Below are positions 1 through 64,000 of a stretch of 64,000 nucleotides of DNA, one piece after another. The position numbers and the translations under genes were made by a program. Origin of the DNA: Antechinus flavipes (taxonomy: Eukaryota); the NCBI RefSeq assembly GCF_016432865.1, contig NC_067398.1, forward strand, positions 657,944,001 to 658,008,000, given 5' to 3'. Below the pieces are notes generated by a model. That model searched no databases, was not told the origin of the DNA, and saw only the letters and a program-made list of their open reading frames with translations. Numbering within the stretch: position 1 is the first letter of the stretch; each line of letters starts with the position of its first letter.

Positions 1-257
1 CAGAAATAACACAGATTTCAAACTACATTAACTTGGAAGGTGATGATATTAATAATTATTGAATCAGGTATCATCCTCACCATCATCAATTGATGTAGTT
101 AGTCAACATGCAATAGAGGCACAACAGAAATCAGGACATTTTAGGGAGAGGCAGGTTTGGGGTGAAGAGAATCATATCATTTTTGTACAGGCAAACCAGC
201 TTCCTAAAACCTAAGTGGATCAACATAAAAAGAGATTGGGAACATTTCCTTAAATCA

Positions 258-405
258 NNNNNNNNNNNNNNNNNNNNNNNNNNNNNNNNNNNNNNNNNNN
301 NNNNNNNNNNNNNNNNNNNNNNNNNNNNNNNNNNNNNNNNNNNNNNNNNNNNNNNNNNNNNNNNNNNNNNNNNNNNNNNNNNNNNNNNNNNNNNNNNNNN
401 NNNNT
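258..405. other. Assembly gap
   Basis: N run. Confidence 1.
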
Positions 406-501
406 GACTTGCCCAGGGTCATCCAGCCAGGAAGTGTTGTGTCTGAGGCTAGATTTGAACTCAGGGCTGGTGCTCTATCCACTGCACCACCTAGATGCCT
501 C
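406..501 (-). mobile_element. WSINE1-type tRNA-derived SINE fragment running into an N-gap
   Basis: tgacttgcccagggtca...ctatccactgcaccacctag consensus segments. Confidence 0.75.
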
Positions 502-1320
502 CGACATATATTTTTTAGAGTCCTAAGATTCCCATTTCCTTTACCCTTGGGGAAACTTCAGCCAGAGAAAGGAAGAAATCAGCTCTTCTCTTTATGTTCC
601 CTTTTTCCAAATGGCTAGAAGGAATGCAGATCAAACATAAGGAAGGGGAAGTTGAGCAAGATTGTTCTGAAGCTGGGCATGAACCCAAAGCAGAGCTACC
701 CGAGGCAGCTCAGATAGAGCAGACCAAGAGTGGGCATGCCAGTGCAGACCAGACAAAGCCAGGCTGAGTTTTCAGCTGGTTGGGCCACGGCCACTAATAT
801 TGCCAGCACAACTGATGAGATACTGAGTAACTAGGTGGGACTGACAGAGAAAGACCAAAATATTGAAGGAATTATTCCTTGGGACAAGCATGGAAGCGCA
901 CTGATGTGATCAGTTAAACCTTAAAGTCCTCCGGGGAGTTCAGGGTAGCCCCACCTTGCTATATCCAGTTAAAAATATGAGTTATTTCAAATCTCCAAAA
1001 TTAAATCTGTCCATGGCTCCTGCCATCTTTGCTGAACCCCTTTTGAGTTACAGCCCACCACAACACTCTGCCTTATGGTGTGTTTTCCTTCCCCTTCCCC
1101 CATGCCACGTGAGGGGGAGCCTCCTCCTCTCATCACCCCTTCCCCATGTGTCATGGTGTCTTTCTCCTTCTTATAACTAACTAATTCTTTTAAGCTGCTA
1201 AACTCCTCTATTAGATCTAGCCTGGCAGTTAAGGGCATGCTCCCTTCTCATGGAGTATATCCTTACTCCTGTTACTTGTGAGTTCCACTAGTAAACTTGT
1301 CTTTTCCATCATTAATTGTT

Positions 1321-1490
1321 GGGGTTTTTTTGTTATTATTGTTTATTTGTTTTTGCTGAGGCAATTGGAGCTAAGTGACTTACCCAGGGTCACATAGCCA
1401 GGAAGTGTTAAGTGTCTGAGGCAACATTTGAACTCAGGTCCTCCTGACTTCAGGGCTGGTACTCTATCTACTATGCCATCTAGCTGCCTC
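1321..1490 (-). mobile_element. WSINE1-type SINE with 18-bp TSD
   Basis: Full SINE body and T-rich tail. tttc(c/t)atcattaattgtt at 1303-1320 and 1491-1508. Confidence 0.85.
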
Positions 1491-1876
1491 TTTCTATCAT
1501 TAATTGTTAAAACTCTTTTCCTTGCTAACTGTTGCTTTCCCAACTCTATTTTATATTTACTATTCCTGGTTTCTATTATACCCCTTCATTTTGTCTGAAA
1601 TCTTTTCTCTTAAATAAACCTACCTTTTGCCAAAAAGAATGGCCATTGTGAATTCTTCATATGATCAAACATGATTCAGTGCCTGATGTTAACCCTGAAC
1701 ACAAACTTTGGCTTCCCAAGACATATCACAATGAGATTAGGCAAACTGCAATTCAAAGATTCCTTCTTCCCTTTTCCCACAGAGTATTTGCTGAGGAATT
1801 ATATCCCATTCATGCTAAAAACCTATGCAATATTTTTCTTTTCCATCCCCAAATCCCAGCCTATATTTGGAAAGGA

Positions 1877-2004
1877 NNNNNNNNNNNNNNNNNNNNNNNN
1901 NNNNNNNNNNNNNNNNNNNNNNNNNNNNNNNNNNNNNNNNNNNNNNNNNNNNNNNNNNNNNNNNNNNNNNNNNNNNNNNNNNNNNNNNNNNNNNNNNNNN
2001 NNNN
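1877..2004. other. Assembly gap
   Basis: N run. Confidence 1.
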
Positions 2005-2099
2005 TCCCACTTATCTTCTTTTTCATCCTAAATGGATTAATTTTGTTTAAGCAAAATCTTTTCTATATTTATATAATCAAAAGAAATTCTCTAATAGAT

Positions 2100-4900
2100 A
2101 AGTGATCAAAATATAAATAAGTTTCTCTTTTTTCATTTATTAATTGTTTTGTTTTTCTGGTTATGCATGAATATTCTTTTTTTGATTTTTTATGAATCAC
2201 ATTGGTAGAGAAAAATCAAAACAAAAGGGAAAAACCATGAGAGGAAAAAAAAGTGAACATAGCATGTGTTGATTTACATTCAATCTCCACTGATCTCTTT
2301 CTGGATGCAAGTGGTATTTTCTACTCAGAATTTATTGGAATTGCTTTGGAACCCTGAACTACTGAGAAAAAACAAATCTTTCATAGTTAATCATCACAGT
2401 CTTGCTATTACTGTATACAATATATTCCTAGTTCTGCTTGTTTTGCTCAGCATCAATTCATGTAAATCTTTCCAGGTCTTTCTAAAATTAGTTTGTTCAT
2501 CATTTTTTATAGAAGAATAGTATTCCATTACTTTCATATTCCATCACTTATTCATCTATTCCCTAATTGATGGGCATCTACTCATTTTCCAATTCTATCA
2601 CAAAAAGAGGTGCTACAAACATTTTTGCACATGTGGATCCTTATTTCCTTAGGATACAGATCCAGTAGTTACATTGATGGGTTAAAAAGTATGCACAGTT
2701 TGATAGCCCAAAGGACATAGTTCTAAATTGCTCTCCAAAATGCAACTCCACCAACAATGCATCAATGTCCCAGTTTTCCCACACCCCTTCCAACATTTAT
2801 CATTATCTTTTCCTATCATCTTGGTCAATCCAAGAGATGTGAGGTGTTACCTCAGAGTTGAACAAATTTCTCAAGAATTGAAAACTATTAACAATTATAT
2901 AAAAGAATGTTCCAAATTACTAATAATAAGAGAAAAATAAATCAAAACAGCCCTGAGGTTTTGCCTCATATGCAGCAAAATAGCAAAAATGGTGAAAGAT
3001 GGGAATAATCAATATTGGAGGGGCTATTGGAAGGCAGGCACATTAATAGATTGTTAATAAAGTTGTGAAGTGGTACAATGGAAATCAATTTGGAACTATG
3101 CAAATAAAGTGATTAATGTGCTTATAACTTTTGACCCAGAAATTCCATAATTAGGTTTATTTTCCAAGAAGGTCATTAATAAGAAAGTCAACATTTTATG
3201 TGTTTACTATTATTTTAAGGAATTAATAAATATTTTCAAATTTTAACATTTTAAACTACTAATATAGTAAATATTAATAGAGGTAGCTCGATGGTGCAGT
3301 GGATAGAACGCCTTGGTTCCTGAGTCAGAGAGTCTCTTCCTGACTTCAAATTTGGCCTCAGCCACTAGCTTTGTAACCCTAGGCAAATCATTTAACCATA
3401 TTTGCCTCAATTTCCTCATCTGTAAAATGAGATAAGGAAATGGCTATCTTTGCCAATAAAATCCTAACTGGGGTCGTGAAGAGTTGGACATGACTAAAAC
3501 GCTGGACAACAAATATTAAGAGATGTAACCCATATCCAAAAAACTCTTTGGAGGATTCTCAATAATTTTTAAGGGTGCAAAAGGGTTCAGAAACCAAAAA
3601 TTTTAAGAACTGCTGAACTTTAATCCAATCTATGTTCAGCTGGAGGAGAAAGAGACTACAAAGGCTATTCAGCATTGATCGGAGAGCCATCTGGTGGCCA
3701 AACAATGTATTTATTTTTCCCCTTCCTCCCACCTTTCTTTTTTTTAAAAAAAAAAAAAAACTATTTAAAGAATTGACTGTTCACATGACAGCCTGATGCT
3801 CTCTGTAATACAGAAATCAGAGGAAAATAAATTCACTAATTGGTACATTTCTAACACTAGCACCATACTACACCCTGTCATAAAATATTAACTTTAAGTC
3901 AATACAGCATTCATTTAAAAAAAAAAAAAAATCCTGCAAGAAATGGAAGATGCAGATCTGGAGCCCAGGGAGAGAAATATGATTGGGAATCCTCTATACA
4001 AAGGTGATTATTGAAGTAAAAGAATAGATGGAAAATATCATGGGTGGTGAGCATAAAACCTTTGAGGACATTTATATGTAAAGAACTAGAGGACAGGTAT
4101 CCTATTGGGAGATGGCTAACCAAATTATGGAATATATATATAATGGAATATCACTGACCCACAAGAAATGATGAAATGGACAATTTCAGAGGAATTGAGG
4201 AATCAAGTTCATGAACTTGATTTAATAGTACTCTTTGGTCCTTTGATCTTTGTGGGGGACCTGGGTCAGAAAATCCTGAATCTTCTGGCTTTGGACAACC
4301 ACCCACCACCTACCCTTAATTCGCCTGGAGATTACTCCTCAAGCCACCACCCTCTACCTTAATTCTCCAGGAAATTACTCTTTAGACCACCACTTTCTAC
4401 CCTTAATTCATCTGGAGAGCTATCCCTAGCCCCAAGCTACAGAAGGCTAAATAAAATTGAACTCTGTCTCTAAATTCCCTGCTACTTTCCTAATCAGGAT
4501 CTTAGCCCACTAAGAGAACCCTCAATGTGAATAAATCCTCTTTTGCCAACCTTAACTTGGAGCCGGGGACTGCAAATTCTTTTGCAAAACTTGCAACACC
4601 TGTCTGGAGACCCCCAAACACTGTTAGGGTGTCTCATCCCTCAACAAACTGATATAGTGCCAAGTGAACAAAAGTGAGAGAACAATTTCTACAATGACAT
4701 GATAGGGAGAAAAAATGGTTTTTAGACTTTAGGATTCTGATCAACCCAATGAGGAACCATAAATCCAAAGGAATGAAAGTGGAAGGACTAAGGAATGTGT
4801 AGTGACGGAGAAGGCAAGGGAAACTGGAATCCCAAAAGCGACAGTTAATTGCCACATGTGGAAGAGAGTTACTTGGAGATCACGGAACCGATGAGCAATG
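2100..4900. mobile_element. Degraded L1 3'-end fragments in both orientations plus a MIR-like SINE (about 3280-3510)
   Basis: Typical marsupial L1 3' UTR phrases (catcaattcatgtaaatcttt, gatgggcatctactcattttcc, ggaaatcaatttggaactatg). CORE-SINE motif ctcatctgtaaaatgag. Confidence 0.65.
4218..4646 (+). mobile_element. Solo LTR (429 bp, ERV1-like) inserted in an L1 remnant
   Basis: TG...CA termini, exact 4-bp TSD AACT (4214-4217, 4647-4650), internal AATAAA. Removing it restores the L1-like catgaactgat. Contains three copies of an approximately 40-bp repeat. Confidence 0.8.
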
Positions 4901-5284
4901 GGATGAACCAAGGTTGGACTTTAGCAGGGTCAGAAGTCCGGAAGCATCAGAAAATGAGGGATGTGGTGTCCCCGGGGGAAGTTAGGCCTCGGACACACAC
5001 AGACATATTCTCAAAGTAAGAAGCGCACATCTTCCTAGGCACACAGTGCTCACACACACACTTCCAAAACCAAACACACACAGGGAGATTGTGTCGGGGA
5101 CTCTGGATTCAACCCCCTATTCTGCCTCTGTGTAACCTTGGCAATGAGCTGTCCCTTTCTAGTCCCATCGGTAAACCAGGACTAGCTAGGTTGTAATTCC
5201 GTTCTGGTCAATCCCTAACCAGTTCCTACCCTGACTGATTGAAAGGAATAAAAGAGGTAAAGGGGGAAGGCGGGAGAAATGGGG

Positions 5285-5490
5285 CAGATCGGTTGCCATT
5301 GGCCGTAGCTGGTGGCGCCCACCCAATCAGCAGCCTCTCACCCCGCCCCTTACTGGTCCAGGAATGCGGCGCGCAGAAGCTAACGGGCAGGTGCAAGCGC
5401 CCGTGACATCCCGGCAGCCCGCTAGGTTTTCGCTGCGGCCCATACCTGAGGCCTGGACCAGACAGACCGGGGCCCAGTTTCAGGGTGAGC
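5285..5490 (+). promoter_or_regulatory. CpG-rich promoter and probable non-coding first exon of the PLPP3-like gene
   Basis: ATTGG 5298-5302, CCAAT 5323-5327, GC box CCCCGCCCC 5341-5349, local CpG enrichment, strong donor AGG|GTGAGC at 5484/5485. Candidate acceptors at 6672 and 6684 lie just upstream of the ATG at 6703. Confidence 0.55.
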
Positions 5491-6702
5491 AGCCAGATCC
5501 AAATCACGTATCGTTGAAACATATTCTGGAAACTGAATGGAACTGGGGTTGGATGTATACTAAGGGCACACCCTGAGCTCCGATCCTTGCCCAGGCCGGA
5601 CACAGCCCTCCCACCTTCGGGCATCGCCTGGGCCCAAGCTCCAGCCTCAGGACCAACCCAGCCCCCAATACCCAGTTTCAAATCCAGCCTTCTCCTGGGC
5701 TCCACACCTCCAAATCCAGACCCTTCCCAGCTCCTGGCCCATCCCTGTGCCTGGAAAGTACACTGCTCTTAAACCAGGGAATCCAGATTTGAATCCCGTC
5801 TATTTACTGCCTGTGTGACCATGGGCAAGCCACTTCTCAATGGCCCTTAGTTTTCTCTTCCTGTGAAGAGGCTGGAGCCTTCCTTCTAGTTTATAACCAG
5901 ATGGCCTTCTGGCCCTTACCTCCAGACATTACCCCAACCCAACTATTAGCTTCTAGATCCATCCCTCCAGATCTGACTCAGTCCTAGACACCAAAATTAC
6001 TCGGGCCCTTCCAGCTGTGAACTTTTGTCTTCAAGCCCAAACCCCAAAAGCCCAGGGAAGGATGATCCCCAGGAACCTTCTTTCCTTTATCATCCTCTTT
6101 TCCTTTTCTCCCTACTCTTGGCTAAATCTTTTGGCCTGGACTTACAGGTCCTTGATAAAAGTGCCTTTTACCAGCTCTCTTCCCCTCCCCCCACAGTAAC
6201 TCAACAGTTCATCCCTTCCCATCTATCCTCTTGATGTTCTGTGGTTCTTTCCTCAGTGTCACCTCCAAAGTCCCCTTCCTCTTCAGCTTTCCCTCCCTCA
6301 CTTTCTGCATAATATTTCTGCCTTCAATATTTCCCAGGGCTTTGTACTCCCCCTACACATTATCCCCACATGGATGACTCAAGGTTGAACCAGCCTTCAC
6401 TCTCTCCCTCAGTTCTATCTCCACCCAACTGGACCCAAAGCCTTCCCTCCTCTGTTCTCTGCCTGTCTCTGCCTGCCTGGAACATCTGAACTTGACCAGT
6501 GTCCAGGGCAGTTGACCCAAACCCTTTACTCTTCCAGTCTCCACCAAAAAGAATAGGGTAAGAAGGGCTGTCATGTTAGCATTCCCACACTTCACCCAAT
6601 CCACAAGGCCCTTGGGCAACCTATCCCCCTACTCTGGAAGACAAGCAGGTGCCCCTTTTAAATTGGTTTTAGGTAGGACCTCAGATTCCTTTCACTGTCT
6701 TC

Positions 6703-9700
6703 ATGAGCAAGCCAGAGTTTGAAGAGCCAGACTGCCAGGTTTTGGCCAAGCAAGAGTCCGAGCATCAAGTCTGGCCTGAGGACAGACACACAGACCAAGT
6801 GACTGCTCAAAAGAACAGTTCATATGCCCATGGCTACAATAAGAAATTACTCTTGGTGGACCTGATCTGCATCCTTCTGGGTAAGTCCATTGGCCAACTG
6901 AAGGCTGAAGTTCAAGGATAGGGTCACAGGAGTAGGTCAAGCATAGCAGGGGGTTCTTCTTTTGGGAGAGGGGCTAGAATGTAGCATGAGCAGCTTTATA
7001 TAAAGTTCCTCAGGCCTAGGGAGCTCAGGAATGAGTTCAATATCCCTTGTTCCTCCTTTCTGCTTCTGACCTGGAACACTTGTAGACCTGTGTGTAGGTG
7101 AAGGGCAGCCAACAGGTCTGGAGGGTGAATGAACAGGAGGAGTCACCAGTAATCTGGCTCACCTCCACCCCAGGTTCTACTCCAACTCTTATTTGTTGTA
7201 GCAAGGCAGAAGAAAACTAGATTGGGAGTGGGAGAAACTGGGTTTTTATATCTGCCCCACCAATTATTTACTAGGTTCTTAGGGAAATCATATTGCTCTC
7301 TCTGGACCTCAGTTTCTCAAGTGAGTAGACTGGACTAAATGATTTTTAAGGGCTTTATGGTTCCAAATCCTGTAGTCTCATTAATGACTCCTTGTTCCAA
7401 TTCTTTCCCCCACTCCCACTGGTCAGGTATGTCACTTTGCTTGGAAGGGTGCAGAGCAACTCCATGCCCACAGCCCTACATCTAAGGATTCCATCAGAGG
7501 AAGAAACTGGGACCAGTCACCTTAGTGTACAATTCAAGTTTTCCAGCCATGTACCAGCTCCTGACACATATTTTTGAGCTGGTGACTCTCTGGAGGAGGT
7601 CAATATGTATTATGAACAAGGAATTCTAGGACAGCCCAAGACCCCCTTCTTCCATGTCATACCTGTCTCAAAACACACCCTGACACAATTACAGAAACAC
7701 TCACTTCCACAAGAGAATCAGGGGCTCACACCCCTGTTTGGATGCTCACAATCCCAGACTTTTTCCCAGCACCAGGAGGGAAACACAGGCCAGACTACCC
7801 TTCCATTCCACCTTCAGAGAGCAGAAAGACAGCCAGAATAGTGACCATATTATCATCCCTCATAACTTCTGGTCAGAGTCTGGGCCATTGAGACCCCCTT
7901 CCCTAAGGCTTTCCCTCATCCCATGTTGTAACAAGAAAAACCTGGGAACTATCTTTTCAGGAAAGTTGGATTTCTTCCATGCCCCTCCCTGCCCTGAACA
8001 TGTGCAGCTCTAGACCTTCATCTTGTGTGATAATTTAGGAAATCACTGGAAATATTGTTCTATTTCCTAGTCTTCATTCCCTTCTTCCTGTGTGAGGCAA
8101 ATATCATAGACCCCATCCATGTTGGCTTCTTCTGCGAAGACAGTAGCATCAAATACCCACTAAAAGTTCCGACCATTGACAAAACAATCCTCGCCTGCAC
8201 CGGCCTTTTCATCTCCATCACCTCTGTAAGTGGGGAAGGGAGAAGGAGCACTTCTTAACCAATGCCCTTCCTTTCTCTAGGCCTTGGTTTTGTCATCTGC
8301 AAAATGTTGGGGTTGAAAAAATTTATTGCTAAGGTGTCTTCCAACTCAACTAGTCTCATACCCTAAGGTCCTTTCTAGCTCTGATATTCTATGAATATCT
8401 ATGCAACCAGGCCCAACAAATAAAATATACAGCATCAATTCGTTCCTCAAAGCGCTATCACATAGTTGAATCTGAAGTCAAAATCTGACCTCCAATTCTT
8501 GCTAGTTCTGTCATCTTAGGCAAGCCATTTACCCTAATCTGTTTTCTCATTTGTAAAATGGGGGAAATAATAGTATTTTTCATTTCTATATTAATTTAAG
8601 ATAGAACTTTCTCAACCCCATGAGGCACATCATAGTAGTATTGAGCCTTAAGGGATTAAATGAGATAATGACAGAATAAGTTTTGAAAGTACTTTATAAA
8701 ATCAACATTATTACTCTTTCTTTGGGTAAGAGAAGTCCCAACTCTCTGGACTCAAGAGTCAGAAAGACCTGAATTTGAATTCTGCCTCAGATACTTATTA
8801 GCTATGTGATACCAGGGGAATTTTTCTGTGATTCAGTTTTCTCGGAGGATAATACCACCTCCCAAAGTTGTGAAGATCGACTGAGACATGTAAAACTTTG
8901 CAAATCTTAAAATGCTGTAAAAATGCTTGTTCTTATTATTCAGAAAATTGATCTTTTTTCTGGCAACATGAGAGATCCTACTTTTTTTTTTTTAATGACT
9001 AGCAGAAACTTGTCATTTTCTTGATCAATGAGGAAAGTTCTATATTTTCCCACACATCAAAAATCCTACCTTAGGGAAGGGGCTTGTAGAGGGAATCTGG
9101 CCTTTACCCCCACCTAGATGGAGAAAGATGTCAGGCTTTTGCCCATCCCTCAAATGGAACAAGAGCCATCATACATATGGATGATGCTGGGGGAAGTATG
9201 TAATTAAATTAACTGCCTGATTTCAACTCCTCACATTCCCAACTTTGATTTCAATGGATTCAAACTAGGTTTCCAAGATAGACTCTTACAAATCTGTCAG
9301 AAGCTTAGGGAGGATAATGGGTCTCTTGGGACAAAGTGGGTAATGGATTCAAATGCTGCCACAGATCATCCTGGGAGAATTACAGTGGTTACGCTTTCAG
9401 GAACTGACCTCACCAGTGCTGCTGAGCAGCACCTACATGACCATGCTCTATAGAGAGCTGAGTGCCTTCTTCTTTGGAGTCGCTGTGAATCAGTCTTTCA
9501 CCAGTATTTTCAAGATTGTCACAGGTCGCCTTCGCCCCAACTTCCTGGATGTGTGCCAGCCAGCCTACTTGCAATGCAGCATTGGCTATATCACCAACTA
9601 TAGCTGTACTGGGGACCCAATTGAAGTATCCAGGGCCAGGTAAGGGGATACTGCCAGCTAGCTTGGGAAAGAGTGGAGGGGATGGAGTCTGTAGAGAATA

Positions 9701-10939
9701 GTCATTCAAATGGGCAATTGGGTTATAATGGGAAAGGCACTAGACTGGAAGTCACAAGATCTGGATTCAAGTCCCAGAGTCCTTAGCCTTGAGCCTTCTA
9801 GATTAGACATTCAATGTTCTGTGTCCTAAGGACTCTCCTCACTCATATGTTTCCTGATTTAGTAGATGGCTTCTTGCTCTGATCATAGGTGTTTTACTGT
9901 TCTGTGATTTGTTTGGGGGTATCCATAGCAAAGACTGCCGTAGAAAGTCTTGTATTCCAGCATCCTTTAGGATTTGCATTTCATTAGCTGCCCCTCTTGC
10001 CTACCACTGCAGGAAATCCTTCTTTTCTGGTCATGCTGCCTTCTCTATGTACTGTGTGATCTATCTGATGGTGAGTATCTGTGAAAGGAAGAATGGGAGG
10101 AGGCCATGGGTCTGCACAGAATCCAAAGATGATTCCATTGTGCTCCCAGAGAGAGGCTGTGGAGCTGAGCACAGCATGGCACAACCCAAACAGAACTGGC
10201 TTTTGTCACCCAGGCAGCCTTTGTCTGGGAAGCCAAGCAGCCATGCCAGGTCATGTGAGAGTAGTGGGACAGGCAAAAAGCCAGAATCCAGCCCTCTGGG
10301 AGGGCTGGGCCTCTTATTGTCCCTCTACCTCCAGCTCTACCTGCAGGCTCGAATGATTTGGAAGGGGTCCAAATGGCTCCGGCTCATGCTTCAAACTATC
10401 CTTATACCCTTGCCCTTGGTGGTGGGCTACATTGGAGTTCAAAATTATTGGCATCATCTTTCAGACATATTCGCTGGCCTTTTACAGGGGCTGATCACAG
10501 CCTTGTGGGTGGTAAGTTCCACCCTTAGGGAAATGGGAACATTAGGGAGCCCCAGATAGTTGTATGAGGATTCTAGTATAGAAAAAAGGATGACCTGACT
10601 GGGACTTGGAACCTTGATATGTGATCTTGAGCAAATTGCTTCCTCCCTGTGAAATGGAGTTTGTGGGGTTGGTGATAAATGGTAAAGCATTCTGAAGTGA
10701 TGAGAATAGGCAGAGATCAGGAAAGAAAGCTTAGGACTATCCCCACCCATAATTCTGGGAGGGATCTGGGACCTTAGATGCCAGAGGTAAGACTGGAATA
10801 GAGAACACACTGCCTTAGTACACCCTTCTTTCCACAGGTCTTCTTTATCTCGGATATATTTTCTTCTGAAAAGTGCTTGTCTTCAGGCTCTTCCTCCTGC
10901 TCTGAAAACCAGGCTTCAAATGAACAGACTAGTTGCTAA
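6703..10939 (+). CDS. PLPP3-like type 2 phosphatidic acid / lipid phosphate phosphatase (PAP2 family) paralog, 314 aa, 6 coding exons
   Basis: Exons 6703-6880, 8071-8225, 9365-9639, 10013-10070, 10335-10511, 10838-10939 (945 nt, phases 1,0,2,0,0). All introns are GT-AG and there is no internal stop. Translation contains DLICILLVFIPF, GFFCEDSSIKYPLK, KIVTGRLRP (C1), RKSFFSGHA (C2), LYLQAR..WKG, HHLSD (C3) and VFFISDIF. These are collinear with PLPP3 as recalled, and the 58-nt and 177-nt exons match it. Divergent termini and the genomic position argue against the PLPP3 ortholog. Confidence 0.9.
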
Positions 10940-11207
10940 TCTTGGGGTCCCTCAACCCCCAGCAGTCCATCAGCCACAGGAAGCTTGGTGTTCTCCCACC
11001 ACTACATCCTATTGCCCCCTCTCTTCTTTCCTACCTCCCCAAACATTTTCAATATTGTTTGAAGATCATGGGTCAACAAATGCAAACTCTACTCTTTCAC
11101 AAAAGTCCTCAACACAACCTGAAGATACCAAGTGACTGGAAGGAATAAGGCAATAGGAAATCCCACCTTCACCTTCATGAGCAATACTCAGCTATAAAAC
11201 TGTAAAG

Positions 11208-11397
11208 CAGGGGTCCTCAAACTATGGCCTGCGGGGCAGATGTGGCAGCTGAGGAAGTTTATCCCCCCTCACCCAGGGCTATGAAGTTTATTTAAAGGAC
11301 CACAAAACAAAAGTTTTTGTTTTTACTATAGTCTGGCCCTCTAACAGTCTGAGGGACAGTGAACTGGCCCCCTATTTAAAAAGTTTGAGAACCCCTA
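11208..11397. mobile_element. 190-bp non-autonomous hAT/Charlie MITE, OC1 (OposCharlie1)-like
   Basis: TIRs CAGGGGTCCTCAAACT and AGTTTGAGAACCCCTA. Degenerate 8-bp TSD ctgtaaag/aagtaaac. The family match is from memory. Confidence 0.7.
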
Positions 11398-11662
11398 AAG
11401 TAAACTACTTCATATGGTTGTAAAACAGTATGGGAAGGAGTAGCCTTCTTCAGGCTATTTTAACAGGAAGCTGGCCCTTCCCTGAGGGGCTTAAAACAAA
11501 AAATCCCACCTCAAATTGGCTCTTTTCATGCCCTCTGTTCATGATAAGGAGGGATGTGTCCAAGAACTTAATGATCACCATTCAGGAAGCATCCTCCCTC
11601 TCAGTCTTTAGCCTTGAGACTTCCTGATGTTCTGCAACAATGTAACATGAATATTATTTTAC

Positions 11663-11668
11663 AATAAA
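11663..11668 (+). terminator. Candidate polyadenylation signal of the PLPP3-like gene
   Basis: AATAAA about 720 nt after the stop codon at 10939. Confidence 0.5.
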
Positions 11669-13149
11669 TGGTTCACTTAGTGGTTGAGGGTGAGATACTT
11701 CTAAGGGACCTGTAGCAATACAGATATTGAATGAGGGAGGGGGATGGTGAAGCTCCACACATTCTGCCCCAAGTAAAAAGTTCCAAGCTGGGAATAAGGA
11801 AACCTGAGTTTTCAACCTAGCACTCCCATTAAGTCACTGTGTGATATTAGCTAAGTCTCTTCCCCTTTCTGGATCTCAATTTCTCTATCTGTAAAAAGTA
11901 AAATGATCTTTAATGACTCTTTAGGCCCTGTCCAAAAGCAAAGCAAATTTCTTTATTCCAGAGATCTAGGATCACACATGAAGCCTCCTCGACTAAGGTT
12001 TGGGCTGGGGGGAAAAGCTCCCCAGCTTGGGGAGAAACCCAATCAGGCTGGAGCCTCTGGAGTACAAGGGATTTGCAGTCACTGCCAGGGAGGAGGGGAC
12101 CGTACAGAGAGATGGGGAGAAGGTAGATTCTTAGCATGGATGGCACTCCAAGTAGGAGCAAATAGCCTGGAAGCCACCATATGTCGCATGTATATTGGTT
12201 CTCCGACTCCCAACACCCAAGAGAGGCTTATTGCGGCATGCAGTCCCGAGACTGACTGTGGGACTCCTTTCGGAATGTGCAGAGCCCATCCCCCCCCATC
12301 CCCATCCCCACTACCACCGGCCCCGGAGCAGCAGAACAAAGGCAGGGCCCAGCCTGCCTCGCCACTGCGCTGGAGATGGGGGGGAGAGGATAACATTAAC
12401 TCCTCCCCAGCCGGAGTCGGGGCCTCCGACACTGGTGATTGGGAAAGCTGTGATCCTCGTAAAATCCTGCGCACGCTAGCCTGGCCTCCGCCCCCCACTC
12501 CATCCAGGGAGCCTTTACGCCAAACCTATCTCCACGGCTCTGGCTCCCCAAACTCATACACCTTGAAGCTCAGATCCTTCCAATCCAAACTGCGCCTCAC
12601 TTGTAAACAGCAGCGCGCGGGGACCAAAGCTCTAAGGTACCTTTCCGCTCGAGATCTTCACCTTCCCAAGCTTTCCTTCCTCACTCCCATTACACGCCCC
12701 AACTCCAACCACTCCAGCCACCTTTTCCCAGGATCTCTGGTCCAAGAGCTCGGGAAAGGAGGACAAGGGCCAGGGAGGTTTGGATCTAGAAGAACGGAAT
12801 GGAAAGCTAGTACCCCCCTTGGTGGGGACCGGCATGGAGGTCAAGTACAGAGTTCACGGCTCGGGCAGTCCCAGAGGAGTTGGGCTGACTAAGCCCGGGA
12901 GGTGGAGATGGGGGAGGAGGAGAGAAAAGGGGTCGGACTCGGAATGGTCACTCCTTCTCCCGCAAAGGGGAAGAGAGGCAGTCGCAGTGCGCAGGGAGAC
13001 GCCCCCACACGGACCCACGGAGAATCGCATGTGGCCACGACCACTGGCCCCCACCCCAGAGGTTGCAGGTGCAGCGAGATAAAACGCGCACGCGCCCTGG
13101 GAGAATTTTAGCTGGGCGGAACCGTGGGAGGGCAGTAAGCCGGATCAGC

Positions 13150-13310
13150 AGGGAGGGAGGGGGCGGGGGCGAGAGTGACGTGATGGTGACGCTGAGCTGC
13201 GCGAGGGGACATATAAGGGGCGGCCGGGCTGGAGAGGCTCACTCAGCGCGCGCCTACCCCTCCCCAGGAGTGCGAGGACTTGAGCGCGCGCGCGCCCCCC
13301 CGCGGCCACC
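13150..13310 (+). promoter_or_regulatory. TUBB4A core promoter and CpG island
   Basis: GC box GGGGCGGGG about 13160, CRE-like TGACGTGA 13176-13183, TATAA 13212-13216, Kozak GCCACCATG at 13311, dense CpG. Confidence 0.75.
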
Positions 13311-16190
<2,880 letters not shown>

Positions 16191-16697
16191 AGTACACAGA
16201 CCCCCGTTACCCTTCCCAGTTCTGACCCTGTGTCACCCTCACTCTTGCTTGATACTCCTCTCCCTGAATTTGGCCATGCCCCTGTGCTCCCTCGATTTCT
16301 CTGCTCTTCATGTGACTTCATATTGTCCTCTGACCCCACCAAACCTTTATCCCTCTAAATCCCCTATATTGTCTCCCTAATTGATCTGCAAGGCCATCCA
16401 CATCCAGCTTCTCTGATCCCACCCAATCCTTTGTTACCCCAATTTCCCTGATACTTCCCCCGCCCTGATTTTTCTCCAATTCTCCCTCAGCTTCTCTACC
16501 CCTCCAAACCTTGGCCATCCTAGGCTTTCTCTGAAACTAGTCTTGGAAGGGGGGCATAAAAGAGAGGGTTTTAGACCTAGAAGAGATTTTAGAGATTACA
16601 AGCCCTTCTTCATAAAAAGTGGCCTTGAGTCATACTCATAGAGCAAATGATGGAGTTGTGACCCAAATCCCGGTCCCTGAGTGTATCCCTTCTCCCA

Positions 16698-16869
16698 AAT
16701 AAATTCTTCCCTCCCCCAAATAACTCCATCCTATGCTATGTTGGGCACGTTTTCATTTTTCCAAATGAGCATGCACTAATTTCCACCTTAGCCTAGTGTT
16801 GTGACTTGGATGGGGCTGGCAGGGAGGGGGTGGGACTCAGTGAATGTCCCTAAACATTTATACAATAAA
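16698..16869 (+). terminator. TUBB4A candidate polyadenylation signals
   Basis: AATAAA at 16698-16703 and 16864-16869 downstream of the stop at 16190. Confidence 0.5.
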
Positions 16870-18669
16870 ATCATGATAACACACTTGTGTGGAGAATTCT
16901 TACTTTGGATGGAGGTACGTGGGCTTATGAGGAGGAAGACTGGTGTAGAGAAGTGGATTATAGGCCCTTTGGATAGGGAAGTATCTCCTTCCCCCATTGT
17001 CCAGGGAAGTCTGTGCCTGTCCCCCAATCCATATCTGGGGCCTGGCACTTGTGCCCAGCCAGCAGCTGGGCTAGAGAGCATGACCTGCCCCACCCTGCTC
17101 AAAATAGCCCGAGGCCATGAGCCTGGTCACCTGACACCAATCCCCATCATGCTCCCTTAGGAGAGAGGCAGGGCTGAAAAGGGCAGAAGCCTAGAGAAGG
17201 GCTGACTATAAAACACCGAAGGACCCCAGGTTTGTGGGAGTAGCGATAGCATAGACTCTCATGGCCCCTGGCTTCTTACACTTTAGCTGCCTTTAAGTTC
17301 CAGTTATTGAGTTATCATGGATTTCAATGCTGGAAAGAATCTAGTCCAGTCTCTACATTGTACTAAATGAAGAGACTTGCTTATGATTACACAGGTAGTC
17401 AGCAAGAGAACCAAGATTCACAGGTCTTCTACCTCTTAATACCACTGAGAGCACACGTTTAAAAAAATAAAATCCTTATTTAACAGTATAAATATTGAGA
17501 GAATTCACGGAAACAGATACATTGGGTCCCTGACAAATGGTATTATTTGTGATTCAGAGCAGTGGAAGAACATTTTTGCAAATCCACAAAATTGTTTGTT
17601 TTTCCTACCCATTCCTTAAGCTGATGGCTTTGTGAGAAAAGAGAGATCATAGGTTTTGCAACTGGAAGGGACTTTATAAAGGTCAACTACTTTACCCACT
17701 TGTGCCTTGGTTTCCGCTGGCTAATGTTTTACCTTGCCATACCGGAGAGTCAAACTGGTATGTGAGCAAGTGACTTTAAACAATCCACTTTGAAAATAAG
17801 AGCAGACTTAGATGCATGTATACATGTAAGTACATGTATTTGCATTCACATATATATGTACACAAATATATAATACATGTGCATACTTTAGGAGACTCCA
17901 GATCAAATTGAATATGAATGTTTGGGGGATTTTCCATCTCCCTGAAGCAAGAATTTTCTTTTTTCTATAATTAATTGCAATTTTATTAACACAGAGGGCA
18001 ATCTTAAATAAAAAATAATGAACACACATAGATGTAACTTATAAAAGTAGCTATGATACAGGAATGTGTTGGGTGGGCTTGTTTTTGGTATAAAATTTCT
18101 CAACGTGATGGGTTTGATGACACTGCTACTTATTCTTTTATAATCTCTCCCCACCACCACTTTCCCCTACTAAATTAAATTAAGAAGAAAAGGAAAGGCA
18201 AAATAAAAATTTTTGATACATGTATATTCTAGCAAAACAAATTCCCATATTCACCACATCTGAAAATGTGTCCCCAAACTTTCAGTTTATCAAGCTTGAC
18301 AGGAGAGGAGTGACATGTCTCAACAGCATTCTTCTGGTTTATCTTCATGTTAATCAGAGTTTTAAAGTTTTTCAAAGTTGTTTAGCTCTACAATGTTTCT
18401 TTTGAGATATAGTCTTCTACTTCTTGGTCACTTTGCTCTGCATCCATTCATAAAGTCTTCCAAGTTTCCTTGGAACTGTCTAATATAGGCACAATAATAT
18501 AGCATGATATACCACAGTTTGTTTAGCCATATCCAGTAGGACACCTCCTTAGTTTTAAACTTTTGGCTAGAATTAAAAAGGCTGATATCTTTTTTTTTTT
18601 TTTTAACATATGGGTCATTTTCCTTTCTTTAATTAGACTTTTCATTGAATACATTTTCCTCCTCTCTCT

Positions 18670-18800
18670 CTTTGGTGAATGAATGAATAAAAAAGTATGT
18701 ATTAAGACTTACAATATGGCAGACACTGTGCTTAGTGCTAAGGTGAGTGAGACTGTCCATATCTTCAAGGAATTTATATTCTAATGGGGGAAGATAACAT
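18670..18800. mobile_element. L2 3'-end fragment
   Basis: gaatgaatgaataaaa tail followed by ttacaatatggcagacactgtgc, typical of the L2 terminus. Confidence 0.55.
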
Positions 18801-19252
18801 ATCTAGGGATATAAGGAATTGTTGATTAGACAAAGTAGTTTTGGTCTGTACAGTTGCAGGGATTGTGATTAGAGTCATGAAGCAGTTCATTAAATATGCC
18901 CTTTACAAAAGCAACAGTAGTGTTGATTTGATTTTTATTCAGAGCAAGGAATGGAAAGAATATAGAGAGGCTGCCCTGGCCTGTTTGAGAGGGTGAATAG
19001 CAAGATGATCATGTCTATCCGGATGAGGCATCTGGCTAGATATAGTGAGCTAGGAAATCTTGCACTCATTCAGTTATCAATAAACATAAGTCAGGCCCAG
19101 GGCAGGATTCCCAAAACTGAGTGAATTAATTCAAAGAGGGAGCAAATTTAGGGGAACCGGATCCAGTACAGTAGATCCAGAGTTCTTTCACCCCACTCCA
19201 CCCCAATCTCTTCTCCCTGATGTTCTCACTAGCCAGGTCCTAAGCATGCTTC

Positions 19253-19436
19253 NNNNNNNNNNNNNNNNNNNNNNNNNNNNNNNNNNNNNNNNNNNNNNNN
19301 NNNNNNNNNNNNNNNNNNNNNNNNNNNNNNNNNNNNNNNNNNNNNNNNNNNNNNNNNNNNNNNNNNNNNNNNNNNNNNNNNNNNNNNNNNNNNNNNNNNN
19401 NNNNNNNNNNNNNNNNNNNNNNNNNNNNNNNNNNNN
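19253..19436. other. Assembly gap
   Basis: N run. Confidence 1.
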
Positions 19437-20258
19437 TGTCTCTCTAGAACAACATAATTGGAACATAGGTCGGTTGGAATAAATCCAGTGTTGTTGGCCA
19501 CTTCGGATACCTGCAGTTCTGGGAACAGGAACCTGGTCTCTGGTTCTGTCCATGTCCAACAGCTGCCGGCTTCCTGACAAATCTATCCCTGGTATCAGAA
19601 TTGTGGTGCTGTGTGCATGCTCATACTCACTGTTTCTCCCCATGAGGAACAGGAAATGATGGGAAGGTACGTGTTTATTTGTGTATCTCTTAAGTACCTC
19701 ATTTTGTGTTTCTCCCCACTATATAACTCAAGACTCCCTCTAGTGGTCTTCCTGTGCTTGGATGGTGAGTTGTCCGAAAAGGCAGTGGGAGGAGGGACGG
19801 AGGAGTAGGGATAGAGAGATGGAGGAATAGAGGAGGATGAAGGAAGCCGGAAGAAAGGGAGGGAAGGAAGTTCTCTGGACAGGTAGGAGAATCTCAGTAA
19901 ATCATTTCCAAGGAACTATAGAAATTCAACTAGCAGGTGCCCAACTTTGCCCAAAAGGTGCGATGCTGGCCTCCAGTTACTTCAGCTCTGATCTGGACCC
20001 AGAAACTACTCCTCAGTCCCACTTCCTCATGGGGGAGACTAGGAGGCAGTGTGCTTGGGTTCTGTAAAGCTAGCAAGGGAGGGGAGAGTTGTCTCCGGGG
20101 GACGTCACCCAGCAGACTTCCTCTCTAAGCCACACAGGAAGAAGAAAAGGCCCAGCACCCAGCACCCCTGGCTCATTGCCTCAGCACGGGCCCCTGTAGG
20201 GACCCTCAGGGACATCTATCCTGGCCACATTGTGCTGCACCCATTCAGCAGGGGGACC

Positions 20259-22129
20259 ATGGGATCCGATATCAAGTAAGACCCAGGCATCTCCCCATAT
20301 TCCTTAAAAATAGCCTTTGGGTAAGGACTTGAGATGAGAGAGTGCTTCTGTATTGGGCTATGGGGGAAATGGGGGAAGAGAGGGAACAGATCTGATGATA
20401 GAGAACAGAATAAACTGGCCACAAACCTAAGAAAAAACAATTCTAAATACACTTCAAAATCTTCCTCTGCAGCTTCCATCATCTCAACTCCCCTTCAGCC
20501 TTTGGATCTGTCTCTATAGGCTTCTCTGTCTCTGCTGGTCTGGTTTCTGTGTGTCTCTGTCTTCTTGTCCCTATTTCCCTTCATCTTTCTCTCTTCCTCT
20601 CCTTCTCCCTCTTACTCCTCCTCTCCTTCTTTCTCTCTCCCCCTCCCTTTCTCCCTCTCTTTCTTCCCCTTCTCCTACCCCCCTCTCCATATATCTCTTC
20701 CTTTTTGTGTTTATTTTTCTTTGTTTTAATACCTCCTTTCTTCCTCACTTCGGTTGGCTTTTCTGTTATCCTAGCAGGTAACCACTGGGGGATAGATGAT
20801 GGGGAGAAGAGGACCAAATGTCTTGTGCCTTCCCAGAAATAGTGCAGTCAGCAAGAGATTCTGTGTATGAGGACAGATAAAAGACACAGAGACCCAGGGA
20901 CACACACCAGTCAATCACTCCACAAGCATTTAAGTACCTGCTAGATATGTCAGGCATCTGTTAGGTATTGATACACAAAGAGAAAAACAAAAGCTTACAT
21001 TCAAAAGAGGTGGTAAAGTATATATATAAAGCATATATAGCTATTTATACAAAATAGATTCAAGAAGGGGAGAGAGGTACACAGCAGCTTAGGTGACCCT
21101 GAAGGCTTCATACCAAAGAGAACATGAACTGAATCTGGAAGAAAAATGAAGTTTTCCAGGAGATGGAGGTGGGGAGGAAGGACATTGCAGGTATGTAGAC
21201 CATAGGGATAGCAACAGGAGGTGAAGCTTCAATTGTGAGGAACAAGAAGACCAGTTTGGTTGGATTGAAGAGGAAGCAGAGTGGGGGTTGGGGGGGGTGA
21301 TATGTAAAAAGACTGGAAAGGTTAGTTGGGCCAGGTTGTTGAGAACTTTAAATATCAAACGTTGATTTTCTAGGGTATAAGGAGCATGTGGAATTTATAG
21401 AGTAGACCCATCAGACCCATGCTTCAGGAAAATCATGTTGGCAGATTTGTGAAGGTTAAATTGAAACAAAGAGAGACTTGAGGCATGAAGGGAGACCGGG
21501 GGAGGCCACTGAAAGAGCCAGGTGAGGGGGAATGAGGGTCTGAGCTTGGGAGGGGTCTGTTTGATTTAGAGGGGGACAGATACAGAAATATGTGTGGACA
21601 GTGATTTGGATTTGGAGTTGAAAGACCATCTAGCCCAACCTCTTCATTTAGCAGATGAAGAAACGGAGGTCCAAAGATCTCAGAGCCTCTGCTCACTTTG
21701 CTTCCTATCCCTGGAAAATCCTTGCTCTCTTTCCCTCTTTGACCATTTACCTCCTAACTATCCCATAAAGCCCAGCTCAAATGCTGCCTTCTCCATGAAC
21801 CTTTCCTGATTCTTCTTGTTAATAATTATTTTTCACCCTGGTTTGCACGTCAGTCCTTTGTACCTCCAGTCTTTAATGCATTTATCAAGTATTATTTGGA
21901 TTATCATTATGTTTGTGAATCATATCTTTCTATTAGACCTTAAGCCCTTAAGGCTTATTTAATTAGACTTATAAGACCTTAAGGGGCTATGTGTTATTTA
22001 GACTTTGATTGATCACCCAAAGCTGCATAAATGCTCTATATAAAGTAGGCAATTGATACACATTTAATGGATTAATGTTATTAATTGTCCAGTATCATAC
22101 TAGTAGTAAGTCATAGAGTTGATACAGAA

Positions 22130-22168
<39 letters not shown>

Positions 22169-22654
22169 TACTTTAAGGTTTACAAAGAAATTTCTGTTAC
22201 CTCACTTAATCCTCATAACAACCCTGGGAGATAAATACATTATTATGCCCATTTTACAGACTAACATTTTACATATTTAACGTTTATATAATACTTACTA
22301 TATGCCAGGCACTAGTCTAAGAACGTTACCATTTTTATATTATTTGGTCTTCATGACAACCCTCTGAAAGAGATGCTGTCATTATCCTCATTTTGCAGAT
22401 GAGGAAACTGAGGCAAATAGGGGTTGTGATTTGCCCAAGGGCACACAGAGCAACTAAATATTTAAAGCTGGATTTCAACTCAGGTCTTTCTTCCTGACTT
22501 CAGGCATGGCATTTTATCCATTTTGCCCCCTAACTGATGGTGAGAGAGGTTAAATGAATTGCCCTGGCTAGTAAAGGTTCAAACTCAATACTTCCTGGCT
22601 CCAAGTTCAGCATTCTGACTAGTGTGTTACCCAGAGATTCCTAGATAAGCAGGT

Positions 22655-22699
<45 letters not shown>

Positions 22700-25600
22700 C
22701 TACCTGAGTTGTTGGACTCTTAGCCCGCCTACCCCTGTTTGTTCCCCAGGGAGGATCCCAAGAACATATTTGCTTGGTTCTTTGAGGCTGCCTACCCCAC
22801 CTCCCTGCAGGAAGGTAAGTTGAGGGAGTTCCATTCAGTCTTTAGGGTTAAGATGAGGGTAGGAAAAAGGAGCAGAGATGGTGAGGCTCCTTGAGCTGAT
22901 GGTGAGGGTGGCAACAGGATAGACTGGGTTATTTGGGAGACCAAGAGCTTACAAACCTGCTGTCCCTGCAGCACCCCCCATCTTGCGCCAGTTCCCTAAG
23001 GATTTCTGTGATCAGGTATGTGCCCATCCATATCCCAGAAGCCAGGGTTCCAGCCCTACCATCCCATCCCTTTCTTCCTCTGGGGGGACCCCAACCAAAG
23101 AAAGGGATGGGGGAGGGACAACAGACCCAGATATCCAGGCCCTGATGGGGTGGGGAAGGGTGTAAAGAGGCCTCTATGTCCAGGTTTGGATCTTCTCCAC
23201 CCTCCATCCCTCAAACCCTGCCCCTGGCCATGCTGCCCTCACTGTTTCCATCCCTAGGAATTAATGCAAACGGTACCCAAATTCTGTTTCCCTTTCGACT
23301 TGGAGAGGTGAGGAGAAAAAAATGGAGAAAGATCCACAGAGAGACAAGAGACATCAAGACCCAAAGCCATACAGTCAGAGAGACAGAGGGAACAACAGGA
23401 CAAAGGGAGACTGAGGCTGGGAGGGACAGAGGAGAGACTGATGGCTGGGATGAATTTGAGCTCTGCTGTGGGTGAGGGGGCCTGGGAGGTGGCATGAGGT
23501 GGGGCAGAGGCATTGAGCAGCTTCTCCTTCCTTCCCTCCCACGTTCACCAGGGCAGGCCACACTCTAGCTGCCCAGCACTTCACCTTCGTCCTCACCGAT
23601 TTAGCTGGGAGCCGAAGATTTGGCTTCTGCCGCCTGGGTACCAGTGCCAAAAGCTGCCTCTGCATACTCAGGTTGGAGGGTAAAGGGTGGGAGTGAGTGA
23701 TGGGCTGGGGACCAGCAGGCCTAGGGTGTCCCTAGTTCTGTCACAGATTAGCTGTGCAACTTGGGTAGGTGCCCATCCCCTCTCAGAGACCCATCTGTCA
23801 AAAGCTGGGGGGTGGAGAGGAACATGCCCAAATGACATTCTCTAAGGCTCCTTCCAGCTCAAATGTTCTATTCCAGCCCCCCCACCCAGGGGCTGGGATG
23901 GAAGGGGGATGGAATCCTGCTCCACCCCAGAGCCAGCTGCCCCTTCTCCCCTCAGTGATCTGCCCTGGTTTGAGGTTTTCTACAAACTGCTCAACAATGT
24001 TGGGGATCTGTTAGCCCAGAATCAGGTAAGGCCCCTTTTCCTCTCCACTCCCCATCTCCACTTGTCTGCTTGTCCCCATTTCCCTGCGTGACCTTGCCTC
24101 CACTCATAGGTCTCTGAGGCTGAAGAACTTCTCTCTACCTTGTATCTACATCCAGTACCTGAGCCAGAGGCCTCTTTGGGGCTGTCTCTGGTACGTATCC
24201 CATTCTGGAACACAGAGTCTCTATTACTTTAAAGTAATGGGGTAGCCAGCTTTGTGGGTTGGAGTGGAAAAGTGCCTTGGCTCCATTCTTCATCCCTACC
24301 TCTCAATGTGCACCTTCAGGACCTGCAGGAAGGCAAGCTGAAAATTACCACTCACCCCAGTCCTCTGCCTCCTGCACCTGGGACCAACCAACTGGTGAAT
24401 TGGGAAAGGGTTGGGGTAGGAATTGGAGTCTGGGGGCAAGGAGCAAAGCATCTAGGAAACTGCAGATAATATAGTGCATCCCAGGGGGGATCCAATTATC
24501 TAGTTTTTTTACTTGTTTGCTGAGGCAATTGGGGTTAAGTGACTTGCCCAGGGTCACCCAGCTAGGATGTGTCTGAGACCAGATTTGAACTCAGGTCCTC
24601 CTGACTTCAGGGCTGGTGCTCTATCCACTGAACTACCTAGCTATCCCCAATTATCTAGCTCTTGACAGGAAATCTGATAGCTGTCAAAATAGGACCTAGT
24701 ACCTGGTAGGATCTAATGAAGTATTTTGATGTAAACAAAATAGCATAACCTTGGGAAACTCCATGGGGATTGTGTGGAAATTTGTTGGGAGTGGCGTGCT
24801 CATTTCAAAAGTTGGTATTGAAAGCCAGGAGAGATCAAGTGGAGGGTCTGGTTGGTTTGGAGAGATCTGATAACAAAAGCCAGGAGTAATCAGGAAGGGA
24901 GTGGTGAGAAAATTATGGGGAAGCTGGATTCCTTTGGAGATCTGGAAGTCAAGAAGGAGCCTGATCTAAAACCTTGATATTCTTCCCAACCTCAGCTTTC
25001 CTGCTTCATTGCTCCAAATTCTGGATGCTTGCCTTCCATTCCAGAAAATGTGAGTTGTGGTTCAACCAGGGAGCAAGACTAGGATGGGCAGGGGCAAGGA
25101 TGGGAACTTGGACTGGCCAGAGACAAGGGGCTTCAAGCCCAACTGGCACTGCTGTCCCTTGTCTATTCATCTATTCACAGAGGAACCTGACCGAGTTGGT
25201 GGTGGCTGTGGCTTCAGAGAACATCGTGGGCCTCTATAGCTCTCTGCTCAGTGAGCGTAGAGTTCTGCTCACCGCCAGCAAACTCAGCACTGTGAGACCC
25301 AGCTCTATTCTGTCCTCAACTGGCTTGAAGATGGAACACAGATTAGGGCAATGGGATCCTAAGCAACAAAGGAATAGGGATGCAAATTCAGGGGCTGGGA
25401 AAATTCGACACTGATGGCAGTCTTATAAGGGCCCTGAGTCTCTGGGGTCAGAGGGAGGACTAGAATTCAGGATCCTTTTGGTGGGAAAGAGAACACAAAG
25501 CCAGGTTACTGGAGAACCTCTGGGCTAGAGAAAAGGTCCAGTGGCCCAGAACTTATGGAGATACGAGTATCTCTGAATATAGGAGAATAGGAACAAGGAT

Positions 25601-28600
25601 ATTTGTACCAGGAGTCTAGGAGAAGGGACAAGTATGAAGGGAAAGCAGATCTATGGATGGGAAATTAACTCTGGGCTGGTGTGATAGGGAGTGAATGTGA
25701 AATGGAAGGAATTTGGTTCTGGAAACACTAGAGGAAAGGAGGAGAGGACAGGAGTCTTCAGACTCTGTGGGAGCCTGTACAGTTAGACGATGGGCCCTTA
25801 ACTCCCTCTTTGGATCTCCATCATTCCCAGCTGACAGCCTGCGTTCATGCATCCTGTGGCTTGCTGTATCCTATGCATTGGGAACACATACTCATCCCCA
25901 CACTACCCCCCCACTTGTTGGACTATTGCTGGTAAGGAAATTGGCAGGCCGTGAGCATGGTGATCTCCTGGAGCTAGCTTTCCCTTCCTTATCTCACCTA
26001 AGTCATTCTTCCTCTACCTGCAGTGCCCCCATGCCTTACCTCATTGGTGTCCACACCAGCCTTATTGAGGTGAGTCTGGGAAGTAAAGAAACAGTTGATT
26101 CTCTCAGACCCAGAAACCAGAGGGCAACCTGATTCTCTCCCCTCAGAGGGTGCGGGACAAGGGCCTTGAGGATGTGGTCATCTTGAATGTGGACACAAAC
26201 ACCTTGGAGTCACCATTCCAGGATGTGGATACACTACCCCCTGATGTGGTCAGTTCTTACCTTCCCTGTGACTTCCTTCAAGGCTCCCTTTGTCTTTGAC
26301 AACCATTTCCCATCTAGTATCATCCCACTCCAAACTTATCTGGGGGCAGGTAGGGCATATATACATCACTATCCTTTTACAATAATGAGCAAGATGGAAA
26401 ACACTCCCAGGGACCCCCGTCTAGTTGGTCTTCCCTCATGTTCCTAGAAAATGAGGCACTATCTACAAGTTGCTGAAATAATAGGCTAGGAGTCAGGAAT
26501 CCTAAATTCTTGCCCTTTTTTGTTCTGAATTCAAGGTGTAACCTTGAGGAAACCATTATTCATTTACACCCCAGGTCTCAACTTCCCCTTCTGTAAAATA
26601 GGGAGGTTGGATTTGATGAGGGAAGCATGGTATGAGGGAGAGAGAACTGGAGTCAAAAATCTGACTTCAAATCTTGATTTTGCTATCCTGAATAGCCTTA
26701 GGCCCCTTCTCTAACTTCTTAGGACTTGTTTCCCTATGCAGACTGAGGGTGTAGTATTGAAAAATCTCCATAGTCCTTTACAGCTCCCAGTCCAAAAAGA
26801 TGCCTTTTACACCGACATTCTAGGCTTCCTGAATGGCTCTATCATTCCAAGTTCTTTATAAACCACCTCAAGGACCTTTCGCTTAGTCTCCAAATGCATT
26901 GTGACAGTGTTATGTTCTGGGGGCTGAACCCTGCACCTGCGGGGAAGAGGGGAAAGATGATCCCTCTCAGGTTCCCTTGTTCTACCTTTTTCTGGACCAG
27001 GTATCTCTTCTGAGACTAAGGCTAAGAAAGGAAGCTTTGGCTGCTGGTGATGGGGTCTCCCGACTCTTCCTGAGGGCCCAAGCTATGCTGTTTGGTGGTT
27101 ACAGAGATGCACTGATCTGCAGTCCCGTGAGCAGACATCCAAATGCCCAGGCCCTGGGGAGGGTGATTAGACTACTGAGGTTTGGAGAACAAAACTCCTG
27201 AGGCGCAGAAGCCATGAGGTGTAGTCAAGGATACCAAGAGAAAGGGATTCTTGGATTCTATTACTTTCCTTTTAGTCAGCTCAACTGGGTGGCAGTGGTG
27301 AGGTGCAGTCAAAGGGCTACCCCTTTGACTGGGGTACTGATCAAGAAGGTGAAAGGATGAAGATGGGAAAGGTATTTTAGGATGCAATCTCTCCCCCTCC
27401 CCACCCCCCAGGGACAACCTATGAAGTTCAAAGAAGAAGTTTTTGTAGCTCAGAAGCCAGGACCCTTACAAACCTTCAGACAAAATGCCATCCACCTCCA
27501 ACTCTTCAAACAGGTATATCCAGGCCAAAGAAGTAAGCACAGGAGAAAGGGGTATCCCCAAGTGCCAGGGCTGGTATAAACCCGACTGATTGTCCCTCCC
27601 CAGTTCATAGATGAGCGCCTTGAGAAACTGAGTTCTGGTGAAGGATTCTCAGACCTGTTTGAACAGGAGATCACTAGCAATGGCCTGGCCTCAGGTGAGA
27701 CATTAGGGTCCCAGCCCCTGGTGATCCCAGGATCCAGGTTCGCGGTTCCCAGCCTCAGACTGGGGCTGGAAGGGAGGAATGGGGAATAGACCAGTCATTA
27801 CACTGCTGGCCAAAGTCTTTTTCTCCCCCAAACCAGGAAACCTGCGATCCTATCAGCTCTGGGCAGATAATCTGAAAGTAAGGAAAGTTCCCCCAGGGTC
27901 TCAACTTTGCTCTGTATTTCTTAAATCTCCCTGTCCTCTTCCCCCACCACTACCGGCAATGAGCCTCTCCTATATCCATCTCCAGAAAGGTGGAGGAGCC
28001 CTGCTGCACTCTGTGAAGGCCAAAACCCAGCCAGCCGTGAGGAACATGTACCAATCCGTAAGCACCAAGGAGATGGGGGTGGGGCAGCAGGCATCAGGGT
28101 TAGGTGCCAAGCTGGGTGCTGGGTGGGGGCAGAGAATCTTGGGAGAATACTTGCATATAGGGCTCAGGGGCAAGGAGGGACCCAAAGCCCAGGATAGGGA
28201 GTCAACACCAGGGAAGGGGAGGAGCTCACCCAATAGACATGGATGTGGTACAATCTGATAGATTCCTTGCTAACTAGTTTCCAAGCTGGTTCAAATAGTG
28301 ACTATGTTTCAACAAAGGGAATGTAACAAAATTTAAAACTGCAGAGTATCGTGTTACATTCTTGCACCCGCTAAATTTTGGTGCTAGGGCAAGGTTCAAC
28401 AGTACTGGGTTGGGAAGCATTGAGACCTAGAGACAAATCCCACACAGGAGAGACCGGGCAAGTCACCTAGTTTCCTCATCTGTAAAATGGGGGTAATACC
28501 AGTAAACTCCTTATCTTCCCTTGTCGGCAGGATGAAATGACGGAATGTACCTTATCTTCCCTTGCCGTCAGGATGAAATGACGGAATGTAATTTACTTTG

Positions 28601-30768
28601 CAGACTTTAAAAAAGGGCTTCAAAATGTTAGCCATTAGTTAAGACCACATCTTTTCTTTTTTCCATCCCCAGGCCAAGATTGGACTCAAAGGAGTACAAA
28701 ATAGGCTTAAGTACAAGGTAAAACTGAGAGGGACTAACTGGAGGGCCTGGAAGTGGGGGTAAAGACAAGGTTATTGGTTTACAAGTCTCCTTTCCCCCAC
28801 AGGATAGTGACCCCTTGCTGCAGAGGTGGGGTTCTCTTCGAGTCCCAACCCTAGAAAACCGCTCTGAATGTCTTCAACATCGTCTACCCATCACCCACCA
28901 CTTTGGCCAGGTAAAGGACCACCAGACTACCGACATGTACAGATCCCCATATGGATACATGATCAAAACCCAAGGGCCACTTTACACCCTGAAGGAAAAA
29001 GTCTGGGAAATGCTAACCTCCCCAATATATCCTTTCTAGTCCAGGCCTCTGCGTCCCCGCCACCGAAGGTCCCAATCCCGACCTGAGGACGAGGTACCTG
29101 GGAGAGAGGAACAAAGGTAGGTTGGATTCTTCTGGGCCTGGGATTCTAGATTTGGGAATAAAATGTTTTACATAACTTCACAGGTAGTTTCTTAATAGAG
29201 GCTGAGGAAAAGGGGGAAAATCTGCAACTCAAAAAGTTTTAAAAACAAATGTAAAAAAAACTGTTTTAAATCTAACTGGGGAAAAATACTAAATAAATTT
29301 AAAGAAAAAGTTGAGTTCTCTCTCCTCCCTCAGGGAGTCTCTGTCTGGGCTCAAGGAACCCTGGGGACAAGATGACTTCGACAGCAATTTCCTGGGCTCA
29401 GGAGAACTGGACCTGCTTGGGGAGATCCTTGACAACCTCAGCATCGGGATGTCTGGGCCTGGAGAATCCCCTGGTCTGTACCCCAGCCATAGCTTGGACA
29501 GCTGCCACTTAGACCAGAGCAGCTGTTTCAACTTGGTGAGTCCCCTTGTAGAGCCTCCAGCTCAGCCACTAGACTGTTTACCTCACTTAATGGGTTCTCC
29601 CAAAGATGAGGGAGGAGTGGCACTAAATCCATTGATTCCATCAGTTCTCTGGGTCACGCTCCTAAAATTTCTAGTTGACTTTCTACCTTTAAACAATAAT
29701 GCATAGCATAACTACTAGAGATTTCATAGGTCATCTAGCTTAAAGCTTCTTAAACTGTGGGTCACCACCAGTCATGTAACAATGTGGGATTGGCAAAAAA
29801 TTTGGCAACAGTAAAAGGTTTCTGAAAGCACCAACAACCAAAAGTGAACACAAAATCAAACTTACATTGAATCTGAGGTGTCTCTAGCAGTGCTTGGCCA
29901 TGTTGCATCGCTCAGTTTCACTGAAGCTTTGGTTCTGAATACACATGTTCATTTTACACTGCACATACCCTCATGCCACAAAATACAATCAAAATATGCT
30001 CAGACCTGAGTCGGGGTCGAGTAAAAATTTCTGAGGTGAAAAGGGGTCATGAATGAAAAAAGTTCAAGAAGCTGCAAATTCTAGCACTTGGTAAAGTGAT
30101 CTTGGACAAAACTCAACTTCTATAGAGACACAGCTATACCGGATTCATCTACAAAATGAGATTGGACTAGATGATTTTCTAGTTTCTTTCATCTCTAAGA
30201 CTCTTGTCCCCACTTAGTAGTCATACATTTTTAGTAGAGGGGAACCTTACAATCCAATCGCTCCAGGAAGCCAATTTCACAGGAAGAGTTAAGAAGTTTG
30301 GCTCTATCTCAAGTGCTCCATCAGATCTGCCTTCTACTTCGGTTCAGCTGATTTTTCTCCACCCTGTCTCTCCCCCAGATACTTCTGGAAGAAGAAAATT
30401 CAAAGGAACAATTGCTGTCCCCCACAGTGCCTACTGCAGCTCCTCTCAGTCAGGGGTTGGAAGAACCCAAGACTTCTCATCCCTCCATGGAGACTGTAGC
30501 CCCCCAAGTCCCTTCCTCAAGCCATCAGCAACTCCTGGTTGAGGAGGAAGAATTACAAGAGCCACAGTTGCCGCCCTGTGGGACCTTTGCTGTACCTCAG
30601 TCCTCCCAAGTTTTTGTAGAGCCAGAGATACCCAACATCTGTGCAGAGTACAGGCCTCCTAGCCCTGTGCCAGTTCCCCAGGACACTCCTAGAGTACCCC
30701 CACGCCTCAGAGAGGGGGTCTCCATTCAGCCCAGGGTAGCTCAGCTCAAAAAGCGATTTGAGGGCTAG
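20259..30768 (+). CDS. DENND1C: DENN domain-containing protein 1C (connecdenn 3), 729 aa, 23 exons
   Basis: Exons 20259-20275, 22750-22814, 22972-23015, 23258-23307, 23552-23671, 23956-24025, 24110-24190, 24320-24394, 24996-25049, 25181-25291, 25831-25931, 26024-26069, 26147-26248, 27001-27126, 27412-27513, 27604-27694, 27837-27877, 27986-28057, 28673-28717, 28803-28910, 29040-29116, 29334-29535, 30379-30768 (2190 nt, frame continuous). Motifs: [48 protein letters not shown], terminal [11 protein letters not shown]. Exon 8 (24320-24394) is the least certain. Confidence 0.93.
20915..21900. mobile_element. L2 and MIR remnants in DENND1C intron 1
   Basis: agtcaatcactc..aagcatttaagtacct L2 terminus, purine-rich L2 body, gatgaagaaacggagg MIR core. 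Confidence 0.55.
22135..22166. repeat. (CA)n microsatellite
   Basis: Perfect CA run. Confidence 0.95.
22657..22697. repeat. (AC)n microsatellite about 50 bp upstream of DENND1C exon 2
   Basis: Perfect AC run. Confidence 0.95.
24504..24646 (-). mobile_element. WSINE1-type SINE in DENND1C intron 8
   Basis: 12-bp exact TSD ccaattatctag (24492-24503, 24647-24658). Confidence 0.85.
28510..28590. repeat. 41-bp tandem duplication within a MIR remnant
   Basis: cttatcttcccttg(tcgg/ccgt)caggatgaaatgacggaatgta twice. Confidence 0.9.
29741..30077. mobile_element. Old hAT/Charlie-type non-autonomous DNA transposon in the last DENND1C intron
   Basis: Imperfect TIRs agcttcttaaact and agttcaagaagct, with subterminal gtgggtc and ggggtc motifs. 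Confidence 0.55.
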
Positions 30769-30798
30769 GGGTAATTCCTTGGCTCAGGGCATGCTGAG

Positions 30799-30901
30799 AA
30801 TAAAAAAATTCATTATTAATTTCCATCTCCTCCCACTCCCATACATTATCAATTACATTTGTACCAAGTCCCATCCTAGGCCTTGAAGCCTCCCCAATAA
30901 A
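30799..30901 (+). terminator. DENND1C candidate polyadenylation signals
   Basis: AATAAA at 30799-30804 and 30896-30901. Confidence 0.5.
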
Positions 30902-32191
30902 ACTTTGTCCAGTGCCAGTGGTCTCCATCCTCACTCCCGAGGCAGGATTGTTCCATACATATGCCAAGCTCTGCCACTTGGCATCCCTAAGACCTTCCCA
31001 GCCAGATGTTAGTTCCTCCAGATGAGGGACATGCCAGAATCACAGAATGAGAAGTTTGGAAATTTGGGTTGTTTCAGCTGTATCCCCTGGAAACAAAGGG
31101 TTTGCAGTTTGGCGATGTTTTTCAGTCACATCCAACTGTTTGTGACACTACCTGGAGTTTTCTTGTTTAAGGTGGTGGTTTACCATTTCCTTGTCCTGTT
31201 CATTTTACAGATGAGGAAACTGAGGCAAACAGGATTAAGCAACTTGCCCAGGGTCACACATCAGTAAGTGTCTGAGGCCAGATTTTAAACTTGCTAAGTT
31301 TTCTCAATGCCAGGACAGCACTTTGTGCCTATGGTGCCCCCTGGCAAATAAACTTTTCCATCTGAGAAAACTGAGGCCCACTTTCAAGCGGCTAGTAAAA
31401 CAACTGGCACCAGAGCCCTCATCAAAACTAAATGGCTTAGCATGTTCTAGATCTGGAGCCAGGAAGGCCTAGCTAAACTATATGTGATACCACATCTGAA
31501 CATCTTGTCATCTATAAAATCAATGTTGACACTTTGGGCATTTGTTTCATGAAGTTGTGCTTAAGCTTTAGATCATGTAGGTATAGAATTCTGCAAGCTT
31601 TAAAACCACCAGAGAAACTTCAGTTACTATTCCCATTTACCCCTCCAAGGTCTCCCGCATCAAACCCTAGTTACAAACTCTTTGGGACTGTTTGCTTTCA
31701 CTAGTAAAAGAATTAGGGACTTGAGCAATCAGGCAAGCCGATGTGTGGAAGGAAAAACTTAATTACTACCCGCCATTACCCCAGGGCATCAGCCCCACAC
31801 CCCAACCACTACTCGATAAAATCTTGTGTTTGACCTTATGACCATCTTTATAAAAAATACAAATCAAGCAGCCCCTCTCAGGGACAACTAGGGAATAGAA
31901 GGTAGTGGTCTGGGAGAGAGAGAGGAAAAAAGAAGGGACCAGATACATAAGTTTCGGGGAAAGGGGGTAGGGAGAGGAAGACTTTTCCAAGCACTTCCTT
32001 TTCAGTACAAATACCTATTATTATTCACCAGGAAGGGAAGGTTAGTCCTGAGAGAGTTAAGTGGTGTTTGGGAGGGTGGAATGTTAATCAAATGGCCTGG
32101 GGAGGGGGAAGGGGAACTCAGGGTGGGTACCCACCCAAGTCTCTGCCTCTCCCCACAAAGGGAAAGGGGATCCAGGCTTTTTGCACACACC

Positions 32192-32272
32192 CTAACCCCA
32201 GCAGGACACCCAGCCCCACGCCTTGTTCTTCGAGTCCTGGGGCCCTGGGGCTGCTTCAGCCGCGTGAGATAA
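32192..32272 (-). CDS. CRB3: CRB3 isoform B alternative terminal exon (LSHAAEAAPGPQDSKNKAWGWVSCWG*)
   Basis: Internal donor CAG|GTGGGT at 32693 after SSEEQ and acceptor cctttcag at 32273. The translation aligns with the recalled human CRB3B tail FSHAAEARAPQDSK. Confidence 0.75.
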   Translation of the reverse strand, partial: LSHAAEAAPGPQDSKNKAWGWVSCWG

Positions 32273-32629
32273 CTGAAAGGCAAGGAGATCAGGGTTGAAA
32301 GGCAGGAGCAGGTCATCAGGGGAGAAGGCCAGGTGGCCACCATAGTTCCAGTCAGGAGAAGCAGAAGTAGCCGCCAGCTCCAGGCCAATGTCCACAGACC
32401 AAAGTCAAAAGTCTGCAACAAGCTTGGTGGTGCAGTGAAGGCGGCCATGGCCAGCAGCTTAGTGTCCCCCTGCCCACTCCCTACCAGGCCCTGGCATCTG
32501 AAGCCCTCATCGTCACTCCAGATGCTCCCTGAAGGGGCTGGTCAACGTGGTTGAATGCCCAATGTCAAGCAAGTCCCAAACCAGAAATGGGACATGGGAT
32601 TACGTGCAGGAAGAGGGGGGATGCAGTGC

Positions 32630-34121
32630 TCAGATGAGCCGCTCCTCAGGGGGAAGCTTCAAGTTGGGGGGTGGTGGAGCCCGGGCACCCACCTGCTCTT
32701 CACTGCTGGGCCGGTAGGTGCCCTCTGTCTGGCGTTTCTCACGAAGCTTCCGGCCTAGCAGGACCAGTGCCACTACCAGGAGGAGGATACCCAGGACTGA
32801 GAATACAGTGATGATGGCAGTGACTGCACCCTGGGACTAGGGGGAAGGAGGGGAGTCACCCACTGACAAGGCATGCAGGATCTTCAATCCCTTCCCCCCT
32901 TATCTCCACACCTCCCTCCCCTCCTCCTCCAGTTGCCACATTTCTCTATTAAAAGGGTCAGGGTTGGACAGATTACAATATTGAACAGTTTGAGCTGCCA
33001 GGGAACACCAGGTCCCACCCCACTCCCATCCTACTTTACAGATGGGAAGATAAAGGCCCAAAGAGAATTTGGGTCAAGGTCTTTGAGGGACTAATATCCA
33101 CATCTCCTGCCTCCCCTTATCATACTATATTACCAGGGAAACTCTTTCCCCTGCCACAAACTCACCAGGGTCTCACTGGCTGGTGGTGCTGTGGAAGGGG
33201 TAACAGTGTTGTTCTCATATCCAGTGTAGTCAGTGTCTACGGGAGAAAGGAGAGCAAGGGGGAAGCCAAGGGTTCGGACAGTCACATTCAAAAAACTAAA
33301 AGCCATGGCCCCCTCCCTCCCTCCTCACCTTCAGGCCATTTCAACCCCAGGCTGTGGGCGTGGCCTTCACTACTTAGACCTGGAGTGCCTGAGTCACCAA
33401 AGTCGCCCCCCCCCAGGCTCCCGAAACTAGTAGAAAGATTACAGCCACTCCCCAAGAAGGCTCCAGCTGGCCGAAGATCCTAGAATACCTATGTCCAGAA
33501 ACTAGATTTTCCCTTACCCAGTTTTCCTCGACTCTAGTCCCTCTTCAAGCTCCACCCTCTTTCCTTTAAAGGACTTTGCCCGGACACAACATGGATCAGA
33601 CCGAACCCAGGAGGACAAAAATTGAATGTAACCCCAGCCCATCTTTCCCAAACTCCAGCTTCCCATTCCTCTGGCTCTGAATACCTTCTTCTCCCTTCCC
33701 CCAGATATCCTGGCATCCTGCCTTACCTACTCTCAGCACACAAATCCTAAGACTTTTCCCAGGAGGGAATCCAAGTGTCCCGGCTTCCAGCTGGTTTCTC
33801 CAAACTAAACCGATCCTTAGGAAACCGAGCTAAGACAACCTCCCAGTTCTCCAGGCACCACCACCACCACCACCACCCTCCTAAACAGGAGATCTCTGTC
33901 CTTGGGCTCCAGTTCTAATCATATATCCTGAAAGGTATCCCCTCTGGAATTCTACCTCTAATCTGTCCCCCTTCTCAGGTTGAGAACCCAAGCACCCTGG
34001 CTCTCACCTCTGATCAAGGCACCAGTACCTGAAGTTACTTACTAGGGGCCAAGGCGGGCTGGGAGTTCAATAGCTGCAGGCTCAGTGCCAAGCACAGGCC
34101 CAGGCCAGGGCTGCTCGCCAT
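32630..34121 (-). CDS. CRB3: Crumbs homolog 3, isoform A (ERLI), 118 aa
   Basis: Minus-strand exons 34121-34043, 33236-33166, 32836-32630. Signal peptide MASSPGLGLCLAL, sequon ENNT, TM AVTAIITVFSVLGILLLVVALVLL, FERM-binding GTYRPSSEEQ, PDZ-binding PPEERLI*. Confidence 0.95.
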
Positions 34122-34379
34122 GGGCCCCTGGGGAACCGAACCAGGCCTATGCCTCGGCTGACCTGGCTCCCGCTCCCAAACTGCAGGACCTCCGGTGGCT
34201 ACTGCATCTCGGGCTACTGTGAAGGGGAAAGGAGAGGGGAAGAAAGGAGAGAGCCCAAGGCCCCAGGAGGGGGAGGGGAAAGGGAGGGGACAGACCCAGG
34301 ATCCCTGCAGGGCAGGTGCCCCCAGCCCAAAAGAAACTCGAGTCCCGCCTCCCAGCTCCCTCATCCGCTCTTCCCGGCT

Positions 34380-34640
34380 TGAAATTAAAGATTAACTTAT
34401 CTTGGCCCGGAAGAAGGTTTGGGTTCCAGGAGGGAAATTGAGGGAAGGGAAGAGTTGGGCTGAACTGCCCCACCCCCTACCTGGCGCCAGCTTTTAGCTC
34501 TGGTCCTCAGTCTGGCAGTCAGTCCTTCTGTCCCTCTCTCGTTTCCAGCCGGCTCCACCCGATCACGTGACCCGGAAAGTTTAGTCACTCACCTGGGAGG
34601 GGGAGCGAACTTCCTGTCTGTGCACCTGAGCCCCAGGTAG
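34380..34640 (-). promoter_or_regulatory. CRB3 promoter and 5' UTR exon region
   Basis: Minus-strand donor CAG|GTGAGT at 34593, TCACGTGA E-box 34563-34570, ETS-like CCGGAA and TTCC motifs, CpG enrichment. Confidence 0.55.
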
Positions 34641-35920
34641 GGGGCAGGGCTAACTTGGACACACCTGTAACAGAGGACTCACACCTGTAAGGTAGAATAA
34701 TTGTATTGGGGCACATACTCCAGTAATACAAGATACATCTCTAATGGGAAACACCTATTAAGGAGACATACCTGTCGAGGGTGGGGGACATAAATCTGTA
34801 GGGAAAATCATGTCTGTAGCAGGAGGACATACAGCTGTTAGGGAGCATACACCTACAATGGAGCATTGAACCCATAGCGGGGACACATATGTAATGGGAA
34901 ACATGTAGAAATATCTGTTGGGGAAAACATAGACTTGTATTGGGAGAATAGACATCTTTAATGAGGTAAAAACATAATGAAGAACACACTACTGTAATTT
35001 AATGGGTAGATATCCCCAGAAGGAGAAGTACTTTAAATGGAGAGACCAATTTTTAGGAAAGACATTTGTAATATGCACCTGTTGGTGCATAGGGAGAAAT
35101 ATTGGAGACATATACACTTTCTGGGAAATATACACCTGTAATAGAAGGGGGGAGGGGGGAACCACCAATGGAGAGTAAACCTACCCTATTAAAGAAGTCT
35201 GAAGGGAAGCTAGGTGGCACAGTGGACAAAATAGTTAGCCTGGAGCAGGAAGATTCATCATCCCGAGTTCAAACCTGGCTTCAGGCACTAATTAGCCATG
35301 TGACCCTGGGAAAGTCATTTAACCCCATTTGCTTCAGTTTCCTTATTTATAAAAGGAGCTGGAGAAAGAAATAGCAAGCTACTCCAGTATTTTTTTTTTT
35401 CAAGAAAACCCTCAAAAGGGGTCATGAAGAGTCAGACATGACTGAAAAATGACTTCAAAGGAGAGGGAAAACATGAAGGAGGTCATGCTTATAGTAATGG
35501 AAACATACTTGTTGGAGGAAACACCTAAAATAAAGGACAGACTTGTTAAGACTTGTTAAGAGGGACCACATACTTCTTGGGAAGACCCAAATGTTATGAG
35601 TGAGAGTTTAATAGGTATGTCCCCCACACTTGTGAATGAATCATATCAGTGAATAAAAACACATCTGTAAGAAGAAATACAACTATGTGGGAAAATGTAA
35701 GTAAGCAAGATTTATCTGACTGAGGATTCACCATATTCCACTAGTACTAAAGAATCACCAAGGCAACCACTGGAGAATGAGAATAACAAATGGATAATGA
35801 TAAAGGGGAAAGGAAAATGTCTCTGAGCCACACCTGTAAGGAGGGGGAAATTAACTAGAAGCACTGTGTCTTGGAAATATGACTTCATGGAAGAACACCT
35901 ATGTGGAGACACACCTTTAT
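34620..35920. repeat. Degenerate minisatellite-like array built on (g)ggaNac ACACCT gtaa, interrupted by a MIR-type SINE (about 35200-35450)
   Basis: ACACCT at 34661, 34681, 34751, 34849, 35132, 35521, 35830, 35895, 35911, all on the same strand. Confidence 0.6.
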
Positions 35921-36159
35921 GTGGCATGTAGGAGAATAATTTCATAGATTTTGAATAGAGCTTGAAGAAACCTTAGAAATCTACTCCAAACCCTCATTTT
36001 GTAGATAAGAAAATTCAAGCCCAGAAAGATTAAAATGACTTCCCAATGTCAAACAGGCAGTGGCAGGGGTAGGATTCTGGCTCAGGTACCTTAATACCAA
36101 ATTCAGCATTCTTTCCATGATATCATGTACCAGGAGTACACACAGTGGCATTCCAAAAA

Positions 36160-37030
36160 CTATTTGGACTGAGGCTATCTACATAGCCCCTCTGCTCTCT
36201 TCTACAAGTCATCTCTAACTGGATGTCCTGTGCACATCTTAAACTTAGCATGTCCAAAACTGAACTCATCATATCTCTCAATTTCTCCTCTTCCTAACGC
36301 TCTTAATATGATTAAGAGCACCATTATCATCCCACCCTTGAAGCTGGAAACCTAAATGTCATTCTCAAGTCTTCACTCTAACCTCCAATTAACTAAATCC
36401 TGTTGTTTCTGCCTTTGCAATATTTCTCAAATGTAGCCCCTTCTCTAGATCTGATACTGCCACCATTTTGATGCAGAATCTCATCACCTCAAGCCGGAAT
36501 ATTCCAACAATTGATCTCCCTGCTTCCAGTGTTTCCTTACCACAGATCATTCTCTGCTCAATTGTCAATGATCTTAAAGTTTGTCTAACCATCCCTCCCT
36601 TTCCACTCCACTCCAGAAGGGTTCCTCTAACAGGTAAAATCAACTGCTTAGCATTCCCAATCTGGGCCCTTCCTATCTTTCCAGGCTTAACTGGAAAGTT
36701 TATTTCCCAACTCCATGTACTCCTCAAAAAGGGAAATCTCCAGATTCCAGGTATTTTTGCTGGTTGTTTCCCATACCTGCAACTCTCTCCCTCCTCATCT
36801 CTCCCACCTGATTCCTCTGCCTATGTTTACATCTCCACTACAGTCCCAACTTCTGCAAGAATTCTTTCCTGATCCCTGCTAATATTGGGGCCTGAAAGCC
36901 CCAAAATGGTCTTCACAAAGTTGTTTGCAATTGTGTACCAATTAAGAACAGGAACTGTCCTTTCTCTTTCGTGCTCAGCATAGGAGGCATAAAATAGGCG
37001 TTTAATAAATGCTCGTTTACTGACTGACTA
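36160..37030. mobile_element. L2 fragment
   Basis: cttagcatgtccaaaactgaactcatc and gtttaataaatgctcgtttactgactgac, typical L2 body and terminus. Confidence 0.65.
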
Positions 37031-39187
37031 AATTCGAGGAAATTGTCCAGGGTTCTATTTTTTTTTTTTTTTTTTTGAGAAACTGCTTCATTACCCTAGT
37101 TCTCATTGGATCAGTTCCTCCTACAGACCCTTACCAAATCTTCCCCAACCAAGCATGCCTTTCTAGTGGTGGAAATGAGAAAGTGCACCGAGAGAATGAA
37201 TATATATTCTTCATTCTGGGAACTTCCATTAAACACGAGATAAACGCATGGCCGGCATTTGACAGAGGAGAGGGGTGAGAGAAGGGGGGAGGAGAACCTT
37301 GAATAATACTCTCAGACCCGGGGGCACCTGTTGTACATGGTGGGTCACTGCCTCTTTAAGGAGTTCCGGAGACGGGCGGAGCCTAATGGTTTAGGCTCGC
37401 GCCGGCAGGGGGTCAGCGGGAGGAGGCTGAGCTCAGCCTTGAGAGCCGGAGCCAATGGTGAGCTGAAGAAGGAGCAGTGGCCGAGCTTTGATCTTGGGAT
37501 TCTCGGCCACGATTAAGCCTTGGAAAGAAGCGGGCGGGCTCATTCTCAGTCAACAAGGCACCTTTTAACAAGACCTGGGGGAGGATTAACCGTTAAATCA
37601 GGTTGGGGCCCCTTGACCCTAATCGGTTGAGGGGGATTATGCGACTCTAGAAAGATCCTGGGACTCTTCTCTCTTACACGCTGCTAGTGGAGGGGCTATT
37701 GATTTCCAAGAAGCTGGGAAACTGAGTCCCGCAAAGGCACCTGGAATAGCACTTGCATCCAGGCACTCGGGATTGGTCACTAGCTTCCTCCTGCGCCCTC
37801 GCTTTCTGAGTCTTGTCATCACGTCTGCTTCCCGACTCCTAAACGGTCTTTCCCACCTTTCTTCCAGTCTTATGCGCCAAACCTAGAAGCCTGATAGCAC
37901 TCCGCCCCCCCCCCCCCACCTCCCTACCCTGCGCTTGTACACATACCATAAACTCTTCTCTCTCTCCCCTCCTCCCCCTCCTTCTCTCTGTCTCTTCTGT
38001 GTCTCTGTTTGTCTCTCTGTCTCTTGTCTCTCTCACCCACATACACACACTCCTTACACTTCCCATCCCTCAACCATCTCTCAGTTTCTTAAATGATGAG
38101 ATCCAAAGCCCAGCAATTCTTCCCCCTCCTAGTTCCTCACCTTCCTGCTCTCCAGCCCCTCAAGACTGAAATGGAGGGGAATAAGTCCCAGAACCCAGAA
38201 ATCTCTCCCTCCCACCCAGCTCCTCACCATCCCCTGCTCGCGGTGACTAGATGATCTCGGATGCCTCTTCCAGCTCTGAATCTATGATCCTATGATGCCC
38301 TGGTGCTGAAGGAATGGAGGATCGAGACCCCAAGAGTTCTAGTCTCTCCGTTCCTCACTACCCTTCTCTCGGTTCTCTCTCAGAATTGGGTCTTGCCCTC
38401 TTGTCTCCTCACACTCCCTGCTCCCACGGGACTGAGAGGAGGGGAAGACCAAGAATCTAGGAATCTCAGCTTTTCACCATCCCCCGCTCTCATTCTAGCT
38501 GTATTGGGAGGGAGGACCCAGGAGTCCCTGCCCCCGAGTCCTCATGATCCCACGCTTTCTGTTACGAGTTACCCACCGAGTGGGTGAAGAGGGGAGTGGG
38601 GGTGGGGCGGTGCAGAAGTCCCATTCCTCAGCACCCGATTCCACGTGTCTAGAGAAGGGAGGGGAGTATCCCTAAACCCAAGAGTGCCGGCTCTCCAGCT
38701 CCTCACCATCCCCCGTTCTCTGCTCCCCCAGAGCCAAGGGTAAGAGTAGTGGGGGCGGGGAGGAGGTGCCAGATCTCCGCCGGGCGGCGACGACAAGCAC
38801 AGAAAGCCTGTCTGCTTGCTTGCCTGCCTGCCTGCCAGCCAGCCACCCAGCCTTCCTCCCAACCTTTCTCCTCCTCCGGGTCGCTTTCCCAGCCCCGGGG
38901 CAGTTGTCTGGGCTATAACGGAGGGACTCGATTGTTGTGGGAGAGCAGTCATTGCTCCAGCCCCAGCCCGGCCCGGCCCAGCCGGGTACCGGCAAGCTGG
39001 GAGAGGGGAAGGGAGAGGGGGAGGGGGAGCCTCTAAGCTCCAGCTGAGCCTGGGCCACCCCCTCTTTTTTCCCTCCCTCCTTCCATCTCCCTCTCCCCTC
39101 CCCCGAGGGCCGGGGGGCCGGGCCGGGGCAGGAGCATGAGGCTGGCGGCCACTGGCTCAGGCATTGGGTGGTAGCCACGGTACAGCC

Positions 39188-46765
<7,578 letters not shown>

Positions 46766-48537
46766 GGGGCTGGGGGTTCCCCCCCTTCCCCTCCCTGCTG
46801 GGTCCTGTCCCTTTCCCTCGGATCCTGGTGATAAGACCAACCCCCTGTGCCAGATTTCTCGGCTGCTCCTGGAGCCTGCAACCAACTGATCTACCCCACC
46901 TGGTCACTGACACTGGATCACCAGAGGAACCTGCCCCAGGATCTGCTCTGCATGGCATTGGCACTGGATTCCCAACCTCTGGTGGAGGTGGGGATGGCGG
47001 TGGCCCTTCACCCCTATGCCCCCTCCCTCCCCACTGCACTGACGTGAGAACCATCTGGTCTCTTCCCCATCCCCCTGTACTGCAGCTCCCCTGGGCCCCC
47101 CGTGGCAGTGCAAATTCCCTGGATCCCTCCTCCGTGTCCCCCCATGATAGTGACACTGTTCTGCTCCAGCCCTGACTACCCCGTCACCCCAGACAGCTCA
47201 GCCTAACCCATCTGTGGGGGAACGCGGGGTCAGGGAGGCACACTGGCTAAGCCCAGCCAGAGGGAGGGTTCCCCGTGGCCTTAGGCAGAGACCCTCCAGG
47301 ACCCCACAGCTGAGGACGAACCTTCTACTTTCTTTCCCCCTTCTCCCATTCCTCAGCTTAGGTAAGAGACAAGTTTGAATAAGGCTGAAAAGGGACCCAG
47401 GACAGGGTTAGGACCTCTTGCGGAGCCATACTGAGGTCCATGCCCCTCCCTCCAGCATCCTCCAAACACACATTCCAATTGTGCAGGAAGAAATAAAGAG
47501 AAAGAAAGAAGTCTTAAAAATCACCCCACCCAGGTCTATTTTTCTACTGGGGTAAAGAACAGCTATTCTCCCAACACACACACACATTCCACACCCTTCC
47601 CCAACCTCCAGGGAATCTCTGTATATACTGCATTTTATAGCTGGATTCTGAGGCTGGGGATGGAGGAGAGATCTGAGAATTAAGGTATTAAAAGGTCTCC
47701 TTCTCTCTCAGAAAGCAGAGAATCTAGTCCCTGTGGAGAGCAGTATCCAGAGGTCCCTCTTCCCCTCTCATGCTCCCTCCCCACTCAGTCTCTCTGCCTG
47801 TGTGTGCACCTTTTCAAAGGGAAACAAATGAATACATTTTTCTAAGTCCCCAAAGCCAGTCTGTTGTGGTGTCTTTATTTGGGGGGGAGAGGAAGACGGT
47901 TCAAGGGGACTTCGGCTCTGTACAAAACTTACCATGCCTGGAGCAAAATTGGAGCTGGGATTTATTGTGCCAGAAGCAACATCACGGGCAGGGAGGAGAT
48001 TTGACAGGAGAAGATTGGCTCCTGACTCAGGTACAGTTGATGTGGAGAAACAGTCTTTCCCAGAGAGCCTCGTACAGGCCCCTGCGGCACATTCTCATTC
48101 CTCAAGGCCAGAGCCCTTCTTCCGGAGGAGGCTCTCGTGGGCGATGGCAGCCTCCCTCCTCCCCCTGCCCCAGACTGGGACCGTTAAGCCAGCAGATAGA
48201 CTAAAGCTCAGGATCGTGAGCTTGGAGGATCCCCGACAAGCAGAACCCACCCTCTCCCTGGATATTGGTATCCCAAGCCCCAGGCATCTGGCCCTAACTG
48301 TTCTCTCCTGGACATAGATAAAAAAATCAGAGAGCTTCCTGTGTCTGCCTTTGAGAAACCCAAGGACGGGAGGAAGGACGGAGCAGAAATAAGGAAATGC
48401 CATAAAATACCAGGACTCAAATTGTGCTAGATAGTGCAGTCATGGACCCCAAACTAGGAGTCAGAGACCCAAAGAACTTCAAAGACCATGTTTCTTCAAA
48501 GATGGGGACTAAAGGTTAGAGACAGAAAATAATACTC

Positions 48538-48658
48538 TTTTTTTCTCCCGAGGTAATTGGGATTAAGTGACTTGCCCAGGGTCACACAACTAGGAAGTGT
48601 TAAGTGTCTGAAGTGGGATTTGAACTCAGGTCCTCCACTGCACCACCTAGCTGCCCCT
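48538..48658 (-). mobile_element. Internally deleted WSINE1-type SINE
   Basis: SINE consensus lacking about 30 bp between gtcctcc and actgcacc. Confidence 0.7.
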
Positions 48659-49591
48659 GAAACGAATATTCTTGGAAGCTTAAACCCAGGCCTGATTTCA
48701 CAGCTAGTATTTTTTAACTTCTCTAGGAGATTAGATCTGGTTTAAATTCCAGTTTATACCTCCTAGTTGAGTAATATCAGAAAAGCTCTTTACCCTCACC
48801 TGTAAAATAAAGGGGTTGATTGAAACCAGAGGACCTTGGGCCTTTGGACAGATTTCAAAGAATTCATTCAATTAGATTTTTAAAAAGTATTTTGATAATT
48901 ATTTTAATATAACCAGTTTCTGTTGTAATTTTATATTTCATTTATGCATTTAAAAACCTGATTCTGAGAAGGGGTCCTTAGACTTCATTAGACTGATAGC
49001 CGAGGTGGGGCGGAGAAGGAAGTGTTCTAGGACATATACAAAAAGGCAAAGTCCCTTTCCAAGTGACTAGAAGTTAGTGCTATCTTATTGCACAAGTGGA
49101 ACTGAGCTTTGGGTCAGGAAATACAAGCTCAAGTTCAAATTTTCATTTGACTTCTCCTGTATAAACCTGAGCAAATCACTTAATCTCCCCTAAGCATCAG
49201 TTTCCTCTTCTGTAAAATGGGGATAATGATACCTAGAGCCCTTCCTCTTAGGGTTACATGAGGAAAGCACTTCGTAAATCTTAAAGCACCAAACTTGAAC
49301 TATTATTAACAGTGTATTTTAAAAGGATGTTTAAAATAATGTTTATAATCACCTGGGCTGGCCCAAGAGGCTTATAAAATTTTAATGATGACATAATTTA
49401 TTGATAGGATTATTAAATATTATTAATAAAAATAATACAGTGAAGTTGGACTGACCTTTTTCTAAGGGCCTTCCTGCCTCAAACATTCTATGATCCTGCA
49501 GCTTTAGGAAATCTCACTCCCCCAAGTTAGATGTCATTCCAATCCCCAAGGTAACAGAATTCAGTGACTTCACCAATGATTCTGTGACATC

Positions 49592-52622
<3,031 letters not shown>

Positions 52623-52904
52623 CCTTCCCCCTTGTCCGAAGGGCTAGAGGGCCAGAGATCCCCAGCAGAAGCTGGCTAAAGGTTCAGGGCCCCCCATCCA
52701 GGGAGCCTGGCAGGCTTGGGCCAAGGAGACGCTAGGCACAGAAGGCCGGCCCAGAGCCCTTTCCAATGCTCTTAGCCCCAGGGTGGGAAAGGCAGGGAGG
52801 ACTCTAGAGTGGGACCCATTTTTCAAATCTTCTCTGGGGGCCAGATGGGGTTTCCCCAGGCCCAGCTTCAGGTTTGGGGAAGACAGTGAAAGTGGTGATA
52901 AAGG

Positions 52905-52910
52905 AATAAA
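52905..52910 (+). terminator. SLC25A41 candidate polyadenylation signal
   Basis: AATAAA about 280 nt after the stop, followed by a GT-rich stretch. Confidence 0.6.
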
Positions 52911-53179
52911 GTCATCTATTGTGTGTCATCTGTGTGTACAGGTGGAATGTGGGGGGTGGACCAAGTTTACATGAAACGTAGGACAACAGTTGGTGATCCA
53001 AGACAGCTGTCTGGACCTCTGTGTTGTGGGGCTGGGGGGAATGGAAGCCCGAAAGGCCTGGGAGTGTAGGAAGACAACTCCGGCTCAGAACAGTTGGACT
53101 ACAAAGAATTTGGGAGTATACTCTTGGGAATTGCCCTGGATCTTTACCATCTTTTGCCATTTGCTTTTTATGACCAATA

Positions 53180-54850
53180 TCACAGAATCATGAAATTAAG
53201 GTTAGAATGGGACCTCAGTGACCATCTAATCTGACCCATATCCAAAAGAAAACCCCACTATAGCATACCTGATCATCCAGTCCCTGCCTGAACACCACCG
53301 GGGAGTAAGAACTCGGCCTTTCCTGCAGCAGTCCCTTCCAACTTTGGTTTGTCTCCTTGCTAGGAAGTTTTTCCTGACAACTGGCCTAAATCTAGCTGCT
53401 TTGCAACTCATGTACATTACACCCAGTTTGGCTCTCTAGGGCCAGATAGAACAACCATAATCCTACCCCTAGATGTGACAATCCATTATGTACTTCAGGA
53501 TAACTCATGTCTCCCCTTTTCACTTTTCCCCCCAAGCATCCTCAGTTCCTTCAACTAATCATATGTCAAAGATTCAAGGCCCTTTACCATTTAGGTTATA
53601 CTTCTCTGGAAGCACTGCAACCAACTGATAAATGTCCTTAAAAGATGTTGCCCAGAGCTGGACACAATACTGATAAAAACAGAATATGGTAGGACTATTA
53701 CCTCTCTTTTCCTAAAAGATATGCCCCTCCATTTAGCCTAAAGATGAAATCAACTTTTTTTGTTGACATATCACAATATTTGAGCTTTTAGTTCATTAAG
53801 ACCTTTGATTCTATTTCTTTGTTGTTTCATACATCCCCAATCTTATACTTGTAAAGTTGAAGCAGGATAGGAGAAGCAAGTGCAAGACACTTTTATTCCT
53901 ATGAAATTTCATCTTAATAAATTCAGCTCAACGCTTGTGCCTGTCAAAATACTTTTGGATCCTATTATCTAGTGTGTTAATTCTCCCAGTTTTGTATCAT
54001 TTGCAAATTTGATGAGCATACTACCAATTTTTTTAAGCAAAATCATTGATAAAAATGATTAACCAGAAATAGGGCCAAGCACAGAGTCCTAGGATTCTCC
54101 ACTGGAAACCTTTGCCACATTGATATTGAGCCATGAAAAATTAATTATTCGATGAGTATGGACATCCAATCAGATCTAAGTCTTTCTGATTGTAGAAATA
54201 TCTAATCCACATCTCTAACTTTAAGAATAGTATGAGTAACTTTATTTTTTTTTTAAAGCCACTAAGATAAAGGTAACTTAACACTTTAGTATTTTACTCA
54301 TCTAGTAATCCTGTCCAAAAAAAAAAAAAAAAAAAAAGGAAGTGAGGCTTTTCTGGCATAAACTCTGCTTGATGAAGCCAGACTGGCTTTTTTGAAATCA
54401 ATTTCTATTTCTAGATGCTTACCAACTATATCTCCGTTCTAGAACTTTGCCATGTAGTTTTTCAGAGAGAGTTTCTCTTTTTAAATCAGGACATCTATTC
54501 TTTAATCTTTAGTACCTTCCCTCTTTTCCACCATTTTTCAAATATTATTTAGTCTCAATAATCAAAATGTCCATTTTTTCGGGCACTAGAAAGGTAATTC
54601 ATCTAGGCTAGGTGACTTGAATTCATTTAATTCATTCTTTTACTCCCTGGAATCAAAGCCTATATTGCTATCTCCTTATCTTGATTTCAACTCCCTATTA
54701 GTCATTTTTGTTCTGTTATTTCATCACATAATTGTGTGCAAGAAAATAAAATAAGCAGCTCTTTGTCTCTTATTTGACTATTTGTCTAAATTTGTCTAAA
54801 TTACCATCAAACTACTCACCCCCCAAACAAAGATCTATCCTCTTTTTTAT
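53180..54850 (-). mobile_element. Degraded CR1/L3-type LINE fragments
   Basis: gatgttgcccagagctggacacaatac, gcaaatttgatgagcat and ttttctggcata..ttgatgaagcc resemble antisense CR1 sequence as recalled. Confidence 0.5.
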
Positions 54851-55299
54851 CTTTTTCTCCTAACATAGCTAGAAAACAAAATCTTGGTAGATAACTTGAT
54901 ATAGTGCTGGGTCTGGAATCAGGAATTCCAGCCTCAAATATTTGCTTGCAGGGCATGTCACTTAAACAAACTCTGTCTAGTTTCCTCAACTGTAAAATAG
55001 AAATAAAAATAGCGCCTATCTCATAGAGTTGTTGTGAGAATCAAATGAGGATATTTGTTTAAAAGTGCTTAGCAGTGCCTAGCACATAGTAGGTGCTATA
55101 TAAATGCTCTTTTTAGGACTCTTTAGCTTTCCTTATCAGCTTCAGTTCCCTCTGAGCTTTAATATTCACAATGCCATTTTCATAGTTCTATGTCATGTTG
55201 TTCTAATCACTTTTTGTTACTGGGCCTTGTTTCTGTCTCTTGTATACATCTTTTAAAAATCTAAGTTTGTTATTCAACCATTATGTAGAGTAATTTAGA

Positions 55300-56035
55300 A
55301 CTCATTCCAAAGGCCTATAAAAACCATGCACACTCTTTGACTTAGCAATACTATTACTAGATCTGTATCCCAAAAGAAATAAAAAAAAGAACATATGTAC
55401 AAAAATATTTATAGCAGTGGTAAAGAATTAGAAATTGAGGGGATACCCATAAACTGGGGAATAGCTGAACAAGTTGTGGTATATGATTGTGATGGAATAC
55501 TGGTATGCCATAAGAAACAATGAACTCTCAAAAAAACCTGAAAAGACATATGAATTGATACAAAGTGAAAGTGATGCACAAAGTGACACAAAGTGAAGAA
55601 GCAGAAATATTGTACACAATAACAGCAATATTGTGTAAGACGATAAACTATGAATAATTTAGCTATTCCCAACATATGATCCAAGACAACTCTGAAAGAA
55701 GTCTGATGAAAAAATGTTAACCATTCCCAGAGAAAGAACTGAAGGAATCTAAATGCAGATCAAAATATATTTTTATACTTTTATTTTTATTGGAGTTTTT
55801 TTTTTTTGGGGGGGGGTATCCACTTTGTTTGTTTTGTTTTGTTTTTACAATATGACCAACAAGGAAATATATTTTGCATAACTACACATGGATAATCTAT
55901 ATCAAATTGCTTGCCTTCTCAATGAGGGGGGTGGATAGAGAGGAAGAGAATTTGGAACTCAAAAATTTTAAAAACAAATGTTGAAAATTGTTTTTAACAG
56001 GTAATTGTGGAAAATACTAAATACTAAATAATAAA
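55300..56035 (+). mobile_element. L1 ORF2 end and 3' UTR fragment
   Basis: ctttgacttagcaatactattactagatctgtatcccaaaag and gaacaagttgtggtatatg, A-rich terminus. Confidence 0.75.
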
Positions 56036-56059
56036 AAATCTGAAGTTGGAGAATTCCTT

Positions 56060-58900
56060 TAGTCTCTTCATGAATGTTCTTATATTGACCCAGTTTAAGA
56101 TTAATATATTGAGTCATGGGCTGTTTGCAACTGGGATATGCCCCTAGATTTAAACAAGCAGAGATATGTGGAAATTGATGGAAAGAACCAAAGCTAGGAG
56201 AGGGGCTATCTACAGACACATTGACTTGGGTCCCTAGAAGAGAAGCTTGTGCTCCTGTGAAATTCCTCCCAGGGAAACATGTGGTCGCATGAGAGAAGGG
56301 ACTCCACTGGTCCCAGAGATATTAAGAGAATGTGGGAGAACAGAAATTCCTAGGTCAAGCCAGAAACTAAAGGAGCCAGAGGCAGTAGCAGTGGACTAAA
56401 GGTATCAGAGTGATGGAACAGTTCCTATGCAATGAAATTCCAAGAGCAGATGTACAGAGAAGAAAGGGTAGTTCTGGACAAAGCAGGAGCCAGCACTTCA
56501 GTGTAATAAGAACCAGAGCTACATAGAAGAGGAAACCGAGTTCTTACATCCACTAGTATTGTTACTATGTGGACTATGCATGTCTAAAGGGAAAGGAATT
56601 GATTGACTCCCTATTTTCCTTTTCAGTGGAACCTCCATGTAGTATAGAATTGAATGTCCTAAAATTCCTAGGGGGAAATTAAAGCCTATAAGAAAGAAGA
56701 ATAATTAGGTTTAGATACAAATCCTTTCTACTTTCCCTTTTTAAATAAAGCCTGTCCTGTATGTAATATATTGTTAGCTTGAGTACTTACATGGGAAATG
56801 AGAGGACATTTTCTTTTTTGCTTTTTATATAGGCACCTACAAGTAAGCCAAATTCCTATGTTCCCAGAGGAAATTCTGGGTGAAGGTACTAGTTAAAAAG
56901 AGTATTTATTACATGTTAAAATAAAACCTAGTCTAGGTAAAAAAAAATCAGTGATATGGTTCTGAATTATGGTTTAGAAGTTTAAAAAATCAACTCTACA
57001 AGTATTAGGTGGAGAGGCACAGTTAGAAAGTAGCAATTCATTGAGAAGGATCTGAGGATTTCAATGGACTATGACTCAATATGAGTGGGCACTGTGATGT
57101 CCACAAGAAAACTAGTAATAAAGCTGTATTAAGATTGACAAAGTGTCTCAACATAAATAAATATCCTCCCAGGAGGATATTTGAATGTTCTTGATGAATT
57201 CAAGTCCCCCAGATCAATAGTGTGGGAAGGAAAGGGACTAGCAGTACCAGATTCAAACTGTATTACAAACAGCAATCATCCAGAAAATGTGGAAGTTGTT
57301 TAAAAAAAAAAAATAGTACAATCAGTGGAACAGATTGTGGTACAAGTGATGCTACAGGTTGGACTATAAGAATTTTGAAGTGAATAGTAGGTACTCAGTA
57401 TGAGCTTATTCTCTTCCCTTTTAAATGCTACATTTTAGGAAGCTGTAGATTGATAAATTGTAATCTTAGGGTCTTAAGATGATGTTAGGTGAGTCAATGA
57501 AAGGAAGAGTTAGGAGAGATGAGAGATTTTCATATATAAAGGAGATGATCAGTTTAAAAGTTTATCTTCTTTTAGAAATATGTCCATATAGAAACTTCCT
57601 ATATGGACATGACCATAAACGTCTCAAGAGGACAGAGAACTTATGATTAGAGTTCCGAAACTCAACCTTCTCTTGATGAATTAGCTATCACCCTTTGGCC
57701 CTTCTTAGGGCATGAGGTTTAGCAACTGAGATTATCCATAAGATGATATGGTAGGTTAAGACGCAAAAGGATGACATCTTAATGGAGGAGTTATCCCTTT
57801 GCAAGAGCCTTTAACAGTAAGCTATTTACCCTCTTCTCTCCCTTTTCCCTTGTATCTTTCTTCCAAGAGTAGGTCTCCCTTCCCTCTCTCTGTCCCCAAG
57901 CAGTTAATGGTAATTCTAGGGAGAAGCATCTAGCAGATAGAGGTTTGTGCTTATTCAGAAAATCAGAAAGGAATGCCTAAGAATGGACTTTTCTAACCCA
58001 AAATAAAGCACCAACAAGAACAGTCATGAAGTATCAAAAGGTCTTATGGAAGTAATGGCAGAAGCTTTCATGTGATTATCCCTATGGCCTGAGAAAGAGA
58101 AATCTTAGACAATGTTCTTGAACTCCAATCTCTTGTGTAGAAAAATATAGGGAGGAGTTATTTCCTTGGCCATATGACACCAGAATCTAGTTTTCTAGCT
58201 GGAGATTTTTTGGAGTACATTGTGACAAACCCAAGTCCAAGAGTTCTGAACAGCATATTTCCTGGAGGGGAAAAGAGAACCATCATATGTTTGCTGCATC
58301 TGGAAATCAGTAAGGAACAGAAAACCATGATGTAGTTAGAAAGAGATTCCAAGTCATCTTCCACTATTACAATAAATTATCCATACAATAATGAAGATCT
58401 GATTGAGATAAATTGCCTGATTAGTAGCCCCAAACTATGTTTGTCTTCTACTGATAGTCTGAATCACAAAGAGCACTCTATAGATTTGGGAAGGACATTT
58501 CTAGCATAGCTAATGTAGGAAATTGTTTTTACTTGATTGAGTGTATTTGTACAATGGAAAACCTGGGACTTATCAAAATGTTGGAATGTTGCCCCTGCTG
58601 GAAGTCCCAAATTTAGTTATTTCTTGGGGGAACTATTGTAATTGCTTTATATATTTATCTATTTATGTGCTTCTAATAGTGCTTTCTTTTCCCTTGTATC
58701 TTTCTTCCAGGAGGTCTCCCTTCCCTCTCTCTGTCTCCAAGCAGTTAATGGTAAATCTGTCAGGACATTTTCTGCATTCTGCAAGATTACCTATTCTATG
58801 TTTGGTGAAAATGTATTAACTTGAGTACTTTATGGAAAAATGGAGGCCCCATTTATGCACATCAGTAGAAACTGTACTTGTGAAAATATTTGAAGACTTT
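56060..58900. mobile_element. LTR-like repeat fragments, family not identified
   Basis: AATAAA in LTR-like context near 56745. Related segments ttgagtactt(a/t)..atgg at about 56780 and 58822. Internal 67-bp direct repeat. Confidence 0.35.
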
Positions 58901-59209
58901 CCAGAGTAAATTATAGGTGGGAGCACAAGAGGGAAAAGAGAAAATGAATCTTTAGAGGTCAGCCCTTATGAGCCCTGGTACTGGGGCCATGTGTTATACA
59001 ATTATTTGAAGGATTGACACATGGAGAAGGAATTCTGTTTTGTTCTCAGAAAGCAGAATTAGGAGCAATGGGTGAATGTGACAAAATGACATATATATAT
59101 TTATCATTGTTATGCTAAAAGACATTTTAACATTTAGCTCTATCATAGAATAATGAGGAGCCTCAGGATGTAATGGTTGCAAGTAATTGGAAAATGAGTA
59201 GATAGTCAT

Positions 59210-61760
59210 CAATTTGGAAATGGCTGAATAAGTTATGGTATAGGAATGTAATGGAATATTACTGTTTTAGAAGAAATGATGAGCAGGTTTATTTCAGAAA
59301 AGCCTGAAAAGACTTACATGAACTGATACTGAGTGAAATGAGCAGAATTAGAACATTGCACACAGTAACACCAAGATTATGTGATGATCAACTGTGATGG
59401 ACTTGGCTTTTCTCAGCAATACCTTGATTCAAGACAATTGCAATAGATTTGGGAAGAAAAGTGCCATCTGCATTCAGAGAGAAAATAATAGAGACTGAAT
59501 GGTCCTTTTTGTTTATTTGTTTTTTCTTTTTCATGATTTTTCCCTTTTGTTCTGATTTTTCTCTCACAAAATAACTAATATGAAAATATGTTTAAAATGA
59601 TTGTACATATATAATCTATAGCAGATTGTTTTCTGTCTTAGGGAGGGAAGGAGGTAAAAGAAGGAGGGGGAAAAGTTTGGAACTCAAAGTCTTACAAAAA
59701 TAAATGTTGAAAACTATCTTTACATGTAAGTGGAAAAATAAAATTCTATTGAATTTTTAAAAAATCCAATCATATGCCATAACATGTTCAGTCATTCCCC
59801 AACTGAAAGGCATCCCTTCAATTTCAATTCTTTGTCAATCACAAAAAAAGGAAAAAGCTGCTATAAATATATTTGTACATATAAGTCCTTTTTTCTTGTT
59901 TTTTAAATCTTTCTGAGATACAGACCTAATAGTAGTATGCTGGATCAAAGTATGTATATTATTTTATAGCACTTTGAGCATAGCTTTTTTTTTTTTTTAA
60001 TAGCTTTTTATTTACAAGTTATATGCATGGGTAATTTTACAGCACTGACAATTGCCAAACCTTTTGTTTCAATTTTTACCCTCTTTCCCCCCACCCCCTC
60101 CCCTAGATGGCAGGGTGACCAGTAGATGTTAAATATGTTAAAGTATAAATTAAATACAAAATAAGTATACATGACCAAACCGTTATTTGCTGTACAAAAA
60201 GAATCAGACTCTGAAATATTGTACAATTAGCCTCTGAAGGAAATCCAAAATGCAGGCAGGCAAAAATATAGGGATTGGGAATTCAATGTAATGGTTCTTA
60301 GTCATCTCCCAGCTTTCGCTGGGTATAGCTGGTTCAGTTCATTACTGCTCCATTGAAATTGATTTGGTTCATCTCATTGCTGAAGCTGGCCATCAGAATT
60401 GATCATCATATAGTATTATTGTTGAAGTATATAATGATCTCCTGGTCCTGCTCGTTTCACTCAACATCAGTTCGTATAAGTCTCTTCAGGCTGTTCTGAA
60501 ATCATCCTGTTGGTCATTTTTTACAGAACAATAATATTCCATAACATTCATATACCACAATTTATTCAGCCATTCTCCAACTGATGGGCATCTTCTCAGT
60601 TTCCAGTTTCTAGCCACTACAAAAAGGACTGCCACAAACATTTGTGCACATACAGGTCCCTTTCCCTTCTTTATGATCTCTTTGGGATATAAGCCCAGTA
60701 GTAACACTGTTGAGCATAGTTTCAAACTGTTCTTCAGAATGGTTGGATTAGTTCTTAGTTCACAATTCTACCAACAGTGCATTAGTGTATCTATTTTCCT
60801 ATATCCTCTCTAACATTTGTCATTTTCCTTTTTTGTCACATTACCCAATCTGATGAATGAGATGGTACCTCACATTGGTTATCATCTTCATTTCTCTAAT
60901 GATTATTGATTTGGAGCTTTTTAATATGATTATTGATAGCTTTGATTTTTTTCTCTGAATATTGCCTGTTCATATCTTTTGACTATCTATTAGGAATAAA
61001 TCTTATTTTAATAAATTTTGCTCAATTCTCTCTATATTTAAAAAGGAGACCTTCAGAGAAACTTGCTATAAAATATATTTCCCAGTTTTTTACTTTCCTT
61101 CTAATTTTGACCGTATTGATTTTGTTTGAATAAAAACTTAAAATTATCCTCCTTCTCTCCCAAGGACCTTTCTATGTCTTATTTGGTCAAGAACTCTTTT
61201 CCTTATCCACACATGTGACAAATAAATTTTTTCCATGTTTCCCCAATTTACTTATGATACTGCCCAAACATTATTATTTATTATCAAACACAAATTAGTC
61301 TAGTCATTCACTTCTTTGCCTAATTTATTCCACTGATTAAACACTCCATTTTTCATCCAGATTGATTTGATGATCACTACTTTGTAGTAGTCTGAGATCT
61401 GATACTGCTAGGTTACCTTCATTATTTTTTTTCATTAATTCTCTTGATATTCTTAATCTATTGTTCTCCTACATGAATACTTAAAGAAATATTTTTCCTA
61501 CCTCAATAAACAATTTTTTTGTTAGTTTGATTGATGTGGCATTGAATAAGAAAATCAATTTAACTAGCTTGTCATTTTCATTATATTGCCTTACTATAAG
61601 TATTTAACATTTTTCCAATTGTTTAGATTGTGTCTTTGTTTGAAAACTGTTTTGTAATTGTATTCATATTGTTTCTGGGTGTGTCTTTATAGACCACAAA
61701 TATTTTATTGTCTTCAGTTATTTTAAATGGATTTTTTCCTTCTTTCTCTTTCTGCTGGGT
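59210..61760. mobile_element. Older L1 fragments flanking the nested L1
   Basis: ttggaaaatggctgaataagttatggtata (+ strand, 59210-59760) and antisense ORF2 remnants at 59770-59975 and 60720-61760. Confidence 0.7.
59984..60709 (-). mobile_element. 5'-truncated younger L1 nested in an older L1
   Basis: Poly-T tail at about 59985-59998, L1 3' UTR and ORF2 end, exact 10-bp TSD ttgagcatag (59974-59983, 60710-60719). Confidence 0.85.
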
Positions 61761-62289
61761 TTTATTGGTAATACACACACGTACACACACCAAACATGTA
61801 CACACACATATGGAAAAGGAGAAAGAGAAAAAAAAAAGAAAGAATTCAAGGAGGAAGATGAGCTGAAAGAGAAGGACTCAATGATGAGGTAGTAGCTGAT
61901 AAGAATATAAATAAGATAAGGTTAGACTAAGTAAGACAAGCTGGTATGACAAGCTTGGTAAGAACTTGCTTAGAGAAGAAAAAGGAAGTTGGGTGTGGCT
62001 GTTAAGGTGAGCTAACAAAGTAAAAAACAGTAATTTCAGGCGTTGAAGACTACTCCAAAAACAGTTTGTCATAACAATTCTCCAAGGAAGCTACTAGCAA
62101 GGATGTCAAGGAATGGGGATCTCCTGGTAAGTATAGAAAACAGAGATAATTTTACTGTGACCTCTAGTAAATATATAACTTTTGTAGTTCTTTATTGCCA
62201 AGTAAGTGATTGCTCCTTAAATATGCAAGCCAGTCTTTCTCCTAGAAGAGGTCAGGAAGGATGCAGTATATATTTAAAAAGTGTAAAAA

Positions 62290-64000
62290 GGGGAGGCAAG
62301 GTCAAGATGATGGAGTAGCAAGGAGAAGTAGAGTCCAGCTCCCCAATTTAAATTTTTCCACAAATATCTAGAAAATGCACCATATTGAATTTTAATTAGG
62401 AAACCTAAGAAAAACTCAGTTTGTCTTAGAATTAGTGTCTTAATGTTAGTCTAGTCTTAGTCTTCATCTAAAGAGTCTTAATGATAGAAATAGGTCTTCA
62501 GACTTTTGGGAATCAAGTCTGCCATGACTGGGCACAAGGTAAAGAAGCACCAGAACAGAAGAAATCGCTGAACTAGGGCAGAGTGAAGGAATAGATGTTA
62601 CCTGACAGCTCTGTTGCCCACTATTTAGTTATGGGTCACAGATCTAGGAAGGGATCTGTACCTAAGGATGATCAAGAGGAATGATCTGGGTCTTAGTTGT
62701 GTACTGGGCAAGGAACAAGTTCAGATACAGACTTTGTGGTTCTTATTCAGAAGCAGAGCAGAGACTCAGTTCTATCCTGTAGCCCAAGCTACAGCAGGAA
62801 TAATCAGATCAGATATCCTAGATGAAAGGAAAACTTGATTTAGTCCCTATAAATGTCCAGAAGCTTCTAGTGGGCTAATAATGCATGAGTCCAACCGCAG
62901 CCTATTTAAACTTTCAACCAAGAACAAGCTGACAGACCCAAACCATGCTAGGAATTTGCAGAACTTAGCCCAAGTGGTTAGTGACTAGACTGCCCTTTAA
63001 TCACATCACTTTGGGAATCTTGAAATCTTGCAGGTCCCAGACAAAGCTGTGAAAAGAGCATATGGAAATGCATGCAATGATGTAAGCTCACTCTGGAAAT
63101 TACTCCAGATGTGTATAGAGCTCAGCCCTAATGTAAAGTACAAAATCAGAAAGGAGGCTGGAACAATAATATTTTTAAAAATCCCATCGTAAAGAGTTGT
63201 TATGGTGACAGGGAAGCTCAAGACACAAGCTTAGAGAAAAAAACTTTTTAAAAATCTACAAGTAAAGCCTCAAAGGAAAAAATGCATTTTTAAACACAAG
63301 CCCAACCAGAATTCCTGAAACAGATAAAAGCAAGAGTCTTTTAAAAGAGATAAAATGATTTTTTAAAACCAAATGAGAAAGGGAAAAATTAGAAAAGAAG
63401 TGACAACTAAGGAAGAAGGATATAGACAGACAATTAATAACTTAGAACAAAAGATAAAAATCCTTGTTCAAGAAAATGTGCCTAAAAATTAGAATTGGTC
63501 AAATAGTAGCTAATGATGAGAAGCTAATGTGAAGACATAAAAAATATATAAAAACTAAGTCAAAAGACTGAAAAAAAATGAAAGAAAATATAAGGAATCT
63601 TCTAGCAAAAACAACTGACTTAAAAATAGATTGAGAATAGATGATTTAAGAATTATTGGACTAAAGGCAGCTAGGTGGCGCAGTGGATAGAGCATCAGCC
63701 CTGAAATCAGGAGGACTTGAGTTCAAATGTGATCTCAGACGCTTAATACTTCCTAGTTGTGTGAGCCTGGGCAAGTCACTTAACCCCAATTGCCTCGGGG
63801 GAAAAAAAGAATCTTAAGAATTATTGGACTACATAAAAGCCATAATTAAAAAAAACCCTAAATATTATATTTCACAAAAATTTTTAAGTGATTCAGGTCC
63901 TTTAGAACCAGTGAGCAAAGTAGAAATTGAAATAATCCATCACTAATCTTCTGAAATAAACTCCAAAATGAAAAATTCCAGCAATATGATACCTAAAACC
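62290..64000 (+). mobile_element. Degraded L1 5' UTR and ORF1, truncated by the window end
   Basis: aagatgatggagtag 5' terminus. tatggtgacagggaagctcaagacaca resembles the marsupial L1 ORF1 N-terminus. A-rich coiled-coil-like coding with stops. Confidence 0.65.
63664..63813 (+). mobile_element. WSINE1-type SINE inserted in L1 ORF1
   Basis: ggcagctaggtggcgcagtggatagagc head, A-tail, 18-bp TSD ttaagaattattggacta (63646-63663, 63814-63831). Confidence 0.88.

Follow-up and report, generated by a model that had tools for sequence, protein, structure and literature searches.

The question raised by the PAP2-type gene upstream of TUBB4A in Antechinus flavipes is twofold: does it extend the PLPP1-3 subfamily to four genes, and is its product still an enzyme? 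The lipid phosphate phosphatase field takes PLPP1-3 as the full vertebrate set, because studies in human and mouse dominate. Among the papers searched, no study of the ppap2d/"phospholipid phosphatase 3-like" paralogue or of its history was found; four of them name ppap2d, each time as an entry in a gene list, and the family is almost unstudied. On the evidence collated below, the gene is probably an ancient paralogue of PLPP3 (ppap2d) with an eroded active site, which is retained under weak purifying selection and whose product is probably non-catalytic.

The gene model was rebuilt by script from the window (the whole stretch of 64,000 nucleotides that was analysed). The gene was confirmed as real: six exons were recovered on the + strand between positions 6703 and 10939, all introns are of the GT-AG type, and the spliced coding sequence (945 nt) gives 314 amino acids followed by a stop codon, in agreement with the uninterrupted PAP2 protein described in the earlier note. 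The product is identical at every residue with RefSeq entry XP_051827704.1 ("phospholipid phosphatase 3-like [Antechinus flavipes]"). The gene is not new to annotation, in which it carries the name "PLPP3-like", and the orthologue is annotated by RefSeq in Antechinus, Sarcophilus, Sminthopsis and Notamacropus; the view that it is easily missed was not borne out. The five intron positions agree with those of the platypus orthologue (exon borders at aligned positions). A retrocopy was rejected on the grounds of these five introns at ancestral positions, and the earlier description of a genuine, intron-bearing gene stands. The coordinates of all features are collated in Table 1.

Table 1. Features of the PAP2 gene of Antechinus flavipes; positions are numbered from the first letter of the window.
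Feature	Position	Strand	Size (nt)	Remarks
Exon 1 (coding part)	6703..6880	+	178	Start codon and cytoplasmic N-terminal tail as far as TM1; phase 1 at its end
Exon 2	8071..8225	+	155	TM1, first outer loop, TM2
Exon 3	9365..9639	+	275	TM3 and outer loop bearing motif C1
Motif C1	9512..9538	+		K-x6-R-P (KIVTGRLRP), intact
Exon 4	10013..10070	+	58	Contains motif C2; 100% identity with Sarcophilus
Motif C2	10026..10034	+		S-G-H, intact in Antechinus; FSGH at 10023-10034
Exon 5	10335..10511	+	177	TM4-TM6 region with motif C3
Degenerate motif C3	10431..10466	+		IGVQNYWHHLSD; I-G-x5-H-x3-D in place of S/T-R-x5-H-x3-D
Exon 6	10838..10939	+	102	Includes the stop codon; C-terminal tail ...QTSC (...HTNC in the turtle and platypus orthologues)
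Candidate polyadenylation signal	11663..11668	+		First AATAAA after the stop codon, 724 nt past it

An in-frame stop codon is located 33 nt 5' of the ATG. Neither a TATA box nor a single CpG was found in the putative promoter region (6201-6702), and the candidate promoter of the earlier note was not confirmed; for the polyadenylation signal that it had listed, a candidate is available (Table 1). The alignment of exon 1 to Sarcophilus is gap-free, that to Sminthopsis has a single in-frame deletion of 3 nt, and the GT donor is conserved in both. For the part encoded by exon 3, identity is 89% with the protein of Sminthopsis and about 50% with the eutherian copies. Exon 5 possesses a second acceptor: a start at 10347 drops 12 nt (LYLQ), and this short form matches Sminthopsis RefSeq isoform X2 (309 aa, versus 313 aa for X1).

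The protein was matched to the Pfam PAP2 family with E=1.4e-21 (77.1 bits, against a gathering cut-off of 27.2). A six-transmembrane LPP fold is predicted from the AF2 model (pTM 0.75; pLDDT 86-97 over the core, with residues 1-42 disordered) and from its Foldseek comparison with human PLPP1. The model superposes on the cryo-EM structures 9l0i, 9l0o and 9l0u of human PLPP1 with TM 0.88-0.89 and an rmsd of 2.7-2.8 Å over ~250 residues, although human PLPP1 is a different paralogue and catalytically complete. In the sequence search of the PDB, PLPP3 was the top match (25qp, E=8e-74), followed by PLPP1 and PLPP2 at about 1e-55. PLPP3 (LPP3), the sister paralogue, is about 44% identical and agrees in fold and in the arrangement of the motifs; it differs in its locus and in having the C3 Ser-Arg that the Antechinus protein lacks.

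For the phylogeny, a maximum-likelihood tree was calculated with PLPP1 as the outgroup. The gene falls inside a jawed-vertebrate clade of 35 rows (support 99/96), the genes of which are called "phosphatidic acid phosphatase type 2D" or "PLPP3-like" by automatic annotation and which has canonical PLPP3 as its sister (94/94); the therian subclade is supported at 99/98. The same orthologous clade contains the ppap2d genes of fishes, amphibians, reptiles and monotremes. When the therian genes were forced to join PLPP3, the resulting topology was rejected by the AU test (p=0.014). This placement supports the assignment of the gene, already proposed in the earlier note, as a fourth gene of the PLPP1-3 subfamily that is separate from PLPP3 and orthologous to fish ppap2d. 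The gene is present in monotremes, turtles, squamates, amphibians, lungfish, coelacanth, ray-finned fishes and sharks. The duplication is older than the split between cartilaginous and bony fishes, a date that fits an origin by whole-genome duplication.

Among non-therian sequences the best match of the Antechinus protein is that of platypus (49% identity), and the C-terminal ...T-x-C ending is common to Antechinus and its ppap2d relatives in turtle and platypus. The non-therian ppap2d genes evolve slowly (those of platypus and echidna are nearly identical), whereas the marsupial copies are long-branched (stem lengths 0.49 and 0.88). The best tree has the therian copies outside the other tetrapod copies and not beside those of monotremes, which is probably a long-branch effect; a topology joining therians to monotremes was not rejected (AU test, p=0.24).

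The genomic neighbourhood was compared across mammals. In the window, the gene is accompanied by a tubulin gene (15117-16190); a DENN domain (near 25 kb) and two genes for mitochondrial carriers (near 44 and 50 kb) lie further along, in agreement with the neighbours TUBB4A, DENND1C and SLC25A23 named in the earlier note. Positions 1-6700 were searched for TNF-family and RNF220-like genes and yielded none. The order PAP2, tubulin, DENN recurs in Sarcophilus (devil), Sminthopsis (dunnart) and Notamacropus (tammar). PAP2 is likewise followed by tubulin in platypus, the orthologue of which has the same six-exon structure and the same position upstream of a TUBB4A-type tubulin as the Antechinus gene. 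At the ppap2d loci of turtle and gar, no neighbouring gene was found within the 10 kb searched.

The supposition that marsupials kept the gene and eutherians lost it found no support. Several eutherians carry a homologue, copies being known from Thomomys and Choloepus as well; in beaked whale (Mesoplodon), colugo (Galeopterus) and muntjac (Muntiacus), it directly precedes the TUBB4A-type tubulin on the upstream side, exon 2 being recognisable at each of the three loci. A TNF-family gene flanks it on the other side in whale and colugo (order TNF, PAP2, tubulin); in muntjac, the order PAP2, tubulin was found. The whale copy contains frameshifts and the muntjac copy an in-frame stop. At least two of these copies are broken, and the gene is, to judge from these lesions, decaying in at least two eutherian lineages.

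The state of the active site was assessed from the three catalytic motifs. All of them (K-x6-R-P, S-G-H and S/T-R-x5-H-x3-D) are retained in the non-therian orthologues. Among therians, C1 is conserved in every copy, the broken eutherian ones included. At C2, Sminthopsis has SGD, tammar and wombat have SDH, and eutherians have SE[QHN] or SVD. In C3 of Antechinus, the serine and the arginine are replaced and the histidine and the aspartate retained; the position aligned to Arg245 of PLPP3 is glycine in both Antechinus and Sarcophilus. Sminthopsis has lost the C2 histidine, and tammar and wombat have lost the nucleophilic histidine of C3, so that at least one essential residue is missing in every marsupial copy. 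Catalytic roles have been assigned in PLPP3 to His199, Arg245, His251 and Asp255, and Arg245 is needed for activity (PMC13500480). Because this arginine is required, Mg-independent lipid phosphate phosphatase activity is predicted to be lost in Antechinus, and from the motifs we infer little or no such activity for the marsupial protein. Since no marsupial copy has been spared this erosion of the active site, an intact gene does not mean an intact enzyme.

Selection was compared among three dasyurids (Antechinus, Sarcophilus and Sminthopsis). By the NG86 method, dN/dS was 0.33-0.37 (bootstrap upper bound 0.56-0.71); by YN00 and ML, it was 0.50-0.53 (YN00 bootstrap upper bound 0.83-0.96). No frameshifting indels were observed, against 4.0 (P=0.018) and 7.2 (P=0.00075) expected at the intron rate (intron 2 excluded), and 10 of the 10 splice sites were conserved. 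With ratios of about 0.35-0.5 and intact frames in all three species, a value near 1, which the earlier note held to count against a retained gene, was not found. Constraint on the dasyurid gene is nevertheless weak: between Antechinus and Sminthopsis, total divergence is about equal in exons (7.9%) and introns (7.5%), and dN amounts to about 0.5-0.75 relative to introns because dS exceeds the intron rate.

Traces of transcription were sought in sequencing runs. Runs labelled as RNA hold only 5-9% of the words of the region, and exon 3 is listed for none of them. When exon 3 itself was searched, two small Antechinus flavipes runs (71-73 M letters) were found to hold 74-83% of it, and a run of 210 M from a relative 70%; these runs, which did not appear among the holders of the region as a whole, are probably transcriptomes.

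These measurements bear most directly on the proposal that the gene is dying, functionless since the loss of its active site, with the open dasyurid frame as a leftover and decay proceeding as in whale and muntjac. Such a course would account for dN/dS values of up to about 0.5, for exon divergence close to that of introns, for lineages that differ in which catalytic residues have gone, for broken eutherian orthologues and for the poor recovery of the region from RNA-labelled runs. We nevertheless consider it unlikely: the bootstrap values of dN/dS lie below 1, the three dasyurids carry neither frameshifts nor stops where several indels were expected, and their splice sites are all conserved. 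Tammar, moreover, has a full-length model of 306 aa, and the tammar and dasyurid lineages split more than 50 My ago. Several RefSeq isoforms exist in tammar and dunnart, and such sets normally need transcript support in the RefSeq pipeline.

Two further proposals retain catalysis. The first, which follows the earlier note, has the gene encode a fourth lipid phosphate phosphatase with full function, restricted to marsupials and cleanly lost in eutherians. The intact reading frame and splice sites, the orthology to ppap2d and the intact C1 and C2 of Antechinus would suit it, but C3 has Ile-Gly in place of Ser-Arg where the equivalent arginine of PLPP3 is required (PMC13500480), and the other marsupials lack other essential residues. 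Its distribution is at odds with the eutherian copies at the locus, which refute it in part, and with the gene being kept in monotremes, reptiles, amphibians and fishes; we regard it as improbable. The second is a still-active dasyurid enzyme of altered chemistry or substrate range, in which another basic residue could stand in for the arginine. Residual or altered chemistry is possible in Antechinus, in view of the retention of both histidines and the aspartate; Antechinus and Sarcophilus share C1, the C2 histidine and the C3 histidine and aspartate, and purifying selection is detectable. Against this proposal, R245C is a loss-of-function exchange in PLPP3 (PMC13500480), and in Sminthopsis, also a dasyurid, it is the C2 histidine that is missing, so that Dasyuridae do not share a conserved active site as a whole; an active dasyurid enzyme is very doubtful.

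A translocated PLPP3, or a duplicate of PLPP3 specific to marsupials, is suggested by the RefSeq name and by the best PDB match, but it was rejected as hardly tenable: tree and AU test both keep the gene apart from the PLPP3 clade, the tubulin-adjacent copy also occurs in platypus and eutherians, and Vombatus (wombat) and Macrotis (bilby) possess canonical PLPP3 besides, marsupial PLPP3 being separate and highly conserved.

If the gene is read as an ancient ppap2d with an eroded active site, its history may be outlined as follows. The paralogue would have arisen before jawed vertebrates diverged and would have stood immediately upstream of a TUBB4A-type tubulin in the ancestor shared by all living mammals, if not earlier. 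Outside therians, it would have continued as a slowly evolving six-helix PAP2 membrane protein with all motifs kept; on the therian stem, evolution would have sped up and erosion of the active site begun. In marsupials, an open, correctly spliceable gene would be held by weak purifying selection. A non-catalytic role would be the most likely one there, as a binder of lipid phosphates without hydrolysis or as a regulatory subunit in PLPP1-3 oligomers.

The working model for such a role is taken by analogy from the PLPPR/PRG proteins. These are PAP2-fold membrane proteins without the essential catalytic residues, which have been retained and act without phosphatase activity. The likeness is functional only, that of a catalytically dead PAP2 protein: the Antechinus gene is probably not a member of that family, and the marsupial residues would have been lost independently, much later and within the PLPP1-3 subfamily. 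A bolder version is offered tentatively, as a possibility short of an expectation: an active ppap2d may have become a pseudo-phosphatase in the therian ancestor, to be kept by marsupials for tens of My for a new role (e.g., binding lipid phosphates or serving PLPP1-3 tetramers as a regulatory subunit) while eutherians are losing it one by one. If true, dead PAP2 proteins would have originated a second time, independently of the PLPPR family.

The value of the locus is an annotation and evolutionary point and not a new kind of system. The label "PLPP3-like" is misleading and is corrected by placement in the ppap2d clade, and a fourth, equally old PLPP member is revealed, the catalytic motifs of which are complete in most vertebrates. 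Mammals provide a series: a complete active site in monotremes, an open gene with an eroded site in marsupials, and visible pseudogenes in at least two eutherians. With this series, the question of why a PAP2 protein is retained once catalysis has gone can be addressed.

The gene model was rebuilt by script from six exons on the forward strand (see the table), which together comprise 945 nt and encode 314 amino acids without interruption; the six-exon GT-AG gene with an intact PAP2 protein described in an earlier note was thereby reproduced. The full protein matched the Pfam PAP2 family with E=1.4e-21, and exons 3 and 5 each matched it on their own. A stop codon stands in frame shortly 5' of the ATG. 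The candidate promoter found no confirmation in the sequence, since the 500 nt upstream contained neither a TATA box nor a CpG. Two acceptor AGs with a spacing of 12 nt are present where exon 5 begins, and choice of the second drops the residues LYLQ in frame; these four residues are precisely what separates isoform X1 (313 aa) from isoform X2 (309 aa) in the Sminthopsis RefSeq set. Intron 4 (264 nt) is free of stops and continues the reading frame of exons 4 and 5, so that its retention would add 88 residues; it also shows the lowest divergence among the introns versus Sarcophilus (3.4%).

Positions of the exons, neighbouring genes and other features in the window
Feature	Position	Strand	Remark
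Exon 1	6703–6880	+	GT-AG model
Exon 2	8071–8225	+	GT-AG model
Exon 3	9365–9639	+	GT-AG model
Exon 4	10013–10070	+	GT-AG model
Exon 5	10335–10511	+	GT-AG model
Exon 6	10838–10939	+	GT-AG model
Intron 4	10071–10334		within ORF 9909..10559
Start of exon 5	10335–10347		two acceptor AGs
Alternative acceptor	10345–10346		equivalent used in one RefSeq isoform (tammar/dunnart)
AATAAA	11663		nearest 3' of the stop codon
Beta-tubulin, last exon	15117–16190		
DENN-domain gene	near 25 kb		
Mitochondrial-carrier genes (two)	near 44 and 50 kb		
Mitochondrial-carrier exons	44095–44526 and 50378–50749	+	similar, ~6 kb apart
N runs	about 1870–2000 and 19300–19500		X runs in the translated ORFs; gaps in the assembly or masking
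Microsatellite	40512–40859		long, (CA)n type; HTHTHT... run in minus-strand ORF

Exon 3 was searched against 1.84 billion cluster representatives, followed by cluster look-ups. The spliced protein proved to be exactly identical to XP_051827704.1, "phospholipid phosphatase 3-like [Antechinus flavipes]", and the suggestion that the gene is easily missed is not supported, RefSeq already containing precisely this model. RefSeq counterparts were found in Sarcophilus harrisii (314 aa, 92.7% identical), Sminthopsis crassicaudata (313 and 309 aa, 87.5%) and Notamacropus eugenii (six isoforms, 306 aa, 71%), and a UniRef fragment in the wombat Vombatus.

A frog "PLPP3-like" query led to a large family of proteins of 300–330 aa. 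Its members occur in frogs, caecilians, turtles, squamates, platypus, echidna, lungfish, coelacanth, bichir, gar, teleosts and cartilaginous fishes, and they carry one of two names, "phospholipid phosphatase 3-like" or "phosphatidic acid phosphatase type 2D"; in many of the species a separate canonical PLPP3 exists as well. A maximum-likelihood tree of 60 proteins was rooted with PLPP1. The 35 2D/PLPP3-like rows formed a single clade (support 99/96) with PLPP3 as its sister (94/94); the six marsupial rows were monophyletic (100/100) and grouped with four eutherian rows (99/98). Constraining the therian genes with PLPP3 cost 18.2 log-likelihood units and was rejected (AU p=0.014), and constraining them with the monotreme copies was not (AU p=0.24). 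In the best tree the long therian branch falls outside the other tetrapod copies, a position that is probably a long-branch effect; the tree program warned that the marsupial–eutherian join is two long branches meeting. Orthology with ppap2d, an ancient paralogue, is well supported. A translocated PLPP3 fails as an explanation, because the canonical PLPP3 of Vombatus and Macrotis shares a 90%-identity cluster with sheep PLPP3, so that marsupials possess both genes.

As in the window, the PAP2 gene of Sarcophilus, Sminthopsis and Notamacropus is followed by a 445-aa tubulin and a DENN gene, all three in the same orientation. The platypus carries a 319-aa orthologue upstream of a 444-aa tubulin; in Mesoplodon densirostris and Galeopterus variegatus a PAP2 model is flanked by a TNF-family gene on one side and a 444-aa tubulin on the other, and in Muntiacus reevesi one lies upstream of the tubulin. 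The turtle and gar loci showed no neighbouring gene within 10 kb. Because the PAP2–tubulin order is shared by marsupials, platypus and eutherians, the gene has occupied this site since before the monotreme–therian split, and eutherians have not merely discarded it. The flank that holds the TNF-family gene in whale and colugo holds an RNF220-like gene in platypus (locus L005:1-3954, Pfam PF15926, 500 aa, minus strand, upstream of the PAP2 gene); no trace of either was found in window positions 1–6700. Human RNF220 lies on chromosome 1p, like PLPP3, so RNF220-like/RNF220 may be another paralogon pair. The carrier exon pair of the window is consistent with an SLC25A23/SLC25A41 tandem.

The earlier note had further proposed a gene kept in marsupials and lost in eutherians. 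Neither half stands as worded: the family extends to monotremes, reptiles, amphibians and fishes, and several eutherians still carry a copy, at least two of them broken. When three eutherian loci were searched by tblastn with the Antechinus, platypus and Thomomys proteins, frame changes were found within exons 2 and 5 of the whale copy and an in-frame stop in exon 4, within motif C2, of the muntjac copy; exons 2–5 of the colugo copy were open, and its exon 6 was not found at the locus by tblastn. Further copies were seen as protein models in Choloepus (295 aa, named "PLPP1-like") and Thomomys (321 aa). Public models mask the lesions: that of muntjac splices past the stop, and that of the whale continues across intron 4 and terminates prematurely after the exon 5 frameshift.

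PAP2 enzymes require the motifs C1 (K-x6-R-P), C2 (S-G-H) and C3 (S-R-x5-H-x3-D). In PLPP3, C3 supplies His251 and Asp255 for the nucleophilic attack as well as Arg245, which is required, R245C being a loss-of-function variant; His199 of C2 helps to cleave the phosphate from the substrate (PMC13500480). All non-therian 2D-type proteins keep the catalytic residues, the position preceding the C3 Arg being S or T, and C1 is intact in all copies. No marsupial copy retains all essential residues: the C3 Arg is Gly in Antechinus (C2 SGH, C3 IG.....H...D) and Sarcophilus (SGH, FG.....H...D), the C2 His is Asp in Sminthopsis (SGD, FR.....H...D), the C3 nucleophile His is Gln in Notamacropus and Vombatus (SDH, LK.....Q...D), and both the C2 His and the C3 Arg are Gln in the marsupial-type fragment P0002 (SDQ, IQ). 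Eutherian C2 reads SE[QHN] or SVD. Since different lineages have lost different essential residues, the need for catalysis seems to have lapsed early, in the ancestor of marsupials or of therians. In marsupials the protein very probably lacks phosphatase activity. An AlphaFold2 model from a 51-sequence alignment (pTM 0.75; pLDDT mostly 84–97 for residues 50 to 290; N-terminal 42 and C-terminal 16 residues disordered) superimposed on human PLPP1 cryo-EM structures with TM 0.88–0.89; as modelled, the sequence remains compatible with the PAP2 fold, which does not prove function.

Coding sequences taken from Sarcophilus and Sminthopsis were compared with that of Antechinus. Pairwise dN/dS was 0.33–0.37 by NG86 (bootstrap upper limits 0.56–0.71) and 0.50–0.53 by YN00 and ML (YN00 upper limits 0.83–0.96, with at most 1.2% of replicates reaching 1). 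Total exon divergence (4.7% from Sarcophilus, 7.9% from Sminthopsis) differs little from that of the introns (6.4% and 7.5%), and dS exceeds the intron rate; protein constraint is therefore weak. Branch lengths agree with this for the marsupial protein: the stem branches measure 0.49 (therian) and 0.88 (marsupial) changes per site, and the end branches 0.007 (platypus), 0.003 (echidna) and about 0.02 for each of two marsupial PLPP3. The main rival reading is a gene decaying towards a pseudogene. Across the three dasyurids every exon border and splice dinucleotide is conserved, and the exons contain a single indel, an in-frame deletion of 3 nt. Introns 1, 3, 4 and 5 contain 9 indels of lengths not divisible by three versus Sarcophilus and 16 versus Sminthopsis; at this rate 4.0 (P=0.018) and 7.2 (P=0.00075) frameshifting indels were expected in the coding sequence, and none was observed.

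RNA-labelled sequencing runs contained just 5–9% of the region's words, and none was among the runs listed for exon 3. Exon 3 was present at 70–83% in two small A. flavipes runs and one run of a relative, all of unstated type and absent among the runs listed for the whole region; being too small for genome data, they are probably transcriptomes. For tammar and dunnart, RefSeq has more than one isoform of the gene, and isoforms from its pipeline usually reflect transcript evidence.

The literature search found no study of the ppap2d/PLPP3-like paralogue; zebrafish ppap2d appears in gene lists only, one example being a list in which it marks a quiescent radial-glia module. The probable lack of phosphatase activity in the marsupial protein was not weighed in the earlier note, and the gene is best read as encoding a weakly constrained, non-catalytic PAP2 membrane protein.

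Follow-up and report, generated by a model that had tools for sequence, protein, structure and literature searches.

Signalling by LPA and S1P is set by lipid phosphate phosphatases (LPPs), of which mammals are generally credited with three (PLPP1-3). In the marsupial Antechinus flavipes a gene of this type on contig NC_067398.1 carries Ile-Gly at the place where the C3 motif of the active site has Ser-Arg. The question raised by this locus is whether such a protein can still be an enzyme and, if not, whether the gene is decaying or is kept for another role. The window that we analyzed is a stretch of 64,000 nt (positions 657,944,001 to 658,008,000 of the contig), and all positions given below count from its first letter unless another locus is named.

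The window is 100% identical to assembly GCA_016432865.2. The exon model is the exact spliced match to the window of XP_051827704.1, a protein of 314 aa which bears the NCBI name "phospholipid phosphatase 3-like" (PLPP3-like). Residues 145-286 match the Pfam PAP2 profile (PF01569) with 77.1 bits at a cut-off of 27.2. The gene is built up as follows:

6703-10939, plus strand: PAP2 gene with six exons, whose boundaries come from fitting the annotated protein to the genomic sequence; all introns are GT-AG
6703-6880, plus strand: exon 1, with the start codon, the cytosolic N-tail and the start of TM1; donor GT
8071-8225, plus strand: exon 2, with the end of TM1, extracellular loop 1 and TM2; carries Val77
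9365-9639, plus strand: exon 3, with TM2-TM3, the C1 motif KIVTGRLRP at 9512-9538 and extracellular loop 2
10013-10070, plus strand: exon 4, with the C2 motif; SGH at 10026-10034
10335-10511, plus strand: exon 5, with TM5 including Pro247 and Pro249, the C3 motif and TM6; phase 0 at both ends, AG and GT sites
10431-10436, plus strand: Ile255-Gly256 replacing the C3 Ser-Arg (Ile255, att, 10431-10433; Gly256, gga, 10434-10436)
10452-10466, plus strand: C3 His262 (nucleophile position, 10452-10454), His263 and Asp266 (10464-10466), all kept
10838-10939, plus strand: exon 6, with the end of TM6 and the C-tail ending in EQTSC; stop codon at 10937-10939

The C3 stretch is encoded on the plus strand at 10428-10469, from tac att gga (starting at Y254) through tgg cat cat to tca gac ata (ending at I267), and reads YIGVQNYWHHLSDI. 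The aligned stretch of the solved PLPP3 structure (chain 25qp) is GLSRVSDHKHHPSDVLAG. The C3 pattern SRxxxxxHxxxD is not matched by the Antechinus protein (IGVQNYWHHLSD), and the C1 pattern KxxxxxxRP (KIVTGRLRP, residues 161-169) and the C2 pattern (P/F)SGH (FSGH, residues 207-210) are both present. The preliminary description of this locus had read the active site in the same way, with Ile-Gly in place of Ser-Arg (borne out also by the exact spliced model), His262 and Asp266 retained, C1 and C2 intact and two prolines in TM5 (LIPLPL; P247 at 10407-10409, P249 at 10413-10415). Its interval for the motif is likewise right; only the peptide quoted with it begins one codon too early, at Gly253 (10425-10427).

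The best sequence match among PDB entries is PLPP3 (25qp, 252 bits), which agrees with the Antechinus protein in C1 and C2. An AlphaFold2 model computed from a 55-sequence alignment reached a pTM of 0.81, with a pLDDT above 90 in the core and a low pLDDT in the N-tail, and the helix of TM5 is broken at residue 246 in this model. The best Foldseek matches of the model are human LPP1 structures (9l0i; TM-score 0.90-0.91, rmsd 2.5 A). The prediction thus indicates that the six-helix PAP2 membrane fold with its extracellular catalytic cap is kept. Besides Ile-Gly, the protein differs from PLPP3 and PLPP1 in having Trp261 instead of Lys before the nucleophilic His, Val77 instead of an interface Arg, the two prolines in TM5, another C-terminus and another chromosomal locus.

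Close relatives were collected by word searches with exon 5 and subsequently with the full Sarcophilus protein. Both returned close relatives from marsupials only, and everything else had at most 45% identity. A HMMER search of 1.84 billion representatives gave identities above 50% in marsupial clusters only and also returned two placental clusters, one from muntjac and one from two kangaroo-rat species. A word search with fish PPAP2D returned teleosts alone and is uninformative on tetrapods. We then compared twelve catalytic positions in 42 non-therian PLPP-type proteins and nine therian ones, with Dromiciops added separately. In the non-therian proteins the K, R and P of C1, the S and S-G-H of C2 and the S/T-R, H, H and D of C3 are invariant except for one or two single exceptions, and the Ser/Thr-Arg of C3 is invariant in all 42 rows as well as in four rows of the king cobra group. 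Each of the nine therian rows has at least one break, affecting the C1 Lys, the C2 Gly or His, one or both residues of the C3 Ser-Arg pair, or the nucleophilic His. The combination differs by lineage:

Antechinus: C1 K, C2 SGH, C3 IG, nucleophile H
Sarcophilus: C1 K, C2 SGH, C3 FG, nucleophile H
Sminthopsis: C1 K, C2 SGD, C3 FR, nucleophile H
Wallaby and wombat: C1 K, C2 SDH, C3 LK, nucleophile Q
A further marsupial fragment: C1 K, C2 SDQ, C3 IQ, nucleophile H
Dromiciops: C1 K, C2 SGQ, C3 LR, nucleophile Q
Muntjac: C1 K, C2 SEN, C3 LR, nucleophile H
Kangaroo rats: C1 Q, C2 SKQ, C3 SQ, nucleophile H

Whether Ile-Gly is fixed in marsupials, as had been asked on the basis of the window alone, can be answered from this alignment in the negative, the other marsupials having FG, FR, LR, LK or IQ. 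The Gly is confined to Antechinus and Sarcophilus, and the Ile to Antechinus and the one marsupial fragment. Marsupial-wide there is only a hydrophobic residue at the position of the C3 Ser, encoded by TTG, TTT or ATT, and everything else varies. From the codons the ancestral marsupial C3 Arg can be reconstructed as AGA, which changed to GGA once, on the branch of Antechinus and Sarcophilus, and to AAA in wallaby. The C2 changes are also of different kinds, with GAT in Sminthopsis (His to Asp), GAC in wallaby (Gly to Asp) and CAG in Dromiciops (His to Gln).

Degeneration is not restricted to marsupials: the orthologs that muntjac and kangaroo rats carry at this locus have broken motifs as well. 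In Muntiacus reevesi the C2 exon (exon 4; 12530-12607 of its locus) contains an in-frame stop (RMSF*SEN), and the annotated protein skips three residues around this stop; the muntjac copy is probably a pseudogene or a mis-model. Because of this stop the placental copies seem to be decaying. The Dromiciops locus holds at 10001-14355 six exons with conserved GT-AG sites and an intact frame of 309 aa, and the NCBI model of 151 aa skips exons 3-5.

A further change lies outside the catalytic motifs. Val77 (8149-8151, exon 2) occupies the position of the Arg of the RGF(F/Y)C loop, which is present in 43 of 45 other PLPPs; all marsupials have Val here, and muntjac and kangaroo rats have Gln. The corresponding residue of PLPP1, R36, forms an inter-protomer salt bridge at the tetramer interface (PMC13745504). 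With this Arg lost in the therian orthologs, the tetramer interface may have been altered together with the active site.

Which paralog is this? The preliminary description had compared the protein with PLPP3. In a maximum-likelihood tree (LG+C20, no PLPPR sequence included) the marsupial and placental proteins form a therian clade (support 99/97), which joins fish PPAP2D (phosphatidic acid phosphatase type 2D) and a set of sequences that includes the king cobra protein (97/91), with PLPP3 as sister to all of these (93/86). The C-terminus points in the same direction: four marsupial proteins and the Dromiciops ORF end in EQTSC, the cobra protein in HQTDC and 114 of 115 fish PPAP2D proteins in QQTVC or similar, i.e., in a QTxC tag, and PLPP3 ends in HHNMV. 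The long N-tail, which resembles that of PLPP3, is also found in PPAP2D.

Gene order may be a third line of evidence. In five marsupials and in kangaroo rat the PAP2 gene is followed by a tubulin gene (444/445 aa) and a DENN-domain gene (DENND1C-like), and in muntjac by the tubulin gene. A TNF-family gene lies upstream of the PAP2 gene in kangaroo rat and also upstream of stickleback ppap2d, where it was the only neighbor observed within 10 kb in fish. In the marsupial loci a tblastn search with the 5' end of the kangaroo-rat TNF gene found nothing upstream of the PAP2 genes, and at one fish locus and the cobra locus no gene was called within 10 kb. The neighbors in the window are the following:

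13311-16190, plus strand: beta-tubulin gene directly downstream of the PAP2 gene, 445 aa in sister assemblies, TUBB4A-like by position
about 39140-46800, plus strand: EF-hand exons and then mitochondrial-carrier exons
about 50150-52620, plus strand: second carrier gene

The EF-hand and carrier genes look like the SLC25A23 and SLC25A41 pair, which would fit a TUBB4A-DENND1C neighborhood. The human block TUBB4A-DENND1C-CRB3-SLC25A23-SLC25A41 adjoins TNFSF9/CD70/TNFSF14 and is not known to contain a PLPP gene. Based on the tree, the QTxC tail and gene order the proper comparison would be PPAP2D rather than PLPP3, and the Antechinus gene would be the therian ortholog of vertebrate PPAP2D, a fourth paralog of the PLPP1/2/3 type that would have its place between a TNF-family gene and TUBB4A. 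We state this less firmly because an AU test does not reject a grouping of the therian proteins with PLPP3 (p=0.066), and the assignment rests on the tree in combination with gene order and the C-terminal tag. The therian proteins depart from PPAP2D of fish and from the cobra group, in which no catalytic residue is lost (all 115 fish sequences have SR or TR). Theirs are partly lost, and their branches in the tree are much longer.

A gene with decayed catalytic motifs might simply be dying, i.e., be functionless and under relaxed selection throughout, with a reading frame that by chance has not yet been hit. The rarity of eutherian copies and the stop in muntjac exon 4 would fit such a course, and so would the pairwise dN/dS values (Nei-Gojobori, five marsupials, 10 pairs), which are high for a PLPP: 0.33-0.37 among dasyurids, 0.44-0.49 against wallaby and 0.61-0.71 against Dromiciops. 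Constraint is weak in this respect, with values of up to 0.7 in the comparisons with Dromiciops. However, nine of the 10 pairs have a dN/dS significantly below 1 (p<0.05), and an intact ORF with the same six GT-AG exons is found in all five marsupial lineages (Antechinus, Sarcophilus, Sminthopsis, Notamacropus and Dromiciops). Frame-breaking indels are absent from the CDS (about 920 nt aligned; the only gaps are of 6, 12, 18 and 21 nt), whereas introns 3-5 of nearly equal length (about 930 nt) differ by 13 of them from wallaby and by 14 from Dromiciops; with 13 expected the Poisson chance of finding none is about 2e-6.

Constraint is also distributed unevenly along the protein. With few substitutions per region, dN/dS is about 0.7-1.0 in the C3 block, 0.14-0.4 in TM1, TM3 and TM5 in most pairs and above 1 in the N-tail. 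Of the 45 alignment columns that hardly vary across the family, those of structural residues (prolines, glycines, loop cysteines and aromatics) are kept in marsupials, as is the QTxC tail, and the changed ones are the C2 Gly, His and Ser, the C3 Arg, Asp and His, and Arg77. We consider it unlikely that the gene is merely dying. The intact frames, the distribution of indels, the dN/dS values, the regional constraint and the predicted fold together argue that the protein is maintained, though not for its catalytic residues.

Could the protein nevertheless still function as a phosphatase whose activity or range of substrates is reduced or shifted? Phosphotransfer would then have to be carried out by Lys161, Arg168, His210, His262 and Asp266 without the C3 Ser-Arg. 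The predicted fold is intact, some purifying selection acts on the gene, and Antechinus and Sarcophilus retain both C1 and C2 together with the nucleophilic His and the Asp, so that residual activity is conceivable. Substitution of the C3 Arg, however, abolishes activity in PLPP1 and PLPP3. According to the cryo-EM study of PLPP3 this residue (Arg245) is needed and the tumour variant R245C is a loss-of-function variant; H199, H251 and D255 are essential as well (PMC13500480). In PLPP1 the substitutions K120A, R127A, S169A, H171A, R217A (the C3 Arg) and H223A brought activity close to the assay control (PMC13745504). Judged by this mutagenesis of the same residues, each therian ortholog would carry at least one inactivating change, and we infer a loss of activity. 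Moreover, Sminthopsis and Dromiciops lack the C2 His, and wallaby, wombat and Dromiciops lack the nucleophilic His, a pattern that would not be expected if selection maintained catalysis; the C3 block with its dN/dS near 1 speaks against such selection too. Both observations also make the shifted chemistry that had been considered for this protein unlikely. We regard a working phosphatase as improbable, and the Antechinus protein is most likely no longer an enzyme.

That the two codons stem from an error in assembly or base calling can practically be dismissed: we found no point in favor of this, Sarcophilus shares the GGA codon, the flanks are clean exon, and of the 31-mers sampled from 6650-11000 fractions of 1.00 and 0.99 occur in the contigs of two sequencing runs, made from two samples of this organism (RNA runs, which came from other organisms, contained 6-10% of the words only). 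A miscall had already been rejected in the preliminary description, rightly so, though the several nucleotide changes on which it relied reduce to one base per codon when the nearest relatives are compared (TTT to ATT and AGA to GGA).

The reading which we prefer, and which we think is probably correct, is that the Antechinus gene is a retained pseudo-phosphatase, an ortholog of PPAP2D whose fold is kept without selection for phosphatase activity and which acts in a non-catalytic manner. The suspicion that the protein is a non-catalytic relative of the phosphatases is thereby strengthened, as the C3 Arg is needed in PLPP3 and PLPP1 and the orthologs carry further and differing breaks. Therian PPAP2D would no longer be selected as a phosphatase, and the residues for phosphate binding and transfer would be free to drift, so that each lineage has its own combination of breaks. 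Those of Antechinus are C3 Ser to Ile and Arg to Gly, the latter through a single change from AGA to GGA that Sarcophilus shares. Purifying selection would still act on the six-helix fold and its membrane core, on the extracellular-loop cysteines and on the QTxC tag.

What the protein might do is a matter of speculation. One option is binding of a lipid phosphate with no turnover. Another is that it joins active PLPP tetramers as a partner or regulatory subunit, in the manner of the PLPPR/PRG proteins. A role as a non-catalytic subunit would be plausible because PLPP1 and PLPP3 are tetramers and, as cited in PMC13745504, LPP hetero-oligomers have been reported (Long et al. 2008).

PLPPR1-5 (PRG) have the six-helix PAP2 fold, substituted critical residues in C1-C3 and no LPA phosphatase activity, and act by binding and scaffolding (PMC9520309). 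They are the closest functional analogy to the Antechinus protein, and we liken them as an analogy only. The Antechinus protein differs from them in its short QTxC tail and in its degenerate residues, which vary between species instead of being fixed. All of the nearest named relatives of the Antechinus protein are PLPP or PPAP2D proteins, and with PPAP2D and PLPP3 as nearest relatives its origin appears to be independent of the PLPPRs.

A more far-reaching possibility, which we offer tentatively and consider rather doubtful as a whole, is that therian PPAP2D is a pseudo-phosphatase of old standing whose origin is separate from that of the PLPPRs. The need for catalysis would have ended before the split of marsupials and placentals, because both groups have broken motifs and lack the Arg of the tetramer interface; most placentals would then have lost the gene, and marsupials would have kept it as a binder of lipid phosphates or as a modulator of PLPP1/3 tetramers.

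If the preferred reading of a retained pseudo-phosphatase is true, a fourth vertebrate paralog has been kept as a protein in marsupials and a few placentals with its active site freed from selection, and nature would then have turned an LPP into a non-enzyme a second time, independently of the PLPPR proteins. A search of the literature on ppap2d, on "phospholipid phosphatase 3-like" and on the evolution of PLPP paralogs found no description of this gene. It is automatically annotated and would be an independently derived addition to the catalytically degenerate relatives of the LPPs. Since a different catalytic residue is broken in each lineage, the orthologs form a comparative series that could be useful for structure-function work. 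Caution is also called for with automatically named PLPP3-like genes, to which phospholipid phosphatase activity should not be transferred on the strength of the name.

Some further observations concern the structure of the gene. Intron 4 (10071-10334) is conserved above the level of the coding sequence, with an identity of 0.97 to Sarcophilus, 0.94 to Sminthopsis and 0.88-0.89 to wallaby and Dromiciops. Prompted by this conservation we scanned 9640-13300 against Rfam and obtained no matches. In Antechinus and Sarcophilus intron 4 is 264 nt long, a number divisible by three, which does not hold for its length in the other species. In the window no stop interrupts the frame that runs from exon 4 through the intron into exon 5 (stop-free from 9858 to 10556).

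The Sminthopsis isoform X2 is without the residues LYLQ at the start of exon 5 (10335-10346 of the window). In the window too there is a second AG 12 nt downstream (cctgcag|gct), so that alternative use of the acceptor is possible. In the frame that continues past the stop codon, 10933-11145 on the plus strand encodes a peptide containing ..KIMGQQMQTLLF.., which corresponds to the alternative C-terminus of the wallaby isoform X2 and of the short Dromiciops model and suggests a conserved alternative last exon.
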